Assembly (NCBI GenBank): GCA_964493715.1
Contig: CAZBPC010000001.1
Coordinates: forward strand, 8,006-44,282
Reading direction: 5' to 3'
DNA: 36,277 nt
Source of the DNA: an uncultured archaeon
GTDB lineage: Archaea; Asgardarchaeota; Lokiarchaeia; Sigyniarchaeales; SOKP01
Part shown: positions 1 to 36,277 of the stretch, piece after piece
How the letters are laid out: each line of letters opens with the position of its first letter
How positions within the stretch are numbered: position 1 is the stretch's first letter
Notes under the pieces: model-generated
Databases searched by the model: none
What the model saw: the letters and a program-made list of their open reading frames with translations, nothing else
Told to the model about the DNA's origin: nothing
Position numbers and translations under genes: made by a program

Positions 1-1659
1 CCAGTTCCTCAACCAAGTTTTCCCCCTCCTCAACCAACACCTATGCGTTCCGTTCCTAGTATGCCCAGCCAAGAAATAGGAACTGCGACCGCAGATTCTT
101 ATCCGAATAAAATCGATGTTTACATGTTACAGAGTCAAAAAGGTGGGATTGTTCTAACTCCCGTTGTAGATGATAACCTTGAAGGCGGAAGGGTTCAATT
201 AAGTGGTACTGTCATTCAACAATTAGGACTTGGGAAGGGCTTGCTTATTGCTTGGGAAGATCCTTTAACTAGATCGATGGGATCAGCTAGGATAGATGAA
301 GCAATCATAAACCCAACAGAAATACGGATGAGTAGGGATACAAGGCAAGATACCAATATTCAATCACAGCAAATAGTGGTATATTCCACCGAACCGCCTA
401 TTCAAAGAGCATCAGAGATCATGCTTGAAGTTCAATCACAACCAAACTTAATGGGATATTGTTTGGTTAATGCACGTACTCAACTCACGCTTTCAATACA
501 CCAAGACGATATTTTATCTTTTGAAGATGAACTCACAGGTGCAATGGGAGCAGGTAAAGTCGAAATTTTAGAGGAAGTCCCTAACAACGTTATTGTTATT
601 GATAGCGAAATCCTTGAAGCTTCAGGGATCGGAAGTTTTGAAGTAAAAATCGCTAAAAATCTTCGACCAATTATACCTCTACAAAATATTTCATTAGGTA
701 TTTCCCCGATAGCCGGAGAAAATATGTGGGAAATCATTTCTACCGCTCGTCAAAACATAGATTCCCTGAAAGGATGGTTAGCAAATTATATTATATTCAA
801 AGGAATTAAATTAAGATGGAATGCCGTGAATATTGCATGCTCCATTCTTAATACAGTTCCCGACTTGACAGGTGATGTATTAGCTCAGATTACAGCAAAT
901 ACCACGATTAATTTGACCCCTACGGGATTAGTACCATTTAATGCCATTTTGATTGTAGATATAAGCCGTTCAATGATGGCACGTGATGTACTTGTTACAA
1001 ACATTGCTCCCGCAATTGAAGGAATCAAAGCAGCAATGGAATCACGGGAAATTCAAGAATTTTTAAAAAATTTTAAACCCGGAATTAATATTCCTCGTAG
1101 GATCGCCGCAGCCTTCGCAGCTGTTCTTTTCTTAAGTGAAAAAGTTGGACGTGGATTTGGTGAAAAAGTAAGCGTCATTCGATTCGCAGATGAAGGTCAG
1201 ATTTTACCTTTTGGTGATGGTTATTACATGGATTCAGCAAGCGGTAAAAAAGGCGTATTGGAAGAGGCTGCTCGAATGATAGTGGACCGTATAGGCAACG
1301 CCTATGGCCAAGCGACTAATATGAGTGATGCAATGGTTAAAGCCCATCAAGTTCTCACTGAATTCGATCGTATGTCGCCAGTGGGTCAATCCCAACCCAC
1401 AATGGTGATCATGTTAACCGATGGCATCCCAACGGATGGAGAAACCTTTTTGCAAACCATTAAATTGTTTGCTGATAATCCCAATGTCGTAATTTACATT
1501 GTTGGTCTCGGAAATCCCGATAGAGATTTAATGATCCGTGCAGCTCAATTATGTGGTGGAGAATACTTTGAACCCGAAGATGCGGGCGAATTATTGGTTT
1601 GGTACTCAAAACGGGCAAGAGATCTCACCGTAAAAATGAAAGCACATAACTATGAATAA
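1..1659 (+). CDS. 5'-truncated protein: Pro-rich linker, two putative CDC48-N-like (double-psi barrel) modules, CDC48_2-like subdomain and C-terminal vWA domain
   Basis: Frame is open from base 1 (PVPQPSFPPPQPTP before the ATG at 43), so the true start is probably outside the window. vWA MIDAS elements: ILIVDISRS (DxSxS), ATNM, IMLTDG, VIYIVGLG. Two similar ~75-aa units (WEDPLTRSMGSARI / FEDELTGAMGAGKV). The CDC48-N call is inference. Confidence 0.75.
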   Translation, partial: PVPQPSFPPPQPTPMRSVPSMPSQEIGTATADSYPNKIDVYMLQSQKGGIVLTPVVDDNLEGGRVQLSGTVIQQLGLGKGLLIAWEDPLTRSMGSARIDEAIINPTEIRMSRDTRQDTNIQSQQIVVYSTEPPIQRASEIMLEVQSQPNLMGYCLVNARTQLTLSIHQDDILSFEDELTGAMGAGKVEILEEVPNNVIVIDSEILEASGIGSFEVKIAKNLRPIIPLQNISLGISPIAGENMWEIISTARQNIDSLKGWLANYIIFKGIKLRWNAVNIACSILNTVPDLTGDVLAQITANTTINLTPTGLVPFNAILIVDISRSMMARDVLVTNIAPAIEGIKAAMESREIQEFLKNFKPGINIPRRIAAAFAAVLFLSEKVGRGFGEKVSVIRFADEGQILPFGDGYYMDSASGKKGVLEEAARMIVDRIGNAYGQATNMSDAMVKAHQVLTEFDRMSPVGQSQPTMVIMLTDGIPTDGETFLQTIKLFADNPNVVIYIVGLGNPDRDLMIRAAQLCGGEYFEPEDAGELLVWYSKRARDLTVKMKAHNYE

Positions 1660-1716
1660 TTAAATTATTTTAAATCGTTTTTATTTTATGGAATAATTAT
1701 TCGAAGTGATTTAATA

Positions 1717-1835
1717 ATGGTTTATACTAATGAAAAACCTCACTATTTAAATTATAATTTATATCTTGAAGAAATATCAATGACCTTATTTCAAGATTGA
1801 CACTTGATGGGAAAATTTCACATTTTTGAATAGCA
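1717..1835 (+). pseudogene. Frameshifted remnant of a GH3 glycosidase N-terminus (paralog or duplicate of the downstream gene)
   Basis: Reads MVYTNEKPHYLNYNL..EE / INDLISRLTLDGKIS / FLNS across two frameshifts. Matches MEDMDEKPRYLNYNLPITERIDDLILRLTLDEKISQFLNN of the ORF at 1912; DNA similarity is visible (gacacttgatg, tttttgaata). Confidence 0.85.
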
Positions 1836-1911
1836 TTATCACAATTTTAAAAAACTTCTTATTTCTAAAATATTTTTATCGCATAAAATAATACTTTCTG
1901 GAACAAGGATT

Positions 1912-4089
1912 ATGGAAGATATGGATGAAAAACCTCGATACCTTAATTATAATTTACCCATTACAGAAAGAATTGATGATCTAATTTTAAGGCTGACACT
2001 TGATGAAAAGATTTCTCAGTTTTTGAATAATGCAATGGCGATTGATCGCTTGAACATTCCTAAATACGATTGGTGGAACGAAGCGCTTCATGGTATCGGT
2101 TTTGCAGGGACTGCTACTATTTTCCCTCAAGCCATAGGACTCGCTGCTAGCTTTGATTTAGAATTGATGAGTGAAGTAGCTAAAGCAATTTCTGATGAAG
2201 GGAGAGCAAAACATCACGAAGCTGTAAGAAATAATCAAAGAAAAATCTACCAAGGTTTAACTTTTTGGTCACCAAATGTAAACATTTTCAGAGATCCACG
2301 TTGGGGGAGGGGTCAGGAAACATACGGAGAGGATCCTCACCTTACTTCTCAAATGGGTGTGACTTTTATCAAGGGCTTACAAGGAGATCATCCAAAATAT
2401 CTAAAATTAGTAGCTACTCCCAAACATTTCGTTGCTTATAGCGGATTAGAGCACGAGAGACACTTTTTTGATGCAAAAGTAGGCAAAAAAGATCTATTCG
2501 AAACATATCTCCCTGCGTTCGAAGCATGTATAAAGGAGGGAAAAGCAGAAGGCATAATGGGTGCATATAATCGCGTAAACGGTGAACCATGTTGTGCGAG
2601 TAAATACTTGCTTCAAGATATATTGCGGGAGAAATGGAAGTTTAAAGGACATGTTGTTTCTGATTGTGGGGCTATTAAGGACATCTACCAAGATCATAAA
2701 GTTGTTAAAACAGGAGCAGAGGCTGCTGCTATGGCAATAAATGCAGGTTGTGATTTAATTTGTAGTTTAGGAATTGCTTTAAAAAAAAATAGGAAAATTA
2801 GATGGGATTGGATAAATAATGCCGTTCAAGAAGGACTTTTGACTGAAGATGTGATTGATAAAGCCTTGAAAAGATTATTCCGTGCAAAATTTTTACTTGG
2901 CATGTTTGATCCTCCCGAAATGGTTCCGTATACTACTATTCCTTATGAAGTAAATGATAGCGAAACGCACAGGCAATTAGCATTACAAGCTGCACGAAAA
3001 TCAATGGTACTTCTTAAAAACGAGGAAAATGTCCTTCCATTAAAGAAAGATATTAAAAAAATGGCCGTGATAGGTCCAACAGCAGAGAACAAAGATGTGC
3101 TACTGGGTAATTATTTTGGGACACCATCGAGATATACTACAATCTTACAAGGAATAAAAGAAAAAGTTACCGGAAAAACTGAGATATATTATGCTGAGGG
3201 GTGTCCCTTAAAAGAAAAATCAGAAGATGGTTTTGGTGAAGCAATTAAAATAGCAAAAGAAGCAGACGTCATTATCATGGTATTAGGAATAAGTCCTCGT
3301 TTAGAAGGGGAAGAAGGACAAGCTATTGAATCCGATTTATTTGGAGATAGAATAGATATTGGTCTTCCAGGTAGTCAAAATTCCTTATTAAAAGTGATTC
3401 ATAATCTAGGAAAACCGATGGTACTAATATTAACCGGTGGGAGTGCGCTATCGTTTGTACAAGCTAAAGAAATGATCCCAGCAATCCTTTTTGCGTGGTA
3501 TCCTGGAGAAGAAGGTGGAAAGGCAGTTGCTGATGTAATTTTTGGGGATTACAATCCTGCTGGTCGATTACCGATAACTTTTTATAAAAATGTAGATCAA
3601 CTTCCTGAAAGTAGAAATTATAATATGAAAGGAAGAACATATCGCTATTTTGAGGGAGATCCATTATATCCCTTCGGTTTTGGATTAAGTTATACGAATT
3701 TTCATTATGAGAATTTGGACATCTCTACTGATAAAGTAAGAATTGGGGAAGATATTCTTATCAGTGTTGAATTAGAAAATACGGGCGGCAATTTTGGCGA
3801 AGAGGTAGTTCAATTATATCTTTCTCACACGTCTTCCAAATATAATGTTCCGATTCGTGAATTAAAAGGATTTAGGAGAATAAAACTTATTAAAAATGAG
3901 AGAAAGGTCGTGAAATTTACATTACACCCGCATGATTATTCCACGGTTGATATGGAAGGAAACAGGATTGTTGATCCGGGAGAAATAATTATTACGATTG
4001 GCGGATCTCAACCGGAATTTAAGGAAAACAACGAAAATTTTGTTAGGGGGACCCTTAATCTTATTGGGAAATCTTTAAAGCTCGATTAA
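1912..4089 (+). CDS. Glycoside hydrolase family 3 (beta-xylosidase/beta-glucosidase) with C-terminal FnIII-like domain, cytoplasmic
   Basis: WWNEALHG, RDPRWGRGQETYGEDP, PKHF, nucleophile VVSDCGA, acid/base EGEE, YPFGFGLSYT, ELKGFRRI. No signal peptide. Confidence 0.95.
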   Translation: MEDMDEKPRYLNYNLPITERIDDLILRLTLDEKISQFLNNAMAIDRLNIPKYDWWNEALHGIGFAGTATIFPQAIGLAASFDLELMSEVAKAISDEGRAKHHEAVRNNQRKIYQGLTFWSPNVNIFRDPRWGRGQETYGEDPHLTSQMGVTFIKGLQGDHPKYLKLVATPKHFVAYSGLEHERHFFDAKVGKKDLFETYLPAFEACIKEGKAEGIMGAYNRVNGEPCCASKYLLQDILREKWKFKGHVVSDCGAIKDIYQDHKVVKTGAEAAAMAINAGCDLICSLGIALKKNRKIRWDWINNAVQEGLLTEDVIDKALKRLFRAKFLLGMFDPPEMVPYTTIPYEVNDSETHRQLALQAARKSMVLLKNEENVLPLKKDIKKMAVIGPTAENKDVLLGNYFGTPSRYTTILQGIKEKVTGKTEIYYAEGCPLKEKSEDGFGEAIKIAKEADVIIMVLGISPRLEGEEGQAIESDLFGDRIDIGLPGSQNSLLKVIHNLGKPMVLILTGGSALSFVQAKEMIPAILFAWYPGEEGGKAVADVIFGDYNPAGRLPITFYKNVDQLPESRNYNMKGRTYRYFEGDPLYPFGFGLSYTNFHYENLDISTDKVRIGEDILISVELENTGGNFGEEVVQLYLSHTSSKYNVPIRELKGFRRIKLIKNERKVVKFTLHPHDYSTVDMEGNRIVDPGEIIITIGGSQPEFKENNENFVRGTLNLIGKSLKLD

Positions 4090-4210
4090 TTTTTTTATCA
4101 AATTTTTTATGAGTAAACTCTTCTTAAATATCTCTTTATATAAAATTTTTATAGTTGGAATTTAATAATAAATATAAAAGTAAAAAAACTGAATAAACTT
4201 CTTGATTACC

Positions 4211-4612
4211 ATGAGAATAAAGAAAATAATAAGTATCGATGAGCGAGGGCGCATTGTGATACCTAAAGAAGCACGGAACGCTCTTGGGATTACTACGAAT
4301 TCACAATTAATGATGATCAGCGATTCAGAAGCAAAGGAAATTCGAATTACTCCAATAGGGCTCTCCGGAGATAAGATCCCAATAAAACTACGGGTCACCA
4401 TGGCAGATATACCGGGAGCACTTGCTCGACTTGCAACATTATTTGGAAATCTGGGATTGAGCATGATGTATAGTGAAGCAGTAATAATTGAAAAAGATAA
4501 AACAGCAGTCTGGACAGTAATTTCGGAAAGGCCTGATAATCTGGATGATTTAAAAGAAGAACTCATGAATCAAGGTGGGGCAATAAAAGTAGAGATACTT
4601 CCCTTAGAATAA
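4211..4612 (+). CDS. AbrB/MazE/SpoVT-family DNA-binding protein fused to an ACT domain
   Basis: IDERGRIVIPKEARNALGI is the AbrB signature; MADIPGALARLATLFGNLGLSM is the ACT signature. ATG at 4211 preferred over TTG at 4202. Confidence 0.85.
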   Translation: MRIKKIISIDERGRIVIPKEARNALGITTNSQLMMISDSEAKEIRITPIGLSGDKIPIKLRVTMADIPGALARLATLFGNLGLSMMYSEAVIIEKDKTAVWTVISERPDNLDDLKEELMNQGGAIKVEILPLE

Positions 4613-4637
4613 ATATTAAAAATTTAGGTACATCTTA

Positions 4638-5366
4638 ATGGCTAAAAAGAAGAAGAAAGATATAAGAAATGATATTGTTTCATCATATTCTCTTGATAAT
4701 GCTCTAAAATCATCTGAAAAAACGGGAGCAGACCTTCAAGGATTATTAAAAGGAGTATCAGAAGATAAAGGATTTATAACTCCTAAAATAGAGGAACAGA
4801 GAGTCGCCCCTCAATTATCGCACGAATCGAAGAAAAAAATAGCTGAAGCATATATACAGGAGGATGTTCCATTAGTTCAGAGGGAAAATGTAGAAAAAAG
4901 TACTGAAGTAAACATAATAAAAACTGCACCTTCTCTAAAAGCAGAAGAGTTGAAACCTCATATTCCAGCAACTGTAATAAAACCTTCTTTTTCTAAAAAA
5001 GATAGTATATATATAAGCTTGGCTGACTTTTTCCAAGAAATGTACAATGGATATAATGTACGTTATGATAGGTGGGAAAATTCAATATCTTCAATATTGA
5101 CTATTTTACGAAAAATGAGGAAAATCACTAAGAAAAATACAGAGGATCTCGTAGAATCTATTACAAACATGCATCATAAGATACAGATTAACTTAGAAAA
5201 TTTTAAAATAAAAAGAGATGAAGTTGAAAAAGTCGCTGGTGTTGATGTAGAATCAATGTCAGGTGAATTCAAAAAGGTTTTGGGATTATTAGAACTGCAA
5301 GTTAAAGAGTATCAACTAAAGAAGTTAACAGATGAATACATTCATTTTCAGCATCTTCTCTCTTGA
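4638..5366 (+). CDS. Hypothetical protein: basic N-terminus, disordered middle, C-terminal coiled-coil/helical region
   Basis: 242-aa ORF, tightly spaced with neighbours. MAKKKKKD start; helical, heptad-like C-terminal ~110 aa. Confidence 0.7.
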   Translation: MAKKKKKDIRNDIVSSYSLDNALKSSEKTGADLQGLLKGVSEDKGFITPKIEEQRVAPQLSHESKKKIAEAYIQEDVPLVQRENVEKSTEVNIIKTAPSLKAEELKPHIPATVIKPSFSKKDSIYISLADFFQEMYNGYNVRYDRWENSISSILTILRKMRKITKKNTEDLVESITNMHHKIQINLENFKIKRDEVEKVAGVDVESMSGEFKKVLGLLELQVKEYQLKKLTDEYIHFQHLLS

Positions 5367-5408
5367 ATTCCTAATTGAATTTTGGAAAAAAAATCAATAC
5401 AATAAATT

Positions 5409-6584
5409 ATGCCATCATCAAGTAAATCGCAAGATCGTCCTTTAATCTTAGATATTGGAAGTAATACTTTTCGAATGGGATGGGCAGGTGATGATTTTCC
5501 TGATATCATTGCTCCAAGCGTTTATGTAGATCTTTCTGATTTTATATTTACATCTGATGTATTAGAGGGATTAGAAGAGATTTATCTTCAGAATTCTGAA
5601 CAAGAATATTTTGTTGGTCATGCTGCTCTAAAATATCAATATATATTAAGGCTTCACGAGTTTAAAAAAGAGAATAATTATAACTTATTATTGAAATTCT
5701 TTTATTATTATTATCAACAACTTGGAATAGAAGAACGATTCCTATTCAAACAACCTTTGATCATTTTAACTTCATTTAACATGTCAGATCTGGAAAAGGA
5801 AAAGTATAAGGAAATATTTCTTGAATCATTAGGATTTCCGGCACTTTTATTTTTATCAGATGACCAAGCAATATTATCAACAATGCAAAAAACAAGTGGC
5901 GTAATTATAAATATTGGTGAAAGTACTACATTAATTTCAACCATATTCCATGGTTTCACTAATATCATGGCTAAGGATGTCTTCCCTATTTCAAGCAAAG
6001 ATTTGACAAATTACATGTTAAATTTGCTCATATCCAAAAAAATTTTTGAAGAAAATCTCTATATTGATGAAAAAATTGCAAATGAAGTAAAAGAGAGATA
6101 TTCTCTTTGTGCTCTCTATCCCGAGGAGGAGATCAAGAAAGTCAAGGAAGGATTGACGAAATATGATAGAATGATTACTTTACCGAATAACTTGAAAGTT
6201 AAAATAAATATTGAGCGAATTCAAGTTTCGGAACCATTATTTGATCCAAAAAAGATCCACATAGATTATATAAGCTTAGCTGAAGCCGTTTCAAAAGTGA
6301 TAAAAGCTTGGGATAGAGAGAATTGGGAAGAATTAATACCAAACATCATCTTAGCAGGAGGGGGGAGTTTGATTCCAGGATTAGCTGAGAGACTTAAGAT
6401 AGAATTGATGAGTTTCTTCTCTGAGAAAATAAAGAATAAAATAAATGTTATCGCTCCTTCTGGTCGTGAAAATATGGGATGGATTGGTGCTTCAATATTA
6501 TATTCTAAAGACCAATTACACAAGGGATGGATTGAAAGTCCAAGAAAGGAACAAAAGCTAGTTACTGAAGAAAAGGAGGAGTAA
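5409..6584 (+). CDS. Divergent eukaryote-like actin-related protein (Asgard Arp-type)
   Basis: LILDIGSNTFRMGWAGDDFPDIIAPS matches actin [24 protein letters not shown]. Also QAILS, ERIQVSEPLFDP, NIILAGGGSLIPGLAERLKIEL, APSGRENMGWIGASIL (actin APPERKYSVWIGGSIL). Confidence 0.93.
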   Translation: MPSSSKSQDRPLILDIGSNTFRMGWAGDDFPDIIAPSVYVDLSDFIFTSDVLEGLEEIYLQNSEQEYFVGHAALKYQYILRLHEFKKENNYNLLLKFFYYYYQQLGIEERFLFKQPLIILTSFNMSDLEKEKYKEIFLESLGFPALLFLSDDQAILSTMQKTSGVIINIGESTTLISTIFHGFTNIMAKDVFPISSKDLTNYMLNLLISKKIFEENLYIDEKIANEVKERYSLCALYPEEEIKKVKEGLTKYDRMITLPNNLKVKINIERIQVSEPLFDPKKIHIDYISLAEAVSKVIKAWDRENWEELIPNIILAGGGSLIPGLAERLKIELMSFFSEKIKNKINVIAPSGRENMGWIGASILYSKDQLHKGWIESPRKEQKLVTEEKEE

Positions 6585-6590
6585 AATGAA

Positions 6591-9176
6591 ATGACGGTAA
6601 GGCTTGATGTGAAAAAACAGTTTTTAAATAAATTTCAAGATTCTGTAATTCAGGCTAGAAAACTACTTCAAGTAGGAAACCATCATTGGGCAGATCGCTT
6701 ATTAACAGAATTATATTTTGAAATAGAAAGAAGTGAATGGTTAGATATCCAGAAAAAGCACCAATTAATAATGATCATTACAAATTCATGGTGGATGTAC
6801 ATAAATTCACTGATGCAATTAAAAACTGAAGAATCTAAAGTTGATATAACCAAATATATTGATGGTTATAAGCGATTTTTCTCTTTTTTATCAAAATTAG
6901 ATAACTTTTATCTTTTCAATAATTTTACAACTAAGTTATTGAAATCTTTCATTGGAATGGAAGAAATCTCTCTTTCTGGCATCACTAAATTCATAAATTC
7001 TTTTTGTGTAAAAGTGAGTGAACGAAAAGAAGATTTAAAATTAGTTGAATTACAAATCCTTCTAATGTATATAAGGAAATCCGTGATCCCTCAAGAATTT
7101 TATCATTTTAGTATGGAAATTATCGGGAGAACTGTTTTTAAACTAGAACCAAGTAAGAGATCCTTATTTTTATATATTCTATTAGAAAATATTAACTTAA
7201 ATTATCAGTTAATGGAAAATTCTGAAGAATTTGTAAGACAGATTAATAAAATTTTGCAAAATAGGCTCCCAAGTTATCTTAAAAATGAATTTAGTAACCT
7301 TAATCGGATCTCTGTCAATGAAAGAAATTTAACAACAATTTTAGGAGATCTTGAAGAATTAATATATTATCTTAATGATATTGGAGAAGCTTCTTGGATT
7401 ACAGTTATAATTAAGAATGTGTTTGAAAAACTAAATAGATTCAAATCATTTGGAGATGCGATTACGTACATCAGAAAATTCATTGATTTTTCGTTAGAAA
7501 GAAATCAATTTGATATTGCATTTGAAATATATGACTATCTCGAAGAGCTCTTTATGGTTCAGACTGATTTGGGATATGACAATATTTTAATTGAGTTGTG
7601 GGTTGAAGCTTCAAAAAAATTTGTAGATATGAAAGAAAAAAGATATTTATTGCAATCTTTAGAAAAGTTGAATACTCACTTAAAGGTTCCGCAAACTAAT
7701 GCTCAAATTTATCATTATTTCTATACATGTAATTTCTTATGGCAATTTAAATCAATCTTTTTTTCTTTAGAACAAAGAGATTTTTGGAGGATGATGTTTT
7801 ATAGAGTTTTATTTGAGGAACAAGATTTTGAATTAGTTAGTAAGATAATTCCTTATTTAGATAAGGATTTGCAGGAGATTATCTCGTTTCCAAAACAACT
7901 TTATAATGATGTTAACTCGTTTATTAGTGATATTTACACATTTGACGATGAACGATTTGCACCAATAATGCTTGAAGAAAATTTTGAAATTAAACAAATG
8001 ATACTGAGAATTGATGCTAATGGATCAATATCATATCGGATGATATCATTACAAGACCAGGTAAATGAAGGAAGAATTTTCAATGAATATTGGAATGACA
8101 CACAAATTATCGAGATATTCAACGATATATTCTCTAATAACCCTGAGAAAACGTTTAATTTTACTTTGATGGATATTGGTAAATTATTATATAATTTCCT
8201 CCCTAGAACAATAAGAAACTTCTTTAAACAGTTTCGGGTAAAGACTTTAAAGGTCGTTCCAGAGATATATTTTATACTTGAGAACATGACAATTCCGTTC
8301 CAGTTAATTTATGATAATAACTTTTTCTTGCTTAAATATTCTATAGGTTACATTATTGGGGAACCTCCTTTAGGAGGAGTATCTTTTGATTATCATACCG
8401 ATACTTCTATTGAAGATATACCTCAAAAGGATATTTCAGTTCTAATTATAGATTGCACTAATTCTGTTAATCCTTTAAAATGGAATGAATCAATAAAGAA
8501 CAAAGAATTAATTTTTCCTTTTCCAACTGGAGCAGAGGAACTCAAGTATATCACTAATTTTTTCAATAATAGGGATGAAGTCAAAGAAATTATAGTTTTA
8601 TCTGGAGAGTATTCTACCAGAAGTCATATTTTGTCCCAATTAGCTAGTAGAAAGCATAATATCATACATTTTGTTGGTAACATCTTTTATTCTAATTGGA
8701 ATCCATATAAGAGCTTTTTTCTAGCTAACAATAATGAAATTGTCACTTTCTATGAAATCAACTCTACTTTGAAATCCCAGAATGGAAATGTCTACCCATT
8801 CCTATTTTTTAATTGTCAACTATTTGATGTTAAGGGAAAAAGGATAAGAAATGCACTAAAAAGGTTTGGAGATATAATGAAGGAATTTGATCATAATTAT
8901 ATTACAGGGATTATTGCTCGAAGCATTCCTATCTTTGATGAAGAAACCCAAGAAATCTCATCCAATTTTTATATAAATTTATTAAAACATTCAAGCCAAG
9001 GATTTGCTCTGCTTAAAGCCCGGCAAGAATGCATGTCGAAGAAAATGACATTTCTTATTGAACAGGAATTACAAGATTTAAAAGAAGATGAAGCTACGAT
9101 TAAAGTTGATTTACAAAATTCACGAGCAATCTCCAGCTTTATTCTATATGGAAAACCTTGGAAAAAATTAAATTAA
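6591..9176 (+). CDS. Large alpha-helical N-terminal region plus C-terminal CHAT (caspase HetF/separase-like) domain, probably catalytically degenerate
   Basis: CHAT-like segments: IGKLLYNFLP, IPFQLIYD..FFLLKYSIG, GAEELKYI, NIIHFVGNI, FLFFNCQ, NFYINLL, ALLKARQ, SFILYGKP (canonical AFVLYGDP). Confidence 0.8.
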   Translation: MTVRLDVKKQFLNKFQDSVIQARKLLQVGNHHWADRLLTELYFEIERSEWLDIQKKHQLIMIITNSWWMYINSLMQLKTEESKVDITKYIDGYKRFFSFLSKLDNFYLFNNFTTKLLKSFIGMEEISLSGITKFINSFCVKVSERKEDLKLVELQILLMYIRKSVIPQEFYHFSMEIIGRTVFKLEPSKRSLFLYILLENINLNYQLMENSEEFVRQINKILQNRLPSYLKNEFSNLNRISVNERNLTTILGDLEELIYYLNDIGEASWITVIIKNVFEKLNRFKSFGDAITYIRKFIDFSLERNQFDIAFEIYDYLEELFMVQTDLGYDNILIELWVEASKKFVDMKEKRYLLQSLEKLNTHLKVPQTNAQIYHYFYTCNFLWQFKSIFFSLEQRDFWRMMFYRVLFEEQDFELVSKIIPYLDKDLQEIISFPKQLYNDVNSFISDIYTFDDERFAPIMLEENFEIKQMILRIDANGSISYRMISLQDQVNEGRIFNEYWNDTQIIEIFNDIFSNNPEKTFNFTLMDIGKLLYNFLPRTIRNFFKQFRVKTLKVVPEIYFILENMTIPFQLIYDNNFFLLKYSIGYIIGEPPLGGVSFDYHTDTSIEDIPQKDISVLIIDCTNSVNPLKWNESIKNKELIFPFPTGAEELKYITNFFNNRDEVKEIIVLSGEYSTRSHILSQLASRKHNIIHFVGNIFYSNWNPYKSFFLANNNEIVTFYEINSTLKSQNGNVYPFLFFNCQLFDVKGKRIRNALKRFGDIMKEFDHNYITGIIARSIPIFDEETQEISSNFYINLLKHSSQGFALLKARQECMSKKMTFLIEQELQDLKEDEATIKVDLQNSRAISSFILYGKPWKKLN

Positions 9177-9234
9177 TATAGTCTAAGTTAAATAGTATAT
9201 CTATTAGATAAATTATAATTAATGTCTAGGTATT

Positions 9235-9771
9235 ATGTCAGATAGAATATTAGAACTTCGAACGGAGAATCAAAGATTGAAGCAACAAGTACAAAGTTTA
9301 GAAAACAAGGTATTATCTCTTGTTGGGATGGTTAGATTCGAATCTTCAGGAGGTGCAGAAAAGAAGAATGTTTTGAATGAACACCTCCTCGAGTTAATTA
9401 GTAACACAAAAACTCAACTTAATATTGTTTCCACTAAAATTGATAAGTTTTATGCTACTGAATTAAAACGATTAACACAGAGAGGTGTAGCTGTTTTGTT
9501 AATAATGAATGATAGAGGTAATATTCCGCAAGCGCATCAACAAGTGTATGATGATTTAAAACTCACACCAGGTATAAAAATTATTAATAATCCTAACGTT
9601 CGATATTTATTAGTATTTAACTCTGAGGAAGCTATCTATTCTGGAGGGTCCTTAGATAAGGATGACTTAGAAAAATCTATCCTCATTGTCTCAATTATTA
9701 AAGAAGCTTCAAAGTTGCGAAAAATTGCTGAAATCTTTAGTTTAATGCTTCCATCTTTTATGCGGAAATAA
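9235..9771 (+). CDS. N-terminal coiled coil plus degenerate PLD-fold (TrmB effector-domain-like) protein
   Basis: Heptad LRTENQRLKQQVQSLENKV. PLD-like pattern LLELISNTKTQLNIVS...ELKRLTQRGVAVLLIM. The HxKxxxxD..GSxN site reads VRYLLVFNSEEAIYSGGSL. Confidence 0.65.
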   Translation: MSDRILELRTENQRLKQQVQSLENKVLSLVGMVRFESSGGAEKKNVLNEHLLELISNTKTQLNIVSTKIDKFYATELKRLTQRGVAVLLIMNDRGNIPQAHQQVYDDLKLTPGIKIINNPNVRYLLVFNSEEAIYSGGSLDKDDLEKSILIVSIIKEASKLRKIAEIFSLMLPSFMRK

Positions 9772-9857
9772 GTTAGTGAATTTTTATTAAATTATACTTT
9801 ATTTATAATTTCAGATTAAAATTAATTGAGCCTCTTGAATTATTTACTTGAATAGTG

Positions 9858-12032
9858 ATGTCCACAGAAGAGAAAAAGTATAATGCTCATAGGATTATAA
9901 CTCAATTTGGGTTAAAATCACTTTTATTTAACGATGCAATGAAGGTTCTCACAGATCTTGCAATCAAATCAGATAAATTGTTTAAAAAACATTATGATTC
10001 TTGGTATTCTCATTTTAAAAACATATATGGAGTAAAAATTACACGGGATCTTTTTTTAAAGCATACCTACTACTCAATTGTGCTTAAGACCTTACTATTG
10101 GGTAAACTAGGAAATCATAATGATGTGGAAGGAGAATTCACGTTCTTCAAGAAATTTTTTAGTTATGAAGAAGTATTATTTAGCTGGGTCGATCCTGACT
10201 ATTATTTCAAAATATTACACTATAATTCACATCAAAATGTATCTTTTTCTCATGAAGACCTTTTTCATGAATTATATCAACAAATATTCATTTCAGAAAC
10301 TCGTCATAAAATTGGAGAATTTTACACTTCCCCAACTCTAGTTAATGAAATGGTAGATGATTCCTATACGCTAGGCATGAAAGTTTTAGATCCATCTTGC
10401 GGATCTGGTACATTTCTCATAGAAATTTTACTTAAAATACTCAGAGCTCCCCTTGATGAAGATAAGAAAAAAGAATATTTAACATATATTTTTGGCTTTG
10501 ATGTTAATCCATTAGCCATTTTAACTACAAAAGCTAACATATTAATGCTGCTACTTGATTTTATTGATATTGAAAACTTAAATGATACGAATTTAAATAT
10601 TTTCTTAATGGATTCTTTATTCCCAGAACAGATGAAATTAAATCTAAATTTTGATATTAAACAAATTTATCACTCATTTGATTTGATAATTGGGAATCCT
10701 CCTTGGTTAACATATAAAGATTTACTTGATAAATCCTATCAAAATAAAATTAGAGAATTAGCGGAAAAAATCTTAATCAAACCTCCAAGTCAATATATTA
10801 CTCATATAGAATTAGCCAGCGTATTTTTCTATTCTGTCCCTTTGAAATATTTAAAAATAAGTGGAAAAATATTTTTCGTCATTACCAAAAGTGTGCTAAA
10901 TGGGGATCATTGCTATAGATTTAGGTCATTTAGAATATTTGATCAAATAGAAATTTGGGATTTCCCCGAGAGTTATTTCTTTAATGTAAATCATATCTGT
11001 TTGAAAGCCACCTATATTGGAAAAGACAATATTATTCCAATACAAGCTAAATTTCCTATACCAGTGAAAATATATGATAAGGATATAAAATTTAAAAAAA
11101 AAGTAATGTATAATAGTATAAAGTTAGAAGATGATGGGGCAAGAATTATATTGTCTGAAGAAAATTTATCAAATTTTAAGGAATTATCTGAAAGCATCTA
11201 CAAAAATTTTTTTTACCAAGGAGCTACCCTAGTTCCAAGATCTTTACTCTTTTTCAAGATCGATGATAAATTGGAAAAAGTTTATCTAATCTCACCAGAT
11301 CTTGATGTAATTTCTCGTTCAAAAGCTCAATGGAAATTTAATTTTAATCAAACAGAAATTGAAAAAGCATTTCGTTATAAAACTTTTCTAAATATGGATT
11401 TAATTCCTTTTTGTATAAAGGGTTTCAGAAATGTTTTTTTACCAATAGATAAAGACTTTCAATTTGACGAGGTTTACCTTAAAAAATATCCGAAATCACT
11501 CAAGTTTTACAAGGAAATGAATGATTACTATATGAAAAATAAAAAATCAACCAGTGATATTAATACACTCTTTTCAAACGTTAATTATTGGAACAAATTA
11601 ACAAAACAAGTCAATAATAAAGCAAACATTGTTGTTTATAATGCAAGTGGCTCTAACTTGAAATCTGCAGTCATTATAAACAGGAAGAAGAAGCTTATTA
11701 TCGGTTCGGAGAACTATTATTACTCTACAGATTCTCTGTATGAAGCATATTTCCTCTCTGCGATTTTCAATTCGCCAATCTTATCTAAAACTATAAAACT
11801 TATAAAGTCAAGTCGACACATACATAAAAGACCGTTTTCTTACCCAATACCAAAATATGACGATGATAATCCACTCCATCGAGCTTTAGCAACTAAAGGT
11901 AAAAAATATCATACTGTAGTTAGAGATCTGGTTTTGAATAATCCAAAAATCAACGCGAATAAAACCAGAACATTTATTCATCATAAGTTAACAAAATTGA
12001 ACGAACTAGTAAATCAAATTATTTTCAAATAA
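9858..12032 (+). CDS. N6-adenine DNA methyltransferase (gamma-class, type IIG/N-6 methylase-like) with C-terminal target-recognition region
   Basis: GEFYTS, motif I VLDPSCGSGTFL, FGFDVNPLA, motif IV IIGNPPW. No recognisable endonuclease domain. Confidence 0.9.
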   Translation: MSTEEKKYNAHRIITQFGLKSLLFNDAMKVLTDLAIKSDKLFKKHYDSWYSHFKNIYGVKITRDLFLKHTYYSIVLKTLLLGKLGNHNDVEGEFTFFKKFFSYEEVLFSWVDPDYYFKILHYNSHQNVSFSHEDLFHELYQQIFISETRHKIGEFYTSPTLVNEMVDDSYTLGMKVLDPSCGSGTFLIEILLKILRAPLDEDKKKEYLTYIFGFDVNPLAILTTKANILMLLLDFIDIENLNDTNLNIFLMDSLFPEQMKLNLNFDIKQIYHSFDLIIGNPPWLTYKDLLDKSYQNKIRELAEKILIKPPSQYITHIELASVFFYSVPLKYLKISGKIFFVITKSVLNGDHCYRFRSFRIFDQIEIWDFPESYFFNVNHICLKATYIGKDNIIPIQAKFPIPVKIYDKDIKFKKKVMYNSIKLEDDGARIILSEENLSNFKELSESIYKNFFYQGATLVPRSLLFFKIDDKLEKVYLISPDLDVISRSKAQWKFNFNQTEIEKAFRYKTFLNMDLIPFCIKGFRNVFLPIDKDFQFDEVYLKKYPKSLKFYKEMNDYYMKNKKSTSDINTLFSNVNYWNKLTKQVNNKANIVVYNASGSNLKSAVIINRKKKLIIGSENYYYSTDSLYEAYFLSAIFNSPILSKTIKLIKSSRHIHKRPFSYPIPKYDDDNPLHRALATKGKKYHTVVRDLVLNNPKINANKTRTFIHHKLTKLNELVNQIIFK

Positions 12033-12188
12033 TCGATCAACATCCCTCATCGGTTATATCAAGATTTTAATAGGATAATTTTTTCTTAAGATATATGAAT
12101 TTAAACCATTTTAGTAATCTTTAACTATTTTAAAATATTTATATTAATTGAGTAGCAGAGAAAAGAGAAACTTTAGTGATTAACAAAA

Positions 12189-13340
12189 TTGAATTTTAAA
12201 GATTTAGGTATAAGCGAACGATTCATTAACGCTTTAAATGATATAAACATAACGACGCCGACTCCCGTCCAAAAAAAAGCAATACCCCTCCTTTTAGAAG
12301 GGCAACATGTTATGGCTCAAGCCCGGACTGGAAGCGGAAAAACCTTGGCATACGTTCTTCCTATTTTAGAACGCATGGAACCTGCATTAAACGAAGCTTT
12401 AGTTTTAGTGCCAACCAGGGAACTTGCTGTACAAGTCCATCAAGTAATTTCGGATTTGAAACATCCCAAAATAAAATCCATGACCATATATGGGGGCGTA
12501 TCAATTAACAATCAAATTGCTAAATTGCAACGTGGTGTCAATTTTATCGTAGGAACACCCGGAAGAATTATTGACCTTTATAAAAGAAGAATCTTGAATT
12601 TAAGCAAGATAAAGTTTATTTGTCTTGATGAAGCTGACCGTTTATGGGACTTTGGATTTGCCCCTGATGTGAAATATATAATAAACCAAATAAAATCAAA
12701 GTATCAGTTTATGTTATTTTCAGCAACACTTCATTCAGAAATTAGAAATTTGGTTAAAGATTATTCCGGAAATCAGTTTACATTTCTTAATTTAAGCAAA
12801 GATGATCTTACAGTTCACAATACAAAACAGGTTTACTATTTAGTGGATAATTTCAAGGATAAATTTAAGACATTTACAAAGATATTAAGGAAAGAAAAGC
12901 CCGAACATGCACTGGTATTTGTAAACACCAAGAAAACAGTAAACTGGTTAAGTGATAAATTAAGAACTCAAAAAAATTCGAAATTCAAAGTTGCAGCAAT
13001 CTCAGGCGATTTTTCTCAGTTTCAAAGAGAAAACATACTTAATAAGTTCAAGAATCATGAGATTAATCTTCTAGTTGCCACAGATGTGGCAGCACGTGGA
13101 TTAGATATTGATAATATTTCTCATGTTATTAATTATGATGTTCCAAAATTTCCAGAAAACTATGTCCACCGCATTGGGAGAACATCTCGCATGAATAAGA
13201 AGGGAGTAGCAATTACACTTTGCATGAAAGATGAGTATGAATATTTATGTCATATTGAAGGAATAATTGACAAAGAAATAACTCAGAGATTCTTAACTGA
13301 AGAAGTAGAAAATGTTCATTACTATAATCCATTTTACTAA
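12189..13340 (+). CDS. DEAD-box ATP-dependent RNA helicase
   Basis: Q motif PTPVQ, ARTGSGKT, PTRELA, GG, TPGR, DEAD, SAT, ARGLD, HRIGRTSR. TTG start. Confidence 0.96.
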   Translation: MNFKDLGISERFINALNDINITTPTPVQKKAIPLLLEGQHVMAQARTGSGKTLAYVLPILERMEPALNEALVLVPTRELAVQVHQVISDLKHPKIKSMTIYGGVSINNQIAKLQRGVNFIVGTPGRIIDLYKRRILNLSKIKFICLDEADRLWDFGFAPDVKYIINQIKSKYQFMLFSATLHSEIRNLVKDYSGNQFTFLNLSKDDLTVHNTKQVYYLVDNFKDKFKTFTKILRKEKPEHALVFVNTKKTVNWLSDKLRTQKNSKFKVAAISGDFSQFQRENILNKFKNHEINLLVATDVAARGLDIDNISHVINYDVPKFPENYVHRIGRTSRMNKKGVAITLCMKDEYEYLCHIEGIIDKEITQRFLTEEVENVHYYNPFY

Positions 13341-13470
13341 CTTTAATGCAATAATTTTATTCTATTTTTTTTACACTTATCAAAATTTAAGAGTCCATTC
13401 ATAGTTCTTTTTTCCATACTTTATTAGAACTAATATCCTTAAAATACTCAAACTCAAATAGGTGAATGGC

Positions 13471-13650
13471 ATGTATCATGAAGAATCAATCTTGAAAGCT
13501 GATGAACTAGATAAAGGTAAGGATCCAGAGAATCCATACATTTTGGATAAAGATGTTCAAAATTTTTTAGAAATTGCTGATTATTTATCGAAAGTATTAT
13601 CAGCAAGTGATTTAATCTCTGAAATACTTGAATTCCTCGATTCTGAATAG
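13471..13650 (+). CDS. Small acidic hypothetical protein (59 aa)
   Basis: AGGTGA SD-like site at 13460-13465 before the ATG at 13471; amphipathic helical C-terminus; T-rich tract after the stop. Confidence 0.55.
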   Translation: MYHEESILKADELDKGKDPENPYILDKDVQNFLEIADYLSKVLSASDLISEILEFLDSE

Positions 13651-13719
13651 TAATATCTTATTATTTTTTTATTTAAAAATAATTTTTGGGGATGACAAAT
13701 CTCCCGTCCTTTTGGTGAT

Positions 13720-16700
13720 CTAAAGATTTTTTAAAGATGCCCCACAAATTGCACAAAATCGGGAAGGCATTTCTATTCGAGAACCACAAAATGGACAAAA
13801 GTTAGGTTGATCACTTTTAGAGTCAATATTTTCATTAACTTGAGCTTCTATTTGATAAGGCATAATGATACTGGTTCGAGGAGATTTCTTTCTTCTTAAT
13901 AAAAAGAAAGTAATACTTAACAATGCAACTATTCCGATCCCTAAGCTGGTTAAGAATATGGGAATTAAGTTAGGATTTTCTGGTTGTGTGGGAGGACTTT
14001 GGATATTAGTTATAAAATATCTTAATTCTGATTGTATCACCATTCCTTCAGTGGTAATTCCATTAAAAATAACAGAGTGAATACCATTTTCAGGAATTGG
14101 AATGACCTTATTTCCTGCAATTGTAATATCAGGGTTTCCATCTAAAGAATAACCGATCCATTCAAAATTATCACTTTGATTAAAACTTAGCAACAAACCT
14201 TCATTTAGATTATCTCCAAGAGCATAACTTTGGTCCCATGATAACCCAACCGCATCAAAATATATGATGCCAGAACTTCCAGAATAGCCAGATCTTATCT
14301 GGATGAATGAAATATCTGGAACTGGTAAGTGAAATGAACCTCCCTCTACTTCTTTTATACCATTTACATAAATATCTGTCGTATCAGTATCACAATCAAA
14401 GTCTATACGTATATGAAACCATTCTTGATCTGAATATTTTCCAGCGGCAAATTCGACATAGGTATTAGGAGCAGGACTATAACGGAAAATCCCGTTGTTA
14501 TCAGTATCAATCGTTATAATAAAACCAGTAGTAGTATCATCATTGCCTTGAATTACAAGAGCACAGTCACCACTCTCTTTGTAAACCCAGCATTCAATAG
14601 TACCCTTCACCTTAGGTGATTTAAAATTATATTGAGCCGTGGCATCTGCTCCTCCGCCTGTTGCCGTATCAGCATCAGCAATTAAAACGACCTTTTTATG
14701 ATTATCTTTTTGATCTTGAACTGAAATTGAACAAGACCCCGAGGGTGCTACTTCCGTCCATTCATCTGGTATGGTCCCAACTTCATCGTTTTCAAATCCA
14801 TAGGTCGCTGGGTAGTATCCACTCATTGGCTCGGTGTAGGTTTTACTTTCAGGTGTGATGATATTTATATAAGATGTAGTATCCACTGAAAAATGCTGAA
14901 CAGCGGATTCATACATGGTACCCCTGCTATCATTTCCAAACACTTGAATAAAATGAAGACCGTTATTAGGCATTGGAATGGTTTTATTTCCTAAAATTGT
15001 CCTGTTAGCTTGCCCATCAAGAGAATATCCAGTCCAATTGAAATTTGTATTTGTGTCATAACTAAGCAACAATCCTTCATTGAGGTTATCTCCGATATTA
15101 TAATTTGGATCCCATGAATAGCCAACGGCATCCCACCAAATTGTAAATCCCGATCCAGCAACACTAGTATGGACTTGAAATGTACCTACATCATCATTTT
15201 CTTCATAAGTAAAAGGGCCATATCGAATCGTGTTTATATAGATGAAATAAGTATATTGACTTGTTAATCCAGAGTATTCACTGGAATATGAACCTCTAAA
15301 ATCAAAGCGAACATGATACCACGTGTTTATTTGAGGATTTGGTGCTCCAGGTATGGGATAGCTACCTGAACTATTTGTAAATAGAAACTGATTTGAATCA
15401 ATGTTTAAGGTTGGTCCAAGAGTTACGGACCCACTTAATCGATAATAATTCCCAGCGGTTGCCGAAGTAAACCGACACCAGAATTCTATCGTACCATTTG
15501 TCTGAAGATCATAGTATTCAAGAAGATCTGCTGCACTTGAGCCTGAATTATCTATCACTTCGTACACTTTTTTGTGGCCATCGATTTCTGAAACAACATT
15601 ACCTTTTTGTAAAGATACATCATCCCAATCCGGATCATCTTGGCCATTAATAACATTTTCAAACCCATAAGTAGCGGGGTAATAACCCCCCACTGGTCCA
15701 GTATAGGTTTTATTTTCAGGAGTGATTACATTGATTGGAGATACCGTGAAATATCTTATATCAGATTGACACATCGTTCCTAATGTATCTGTGCCGAACA
15801 CTTGAATGTTATGCAGTCCATTTGAGGGCAAGGGAATAGTTGTATTACCTAAAATGGTTTTGTTCACGCTTCCGTCTAAAGAATAACCTTGCCAATCCAA
15901 ATTCGTGGAATTTTTATAACTTAATAATAAACCCTCATTAAGATTACCTCCAATGTCATAATTGGAATCCCATGAATATCCAATAGCATCATAATAGGTA
16001 TAATATCCTGTTGAACCTACCCACCTTGTTTCTAATGTAAGTTGTACAAGCGATGTTGAACCAATTTGAAAGGGTATGTCGGTTAAATATCTGATTTCAT
16101 CAATATAAACATCAAACTTCTGAGAAGTACAGTTGAAATCGATTCGAAGATGATACCATTGATCACTATTACAAGGTGCAATATCATTCCAGACACTTTG
16201 ATTATTCCATCGAAACATACCTCCTAAAGAAGTTATATCAATTGGAAATGTTCCGAAAGGATCTTTTATCCTGATAGATGTTGCTTCTGCGGGGTCAGTT
16301 CTCCGGAACCACATTTCAACTGTTCCTGCGATTTGATCAGTGAAATTGTTAATCATGCGAGCGCTATTACTAGTTGTTCCATCATATAGCTCCACTACAT
16401 TCTTATGAGCATCTAACTCATCAATAACTTGTATAGAGCATGGTGCACCAATTTCAAATGTCCAATCATAGGGTAGATTCCCAATATTATCATTCTCAAA
16501 TCCATAAGTCGCTGGGTAGTATCCACTCATGGGTTCAGTGTAGGTTTTATTTTCGGGAGTAATTAAATTTATTTGAGAAATAAAGAAATATCTTATCTCA
16601 GATTGATACAGCGTTCCTATTGGGGGTCCTGCGCCTGACACTTGAATGCTATGCGGACCAATTGATGGCATTGGAATGGTAGTGTTTCCTGAGATTGTTT

Positions 16701-17568
16701 TATTTACGCATCCATCTAAAGAATACCCTTGCCAATATAAGGCAATGCTACTCTCGTAGCTCAAAAGCAATCCTTCATGCATGTTATCTCCGACGTGATA
16801 TAAGATTATGTCGGTATCTTTATACCATGAATATCCTATGGCATCTATATAAGCTGTACCAGTCGAAGTCCACCCTCCCTTTATATTAGTGCTTCCAATA
16901 TTGTTTACTGGATTTAAGAAATTACCCCCATCCACCCGTAAGATCCCATCAATATACCATTCATATGTATCAGAAGTAGTATCAAAGATTATTTTATTAT
17001 GATACCACTGGTTAGAGACGTAGGATTGAACTACATTTCCTTCCATGTCTTTAAACGTATTATCACTCATTGAAACGGCCCCAGCATGAGTTCCCATGAT
17101 TCCTTCATGAAAGTGATAAGCGATATTATTAGTTCCTGAGACCTCAGTACTCCACCACCATTCGATAGTGCCCATAATTTGAGTTGAATCAAAATAATTA
17201 CGTGCTTCAGCATTTCCATTGGTATTTCCATCATGAACTCGTAAAACTTTCTTATGCCCTTGATAATTATTACTAATAACAACATCGCAATTTGATTGAA
17301 TTGCATTGGTTCCATCAACGTAAGCGATATTTGTCCTTGAAGTTCCATCCAATTCATTTTCGAATCCAAATGTTCCTGGGTAATAACCTGCCGTTGATTG
17401 AATATTTGTTTTATTTTCGGGTGAGATGATGGAAATCTCACCTGCACTTGACTTTGGAAGCTCGAGTTTATATTGAGGCTTAAAACTTTGATACGTTATG
17501 CCAGTTACGGTAAATAAAAAGATAAAGAGAAGTATACTTTTATATACAAATGATTTTTTTATTTTCAT
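13720..17568 (-). CDS. Large membrane-anchored surface protein: signal/TM, four ~285-aa repeats (Ig-like plus lectin/LamG-like), C-terminal TM and cytoplasmic zinc ribbon
   Basis: N-terminal hydrophobic segment. Four repeats start I.IITPENKTY..GYYPATYGFE and end EGLLLSY..W.GYSLDG..N.TI.GN.TIP.P..G.H.IQV. TM LIPIFLTSLGIGIVALLSITFFLL followed by RRKK. C-terminus CPFC..CAIC. ATG at 17568 preferred over TTG at 17586. Confidence 0.85.
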   Translation of the reverse strand: MKIKKSFVYKSILLFIFLFTVTGITYQSFKPQYKLELPKSSAGEISIISPENKTNIQSTAGYYPGTFGFENELDGTSRTNIAYVDGTNAIQSNCDVVISNNYQGHKKVLRVHDGNTNGNAEARNYFDSTQIMGTIEWWWSTEVSGTNNIAYHFHEGIMGTHAGAVSMSDNTFKDMEGNVVQSYVSNQWYHNKIIFDTTSDTYEWYIDGILRVDGGNFLNPVNNIGSTNIKGGWTSTGTAYIDAIGYSWYKDTDIILYHVGDNMHEGLLLSYESSIALYWQGYSLDGCVNKTISGNTTIPMPSIGPHSIQVSGAGPPIGTLYQSEIRYFFISQINLITPENKTYTEPMSGYYPATYGFENDNIGNLPYDWTFEIGAPCSIQVIDELDAHKNVVELYDGTTSNSARMINNFTDQIAGTVEMWFRRTDPAEATSIRIKDPFGTFPIDITSLGGMFRWNNQSVWNDIAPCNSDQWYHLRIDFNCTSQKFDVYIDEIRYLTDIPFQIGSTSLVQLTLETRWVGSTGYYTYYDAIGYSWDSNYDIGGNLNEGLLLSYKNSTNLDWQGYSLDGSVNKTILGNTTIPLPSNGLHNIQVFGTDTLGTMCQSDIRYFTVSPINVITPENKTYTGPVGGYYPATYGFENVINGQDDPDWDDVSLQKGNVVSEIDGHKKVYEVIDNSGSSAADLLEYYDLQTNGTIEFWCRFTSATAGNYYRLSGSVTLGPTLNIDSNQFLFTNSSGSYPIPGAPNPQINTWYHVRFDFRGSYSSEYSGLTSQYTYFIYINTIRYGPFTYEENDDVGTFQVHTSVAGSGFTIWWDAVGYSWDPNYNIGDNLNEGLLLSYDTNTNFNWTGYSLDGQANRTILGNKTIPMPNNGLHFIQVFGNDSRGTMYESAVQHFSVDTTSYINIITPESKTYTEPMSGYYPATYGFENDEVGTIPDEWTEVAPSGSCSISVQDQKDNHKKVVLIADADTATGGGADATAQYNFKSPKVKGTIECWVYKESGDCALVIQGNDDTTTGFIITIDTDNNGIFRYSPAPNTYVEFAAGKYSDQEWFHIRIDFDCDTDTTDIYVNGIKEVEGGSFHLPVPDISFIQIRSGYSGSSGIIYFDAVGLSWDQSYALGDNLNEGLLLSFNQSDNFEWIGYSLDGNPDITIAGNKVIPIPENGIHSVIFNGITTEGMVIQSELRYFITNIQSPPTQPENPNLIPIFLTSLGIGIVALLSITFFLLRRKKSPRTSIIMPYQIEAQVNENIDSKSDQPNFCPFCGSRIEMPSRFCAICGASLKNL
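14010..17436 (-). repeat. Four tandem intragenic repeats of ~840-870 bp
   Basis: Unit starts near 17436, 16572, 15735 and 14868. Near-identical DNA at conserved ends, e.g. gtcgctgggtagtatccactcat near 14805 and 16508. Boundaries approximate. Confidence 0.85.
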
Positions 17569-17708
17569 ATTGATTCGCGCATGCAAATTTTAGTCCTATG
17601 TATATTAAGATATAATTGAATATTTAAATATGCTATATGCATGCAGTTCATATTAAAACTCCTTAGTACAAGACACTCCCGAATATTTGCGTCATTCTGG
17701 TAAAATTA

Positions 17709-18152
17709 TTAATAGTAGTATGGGATTGAGTTAAACAGGCTTGAGATCATGGCAAAAATCGCGATAAAATAGATAACCCAACAAAGAATTCCGAGTATAC
17801 CAAGTACAATACCCGCCTTTCCTGTTGAAGAGTTCGGATCCCTTGATCGTGACATTGCACCAAAAGCTATAGCAATAATAGCCCCAATGATAGGTAGGAC
17901 GCATAATCCTAAAATTCCAAATATTAAGGCTACTATCCCATACGTGTCTGATTGTGAAGAGTATCGTGGTTGCACTTGAGATGGTGAAGAATATCGTGGT
18001 TGTACTTGTGATTGTGGAGGAATATATGGAGTTGGAGGAGGATTGGTAATACTCATGCTTGCATTTTCGAATTCACTTAACCTATGACCACAACTTGGAC
18101 AAAATTTGGAATCTGGGTCTAATTGACTTCCGCACTCTGGACAAAAGTTCAT
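17709..18152 (-). CDS. Zinc-ribbon plus Pro/Gln-rich linker plus two-TM (DUF4190-like) membrane protein
   Basis: MNFCPECGSQLDPDSKFCPSCG; PPPTPYIPPQ; GIVALIFGILG...AIIAIAFG...GKAGIVLGILG. Confidence 0.8.
   Translation of the reverse strand: MNFCPECGSQLDPDSKFCPSCGHRLSEFENASMSITNPPPTPYIPPQSQVQPRYSSPSQVQPRYSSQSDTYGIVALIFGILGLCVLPIIGAIIAIAFGAMSRSRDPNSSTGKAGIVLGILGILCWVIYFIAIFAMISSLFNSIPYYY
17950..18016. repeat. 30-bp imperfect tandem repeat (just over 2 copies) encoding SQVQPRYSS(P/Q)
   Basis: gattgtgaagagtatcgtggttgcacttga / gatggtgaagaatatcgtggttgtacttgt (4 mismatches in 30). Confidence 0.85.
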
Positions 18153-18287
18153 ATGCTAGTATGGGTAGAATTGCTTTTTATATCTTCTCATTCATCATTG
18201 CATTTGAAAAAATATCCCCTTAGTTAAACAAAGAAATGTAATATGTATGGGGTGTAAACGCTAAATTTTCGTGTTTATTTTCAGTTT

Positions 18288-19433
18288 TTAAAAGTCCAAT
18301 GGTTTTGAGTTAGTAATAATTTCTACCTTGCCATTCCTAATTAGGATATCATTCTCAAGCCTTTGGCCTCCTAACCCTTGCTTATATGCTCCCGGCTCTA
18401 TAGTGAACACCATTCCATCTTGGATTGTTTCTTCCTTCCAATATTTTTTTGAATACCCATCCGAAGGTTTTCGGCCTATAATTGGCGAATCGTGTTCAGT
18501 TAACCCTAAACCATGCCCTAAAGAATAAGGCATGATATATCCTCCCTTTTTAAGCACTTGTTCTGCTACAGCATGAATCTTCCACAAAGGCACACCAATA
18601 TCAATCATTTCAATTGCTGCTTCATAAGATTTGATTGTAAAATCACGCATCTTATATTGTTCGTCTGATAATTTACCGAAACTAATTGGAACGGTTATAT
18701 CACTATGATATCCGTGATATTTTGCGCCAAAATCGATTAATGCTAAGCCCGGTAATCCAAATTTCTGATCACTCGCAAAAGGATATTGGTGAATTTCATG
18801 GGCGCGTGATGAATTTGCAACAAGCGACTCAAAAGCAATATCATCACCACCATAATCTGCAATTTTTTTTCTAACAGTAAATGATAAATCCTTCTCCGTG
18901 CCATCAGGAGTATTTTTACAGAAATCTCGAATGTCTTGGATTGTCCTTGTTCCAATTTCTGCTGCGTTTATTAAATTCTTAATCTCAAATTTAGTTTTAG
19001 TTGCCCTCAATTTTTCTAAAATTTGCGTGATTTCGATGGGTTCTTCAAAATACTTAACTCCAGGTATAATTGCTTTCATTCTTATAATAGATCCATAAGT
19101 AGTCATTGAATGGACTCCAACTGTGATTGATGATTTTTTCCAGCGATTTTCAAATAAATCTTTTATTGCCAACAATGTGTTGAAACTGAAGTTCGCTGGA
19201 TTTATAATCTCATCAACCTCAGAATGTTTTTCAGCTAATGGGACATCCCATGGGATTAAAAATGATTCTCCACTTGATTTTATCAGCACTGTTGCATCAG
19301 TTGGATGACCAGTAAGATATTGTAGGTTCACATTCCGACTGTTTTCGTTATCAGTTATCAGTAGAACATCGATTTTTTTTTCCTCTAAAAATTTTAAGAT
19401 TGACTCGAATTTTTCTTCTGTAATTGGTCGCAT
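18288..19433 (-). CDS. Xaa-Pro aminopeptidase/prolidase (peptidase M24B)
   Basis: IDFGAKYHGYHSDIT, GHGLGLTEHD, FTIEPG, RLENDILI; creatinase-like N-domain; AAGGAG SD upstream. Confidence 0.92.
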   Translation of the reverse strand: MRPITEEKFESILKFLEEKKIDVLLITDNENSRNVNLQYLTGHPTDATVLIKSSGESFLIPWDVPLAEKHSEVDEIINPANFSFNTLLAIKDLFENRWKKSSITVGVHSMTTYGSIIRMKAIIPGVKYFEEPIEITQILEKLRATKTKFEIKNLINAAEIGTRTIQDIRDFCKNTPDGTEKDLSFTVRKKIADYGGDDIAFESLVANSSRAHEIHQYPFASDQKFGLPGLALIDFGAKYHGYHSDITVPISFGKLSDEQYKMRDFTIKSYEAAIEMIDIGVPLWKIHAVAEQVLKKGGYIMPYSLGHGLGLTEHDSPIIGRKPSDGYSKKYWKEETIQDGMVFTIEPGAYKQGLGGQRLENDILIRNGKVEIITNSKPLDF

Positions 19434-19614
19434 TGTTTCTCCTTCTTATGTTTATCATTGAAATTAGTAATTATGCGAGAATTAAAAACATAAGTAAACA
19501 TGTTAATACTAAAAAGATTTTAATAAGAACATGGCTATAGTTCTTGACATTATAATGAGATAAGGAATTTAATTATTAACCTAATGATTTAATATAATTT
19601 GAATCATATAACTT

Positions 19615-20265
19615 ATGGGGATTTTATTGAAAAAAAAAGTAATAATAATTATTATTATAGCAATTAGTATTACAGTTGGAACTACAGCTATTTATTTCTT
19701 AAACAGATCAGGGGTGTTTTTTAACCCCGGAAACCGATATCCGAGTACAAATCTCAACTATATGGGAGTCCTTTTTGAAAATGAATCAGACATCAATGCG
19801 TTTAACGAAGGATATAGCGAAAGTGCCAGTTGTCCATGGGGCTTCGAACATAATGGGATTGACTTTTTTTTTAATAATGGAACAAATGTGCTGGCAGCAG
19901 CTCCTGGTCAAGTCTGGGAAATTGAAAAGCACCAAGAAGAAGGAGAAAATAAGTATCACGTCAGAATTTGGATCAGATTTAATTCCAGCCTGAATATTGG
20001 CTATAACTTTGAACCTTGGACTTCAATAGAATTAAAAAGAGAACAACAAATTTCGATGTTTAAAGTTGAGGTAGGAGATTGGGTTCAAAAAGGTGATATT
20101 ATTGCTGAGTTCTTGCAATGTAATGCATCAGCTCATATCCACTTCGACATTATAGAAAATGGAGCAAGACACTGTCCAACCAAATATTTCGATTCAACAA
20201 GTTTCACACAACTCATGAACTTAATCCATTCATATCAGCCAACATGGAATCTTTGTTATCCCTAA
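19615..20265 (+). CDS. Membrane-anchored M23-family zinc metallopeptidase
   Basis: KKK plus hydrophobic N-terminal anchor; HNGID (HxxxD), VLAAAPGQV, VEVGDWVQKGDIIA, HIHF (HxH). Confidence 0.85.
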   Translation: MGILLKKKVIIIIIIAISITVGTTAIYFLNRSGVFFNPGNRYPSTNLNYMGVLFENESDINAFNEGYSESASCPWGFEHNGIDFFFNNGTNVLAAAPGQVWEIEKHQEEGENKYHVRIWIRFNSSLNIGYNFEPWTSIELKREQQISMFKVEVGDWVQKGDIIAEFLQCNASAHIHFDIIENGARHCPTKYFDSTSFTQLMNLIHSYQPTWNLCYP

Positions 20266-20739
20266 ATAAAAAATAGCATAAACTTTTTCTTTATTTGACC
20301 AATTTCCTTTAGAATGTCTATATTTTCGTCAAAATAATATAACAATATGTTAATAAATATCTTTTAAAATCATCTTCCAATCATACTATTTAAATTTTTT
20401 AATTACATTCTTTAGTACCTCGTTTTTAATTATTGAATCAAGATCTGGTCTATACCTTAAATCTCTTATAAGTGGAAAAACTTCTTCTTTAAATGATTCT
20501 GTCTTACTGAAATATTCAAAGAATATATATCTATAAATATCAAAGAGAAATAAATGAATTTCGGATTACAAATAATACTTGGATAATAGTCTCAAATAGA
20601 TTTGTAATCACGCAAAATGAATATTTAATAAACGTAAAACTTTTCATTTACACAAATTAATATATTATTATTATTATTAGATCTTCAAAATCAAATTATA
20701 ATCAATTTTTTTGTAAAATAGTCTCGAGGTTCAAATCAC

Positions 20740-21360
20740 ATGCCAAGTAGAAGGGGAGATGGAACATTAGTTTTCAAAATCTGTTTTTACGGTCCTTCCT
20801 TAGGGGGTAAGACAACAGCTTTAGAATGGGTGTATAACAAGGAAGGGCTTGCAAGTGGAGACATGCAACAGATTCAAGATCCTACTGGACGTACGTTATT
20901 TTTTGATCGAGTTGTTGCTCGGGTATCAAACGTTGTATTCCAAGTGTATACTGTAGCCGGTCAAAGACGTCATAAATTCCAAAGACAAACAGTTTTAAAA
21001 GGTACCGATGCAGTAATATTTACCTGGGATAGTCTTATCGACCAGTTTGGTGAGAACATTTGGTCCCTTAAAGAACTCTTGAAATTCTATGGCAATAAAC
21101 TCATACCTGCCGGTATAGCAGAACCTCCAGAGGTCCCTTTAGTCCTTTTAGCGAATAAGCGAGATTTGGAGGATATAGTAGAAATTACAAAGATTAGGCA
21201 AGTTCTTGATACAGCAAAATTAAATCACTGCTTAATTTATGAGACTATTGCCATCACGGGCATAAACGTGAAAAGAGCCTTTGTATACGGTGCACGACAA
21301 GCAGTGTTAAATCATTACAAGAAACTATCGGGTCAATCCATGGAAAGTCCTTCTTGGTAA
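20740..21360 (+). CDS. MglA-family small GTPase
   Basis: KICFYGPSLGGKTT (G1), RTLFFD (MglA arginine-finger/G2 motif), YTVAGQ (MglA-type G3, TVPGQ), NKRD (G4), TIAITG (G5-like). GAGGT SD upstream. Confidence 0.88.
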   Translation: MPSRRGDGTLVFKICFYGPSLGGKTTALEWVYNKEGLASGDMQQIQDPTGRTLFFDRVVARVSNVVFQVYTVAGQRRHKFQRQTVLKGTDAVIFTWDSLIDQFGENIWSLKELLKFYGNKLIPAGIAEPPEVPLVLLANKRDLEDIVEITKIRQVLDTAKLNHCLIYETIAITGINVKRAFVYGARQAVLNHYKKLSGQSMESPSW

Positions 21361-21449
21361 TTAAAATATTTTCAAGCACTACTTTTTAATTTATCTTATA
21401 ATGTGCTATGTAAGATTTCAATCCAAATTTGTATCTACTATAAATATAT

Positions 21450-22010
21450 TTATAGATGGATGATTTCGGGTTCAATCGTATTTTCAGAAATTTTAAGATA
21501 CCCATAGGAGCTTACAACTGTGAACTTGTTATCTATTGGAGATGTAGTTCCCGGGCTAAAGAATAATATTCCATCAACGATTTCATTTTCAGGTCTATGA
21601 GTGTGACCGAAAATCACTATATCATAATTAGAATTTAAAAGGTTTAAATTTTTTATTAATCGCTTGATTATCATGTTTGGTCCGCCCATTCCGTGTAACA
21701 TCAAGACCTTATGCCCAAGAATCTCTAATTCTATTTTATCGGGCAAGATTCTCTTTAAATCTTGATCAAAATCCATATTACCTCGGATAGCAACTATTTT
21801 ATCCTTCCCAAATTCATCAACAAGACGCTTATAGACTTTATATTCAGTAAAGTCACCCAGATGAAATACATAATCAACATTTTTTTTCTTAAAATCTTCG
21901 ATCACTATGTCAGGAAACTTTTTAGTCCTATGTGGGATGTGAGTATCGGATAGGACTCCAATCAATAACTCTTTTTTATCAGTTTTAATCACATCAAACA
22001 CCACAAACAA
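21450..22010 (-). CDS. YfcE/MJ0936-family metallophosphoesterase
   Basis: SDTH, HLGD, GNMD, LHG, FGHTH, SPG motifs. Start codon uncertain. Confidence 0.9.
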   Translation of the reverse strand: MFVVFDVIKTDKKELLIGVLSDTHIPHRTKKFPDIVIEDFKKKNVDYVFHLGDFTEYKVYKRLVDEFGKDKIVAIRGNMDFDQDLKRILPDKIELEILGHKVLMLHGMGGPNMIIKRLIKNLNLLNSNYDIVIFGHTHRPENEIVDGILFFSPGTTSPIDNKFTVVSSYGYLKISENTIEPEIIHL

Positions 22011-22026
22011 TGAATGAAGTAAAATT

Positions 22027-22914
22027 TTATTTAATAAATCCTTTAGCTTTTAAGGTCTTAATGTGTTGATCCATAAACCAATGAATTCCCCCCAGATTTT
22101 CTTTAGGAAACATTTTTGAATTTGGGATGATATTTTCTTGATATTTTTCTGTTACATAATCTACATCTGGATTTTCTAAATACCATTTTATGATTGAATC
22201 TTTTGCTTTAAAATATTTATCTTTTACACTCTCCACCAAATTGATAAAATCTACACCAGAATATACTCCAAAATGAGCTAATGAAATCGAATTCAATTCT
22301 GTTTTCATCTCATCAAGCTTTTCATATGTTTTTAATAATTGTTTTTCATCGAAATGGGGTCCATATAAAACAGGTGTGTAAGTATCCAAATCTAAATGAT
22401 CTATAATTGCATCTCCAACAAAGATATTTTTGTTTGTCTTATCATAGATACCAATTGAATCTTGAGTGTGTCCAAATAACTCAAGGATCTCAAGTTCAAA
22501 TCCATTAATATCGATAATATCATTTGCTTTTAAAGGAGTTACATTTTCAATAGGTTCTACTATATACTCAAAAAATTCATTCAATTCCTCAGGATTTTTC
22601 AAAATATCTATTGCATCCTCATGTGCTAGTACTTCTATATCTTCACCCTCCATTTGTTTTAATATGCGAGGTAATGCCTGAACATGATCCCAATGGGCGT
22701 GAGTAAATAATATCTTATGAATTGGAAATAGATTCATTGCTTTGAGTTTTTTCACAACTCTTCGTGCTGGTAGAGTTTCTCCTGTATCAATTAACATTCT
22801 CATCCCATCATTTTCGATAACGTATATAGATAATGTCCCCTTTAACTTCATAAATTCCGCATCAATAAGGTAAGAATTTTCATTAAACTTTCCATCTTCT
22901 TTGAAATGACCCAT
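22027..22914 (-). CDS. Metallo-beta-lactamase-fold hydrolase
   Basis: LIDTG, THAHWDH, GHT, FVGD, AHFG. Confidence 0.9.
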   Translation of the reverse strand: MGHFKEDGKFNENSYLIDAEFMKLKGTLSIYVIENDGMRMLIDTGETLPARRVVKKLKAMNLFPIHKILFTHAHWDHVQALPRILKQMEGEDIEVLAHEDAIDILKNPEELNEFFEYIVEPIENVTPLKANDIIDINGFELEILELFGHTQDSIGIYDKTNKNIFVGDAIIDHLDLDTYTPVLYGPHFDEKQLLKTYEKLDEMKTELNSISLAHFGVYSGVDFINLVESVKDKYFKAKDSIIKWYLENPDVDYVTEKYQENIIPNSKMFPKENLGGIHWFMDQHIKTLKAKGFIK

Positions 22915-22980
22915 AATAATATCCTCTATCTAATTTTAATGTTCTTTAAAATGAATTAGATGGCTTAATATAAAAACATT

Positions 22981-23916
22981 TTATTCTTCTTCTTGAGGTT
23001 CTTGATTTTTCATTCGGATCCTTACCACATTGAGGGCAAAGTTTATAACTGCTTGAATAGAATCCCAACGTTCATCTGTTTCTATGATATCTTTAATCCA
23101 ATAATAAAGTTCTTGCTCAATTGGTATGGTACAGTAAATTGGTTGCGTGAGTTGTGCTTCCTTCGAATGAGCCTTATTAAAAAGCCAAGAAATGATATTT
23201 GCGATTAGCTTAAAATTATCTGCTCCACGAATGCCGTATTGATCATTAAAACCCGAGAGGAGCGATAGATTTGCTAACATTACAACTTTTCCAAGTCCAT
23301 AATGACCGGTTGCTAATATAGGAGCTTTACTTACTGGCTCATCCACCAATTCTTCATCCCTGTATATCTTATGCCATGAAGAATCTTCAGAGGAAAACGC
23401 AATCGCATTTATATTAACATCTAAATCTTCCACAGTTTTGTCTATATCAAGAGTACAGCCTCCAGAATGAATTATCTGATTAATATCTCGAGTGATAAAG
23501 TGCTTTTTAAAATTATTAATAACGGGACGTGAATTGTTTTTGGAAAAATGTTCGTTATCATATAAAGAATCGGGGTTGAATCTAACTCCAAAATGTTTAG
23601 TAAGCTCGCTTAAATTATTATTATTTTCGAAATCTCCACCTCTATCATTTATTGCCAGTAAACTACCACCATCTCGAACGTATTTGATAACATCATCAAT
23701 TTCTTCTGGAGTTAAATACTTCTTATTCATTGGAACACCAATAATGAAGATATTATAATTCGACAATTTCTCGTAAGTTAAACCTGCTTCTATTTTTCCA
23801 ACTTTAAAGTCAGAATTAAATAAATATTCTATAAAATCATTAAATCCTGTTGTATCTTCTATACTAAGTTTATTATCATGTGAATAATCAAACCCAACAT
23901 TATATTCAGTGTTCAT
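22981..23916 (-). CDS. GIFT/GldG/IFT52-like (DUF4350, class I glutamine-amidotransferase-like fold) protein with possible C-terminal ribbon-helix-helix
   Basis: VGFDYSH, LTYEKLSNYNIFIIGVP..LTPEEIDDVIKYVRDGGSLL, LSELTKHFGVRFN, HFITRDI, GLGKVV, DNFKLIANIISWL. Confidence 0.7.
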   Translation of the reverse strand: MNTEYNVGFDYSHDNKLSIEDTTGFNDFIEYLFNSDFKVGKIEAGLTYEKLSNYNIFIIGVPMNKKYLTPEEIDDVIKYVRDGGSLLAINDRGGDFENNNNLSELTKHFGVRFNPDSLYDNEHFSKNNSRPVINNFKKHFITRDINQIIHSGGCTLDIDKTVEDLDVNINAIAFSSEDSSWHKIYRDEELVDEPVSKAPILATGHYGLGKVVMLANLSLLSGFNDQYGIRGADNFKLIANIISWLFNKAHSKEAQLTQPIYCTIPIEQELYYWIKDIIETDERWDSIQAVINFALNVVRIRMKNQEPQEEE

Positions 23917-23987
23917 AAATGCTCAACCGTTTCTAATTATTCTTGATAGGTGTTATTATTTAATAAGAGGATTAATTATTTTAAACC

Positions 23988-24350
23988 ATGCTAAAAAAAA
24001 AATGGAAAGAAGTCGAGAATAAACAAGCGATTTTAACTGATGGAACTCTAGTAAAAAATGTCTTTATTCGCTGGTTAGTGGATAAAAATGATGGCGCTCG
24101 TAATTTTGCCATGCGGCGAATTGAAATAAAGCCAGGAGGAAGGATTCCTCTTCACGATCATCCGGAGGATCACGAAATTTTCATTCTTCAAGGAAAGGGG
24201 CGATTTTTTAATGATGAAGGTCAAGAAGAGCTTGCAAATGTGGGGGATGTATTCTATATACCTCCTTCAGAAAAACATGCCATGGAAAATCTTGGAGAAA
24301 ATGATTTTGCTTTCATTTGCGTTATACCTTACATGAATGAAGAGAAATAA
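23988..24350 (+). CDS. Cupin_2 domain protein
   Basis: NFAMRRIEIKPGGRIPLHDHPEDHEIFILQG and GDVFYIPPSEKHAMEN. Confidence 0.9.
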   Translation: MLKKKWKEVENKQAILTDGTLVKNVFIRWLVDKNDGARNFAMRRIEIKPGGRIPLHDHPEDHEIFILQGKGRFFNDEGQEELANVGDVFYIPPSEKHAMENLGENDFAFICVIPYMNEEK

Positions 24351-24373
24351 ATTCTAAATCGAATTTTAATCCA

Positions 24374-26824
24374 TCATTCAGTGATTTCTTTTCTAACCTT
24401 ACCAATTGCCACAACTGAATCATGTTCATACAACTTTATAACCCTAACACCTTTGGCTTTTCTATGGGTTATCCGTATTGAATCCACAGGAACTCTTATG
24501 ACTTGTCCTTGTTCGGTTATGATTAATAGATCCATGTGATGTGCGATTCTCGAAGCAATGACTTCATCATGCTGTTCTAAATTTAAACTAATATTTCTAA
24601 CTCCTTTAGCACCTCTTCCTGTCTTTCGATATTCCTTAACTTTTGTTCTTTGACCATGACCATTTTTTGTTAAGGTTAATATGATATCATCATCGGATAC
24701 AAGAAGAGTGTCAATAATCTCATCATTTTCTCTAAGATCTGCTCCTTTAACACCCATAGACGTTTTACCTAACTCTCTTAATTCAGTTTCATCAAATCTT
24801 ATTGCATAACCGAGTTTTGTTACCAAAAAAATATCTTGCAGTTCATTAGAAAACCTTTTGACGCTAACTAGTTCATCACTCGCTTTAATTCTTTGAGCAC
24901 GCACACCAGTTGATTTGAATTTAGAAAATAATTTTAAGGGGGTCTTTTTTATAATACCATTTTTAGTAGTCATGATAAGCATCTCCGTTGTAGCAAAGTT
25001 ATTAATAGGGATCATTGATGCTACTTTTTCACCGTCTTGGAGCGCAATTAAATTAACAATCGGTTTTCCTCGGGCTGTTCGAGTTTGTAAAGGGATATCA
25101 TAGCATTTTATAGAATATACGCGTCCTTGTGATGTGAAGATTAAGATAGTGTCGTGAGTGGTACCAACAAATAGATCATCAATGAGATCTTCTTCTCGTA
25201 TTGTCATTCCTCTTTTACCTCGACCGCCCCGCTTTTGAGCTTGATACTCTTCTAAGGATATACGCTTAATGTATTGATTTTTTGTAAAAATAACGATTGT
25301 CGGTTCTTTTTTGATAAAGTCTTTTTTATCCATATCTTTGGAACTATATTCATCTTCTTCAATGAATTTTATTTCAGTTTTCCGGTCATCCCCAAACTTT
25401 TTGCTTAATTCTTGTAGTTCTGTTTTAATAATACCAAGTCGTATTGATTTATCCTTAAGTATATTGTTATATTCAGTAATATTCTTATTCAATTCATTCT
25501 TCTCATCAACTAATTTTTGAATTTCTAAGCTCGTCAATCGAGATAAAGGCATGCTTAATATAGATTGAACTTGAATATCACTTAACTCATAAGCAGACTT
25601 AAGTTTTTCTTTTGCCTCATTTGAATCTTTTGAGCTTTTAATAAGATTGACTACATTATCAATATCATTTAGTGCAATTAGTATCCCTTCCACTATATGA
25701 AGTCTAGCTTGCGCCTTTTTTAACAAGAATTCAGTTTTCTTATAAATAACGTCCAATCGATGTTCTATATACTCATCAATAATATCTTTTAAGTTGAGAA
25801 TTTTAGGTTGTTTCCCATTATTAATTAAAACCAAGTTTGTTACGTTAAAACTACTCAATAATCTTGTTCGTTTAAAGAGAATATTCTCTATTACCAGAGG
25901 TTGAGCATTTTTAGTTAGATCTAATACGATCCGCATTCCTCTTTGATCAGATTCATCGCGTAAATCTTTTACATCCTTTAAAACTCCCTCTTTAATCAAT
26001 TTGGCTATAGATTCTATCAAAATGGTTTTATTGACTAAGTATGGAATTTCAACAATTATCAAACTCGTATCTTTTCCCTTTATTTCGGTTTCAATTTTAC
26101 CACTAAGGGAAAAAGCTCCTGTTCCGGTGGTATACGCATTATAGATGCCACTTGAACCGTGGATAATACCTCCTGTCGGGAAATCTGGACCTTTGATAAT
26201 CTGCATTAACTCTTCAATTGAAATCTCTGGATCGTCAATTGTTGCAACAATCCCATCACAAACTTCTCTTAAGTTATGAGGAGGCATGGATGTCGCCATT
26301 CCTACGGCAATCCCTTTAGTACCGTTCAATAAAATATTTGGAAGTTTGGCAGGCATGTAGACAGGTTCTACTGCAGTTCCATCAAAATTTGGAATAAATT
26401 CAACGGTATCTTTGTCTATATCTTCGATTAATTCATTTGAAATCAAGGAAAGTCTTGCTTCAGTATAACGATAAGCTGCAGGAGGATCTCCATCGATTGA
26501 TCCAAAATTCCCTTGAGGATGTATGAGGGGATATCGCAATGAAAAATCTTGTCCCATTCTCACTAAAGAATTATAAACCGCCATATCACCGTGCGGATGG
26601 AAATTTCCTAGCACTTCACCGACGATTTTAGCGCATTTTACGTGGGGTCCATTTGAAAACCAATTATTTGTTAACATGGCATAGATTATACGTCTATGGA
26701 CAGGCTTTAATCCGTCACGAACATCTGGAATCGCCCTACCGATTATTGTAGACATGCTATAAGTGATATAGCTCTGTTGCATTTCCTCATTTAACAAGAT
26801 ATCGTCTATATGTTCTATAGTCAA
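24374..26824 (-). CDS. gyrA: DNA gyrase subunit A
   Basis: RAIPDVRDGLKPVHRRI, HPHGD, catalytic AAYRYTE, GyrA-box QKRGGRG, beta-pinwheel repeats. TTG start preceded by AAGGAGG. Confidence 0.96.
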   Translation of the reverse strand: MTIEHIDDILLNEEMQQSYITYSMSTIIGRAIPDVRDGLKPVHRRIIYAMLTNNWFSNGPHVKCAKIVGEVLGNFHPHGDMAVYNSLVRMGQDFSLRYPLIHPQGNFGSIDGDPPAAYRYTEARLSLISNELIEDIDKDTVEFIPNFDGTAVEPVYMPAKLPNILLNGTKGIAVGMATSMPPHNLREVCDGIVATIDDPEISIEELMQIIKGPDFPTGGIIHGSSGIYNAYTTGTGAFSLSGKIETEIKGKDTSLIIVEIPYLVNKTILIESIAKLIKEGVLKDVKDLRDESDQRGMRIVLDLTKNAQPLVIENILFKRTRLLSSFNVTNLVLINNGKQPKILNLKDIIDEYIEHRLDVIYKKTEFLLKKAQARLHIVEGILIALNDIDNVVNLIKSSKDSNEAKEKLKSAYELSDIQVQSILSMPLSRLTSLEIQKLVDEKNELNKNITEYNNILKDKSIRLGIIKTELQELSKKFGDDRKTEIKFIEEDEYSSKDMDKKDFIKKEPTIVIFTKNQYIKRISLEEYQAQKRGGRGKRGMTIREEDLIDDLFVGTTHDTILIFTSQGRVYSIKCYDIPLQTRTARGKPIVNLIALQDGEKVASMIPINNFATTEMLIMTTKNGIIKKTPLKLFSKFKSTGVRAQRIKASDELVSVKRFSNELQDIFLVTKLGYAIRFDETELRELGKTSMGVKGADLRENDEIIDTLLVSDDDIILTLTKNGHGQRTKVKEYRKTGRGAKGVRNISLNLEQHDEVIASRIAHHMDLLIITEQGQVIRVPVDSIRITHRKAKGVRVIKLYEHDSVVAIGKVRKEITE

Positions 26825-26832
26825 TTGAAAAA

Positions 26833-26840
26833 TCCTCCTT
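26833..26840 (-). promoter_or_regulatory. Shine-Dalgarno site for gyrA
   Basis: Minus strand reads aaggaggatttttcaaTTG. Confidence 0.7.
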
Positions 26841-26859
26841 ACTTTTGTTTTATTTAAAA

Positions 26860-28890
26860 TTAGATATCTAATGCATTAACTTCATCAAAATGATTTATGA
26901 TGAATTTCTTTCGGGCTTTGACTTCCTTACCCATTAATTTTGTGAACATTAAATCATTCTCAATATAGTCATCATACGTGACTTTTTTTAAAGTACGAGT
27001 TGCTTTGTTCATTGTGGTCCCATAAAGTTCTTCAGGATTCATTTCCCCCAGACCTTTATAGCGTTGGAGACGAATTGAATCCGCATTTTTTAAATTATAT
27101 TGCTTGATTATCCCATTTATCATTTCAATTTTCGCTTCATCTGAATACACGTATTCATTAGTTTTTTTATACGCTACTTTATAAAGAGGTGGAACAGCAA
27201 TATAGAGATGACCTTCATCTATTAAAGGTCGCATGTAACGGAAGAAAAATGTAAGTAAAAGCGTCTCGATGTGAAATCCATCAACGTCAGCATCGCACAT
27301 TATTATTACTTTATGATATCTTAATTTACTTAAGTCAAACGTCTCCTCGTAATCACCATTTTCCTCATTTTCTCCAATCTCTTCGTTATCTCCATTATTT
27401 CCATTCGCTTCTGCATCATCTTCTTTAAAACCCACACCTAGTGCTTTAATTAGTGATTGGATTTCGTTATTCTGCAGAATTTTATCCAAGCGAGACTTCT
27501 CCACGTTTAGAATTTTACCCCTTAAAGGAAGTATTGCTTGATAAGTTCTATCTCTTCCTTGTTTTGCAGAACCACCTGCAGAATTACCTTCTACTATGAA
27601 AATTTCAGCTACTCTTGGATCATTCGAAGAACAATCTGCCAATTTTCCTGGCATTCGGGCACCGTCTAAAACAGATTTTCTCCGTATTAATTGTCTTGCT
27701 TTCTGAGCGGCTTCACGAGCTAATTTAGCATTGATCGATTTCAGAACTATCGTTTTCGCGGTTTTAGGATTTTCCTCTAAGTATTGAGTTAATTTATCAC
27801 TTATTATCTGGCCGACGATTTGCCGTATTTCAGGGTTTCCCAATTTAATTTTTGTTTGACTTTCAAATTGCGGATCGGGAAGTTTAACGGAAATTACGGC
27901 AGATAAACCCTCTCGTGAATCAGGACCACTAAGTAAATGTTCCTTATATTTTTTTTCCATGAAATTATCGATATATGAATTATACGTACGAGTTAAAGCA
28001 GCTTTAAAAGCAGTCAAATGAACACCACCCTCTAACGTATTGATTGTGTTTGCATATGAAAGGATATTAGTTTGATATCCTTGATTATATTGCATTGCTA
28101 CATCGCAATAGATTATAGATCCATCTGATTCCGTAGATGATTCACTAATATAAATAATGTCGTCATGTAGAGGTTGTTTATCTTTATTAAGGTAAGAAAT
28201 AAATTCTACAATTCCTCCTTCAAAAAAGAATTCCTCCTTGATATCAGTTACCTTGTCGTGTAATTCAAATCTAGCTTGTGGTGTTAAGAAAGCAAGTTCG
28301 CGCATCCGATTGCTTATGATAGAAGGAGTATAGATCCGTTCATTCGCATCAAACTCAAAAATTTCCTTATCAGGATAAAAGGTAATTTTAGTTGAGGTTC
28401 TCTTATCATCTGTTTTTGTAATTTCAGGTTCTGATACTTTTTTTCCTCTAGAAAATCTCTGTTTATAGATAGATCCATCCTTATATATTTCTACATCTAA
28501 CCATTCAGCCAAAGCGTTAACGACGGATAACCCTACTCCATGTAATCCACCTGAAATTTTATAGCTCTTATTATCAAACTTGCCACCTGAATGCAAGTAT
28601 TCCATTATGACTTCTAATGCCGGTTTGTTATATTCCTGATGAATATCAATAGGAATTCCTCTACCATTATCATAAATTTGAACAGAATTATCTGGAAATA
28701 AGGTAATTTTTATTTCGTTGGCAAATCCTCCTATTGCTTCATCAACAGAATTATCCAACACTTCAAAAATAAGATGATGGAGCCCTTTTTTACCCGTATC
28801 GCCAATGTACATCGCAGGTCTCTTTCTTACGCCTTCGAGACCTTTAAGTACTTGAATATCTTCTGCATCATATCTATTGTTATCAGTCAT
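26860..28890 (-). CDS. gyrB: DNA gyrase subunit B
   Basis: VRKRPAMYIG, EVLDNSVDE, DNGRGIP, GGLHGVG, EGNSAGG, PLRGK, DADVDG, RYKGLGEM; directly upstream of gyrA. Confidence 0.96.
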   Translation of the reverse strand: MTDNNRYDAEDIQVLKGLEGVRKRPAMYIGDTGKKGLHHLIFEVLDNSVDEAIGGFANEIKITLFPDNSVQIYDNGRGIPIDIHQEYNKPALEVIMEYLHSGGKFDNKSYKISGGLHGVGLSVVNALAEWLDVEIYKDGSIYKQRFSRGKKVSEPEITKTDDKRTSTKITFYPDKEIFEFDANERIYTPSIISNRMRELAFLTPQARFELHDKVTDIKEEFFFEGGIVEFISYLNKDKQPLHDDIIYISESSTESDGSIIYCDVAMQYNQGYQTNILSYANTINTLEGGVHLTAFKAALTRTYNSYIDNFMEKKYKEHLLSGPDSREGLSAVISVKLPDPQFESQTKIKLGNPEIRQIVGQIISDKLTQYLEENPKTAKTIVLKSINAKLAREAAQKARQLIRRKSVLDGARMPGKLADCSSNDPRVAEIFIVEGNSAGGSAKQGRDRTYQAILPLRGKILNVEKSRLDKILQNNEIQSLIKALGVGFKEDDAEANGNNGDNEEIGENEENGDYEETFDLSKLRYHKVIIMCDADVDGFHIETLLLTFFFRYMRPLIDEGHLYIAVPPLYKVAYKKTNEYVYSDEAKIEMINGIIKQYNLKNADSIRLQRYKGLGEMNPEELYGTTMNKATRTLKKVTYDDYIENDLMFTKLMGKEVKARKKFIINHFDEVNALDI

Positions 28891-29356
28891 AAAAAATCGA
28901 ATCTGATCCTATAATTTTGTAAGAGTAAATTCATCAATTCTTAAATGAACTAACTTGATAATTTGACAATTTACATATAATGTAAGTGAATACGATATTT
29001 TAAATGTTGGTACATTTTTCTGATACTTTTAAGATAAAAAGAATTATTAAAATTAATAACATCACATAAATATTTTTGGATGTTTTCGAATCATTAAAAA
29101 CAAATGTAGAATTCAGCGTATTTATATTGAGCGAATCGGAAATTTAGTTTTGTATTATCTTAAAATTTGATTTTGAAAATTTGTTTCTTTCTAAAATATT
29201 GCCCAATATTAAATGATCTAATATTAAATTAATTTTAACTTAAATTAGGATAATAACAGAGCTAAAAATGCATATAAAGAGATAAAAGTAATAGATTTTT
29301 AAAACTCAAAAATAGGCTTTATAATCTTAATTTCAAGAAAATGATTTCCTCAAATC

Positions 29357-30220
29357 CTAAGTGCTCTTTCTAATTGCTTCCGCTATTTTTATAATTTCTA
29401 ATAATTGAATATTTACGTCATGGGTGCGAATTATATGTGCTCCATTATAGACAGCAATTGCTGTTGCTGAAAGAGTTCCATTAAGCCGCTTTTCCGGTTC
29501 TGGTATATTTAAGGTTGCTCCGATAAAAGATTTTCTGGAAATTGCCACCAAGATAGGTTTTCTCAAGATGCGAAGCTTTTCCAAGTTACCTATTATTTTC
29601 ATATCGTATTCAGGCGTTTTTTCTTCAATCCATCGACCAATTCCGGGATCTAAAATTATTTTTTTAATATCATAACCCTTAGAGCTCAACAATTCAATTG
29701 TATTTTTAGACTCTACGATAATTTCTTCGATAGTAAGTAAATCCCCAGGAATGGATTTAGAACTCATTAAAATGATAGGTATGTTATGCTCTACTACAAG
29801 ATCTAGTAGTCCTGGATCGGTTTTTAAGCAACTCACGTCATTAATTATAATTTTTTTTTTAGATTTTATAGCTATATTATACATTTGTTGAGCAACTTCC
29901 CGATATTGAGTATCAATAGAAATGATAACATCATTCGGGACAATTTTACATATTGTTTCCATTGAGGGGATTATGCGATCGAGTTCTTCTTTTATACTAA
30001 TCTTCTTTGACCATGGTGCTGAAGAACGAGCACCCAAATCCAAGATTTTCGCCCCACCCTCGACCATTTCTAAAGTCTTTTTTTCTAATGATTTAAAATC
30101 GTTGTACACAGAACCTTTATAGAACGATTCTGGGCTTAAATTCAATACACCCATTATAACTGTTGGAAAATTATCTCCAATTTCTAAATCATCACAAAAT
30201 TTAGCATAAATTTCATTCAT
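29357..30220 (-). CDS. folP: Dihydropteroate synthase
   Basis: IMGVLNLSPESFY, ISIDT, IINDVS, ILDPGIG, SRKSFIG, IIRTHDV. Confidence 0.9.
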   Translation of the reverse strand: MNEIYAKFCDDLEIGDNFPTVIMGVLNLSPESFYKGSVYNDFKSLEKKTLEMVEGGAKILDLGARSSAPWSKKISIKEELDRIIPSMETICKIVPNDVIISIDTQYREVAQQMYNIAIKSKKKIIINDVSCLKTDPGLLDLVVEHNIPIILMSSKSIPGDLLTIEEIIVESKNTIELLSSKGYDIKKIILDPGIGRWIEEKTPEYDMKIIGNLEKLRILRKPILVAISRKSFIGATLNIPEPEKRLNGTLSATAIAVYNGAHIIRTHDVNIQLLEIIKIAEAIRKST

Positions 30221-30347
30221 TATCGTATTCTATCTAAAATAGCTGCTTTTGTTTTTTCGGTCACAAATTCTTATAATCCGATTTAATAGTAATCACTTTC
30301 CTTAATGTAAAAAAATATTTCAAATAAGTTTAATTCTTTTCATTACT

Positions 30348-31133
30348 ATGAAATTATTTTCAATAAAGCTTCCTCTAATTAAAGAGAATGATCCATTATT
30401 AAGAATTGTAATAGAACAGATTAAAGTAGAAGGAGAATCCTTAAAAGAAGGAGATGTTGTTGTTATCGCTGAAAAAGTAATTGCTACCTCTCAGGGTAGA
30501 GTAAGAATTTTATCTGATGTGAAAGACATCTCAGATAAAGCTAAAGTTATGGCTAAGAAATATGATATGGATGAAAAGTATGTAGAGCTAATATTAGAGG
30601 AATCTTCTTTGATATTGGGGGGTTTAAAACACGTTATTTTGGCAAAAGTTAACGATTTTTTAATTGCAAATGCCGGGATCGATCAATCCAACGCTGGTCC
30701 AAATAAGGTCATTCTTTTACCAAAAAATCTTCATCAAGTGGTATGGGAATATTGGAGAGAATTAAGAAAAGAATTCAAAATAAAAAACCTTGGAGTAATT
30801 ATTGCTGATTCGAGAGTTCAGCCTCTCAGAAAAGGAACGATCGGCATCGCAATAGCTACAGCAGGTTTTGAGCCCATTGAAGATTTGCGTGGTCATCCGG
30901 ATTTATTTAACCGTCCATTAGAAATTACAATGAGAGCTATCGCGGATGACCTTACAAGTGCAGCCCAATTTCTTTTGAGTGAAGCAGATCAACAAACTCC
31001 TATAGTAATCATACGTGGAAGTAATATAGAATTCACAGAAAATCCACAATTAACTACGGAAATGCCCGCTGAAGAATGTCTTTATATGAATATTTTTTCT
31101 AAATACCTTCTTAGAAAAGAAAATGAATCCTAA
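30348..31133 (+). CDS. cofE: CofE-family (COG1478) gamma-glutamyl ligase
   Basis: GDVVVIAEKVIATSQG, ANAGIDQSN, GVIIADS..PLRKG, DLRG.PDLF.R.L, IADDL, EADQQTPIVIIRG. Confidence 0.88.
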   Translation: MKLFSIKLPLIKENDPLLRIVIEQIKVEGESLKEGDVVVIAEKVIATSQGRVRILSDVKDISDKAKVMAKKYDMDEKYVELILEESSLILGGLKHVILAKVNDFLIANAGIDQSNAGPNKVILLPKNLHQVVWEYWRELRKEFKIKNLGVIIADSRVQPLRKGTIGIAIATAGFEPIEDLRGHPDLFNRPLEITMRAIADDLTSAAQFLLSEADQQTPIVIIRGSNIEFTENPQLTTEMPAEECLYMNIFSKYLLRKENES

Positions 31134-31471
31134 CTAAATTAACTTATTTATACAAAATTTTCAAATTTATTAATTATCCAAATTCTTTCAAGCTTCCATA
31201 AGAGTAAATTTTTGATATTTTTCTTCCTTATTATTGAATATCTCTTTATTCGAAATTATTTCCAAAAACTATTTTTTAGTTAAACAGAAAAGTAAGGCTC
31301 GCTCCAAGATTATTTATCCTAATTTAAACTTTACGATCCTTCCATTGAATAAATAGATCAGAAACAATAAAAGTTGATATAGTAATATTTAAATTTGTTA
31401 TAGGTTTTCCTTATAATTGACATTTTATATAATTTCTAATCTCAATAAAAATAAAATTGGAGGCCTTTAAA

Positions 31472-31603
31472 ATGAATATTGAACTTAAAGATGATGATGA
31501 AGATGATGATTGGGATGATAGTGACGATGATGACGAGGATTGGGATGACAGTGATGATGATGATGATGATCTTGATCTAGATGATGATTTTGAAGACTTT
31601 TAA
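31472..31603 (+). CDS. Hyper-acidic microprotein, 43 aa, absent from the ORF track: MNIELKDDDEDDDWDDSDDDDEDWDDSDDDDDDLDLDDDFEDF
   Basis: Hand-translated. GGAGG at 31459-31463, 8 nt before the ATG; TATA-like tttatataa near 31425; T-rich tract downstream. Internal 30-bp repeat differs only at third codon positions. Confidence 0.75.
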   Translation: MNIELKDDDEDDDWDDSDDDDEDWDDSDDDDDDLDLDDDFEDF

Positions 31604-31723
31604 ACCTAATTAGCCAATAATACTCTTTCAAAATGCCAAATTTAATATAAATCTTAAAAAATTTTTAAAAATAGATATTTCTTTTTATTTATTTTTGTAT
31701 TTGTAAGAGATCTATAGCGATTT

Positions 31724-32080
31724 TTACTCATACAAAGTCTGAACTACACAGAAGAGGTTGCCATCAGGATCTTCCAACACGATATAATCATGATCTGGCT
31801 CATATCTCCAGGGATAACGAGTTGCTCCGATCTTGATCAACCGCTCTACTTCGCCATTTCTGTTGGTTGTGTAGAGATCGAGGTGTAATCTGCTTCTTTT
31901 ACCAGTACGTTTTTCTGGAACTTTATCTAAGGAGATATTGGGACTTTTTCCTTCAGGATCACAAAGAACAACCCACCCTTCCTGTGCCGGTTCTCTAGGG
32001 ACGTAATGGAGTGCTTCTTGCCAGAATGCGAACATTTTATCGAATTCATAGCACCGGATAACAATTGAACCAATTTTCAT
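31724..32080 (-). CDS. VOC/glyoxalase-like family protein
   Basis: IGSIVIRC..FWQEAL, RLHLDLY, EVERLIKIGAT, VLEDPDGNLFCV. Confidence 0.9.
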   Translation of the reverse strand: MKIGSIVIRCYEFDKMFAFWQEALHYVPREPAQEGWVVLCDPEGKSPNISLDKVPEKRTGKRSRLHLDLYTTNRNGEVERLIKIGATRYPWRYEPDHDYIVLEDPDGNLFCVVQTLYE

Positions 32081-32349
32081 TTTTCTATTCTTAATATTTC
32101 TTTTTATACGTATTTATTTATTATTCAAAATCCACCTAATACTACCCAATAAATTAAAAGTTCTCATCATAAAAATTAAAAATACCTTCTAAAATTAAGC
32201 ATTTTCTTAGTGTAATAAATGTTTATTGCTGAAGACTTTTAAGGTTTTTAATTGGAGTTAAGTTGATAAATATTTCCTATATAGAAAAATTTGATTAATA
32301 TTTAATTGAAAAAAGCTTATTAGATTGATTTTTAATCTTAAACCGGCAC

Positions 32350-32613
32350 ATGAGTGAAACAAAATTAAAAGTAATTGCTTATGCTGATCATATTTGTCCA
32401 TCTTGTTATATCGGATATCATCGAATAGAACAGCTCAAAAAAGAGTACAACCTTGATGTTGAATGGAGAACTTTTGAGATTCATCCCGAAACACTAAGGG
32501 AAAGAGCACTAACCGAAGATTTGCCTTTTCCTAAGGATTATTTAGAGGCAGCATTTGCAAATGTTAAACGTCTTGCGGATGAGGATGGTCAACTTAATTG
32601 CTATTCGCTATAA
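32350..32613 (+). pseudogene. Truncated DsbA/FrnE-family thiol oxidoreductase (N-terminal 87 aa only)
   Basis: YADHICPSCYIG (CxxC), VEWRTFEIHPE, VKRLADEDG, then a stop. Family members are ~200 aa with a later cis-Pro loop that is absent here; the convergent gene ends 28 bp later. Confidence 0.7.
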
Positions 32614-32641
32614 AATTGAAAAAGTTCTAAAGAATATAAGA

Positions 32642-33631
32642 TTAGATTATTTTCAATCTCTGTAATAATCCTGTAATTAAAATAGGTAATGCAATGGTTG
32701 CATCACACCATACACTTATATATTTTGATTTTAAAGAATATTTTCCCCAACTTTTTGATTCAGATATTGTACATCCTGAAAGACCCCCATCATACTCAGT
32801 AGCGGTATGTATTCTAACTGAATAGTTAAACCCCATATTTTCAACATTTTCAATTTGATCAAGTAAAGGAAAGATTTGTTGAGTCCAATTTCTGGGAACA
32901 CCCCCTCCAACTATTAGAGTACCACATTCTCGGGGTTTTCTTATAATATCTGCAAATTTTAACACATCTCCAAGAATGTCTAAATTAAAATGATATCCTT
33001 CCCTTATGGAATATTTAATTAAGTTCAATGCAAATTCAGAGTCAGAAAATGCAGGCACAAAAATAGGAATGCTGTTTTTAGCAGCCACAGCTAAAATACA
33101 TCTTCTATTTAACTTTTCACCAACTTTTTTTAATAGATCTGAAGGTAAAATGGTAATATCCTTAGATTCAAATAATTCATGAATGATCTCTAATAATGCT
33201 TCTTCGGTTATCTTATAATTTTCTTCGGGTAGGAAAGTATCATATATTCTATTAATTCTCAATTTATACAATTCATCATCATCAATGCTATTACTACCAA
33301 TATAATGTCCTCCATCAGTAAGTGCATCTACTAAGTCATGTATGATATTTGCTCCCGTAGAAACCAAAACATCAATTAATTTATGTTCCATTAATGTGCA
33401 AATTAAATCTCCCATTCCAGCTGGGACCATGGCTCCACTTAATGTTAACACGGTTAAAATTTCATCATCACTTACCATTTTATAAAGAATATCTAAAGCT
33501 TTCCCTAAATTTCTTCCTTGAAATCCACAATATTTAAGAGCTCTTAAAAGATCGTCAATATTTTTCACTTCATTAACATTAAATGGAGTTATTTTTTGAA
33601 TCAAGTAATCTTCTTCATGTCGTTTATTCAT
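32642..33631 (-). CDS. Deoxyhypusine synthase family protein
   Basis: GFQGRNLG, LSGAMVPAG, STGANIIHD, NRIYD, PAFSDS, GGGVPRN, DGGLSG..ESKSWGK (catalytic Lys kept), DATIALP. ATG at 33631 is the more likely start. Confidence 0.92.
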   Translation of the reverse strand: MNKRHEEDYLIQKITPFNVNEVKNIDDLLRALKYCGFQGRNLGKALDILYKMVSDDEILTVLTLSGAMVPAGMGDLICTLMEHKLIDVLVSTGANIIHDLVDALTDGGHYIGSNSIDDDELYKLRINRIYDTFLPEENYKITEEALLEIIHELFESKDITILPSDLLKKVGEKLNRRCILAVAAKNSIPIFVPAFSDSEFALNLIKYSIREGYHFNLDILGDVLKFADIIRKPRECGTLIVGGGVPRNWTQQIFPLLDQIENVENMGFNYSVRIHTATEYDGGLSGCTISESKSWGKYSLKSKYISVWCDATIALPILITGLLQRLKII

Positions 33632-33982
33632 AATTTGAATTAAACATTCTAGATTTATTAAATAAATCGATGCATTTTTTTTACAAAAAAGATCCAAATT
33701 AATTTATTGCTCATTAGTGTTATCTTTTATAATATAAATTAACAGAACTATGCTTATTTTGATAATAGAATTCAGGTATTGGACTTTTTCTATTTTTCTC
33801 TAAGATATTTGAATAGAATATTAAAATTTCATAATAAAATAAATTAATCCATAAATCAGATTTACATCAAGACTTTAGAATCGAAGAGTCTAAGTAAATC
33901 TATAAATTTCGAGAACATTTAAATAATAATTATTTTTATTTATTAATTAAGTAAGTTATATAATAGAATTTATATTGAAACA

Positions 33983-34531
33983 ATGTCGCTTGTCCCAAAA
34001 AAGGTATTCTTTGTAAAAGGAAAAGGATTTCATAAGTCTAAGTTAGCAGCTTTTGAATTGGCTCTTAGAGATGCAGGAATTGAAAAGTACAATTTAGTTA
34101 ATGTTTCATCTATATTTCCACCATATTGCATTGAAATAAATAAGGAGGATGGCTTAAAGCAATTTCGCCCTGGACAAGTAGTATACACTGTAATGTCTAG
34201 AGCAGAATCTAACGAATACAATCGCTTGATTTGTGCATCTGTAGGAGTTGCAAAACCTGCTGATAAAGGTCAGTATGGGTATTTAAGTGAACATCATACT
34301 TTTGGTGTAAAACCTGAAAATACAGGAGATATTGCCGAAGATTTAGCCGCAGAAATGTTAGCTACAACACTGGGGATTCCATTTGATCCGGATGCTAACT
34401 ACGATGAAAAACGCGACTATTATAAAATGGAAGGCAAAATAGTTGAAACCAAAAATGTAACGGAATATGCCACTGTCAGAAAAGAAGATGAATGGGCGTC
34501 TGTATTAGCAGCAGCAGTATTCTTACTTTAA
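33983..34531 (+). CDS. pdaD: Pyruvoyl-dependent arginine decarboxylase
   Basis: FELALRDAGIEKYNLVNVSSIFPP (Ser-Ser autocleavage site), GYLSEHH, AEDLAAEMLATTLG. Confidence 0.93.
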   Translation: MSLVPKKVFFVKGKGFHKSKLAAFELALRDAGIEKYNLVNVSSIFPPYCIEINKEDGLKQFRPGQVVYTVMSRAESNEYNRLICASVGVAKPADKGQYGYLSEHHTFGVKPENTGDIAEDLAAEMLATTLGIPFDPDANYDEKRDYYKMEGKIVETKNVTEYATVRKEDEWASVLAAAVFLL

Positions 34532-34900
34532 CCATAATTTTGAACAATCATCCTCTCTATTCACCACATTAATTCAATGAGTAATTTCCATATCTCTTCG
34601 TTTTATTCACGAAAAATAGGATATTATTGAATATTTTTCTACCGTCATTCTTGAGATCATAGTAGCCACAATCAAGATAATCTAAAATATCTTATTTTTT
34701 TTTCTTTGATATGTCCTGACTATGTTTTGATAAATGAAATTATTCAATTATTCAAGGTTAAATTTCAATTTTAAATAAAATATATGAATAAAATATGATT
34801 AATAAAAAATCGAAAAAAAATCAATCAAATTTTTTAGAAATCCCCAATTTGCATAAATATAATTTTTTTTAAAATATCTACTTATCTCTTGTTATCGAAA

Positions 34901-36202
34901 ATGAAGGAATCAACATATATCACCATTGATGAGGCTCTTAAAAGGAATTTGACTAATGTAAATTTGAGAGGGTGGGTGTATCGCCAAAGATCTTCGAATA
35001 AGTTTGTATTTATTGTTTTAAGGGACGAATCGAACATCATTCAATGTGTAATTTCAAAAAGCAGTGTACCGGAACTCTTTGAAGAAGCTACAAATCTTAC
35101 TATTGAATCTTCAATTAAAATTTCAGGTGAGTTAAAAGAGGATGAAAGAGCTCCAACAGGTTATGAAGTTGCTGTAACTGATTTAAAAATACTCCAAATA
35201 TCAGAATCATTTCCAATAACTGAGCATCAATCCCCTGAACTACTTTATGATAATAGACATCTTTGGATAAGATCAAGAAAGTTAAATGCTATACTTAAAA
35301 TTCGACACACGATTGTTGGAGCTATTCATGAATTCTTTCGAAGTAATGGATATTATGAATTTGATGCTCCTATTTTTCAACCTAGCATGTCTGAAGGAGG
35401 ATCAACGTTATTTGAAGTTAAATATTATGAAGATAAAGTATATCTTAGTCAATCGTGGCAGCTATATGCTGAGGCAGGAATATTTTCTCTTGGAAAGATT
35501 TATAACATGGGTCCAACTTTTAGAGCAGAAAAATCGAAAACTTCAAGGCATTTATCAGAATTCTGGATGGCAGAAATGGAAGCAGCATGGATGGAGTTGG
35601 ATGAAGTCACAGAAGTCGCTAAAGCGGAGATAAGATTTATCATAAAGGAAGTATTAAAGAACAATCGGAAAGAGCTTGAAATTTTAGAAAGAAATATTAG
35701 TTTATTAGAAAAATACGAAACTGCAGAATATCCTACGATTAAATATGCGGATGCTTTGAAACTTCTTGATGAGAAATATGACATGAAAGTGCCTTGGGGT
35801 AAAGATTTAAGAACACTTGAAGAAGCGAAAATAGCTGATCACTATAAAGTTCCAGTTGTAGTTACACATTACCCTACAGAGATTATGGGGTTCTACAAAC
35901 CACCTAGCAAAGAAAATCCTAAAGAAGCATTATGTTTTGACATGTTAGCTCCAGAGGGATATTGCGAGATAATAGGTGGATCTGAGAGGAGTTTATTAGT
36001 TGATAATATGAAGGAAAGATTAAGAGCAGAAGGTGAGGATCCCGAAACATATAGCTGGTACTTTGATTTAAGAAAGTATGGTAGTGTCCCACATTCTGGT
36101 TATGGAGTAGGAGTCGAAAGAGTGATCTCTTGGATATGCGGATTAGAAAATATAAAAGACGCCATTGCTTTTCCAAGAACTATGCTAAGAAAAACCCCTT
36201 AG
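34901..36202 (+). CDS. asnS: Asparagine--tRNA ligase
   Basis: OB-fold LRGWV..R, RHLWIRS, YLSQSWQLY, FRAEKSKTSRHLSEFWMAEME, PHSGYGVGVER, FPR. ATG at 34901 preferred over TTG at 34889. Confidence 0.93.
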   Translation: MKESTYITIDEALKRNLTNVNLRGWVYRQRSSNKFVFIVLRDESNIIQCVISKSSVPELFEEATNLTIESSIKISGELKEDERAPTGYEVAVTDLKILQISESFPITEHQSPELLYDNRHLWIRSRKLNAILKIRHTIVGAIHEFFRSNGYYEFDAPIFQPSMSEGGSTLFEVKYYEDKVYLSQSWQLYAEAGIFSLGKIYNMGPTFRAEKSKTSRHLSEFWMAEMEAAWMELDEVTEVAKAEIRFIIKEVLKNNRKELEILERNISLLEKYETAEYPTIKYADALKLLDEKYDMKVPWGKDLRTLEEAKIADHYKVPVVVTHYPTEIMGFYKPPSKENPKEALCFDMLAPEGYCEIIGGSERSLLVDNMKERLRAEGEDPETYSWYFDLRKYGSVPHSGYGVGVERVISWICGLENIKDAIAFPRTMLRKTP

Positions 36203-36277
36203 TCATATGGTTTAGACCATTCATATCTTTTTCAAAATCTTAATTAAGTAGATTATTATCTTTTAATTTACCTAATA

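Follow-up and report, generated by a model that had tools for sequence, protein, structure and literature searches.

The five-gene cluster and its upstream elements

Five co-oriented genes lie at 4211-9771 of the window, by which we mean the whole 36,277-nucleotide stretch of DNA analysed here, and the open reading frame coordinates agree with the gaps of 25, 42, 6 and 58 bp given in the preliminary description. The genes, and the elements that precede them, are as follows.

4139..4153, no strand assigned: 15-bp palindrome TATAAAA-T-TTTTATA, some 58 bp ahead of the start of AbrB-ACT
4159..4171, + strand: second conserved motif, AATTTAATAATAA, located after the palindrome and ahead of the start codon
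4202/4211-4612, + strand: AbrB-ACT, promoter-proximal gene, 133 aa
4638-5366, + strand: CC, an orphan protein, presumed helical
5409-6584, + strand: Arp, a divergent actin-family protein of 391 aa
6591-9176, + strand: CHAT protein, a predicted pseudo-protease with a TPR-like alpha-solenoid (~1-455), a beta-rich linker domain and a caspase-like CHAT fold (~467-861)
9235-9771, + strand: PLD-like protein, with a long N-terminal helix (2-30), a PLD-fold domain lacking the HKD motif, and LPSFMR as its invariant C-terminal tail

Orthologues of AbrB-ACT measure 133-134 aa and share the start at the 4211 ATG. The palindrome occurs once in the window, against 0.25 occurrences expected by chance at up to one mismatch, and of 14 aligned upstream regions 10 carry it exactly at the corresponding place, among them the window and 9 of the 12 same-genus loci; it is a candidate TATA or operator element of the transcription unit. 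The motif AATTTAATAATAA aligns in nearly all 12 same-genus upstream regions, and taken alone is no rarer than chance in the AT-rich window (4 matches at up to one mismatch versus 1.46 expected).

Six further loci (five of other families, one of the same genus) resemble the window in having an Arp-CHAT gap of -4 to +6 bp; in the remaining loci it is 10-63 bp, and all other gaps in this comparison are at most 161 bp. The spacing suggests that the Arp and CHAT genes are often translationally coupled.

Folds and catalytic residues of the encoded proteins

Family profiles and structure models uphold the initial reading of the genes as AbrB-ACT, Arp, helical plus CHAT, and PLD fold. AbrB-ACT, which is single-copy in the genome, combines an AbrB/SpoVT-type DNA-binding domain (AbrB/MazE PF04014, 27.5 bits, cut-off 24.7; TIGR01439, 36.5 bits, cut-off 28.3) with an ACT-like domain whose match is weak (22.8 bits, under the cut-off of 27); PRK08577 scores 88.5 bits, under its cut-off of 140. 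In alignments, the N-terminus of the CC protein is Lys-rich and is joined by a variable linker to a C-terminal domain of ~120 aa (residues ~118-242) that is conserved; the protein matches nothing above noise in Pfam, NCBIfam or PADLOC. Its profile retrieves 82 cluster representatives among 1.84 billion proteins: the full-length matches (about 140-350 aa) carry the domain at the C-terminus, about twenty shorter ones are fragments, and one of 2,248 aa is weak and repetitive. In none of these matches is the CC domain fused to another domain. Searches of longer proteins with the Arp and PLD profiles, which constitute weak evidence, were likewise empty of natural fusions.

Arp matches the actin family PF00022 at 162.7 bits (1.4e-47), and its best PDB matches are actins (6e-36 to 1e-27). 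The genome encodes two further actins, one Lokiactin-like (7e-161 to actin) and a second at about 1e-90, and Arp is the most divergent of these three proteins of 370-391 aa. The window's Arp retains residues equivalent to D11, Q137 and the GG loop and carries the substitutions D154 to N, D157 to E, G158 to S and H161 to L; across 14 Arps, the Q137 equivalent is kept in 9, that of D154 in 5 and that of H161 in none. Published primers for the Lokiarchaeum ossiferum ARP UYP47647.1 match the Arp orthologue at locus L096. Rodrigues-Oliveira et al. class this orthologue among ARPs and detect it by RT-qPCR below Lokiactin levels (PMC9834061).

The CHAT protein matches CHAT PF12770 at 25.7 bits (cut-off 24) over residues 530-818, and its model (pLDDT 80.2) comprises helices at 5-455 followed by an alpha/beta part. 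The model resembles Csx29, DdvA, separase and SAVED-CHAT, in keeping with the earlier comparison of its layout to TPR-CHAT proteins and separase, while a profile search against PDB chains gave no sequence match. The catalytic His has given way to Asn in the window's protein and 45 of the 46 distinct relatives and to Ile in the remaining one, and His occurs in none; the Cys is present in the window only (0/46 relatives).

For the PLD-like protein, PLDc_2 scores 21.5 bits, under the cut-off of 27, and matches 12 of 14 members of the family; FilR1_middle matches 5 of 14. The model (pLDDT 82.9) resembles NucT (TM 0.67/0.74), Zucchini, TrmBL2 and FAM83. All 14 members have Asn at the position that aligns with the HKD His region, with no Asp in register, and nuclease or phospholipase chemistry is not expected since the HKD His is missing throughout. 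The LPSFMR tail stops at or near Arg and in this is cleavage-product-like. The PLD fold proposed for this gene was recovered, together with a long N-terminal helix, and from the model the designation of coiled coil plus PLD fold can be narrowed to a probable TrmB/TrmBL2-like protein lacking a helix-turn-helix. That all three enzyme folds lack canonical catalytic residues, as had been stated, is correct for the CHAT His, the HKD His and H161; it fails for the Cys of the window's CHAT protein and is only partly true for Arp, because the D11, Q137 and GG-loop equivalents are kept.

Conservation and distribution of the cluster

Examination of 45 loci in public genomes showed that 39-42 of the 40-43 that could be evaluated preserve the order CC-Arp-CHAT-PLD, as the gene-neighbourhood check put forward at the outset had called for: Arp is directly 5' of CHAT in 42/43, PLD directly 3' of CHAT in 39/40, and CC lies upstream in 42/42. 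The order persists down to 22-43% protein identity with changed flanking genes. Among 20 genome stretches compared, all seven other-family loci keep it as far as the contigs extend, with the VWA, GH3, MTase and DEAD flanks of family f1 replaced. Insertions between VWA and AbrB, and between PLD and MTase, fall outside the block; the sole insertion inside it, at locus L063, is a partial duplicate between CC and Arp. DNA-metabolism genes adjoin the cluster in both families. Synteny and short gaps thus substantiate the conserved operon-like unit of non-catalytic folds first described, and a literature search found no published description of a system of this composition.

Families f1-f3 of a single order account for every occurrence of the cluster found, those in the named records for Promethearchaeum syntrophicum MK-D1 and Ca. 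Lokiarchaeum ossiferum B35 included, and the CHAT and CC profiles had zero matches in 224-225 genomes of other Asgard families. The pan-Asgard distribution implied by a comparison across Loki, Hel, Thor and Heimdall genomes is therefore not seen. Five same-genus genomes gave no CHAT or CC match in the profile search; fragmentation may or may not be behind this, and two of the five (G021, G295) are 99% complete. Because the cluster is single-copy in the genome, sits amid housekeeping genes (e.g., gyrase, deoxyhypusine synthase, aminoacyl-tRNA synthetase), declines in protein identity with taxonomic distance and has sparse PADLOC matches (no family for four of the five proteins, two weak partial matches, DrmC/MkoB, for the PLD-like one), it appears to be vertically inherited.

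AbrB-ACT is less constant. It lies directly 5' of CC in 35/35 evaluable f1-type loci versus 0/4 evaluable f2 loci, and is linked to the cluster in f1, f3, genus g5 and locus L099. It is unlinked in four f2 genera, which speaks against the originally suggested metabolite-sensing control being general. In G049, G054 and G043 (genera g9, g8 and g2) it occupies another conserved neighbourhood, with shikimate dehydrogenase in 3/3 and a GH2-like gene in 2/3, and in G050 (g11) it is on a separate contig. Any part it plays in the system may be peculiar to some lineages, or coincidental.

The cluster was also said to be built around the actin, and here the comparison points elsewhere. All three g2 genomes have the arrangement Hef-PHP-CC-PLD-unk405, matching the surroundings in the P. 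syntrophicum record once Arp-CHAT is taken out, and both g5 genomes have AbrB-ACT-CC-PLD. These five genomes have no CHAT match and no Arp anywhere; their other actin-family matches, two to four per genome, each score at most 200 bits against the Arp profile. At L099, an intact 205-aa C-terminal CHAT fragment lies as a remnant between CC and PLD. In a midpoint-rooted tree of CC and PLD (327 columns), g2 nests among Arp-CHAT carriers (UFBoot 84 and 80). From the adjacency of CC and PLD without Arp or CHAT in g2 and g5, and from the remnant in L099, it follows that CC and PLD probably form the core, with Arp and CHAT a coupled accessory pair that appears to have been lost jointly in at least three lineages. 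The core does admit an exception: the 100%-complete genome G032 (locus L069) has CC-Arp-CHAT and no PLD match.

Known relatives, competing explanations and the proposed module

Among known systems, Csx29, the TPR-CHAT protein of the type III-E CRISPR 'Craspase', is the best Foldseek match of the CHAT protein (7zoq_A 6e-10, 8eey_B 6.6e-8), the alignment spanning almost the full chain (VIA Z 14.4-16.0). In both, a TPR-like solenoid at the N-terminus precedes a caspase-like CHAT domain of comparable size. Here, by contrast, none of the members has the catalytic His and the window alone has the Cys; Cas7-11, Csx30 and Csx31 genes are not adjacent, and a TrmB-like protein and Arp are the partners. 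DdvA, a CHAT-containing anti-sigma factor, has the same helical repeat plus CHAT fold (8rot_A 1.0e-7, Z 14.3) in regulatory rather than degradative use; it is a bacterial transmembrane protein, and no sigma-factor gene adjoins the cluster. Separase likewise joins a helical scaffold, a pseudo-protease domain and a caspase-like domain (9hma 2.3e-6, 5u1t 1.9e-5; 5fc2_B with Z 13.0 over 285 residues at rmsd 4.2, covering residues 467-861), and is held by a pseudo-substrate partner, securin. By analogy, we propose the LPSFMR tail as a pseudo-substrate-type partner of the pseudo-CHAT. The likeness to separase is at fold level only; the CHAT protein is half its size, lacks the catalytic dyad and is confined to one archaeal order, and a literature search on Asgard plus separase found only an SMC paper.

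The PLD-like protein resembles the TrmB family and the chromatin protein TrmBL2 (5bpi_D 3.0e-7, 5bpd_C 3.2e-7, 170-184 columns) in a long dimerisation-type helix followed by an HKD-less PLD-like domain, with the FilR1_middle matches in agreement. It differs in having no winged-helix DNA-binding domain, since it begins with the helix, and in its family-specific tail. Its single-domain PLD fold is common to the small nucleases NucT (6ehi_B), Nuc (1byr, TM 0.62/0.71) and Zucchini, and to FAM83 DUF1669 scaffolds (5qhm/5lzk, 0.57-0.62), where the catalytic motif is also absent and the relationship is of fold only. Arp can be likened to eukaryotic Arp assemblies (nuclear Arp modules on HSA helices, dynactin Arp1, Arp2/3), which contain divergent actin folds with degenerate nucleotide sites as probable non-polymerising subunits with helical partners. 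PDB actins and Arp1 score alike against it (1e-27 to 1e-31), singling out no particular Arp, and those complexes have no counterpart of the pseudo-CHAT or TrmB-like partners.

It is unlikely that the genes are merely conserved neighbours, kept by inheritance and perhaps co-regulation while each product acts alone. The unlinking of AbrB-ACT in four genera, the lack of PLD in G032 and the broad synteny of unrelated flanks (VWA and MTase in f1; Hef, PHP and unk405 in f2) would fit such independence, but the four genes keep their order between families that have no flanking gene in common, insertions stay outside the block bar the partial duplicate in L063, Arp and CHAT were lost together at least three times with CC-PLD still adjacent, and the Arp-CHAT stop and start codons overlap or almost touch. 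A filament-forming Arp, providing a second cytoskeletal polymer with the other proteins as nucleator, anchor or disassembly factors, seems to us quite improbable: the nucleotide-site residues vary within the family, Arp is the most divergent of the genome's three 370-391-aa actins and is dispensable in g2 and g5, and the L. ossiferum orthologue is transcribed well below Lokiactin (PMC9834061), even though the full actin fold, the D11, Q137 and adenine-loop glycine equivalents in f1 and an actin-like W-I-G-A-S-I-L segment in the barbed-end cleft region are retained.

TPR-CHAT proteins and PLD nucleases are common parts of defence systems, and the large protein's closest structural matches are Csx29 and SAVED-CHAT; a type IIG/MAD2-like DNA methyltransferase also lies 3' of the cluster throughout f1. 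That the cluster is a degenerate or non-canonical defence or conflict system, with TPR-CHAT and PLD as sensors or decoys, is nevertheless very improbable given the near-empty PADLOC result, a single copy at a fixed chromosomal position with vertical inheritance, the loss of catalytic residues in every member examined (the window CHAT keeping its Cys) and the absence of the methyltransferase from f2 and f3 loci.

We favour, with moderate confidence, an order-specific, vertically inherited operon encoding non-enzymatic subunits of one module with two sub-modules. The core pair, taken to accompany the system wherever it occurs, would be the orphan helical CC and the HTH-less TrmB-like protein (coiled coil plus dead PLD fold); the accessory pair encoded between them, the divergent Arp and the TPR-pseudo-CHAT scaffold, would be gained or lost only together. 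In most lineages, AbrB-ACT is the first gene of the unit, behind the conserved palindromic promoter element, and where linked it may autoregulate the unit in response to a small molecule. The four proteins are envisaged to assemble, with the TPR-pseudo-CHAT binding Arp and the pair docking on the CC/TrmB-like coiled-coil core. The dead caspase cleft may serve as a peptide-binding site, with the PLD-like protein's invariant LPSFMR tail as candidate ligand, and Arp may be a non-polymerising, possibly still nucleotide-binding, structural or switch subunit.

As to output, a DNA- or transcription-linked regulatory assembly is tentatively suggested, at less than even odds, by the AbrB part, the likeness to TrmB, the polybasic N-terminus of CC and the DNA-metabolism genes that adjoin the cluster in both families; regulation or anchoring of the Lokiactin cytoskeleton is judged only slightly less likely, and some other output takes up the rest of the probability. 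By tying a divergent actin to a dead separase-like protein across an order, the cluster offers a first genomic clue to the function of such archaeal actin relatives.

A gene block kept across families of one order

The five genes form a single-copy, vertically inherited block whose order is kept across families with different flanks. In the window they are co-oriented, with gaps of 25, 42, 6 and 58 bp exactly as the preliminary description had it, and encode an AbrB-ACT protein, an orphan helical protein (CC), a divergent actin-related protein (Arp), a TPR-like solenoid joined to a CHAT fold (the CHAT protein) and a PLD-like protein. The mechanical ORF list begins the first ORF at TTG 4202; the ATG at 4211, which had been taken as its start, is common to orthologues of 133–134 aa. 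The domain labels AbrB-ACT, actin, CHAT and PLD also stood in family scans, with ACT and PLDc_2 under cut-off.

Features of the block and its upstream region in the window (ORFs from the ORF list)
4139–4153: perfect 7+1+7 palindrome TATAAAATTTTTATA, 58 bp upstream of the AbrB-ACT start, unique in the window
4159–4171: second conserved upstream stretch, 3′ of the palindrome, alone not rarer than chance
4211–4612, + strand: AbrB-ACT ORF
4638–5366, + strand: CC ORF
5409–6584, + strand: Arp ORF
6591–9176, + strand: CHAT protein ORF, 861 aa
9235–9771, + strand: PLD-like ORF, 178 aa

The palindrome is exactly kept, at the same place, in 10 of the 14 aligned upstream regions of the genus, and its region fits a TATA element or operator for a unit starting with AbrB-ACT; the 25-bp gap between AbrB-ACT and CC would leave little room for a separate promoter. 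The block lies in an ordinary chromosomal region, with a G+C content of 0.26–0.33 (window range 0.26–0.39), flanked by genes for a VWA protein, a GH3 glycosidase, an N6 DNA methyltransferase and a DEAD-box helicase, and, farther away, by those for gyrase A/B, deoxyhypusine synthase and an aminoacyl-tRNA synthetase.

Conservation was followed in two overlapping sets of loci. Among 20 fetched stretches, all seven loci of other families keep the CC-Arp-CHAT-PLD order and strand to the contig ends at 22–43% identity, and the VWA, GH3, methyltransferase and helicase flanks are confined to f1, the family with the window's flanks. The second set, 45 loci from public genome records, comes from related species, is not an independent sample and shares loci with the first. 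In it, Arp is the gene immediately before CHAT in 42 of 43 evaluable cases (the exception is locus L099) and PLD directly downstream in 39 of 40 (the exception is locus L069), while CC is upstream in all 42. AbrB-ACT precedes CC in 35/35 evaluable f1-type loci and in 0/4 evaluable loci of f2, a second family of the same order. Insertions of 1.5–4 kb can separate VWA from AbrB-ACT, or PLD from the methyltransferase, and none was found inside the block except a partial duplication in the same-genus locus L063 (3393–4726), where the first 130 Arp codons and a CC N-terminal fragment are repeated between CC and the full Arp gene.

Gap lengths across loci, resting on script-chosen start codons
AbrB-ACT to CC: 14–38 bp
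CC to Arp: 30–161 bp
Arp to CHAT: −4 to +6 bp in the window and six loci (five of other families, one of the same genus), 10–63 bp elsewhere
CHAT to PLD: 46–103 bp

The CHAT protein is present in 29/35 genomes of the same genus and, within the order, in 7/14 genomes of f2, 1/1 of f3 and 0/4 of f4. When 299 genomes of the phylum were searched with its profile at 1e-10, matches were obtained in 61/66 genomes of f1, 2/7 of f2 and 0/224 of other families (27 families); one partial match in f5 covers the CHAT domain only. The CC-domain profile at 1e-5 gave 61/66, 7/7 and 0/225, respectively. In the searched genomes the system was thus confined to a single order, so that the neighbourhood conservation envisaged across Asgard lineages holds across families of this order but not in other Asgard classes. 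The four-gene form occurs in Promethearchaeum syntrophicum MK-D1 (L095) and Ca. Lokiarchaeum ossiferum B35 (L096). Seven public records (L069, L078, L079, L082, L084, L086 and L091) hold 51–66% identical cluster copies with f1 synteny under titles that include Hodarchaeota, Thorarchaeota, Hermodarchaeota and even 'Nanopelagicaceae bacterium', and these submitters' labels probably do not reflect placement.

Some neighbours are themselves conserved. The 725-aa methyltransferase (9855–12032) comes next after the cluster in L099 and throughout the f1 genera, at 38–83% identity; it matches type IIG/MAD2/PglX-like families with no recognisable nuclease part, and such conservation of an orphan methyltransferase at family level is unusual. 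The helicase (12189–13340) is usually next in the window's genus, and both genes are absent from f2 and f3 loci. In f2, a protein of 381–405 aa without a Pfam family (unk405) is encoded directly downstream of the PLD-like gene, with or without Arp-CHAT (L095 9159–10376, L039 6243–7388, L107, L108, L111); it is 38–84% identical among genera g8, g9, g11 and g2, was not found in the window or the f3 locus, and is perhaps an additional member particular to f2, or merely syntenic. Elsewhere in the window, a large protein of 1,288 aa (13720–17586, − strand) is probably located at the cell surface. It has about five tandem repeats of ~230 aa, matched weakly by a Sialidase-like CBM family, together with a zinc ribbon and a membrane segment at its C-terminus. 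A 311-aa protein (22981–23916, − strand) has matches to ABC_transp_aux and to the GIFT domain of IFT52 (3.9e-10). GIFT domains occur in eukaryotic intraflagellar transport and in bacterial GldG.

Predicted folds and their active-site residues

The actin fold is recognised over the whole Arp chain (PF00022, residues 10–376, 162.7 bits, 1.4e-47, cut-off 27), and PDB actins match it at 6e-36 to 1e-27, yeast actin aligning at full length (2.8e-31). In the numbering of the yeast actin alignment, the window protein keeps the equivalents of actin D11, G13, S14 and Q137 and carries the changes D154N, D157E, G158S and H161L; D11, Q137, D154, D157 and H161 are nucleotide-site and hydrolysis residues of actin. 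Across 14 family members the Q137 equivalent is found in nine, D154 in five and H161 in none, so that this set of residues is not conserved in the family. Asgard genomes encode several actin-related proteins, and that of the window has three further actin-family genes: a Lokiactin-like one (7e-161 to actin), an intermediate one (~1e-90) and a 508-aa form. Judged by these matches, the cluster Arp is far more divergent than the Lokiactin-like and intermediate actins. The primers published for RT-qPCR of the L. ossiferum ARP UYP47647.1 map to L096, immediately 5′ of its CHAT gene; the orthologue of the cluster Arp is therefore one of three L. ossiferum ARPs reported to be transcribed at lower levels than Lokiactin (PMC9834061). 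The Arp also figures in a published actin tree as an unnamed ARP, and in published work on the cultured strains only Lokiactin filaments have been characterised (PMC9834061). In the f2 locus L039 (10700–11836, − strand), no ATG, GTG or TTG of the Arp frame lies close to where the orthologues start, and the first listed start would cut ~46 conserved N-terminal residues, an indication that the start codon is non-canonical or the annotation wrongly placed.

The CHAT protein matches PF12770 above its cut-off (25.7 bits against 24, residues 530–818; 10 of 15 members match). Its AlphaFold2 model, built from a 15-sequence alignment with a mean pLDDT of 80.2, predicts about 22 helices at residues 5–455 followed by an alpha/beta part at 467–861 with a caspase-like fold. 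Foldseek ranked Csx29/TPR-CHAT at the top (7zoq_A 6.0e-10, 8eey_B 6.6e-8), then the CHAT anti-sigma factor DdvA (1.0e-7), separases (9hma 2.3e-6, 5u1t 1.9e-5) and SAVED-CHAT (1.8e-4), and VIA-align placed SAVED-CHAT 8tl0_C on model residues 613–861 (Z 16.7, 187 residues, rmsd 3.1) and the separase protease fragment 5fc2_B on 467–861 (Z 13.0, 285 residues, rmsd 4.2). Given these matches, the helical-plus-CHAT layout of separase and TPR-CHAT proteins was rightly noted for this protein. In the ESM Atlas, the N-terminal part gave sub-threshold TPR-like leads only (0.76–0.82).

The family was aligned with four canonical CHAT proteins from same-class genomes, with motifs IHFAGHA and LSAC/INAC. Its sequence is IIHFVGN around the His site and F-N-x-Q around the Cys site; Asn replaces the His in 15/15 aligned members, and Cys is found in the window protein only, where the His is gone too. 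Among 46 further distinct sequences (64 loci), the His position is Asn in 45, Ile in one and His in none, and the Cys position is S in 21, T in 12, A in seven, V in three, G in two, D in one and Cys in none. The family thus lacks the catalytic His-Cys dyad. One or two in-frame TAA/TAG codons appear in CHAT or CC matches of G264:C3, G183:C104, G219:C513, G173:C20 and genomes G020, G225, G180, G078, G163, G202, G261 and G089, and could be pseudogenes, assembly errors or matches past gene ends.

Two known systems can be compared with the CHAT protein. It resembles the type III-E Craspase (Csx29 with Cas7-11 and Csx30/31) in the TPR and CHAT architecture of Csx29, but the Cas7-11/gRAMP and Csx30/31 genes are absent as neighbours in the window and 65 related, overlapping loci, where its neighbours are the CC, Arp and PLD-like genes and housekeeping flanks. 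Its layout and fold match those of separase, which is built of a helical scaffold, a pseudo-protease domain and an active caspase-like domain, but the active site is missing, and its profile gave no match at E ≤ 10 among PDB sequences, including separases.

For the PLD-like protein, PLDc_2 reaches 21.5 bits in the window member, under the cut-off of 27, and matches 12/14 members (best 3.2e-6). The model (pLDDT 82.9) has a helix at 2–30 and then an alpha/beta domain of PLD fold, with structure matches to NucT (TM 0.67/0.74), Nuc (0.62/0.71), Zucchini and the FAM83 pseudo-PLD domain; the profile also matches NucT at 0.0017. At the HKD region the sequence is N-V-(R/K/T)-Y-L-L-V-F; none of the 14 members has the His and no Asp is in register, so that the HxK(x)4D motif is absent. 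The archaeal chromatin protein TrmBL2 matches over 170–184 columns including the long helix (Foldseek 3.0e-7), and FilR1_middle, the TrmB-type middle domain, matches 5/14 members (best 3.6e-5). The coiled-coil helix followed by a PLD-like middle domain is thus that of TrmB regulators, but their N-terminal winged-helix DNA-binding domain is missing: no HTH family was found in any of the 14 members, and the window protein starts directly with helix 2–30. In view of the TrmBL2, FilR1_middle and PLDc_2 matches and the HKD loss, the fifth gene is best described as TrmB/TrmBL2-like without the winged helix. Its C-terminal L-P-S-F-M-R is invariant, the chain ending 0–4 residues beyond. The profile finds 447 proteins, nearly all of those with a source name being hypothetical, and distant paralogues (1e-15 to 1e-23) in families f6 and f7.

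The preliminary description held that all three enzyme folds lack canonical catalytic residues. At family level they have indeed lost such residues (the CHAT His, the HKD His and Arp H161), but in the window itself the claim is only partly true for Arp, which keeps D11 and Q137, and the CHAT protein there keeps its Cys.

CC has no family in Pfam/NCBIfam scans and no usable hit for its domain in the ESM Atlas. Its domain profile retrieved 82 representatives among 1.84 billion library proteins; full-length hits are ~140–350 aa with the domain C-terminal, about twenty shorter hits are fragments, and one of 2,248 aa is a weak repetitive match. The N-terminus is Lys-rich, reading MAKKKKK in f1 and L095.

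In AbrB-ACT, the AbrB domain exceeds its cut-offs (TIGR01439 36.5 bits against 28.3, PF04014 27.5 against 24.7), while ACT stays at 22.8 against 27 and PRK08577, spanning residues 4–132, at 88.5 against 140. The gene is single-copy in the window's genome. Four f2 genomes without it at the cluster have a 39–46% identical copy elsewhere; in the three genomes examined this unlinked copy has its own conserved neighbourhood, with shikimate dehydrogenase and a 183–213-aa gene in 3/3 and a GH2-like gene and FttA in 2/3. In L039 (12559–13707, − strand), genes for an ArsR-type HTH and a response-regulator-HTH protein lie between PHP and CC, where f1 has AbrB-ACT, and the unit may thus be headed by another regulator.

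Two sub-modules and the joint absence of Arp and CHAT

Arp and CHAT travel and vanish together. In f2, all three genomes of genus g2 have the order Hef-PHP-CC-PLD-unk405, which is that of L095 minus Arp and CHAT, and both genomes of g5 have AbrB-ACT-CC-PLD. A profile search of these five genomes (76–93% complete) gave no CHAT match, and only two to four other actin-family matches, at ≤200 bits against the Arp profile. L099 has AbrB-ACT, CC, a 205-aa ORF, PLD and the methyltransferase; the intact ORF (5929–6546), between CC and PLD, corresponds to the last quarter of the CHAT protein with its IIHxxGN, NPxxS and FGKPW motifs, Arp and the rest of CHAT are missing, and the ORF may encode a functional mini-protein or be what a recent deletion left behind. 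Genome G173 of g20 has an L099-like form, and two other g20 genomes have full-length CHAT matches.

A maximum-likelihood tree was built from the concatenated CC domain and PLD-like protein of 21 genomes (327 columns, LG+G4), leaving out L074, which is without PLD, and taking three of many loci of genus g1. It nests g2 within Arp-CHAT-bearing f2 lineages (UFBoot 84 and 80), makes g5 the first branch in f2 and places L099 as sister to the remaining f1. The simplest reading is an ancestral four- or five-gene unit with at least three joint losses of Arp and CHAT, subject to the rooting and to the use of a gene tree as species tree. The 100%-complete genome G032 (L069) has CC-Arp-CHAT without a PLD match. 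Genus g12 has a rearranged form, with a 749-aa CHAT-like protein, also without the catalytic His, upstream of CC (L112, G052:C113, 11831–15232) and the PLD-like gene on another contig (L113), beside an unk405 homologue on the opposite strand.

Possible roles of the block and their meaning

The products probably form one assembly of two pairs, Arp with the TPR-pseudo-CHAT protein and CC with the TrmB-like protein, in which Arp would be a non-polymerising subunit and AbrB-ACT, where linked, a ligand-responsive autoregulator. The dead caspase cleft could bind a peptide, and its ligand might be the invariant tail with which the TrmB-like protein ends in Arg, by analogy with separase and securin or Csx29 and Csx30. 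In its most specific form, which we think rather unlikely to be right in full, lokiarchaeal cells would have a dedicated machine without catalytic function: Arp and the separase/Csx29-like TPR-pseudo-caspase would make an obligate heterodimer, the dead cleft would grip the C-terminal Arg tail of the TrmB-like protein, which looks like a cleavage product, and the whole would rest on a coiled-coil core connecting it to DNA or to the Lokiactin network. Two complex-prediction runs on Arp and the C-terminal domain of CC each returned 0.00, which speaks neither for nor against binding. Profile searches found no natural fusions of the CC, Arp or PLD-like proteins, nor any protein longer than Arp at 1e-20 or longer than the PLD-like protein at 1e-3, which is weak evidence; a 1,250-aa Arp-CHAT fusion in L046 was ruled out by a stop between the genes on translation. 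An RNA-library run gave, for the P. syntrophicum stretch, one 37.5-kb contig of uniform depth over all 14.5 kb, genes on both strands included, which is no measure of co-transcription and may reflect DNA in the library.

As to what such an assembly would act upon, a DNA- or transcription-linked output is suggested by the TrmBL2-like and AbrB parts, the Lys-rich CC N-terminus and the DNA-metabolism neighbours (methyltransferase and helicase in f1, Hef and PHP in f2). A Lokiactin-directed output is likewise suggested, the actin fold being its only pointer. A role in defence is unlikely: PADLOC-DB 2.0 gave no family for AbrB-ACT, CC, Arp or CHAT and, for the PLD-like protein, only weak and partial matches to DrmC (0.0012) and MkoB (0.0023), the block holds a fixed position, and active sites are absent.

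No description of the cluster was found in full-text searches of the literature, as the preliminary description had supposed, and supplementary tables of Asgard genome papers may list its genes or their expression. With its Arp, TPR-pseudo-CHAT protein, HTH-less TrmB-like protein and orphan helical protein, to which AbrB-ACT may be added, the cluster is a candidate system without a described counterpart.

Through the cluster, one lineage of ARPs acquires a constant set of partners. Lineages without Arp and CHAT yet keeping CC and PLD are natural 'knock-outs', and the cluster is present in both named cultured Lokiarchaeia records; the role and partners of an archaeal Arp are thereby directly testable. 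The catalytically dead TPR-CHAT protein is a further case among the few separase-like architectures, and it comes from the archaea closest to eukaryotes. If the products assemble, they would form a system without described counterpart; if they do not, no Asgard ARP has yet been noted in a more conserved genomic context. Should the specific heterodimer reading prove true, it would provide a prokaryotic precedent for Arps as regulatory subunits of large complexes, as in eukaryotes, and would place a scaffold of the separase type in the archaea most closely related to them.

Follow-up and report, generated by a model that had tools for sequence, protein, structure and literature searches.

A 43-codon frame downstream of the cofE gene of an uncultured archaeon is, judged by comparison with its relatives, a genuine protein-coding gene of an undescribed family. 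The reading preferred here, to which a probability of about 0.5 is assigned, is that this gene is independently expressed and that its product is a disordered polyanion docking on a basic partner through aromatic anchors. The gene lies in a stretch of DNA of 36,277 nt (GCA_964493715.1 CAZBPC010000001.1:8006-44282), referred to as the window, from whose first letter coordinates are counted. The nearest named relatives of the CofE protein encoded there are found in Promethearchaeota/Promethearchaeia MAGs, e.g. Loki_b31 and ABR02, and by this protein the host is a Loki-type Asgard archaeon (Promethearchaeota). Its assembly comprises 160 contigs and 3.68 Mb, is rated 100% complete and has 31% G+C. 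The surrounding genes are gyrB, gyrA, a pterin-binding enzyme, cofE, a glyoxalase-like gene and a DSBA fragment, as well as deoxyhypusine synthase, a class II aminoacyl-tRNA synthetase and a pyruvoyl arginine decarboxylase.

The micro-ORF and its setting

The features at and around the micro-ORF are as follows.

30348..31133, + strand: cofE (F420-0:gamma-glutamyl ligase family; Pfam PF01996, E 3.1e-60), the upstream neighbour and synteny anchor
31174..31400, strand not assigned: conserved non-coding block upstream of the putative promoter, as conserved as the ORF
31405..31420, + strand: conserved TTTTCCTTATAATTGA, candidate BRE/TATA promoter element
31459..31463, + strand: GGAGG, a Shine-Dalgarno-like site 8 nt before the ATG
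31472..31603, + strand, stop included: CDS of the acidic Trp/Phe microprotein, based on orthologues, a third-position excess and the sole frame open in 12/12
31508..31567, + strand: tandem of 2 x 30 bp, encoding DWDDSDDDDE and DWDDSDDDDD
31589..31600, + strand: C-terminal F-E-D-F, the invariant end of the subfamily, matching the NDG-D-F-E-D-F/Y end of the orthologues in two other genomes (G020 and G042)
31662..31696, + strand: three T5 runs (starting at 31662, 31682 and 31692) downstream of the stop
31724-32080, convergent with the micro-ORF: glyoxalase-like gene, the downstream neighbour

The frame runs from an ATG at 31472 to a TAA at 31603 on the + strand and encodes MNIELKDDDEDDDWDDSDDDDEDWDDSDDDDDDLDLDDDFEDF. 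This 43-aa product contains 26 Asp and 4 Glu (30/43, 70%) and has a net charge of -29; the 13 residues ahead of its first Trp consist of M-N-I-E-L-K plus Asp/Glu, and K6 is its sole Lys. Between the 30-bp units at 31508-31537 and 31538-31567, four bases are changed (31519, 31525, 31534 and 31537), three of the changes being synonymous and one replacing E with D. An earlier first-pass annotation had described a 43-residue product with 30 acidic residues, two DWDDSDDDD units, a DDDFEDF end and repeats differing solely at third codon positions, and all of this was verified on the sequence, the repeats with 4/4 differences in third positions. Its gap of about 590 bp was likewise confirmed, at 590 bp between the cofE stop at 31133 and the end of the glyoxalase gene at 31724, with 338 nt separating cofE from the micro-ORF. 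Its GGAGG site is also present; the start that it placed at 31459 is the first base of GGAGG and not a start codon. Translation from an alternative in-frame TTG at 31457 would yield 48 aa, but that codon is not preceded by GGAGG and is not conserved as a start.

The 3.68-Mb genome contains 60,714 stop-to-stop frames of 25-120 aa, of which only three reach at least 45% D/E in their final 35 residues, and the acidity of the micro-ORF is thus beyond chance. It is the most acidic of the three, and all three carry D/E-W-D/E motifs.

Signals consistent with expression flank the frame on both sides. GGAGG is conserved in 5/5 orthologues keeping that stretch, the start being ATG in three and TTG in two, and Shine-Dalgarno-like words lie 4-17 nt upstream of 23/36 family ORFs as against 153/1400 random ATGs from the same loci. 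The TTTTCCTTATAATTGA element is identical in the window and at three related loci (L049, L048 and L105), is present as a variant in L097 and is deleted in L108; by archaeal promoter anatomy, it is likely a BRE/TATA promoter element. The T5 runs downstream are possible archaeal termination signals. We infer that 31472-31603 is transcribed and translated as an independent gene.

The non-coding block upstream of the candidate promoter has a majority fraction of 0.83-0.91, compared with 0.78-0.85 for the ORF, in species with CofE only 72-92% identical, and in G020 and G042 it remains with the ORF and not with cofE. No conserved small ORF and no Rfam match were detected in the block, and no second copy of it in the host genome. 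A conserved RNA fold was rejected for this block, alifold giving z-scores of -1.1 to +1.4 relative to column shuffles on both strands.

Comparative evidence for coding

In a protein search of relatives, three species of the genus yielded small open frames that are 42-58% identical, and further ones came from profile searches. Orthologues within the genus (G001, G006, G020 and G042) share an M/L-N-I-E-I/L-K-D N-terminus, W14 and an F-E-D-F/Y end. In the alignment of FEDF-type orthologues (A1), E4, K6, D7, W14 and F-E-D-F are invariant, and W14 is near-invariant in the alignment of the whole cofE-linked subfamily (A4). The window protein fits this FEDF branch in its N-terminal motif, a Trp at about residue 14 and its F-E-D-F C-terminus. 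Scanning of 80 cofE loci from named Promethearchaeota MAGs, with flanks of up to 7 kb, a single composition filter and both strands, identified intact small acidic Trp ORFs in 15, in agreement with the synteny next to cofE in Asgard genomes that the first-pass annotation had put forward as a check; each of the 15 is downstream of cofE and shares its strand, and no other frame passed the filter in about 1 Mb of these loci. Two C-terminal types were distinguished, F-E-D-F/Y (six loci including the window) and L-x-F/Y-Y-S with its variants (eight loci).

The proposal of a coding microprotein was borne out by the way in which these ORFs have diverged. They range from 34 to 55 aa, and since each copy is intact from conserved start to stop, all net length changes are in frame. 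Differences at codon positions 1/2/3 numbered 78/47/152 for the FEDF type and 198/180/571 for the YS type, as counted over pairs of orthologues that are not independent of one another, and were mostly exchanges between GAT and GAA/GAC. Acidic codons in the family are mixed (176 GAT, 66 GAC, 113 GAA and 14 GAG), so the micro-ORF cannot be called a pure repeat. In all 12 orthologues the sense frame is open, each other frame being open in at most 3/12, and the antisense peptides of the 12 are unrelated to one another; an antisense His-rich peptide and a +1 Met-rich frame were rejected as products, being closed in most orthologues. The first-pass annotation had named frame-breaking changes in repeat length and unconserved W/F as signs against a gene; among the relatives, the changes are in frame and W/F are retained. 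Start, stop, W14 and F-E-D-F are kept across species with CofE only 72-74% identical. The third-position excess could partly reflect constraint on a GA-rich DNA element and not on the protein.

The NCBI, JGI and ENA pipelines list one orthologue, P0005, as an unnamed protein. The exact 43-aa product is absent from about 15 billion predicted proteins, which means that no pipeline called it.

Distribution and the wider family

By the union of searches, the cofE-linked ORF is present in 13/41 genomes of the genus. Among the six closest relatives (CofE 90-93% identical), four have neither the ORF at the locus nor a match to the family profile, and the cofE-linked microprotein gene is, on these two counts, dispensable. 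Two of the six, G020 and G042, retain the ORF, separated from cofE by an insertion of three genes. G051 has lost the entire block, with cofE directly next to deoxyhypusine synthase, and in three further genomes (G016, G050 and G005) the locus is rearranged and the ORF absent. The G001 copy has lost about 90 nt between direct repeats of AATATT (window 31390-31480), and with them the TATA-like box, GGAGG and the start codon, the rest of the frame still being open. In a quick CofE tree of 79 rows with SH-aLRT support only, the 14 ORF holders fall in two clades of 12 rows each, and none falls among the other 55 rows.

Two further genes of this kind are present in the host genome, at C12:44510-44698 (63 aa) and C122:272-535, and both carry the exact core N-D-G-(D/E)-W-(D/E)-(D/E). 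Counterparts of the C12 paralogue in three other species are 59-69% identical and share an invariant DYNDGEWDE core; its position between a coiled-coil/HEAT protein and a cyclophilin is kept in 17 loci. A DNA pattern for the core gave 46 matches in 41/152 genomes of the order, with none for a reversed-pattern control. In a phylum-wide draw of 330 genomes, each at least 80% complete, the core motif was present in 37/116 genomes of one taxonomic family (f1) and in 0/214 genomes of 30 other families, the control again giving 0. It sat within an acidic ORF of 31-74 aa in 30/30 loci read, for a total of 33 ORFs. Another genus, g22, has two small acidic Trp ORFs in a different gene context.

The window protein ends in L-D-D-D-F-E-D-F and is without the N-D-G core. 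Because the orthologues in G020 and G042 (and P0003) end in N-D-G-D-F-E-D-F/Y or N-N-G-D-F-E-D-Y, the D-D-D-F-E-D-F end of the window looks like a worn version of that core, with Phe replacing Trp. Alignment of the cofE-linked profile (A4) with the N-D-G-x-W profile (A6) by hhalign gave a weak link, with a probability of 36.9% over eight columns. Common descent of the cofE-linked subfamily and the N-D-G-x-W family is likely, and the subfamily and both paralogues probably belong to a wider N-D-G-(D/E)-(W/F)-(D/E)-(D/E) family.

Proposed mode of action and its alternatives

Searches for known homologues revealed no relation to a described family. The 43-aa protein matched no Pfam family at E<=0.01 or E<=10, and hmmscan of 10 and of 29 family members identified no DSS1, WH2 or other meaningful Pfam family. 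PF05160 (DSS1_SEM1) had no match at E<=10 in the six-frame translation of the host genome, and the A4 profile had none at E<=10 among PDB chains, many Sem1/DSS1 chains included. The same profile, run against 1.84 billion representative proteins, gave two matches at E<=1e-3, both family members; searches for homologous proteins gave five matches with alignment A2 and two with A5, again all family members. PHROGs and NCBIfam matched 0/14 members, a related-locus pattern search with A1 gave 345 pattern matches of which none was confirmed, and the ESM Atlas returned unnamed clusters only (scores 0.82-0.85). LysW/ArgW amino-group carriers have an N-terminal Cys4 zinc-ribbon and a C-terminal Glu acceptor; this identity was rejected for the 43-aa protein, which has no Cys, ends in Phe and matches nothing in NCBIfam or Pfam. 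C/D-box sRNAs were also rejected, RF01139 scoring 17.9 bits (cut-off 42) and RF01304 16.6 bits (cut-off 40), sub-threshold matches that arise because GATGA words mimic the C box.

These results bear on the kinships that had been suggested at first pass. Sem1/DSS1 kinship is contradicted by the silence of PF05160 in the genome and in the family members and by the lack of a matching PDB chain. The link to WASP and Arp2/3 fares no better, with no WH2 or other Pfam domain and no ARPC4 found (a search in which the control was silent too), and nothing supports the AP-1 gamma-ear link, a resemblance of low-complexity strings. Since Pfam, PHROGs, NCBIfam, PDB and protein searches found no kin, the quoted motif likenesses are compositional, and the caveat of convergence attached to them at the time is the better reading. 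Searches of a literature library found nothing linking Asgard archaea with DSS1 and, by title or abstract, no description of Asgard or other archaeal acidic microproteins like these. The family is undescribed; its molecular style is already familiar from eukaryotes.

AlphaFold, supplied with the family alignment, gave a pLDDT of 62.7, a pTM of 0.13 and no secondary structure, and for the C12 paralogue a pLDDT of 62.8 and a pTM of 0.14. Of the earlier suggestion of a disordered hub or polyanion, the disordered polyanion fits these models, and the analogy with Sem1, WASP and gamma-ear ligands does not stand. A chain of 43 residues with a net charge of -29 presumably cannot fold alone and will seek polycations. 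What the family retains is its acidity and, among the aromatic positions, W14, a W/L ten residues later and a terminal F/W-x-x-F/Y. Because acidity and aromatic positions are kept together, as in the acidic-aromatic linear motifs by which DSS1 and CSNAP bind basic grooves containing hydrophobic pockets (PMC8442969), a polyanionic binder with aromatic anchors is the reading favored here. Electrostatic attraction would bring the acidic string to a positive surface or tail on one partner protein or several, the Trp and Phe side chains (W14, W24 and the terminal F-E-D-F) would anchor in hydrophobic pockets, and the bound peptide might act as a nucleic-acid competitor or decoy, as a shield or as a small adaptor for the partner.

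Gene context pointed to no such partner. No gene neighbor is common to different subfamilies, a very basic small protein lies within 600 nt at 0/46 loci, and the conserved HEAT/coiled-coil neighbor of the C12 paralogue is itself acidic. CofE was set aside as a functional partner because the 3-gene insertion of G020 and G042 separates the two genes with the ORF unharmed, and because the paralogues and the g22 members are sited elsewhere.

Other proteins encoded by the host provide leads. Five histone genes are present, one of them (C39:23939-24196) for a histone whose N-tail is rich in Lys (net +13). A ubiquitin-like operon encodes two Ubls together with a ThiF-type E1 and a UBC E2 (C35:9142-14435), and also a JAB protease. 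Apart from the operon, C58:11782-12033 codes for a basic Ubl of 84 aa that ends in QAGG plus one residue and shows 89-98% identity within the taxonomic family. Ubls of the operon type start with (D/E)(D/E)FD(D/E) repeats in 10/11 distinct sequences (30 loci), the same vocabulary as the L-D-L-D-D-D-F-E-D-F end of the microprotein.

The proposed binding mode has counterparts in eukaryotes. Prothymosin-alpha and linker histone H1 form a disordered polyelectrolyte pair in which prothymosin needs no aromatic anchors. The microprotein resembles prothymosin-alpha in its extreme net negative charge and predicted disorder, with the Lys-tailed host histone (+13) as a conceivable counter-ion; it differs in having aromatic anchors and a gene that is not adjacent to a histone gene. 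Its D-W-D-D-S unit presumably resembles the W-acidic motif of kinesin-1 cargo adaptors. W-acidic and Y-acidic motifs of those adaptors are read by a basic groove of the KLC TPR domain (PMC6214655). An aromatic embedded in Asp/Glu is the recognition unit there and would be so in the microprotein. The kinesin-1 motifs are single and lie inside large eukaryotic adaptors, whereas the microprotein is a whole array of motifs without kinesin or KLC.

Forerunners of eukaryotic cell biology in Asgard archaea have been sought only among annotated, domain-bearing proteins. The present gene escapes such mining, its product being absent from the protein predictions and without a match in any family library. 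At least one Lokiarchaeal lineage thus appears to maintain a set of disordered, hyper-acidic, aromatic-anchored microproteins, a disordered acidic style that is used in eukaryotes by DSS1, CSNAP, prothymosin and many short linear motifs. Should a partner be found, be it a Ubl, a tailed histone or an actin-related protein, the gene would offer a simple and testable instance of regulation by motifs among the archaea most closely related to eukaryotes; should none be found, it would be a well-documented example of real micro-genes that escape annotation.

An alternative, which we consider unlikely, is that the microprotein fills the role that DSS1/Sem1 or CSNAP has in eukaryotes, as a disordered acidic-aromatic hub docking on Ubl-like proteins or scaffold subunits; the likeness would stem from convergence or, with lower probability, from very ancient common descent. 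As described in PMC8442969, DSS1/Sem1 and CSNAP are tiny, disordered and very acidic, and the UBS1/2 sites of DSS1 and the F/D-rich end of CSNAP have aromatics flanked by acidic residues; the microprotein follows the same logic, with few conserved aromatics, at conserved positions, flanked by Asp/Glu. The exchange of Trp for Phe among its relatives also mirrors DSS1 versus CSNAP in that description (PMC8442969). The host has the full ubiquitin-like operon, whose Ubls carry the N-terminal (D/E)(D/E)FD(D/E) repeats, and the conserved basic 84-aa Ubl. There is, however, no detectable sequence relation to DSS1/Sem1, with PF05160 unmatched and the A4 profile silent on their PDB chains, and the microprotein is more acidic (70%), shorter and dispensable. 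Its confinement to a single taxonomic family of Asgard archaea also speaks against common ancestry with the eukaryotic proteins. In the same source, a transient C-terminal alpha-helix follows the two acidic-aromatic sites of DSS1, whereas the AlphaFold model of the microprotein predicts no C-terminal helix and the chain stops at the second aromatic site (PMC8442969). The best PF01399 (PCI-domain) match in the host (E 1.6e-7) is of a kind also found in 6/14 control prokaryotes, E. coli included, and appears to be a generic winged-helix match.

It is, in our estimate, quite unlikely that the product serves instead as a charge buffer or chelator, binding Mg2+/Ca2+ or polyamines with high capacity and low affinity and having no specific protein partner. 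The net charge of -29 over 43 residues would suit this role, the locus lay ancestrally beside deoxyhypusine synthase and near the pyruvoyl arginine decarboxylase, both linked to polyamines, and the N-D-G plus aromatic plus acidic arrangement of the wider family may loosely resemble that of Ca-binding loops. Buffering of ions, however, does not require a conserved Trp/Phe or a C-terminal F-E-D-F. The gene is single copy, and no sign points to the high expression that this role would need; the paralogues and other-genus members are moreover in unrelated contexts.

A non-functional origin is improbable. Here the frame would be a GAT/GAA-rich microsatellite open by chance or a young neutral ORF, or else an RNA or an antisense peptide would be the real product, possibilities suggested by the low complexity of the sequence, the patchy loss, the startless G001 copy, the sub-threshold Rfam C/D-box matches and a 48-aa His-rich antisense frame in the window. 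The maintenance of start, stop, W14 and F-E-D-F, the in-frame length changes and the mixed codons speak against chance or neutrality. Antisense and shifted frames are closed in at least 9/12 orthologues and their peptides are not conserved, and no conserved RNA fold was detected in the upstream block.

It is similarly a long shot that acidic-aromatic strings form a recognition code of the Asgard Ubl system, in which the microproteins would be trans-acting, DSS1-like adaptors or decoys that dock on the basic Ubl or on E1/E2 in competition with the Ubl N-terminal repeats. If true, the acidic short-linear-motif hubs of eukaryotes would have a forerunner or analogue among prokaryotes.

Least probable is regulation of actin or an actin-related protein through acidic-Trp motifs, as in the A region of WASP-family factors, whose acidic-Trp tails bind Arp2/3: the microprotein has D-D-W-type strings and a comparable acidic run with Trp, but it is without the WH2 and connector elements of a WASP VCA region and any Pfam domain, ARPC4 (PF05856) was not found (in a search that gave nothing in control genomes either), orthologues have Phe, Tyr or Leu in place of Trp at several positions, and no subfamily is linked to an actin gene. 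The host does encode four actin-family proteins, one of them in the window at 5409-6584.

Conserved block and rearrangements at the micro-ORF locus

Window 31174-31400, non-coding block (~230 nt) preceding the putative promoter of the micro-ORF

Across five species, the conservation of this block equals that of the micro-ORF itself, and the block moves together with the micro-ORF and not with cofE, the upstream neighbour used as a synteny anchor. It occurs as a single copy within the genome. Searches of the block for a conserved RNA fold and for a conserved ORF found neither.

In the related genomes G020 and G042, a three-gene cassette is inserted between cofE and the micro-ORF block (L048:8090-12409 and L049:8094-12407), and the same cassette is found in inverted orientation in G016 (L052:7966-12309). 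One of its products, of ~560 aa, carries a GNAT domain at the C-terminus; no Pfam family was found for the other two (397 and 489 aa). The micro-ORF block begins with what appears to be a leftover of a duplicated 3′ end of cofE. A different change was observed in G001 (locus L108, the same as L002), where a deletion of ~90 nt between AATATT direct repeats, aligned to window 31390-31480, takes out the TATA-like box, the GGAGG and the start codon of the micro-ORF orthologue. The frame left after this deletion is still open.

The archaeal micro-ORF is also present, alongside CofE, in a record titled 'Candidatus Nanopelagicaceae bacterium' (DATKTW010000028.1, locus L101; protein P0002). The CofE of this record falls within the Promethearchaeota clade, and the MAG has probably been mislabelled or mis-binned.

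Further acidic Trp micro-genes

Two additional hyper-acidic Trp microprotein genes were observed in the same genome:

G000:C12:44510-44698 (L127:3511-3699), invariant DYNDGEWDE core, synteny in 17 loci
G000:C122:272-535 (L128), two NDGDWDD units, ambiguous start codon

At L143:1137-1316 (minus strand), in another genus, g22, the acidic Trp micro-ORF precedes an ORF of 57 aa whose N-end is rich in Lys (MKKNTKKNKKKKK...) and whose remainder is acidic.

Actin-family and other genes in the window, and histone and ubiquitin-like genes elsewhere in the genome

Window 5409-6584 (+), actin-family protein (PF00022, E 4.9e-46)
Window 6591-9176 (+), CHAT-domain protein
Window 9855-12032 (+), Eco57I/N6-type DNA methyltransferase
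Window 13720-17586 (-), 1288-aa protein, sialidase-like CBM and C-terminal zinc ribbon
G000:C39:23939-24196, 84-aa histone, N-terminal tail rich in Lys/Ala/Pro, net charge +13
G000:C35:9142-14435; G000:C25:6474-6812, Asgard ubiquitin-like operon: two ubiquitin-like proteins (Ubls), ThiF-type E1, UBC E2, JAB/MPN protease
G000:C58:11782-12033 (L179:183-434), basic 84-aa Ubl

The genome encodes four actin-family genes and five histone genes, the listed actin and Lys/Ala/Pro-tailed histone included. Ubls of the operon type carry N-terminal (D/E)(D/E)FD(D/E) repeats; among 11 distinct sequences from f1, the taxonomic family with N-D-G-x-W acidic microproteins, 10 share this feature. The basic Ubl, found in 46 of 60 genomes with 89-98% identity between genera of the taxonomic family, ends in ...ATQAGG plus 0-2 residues.
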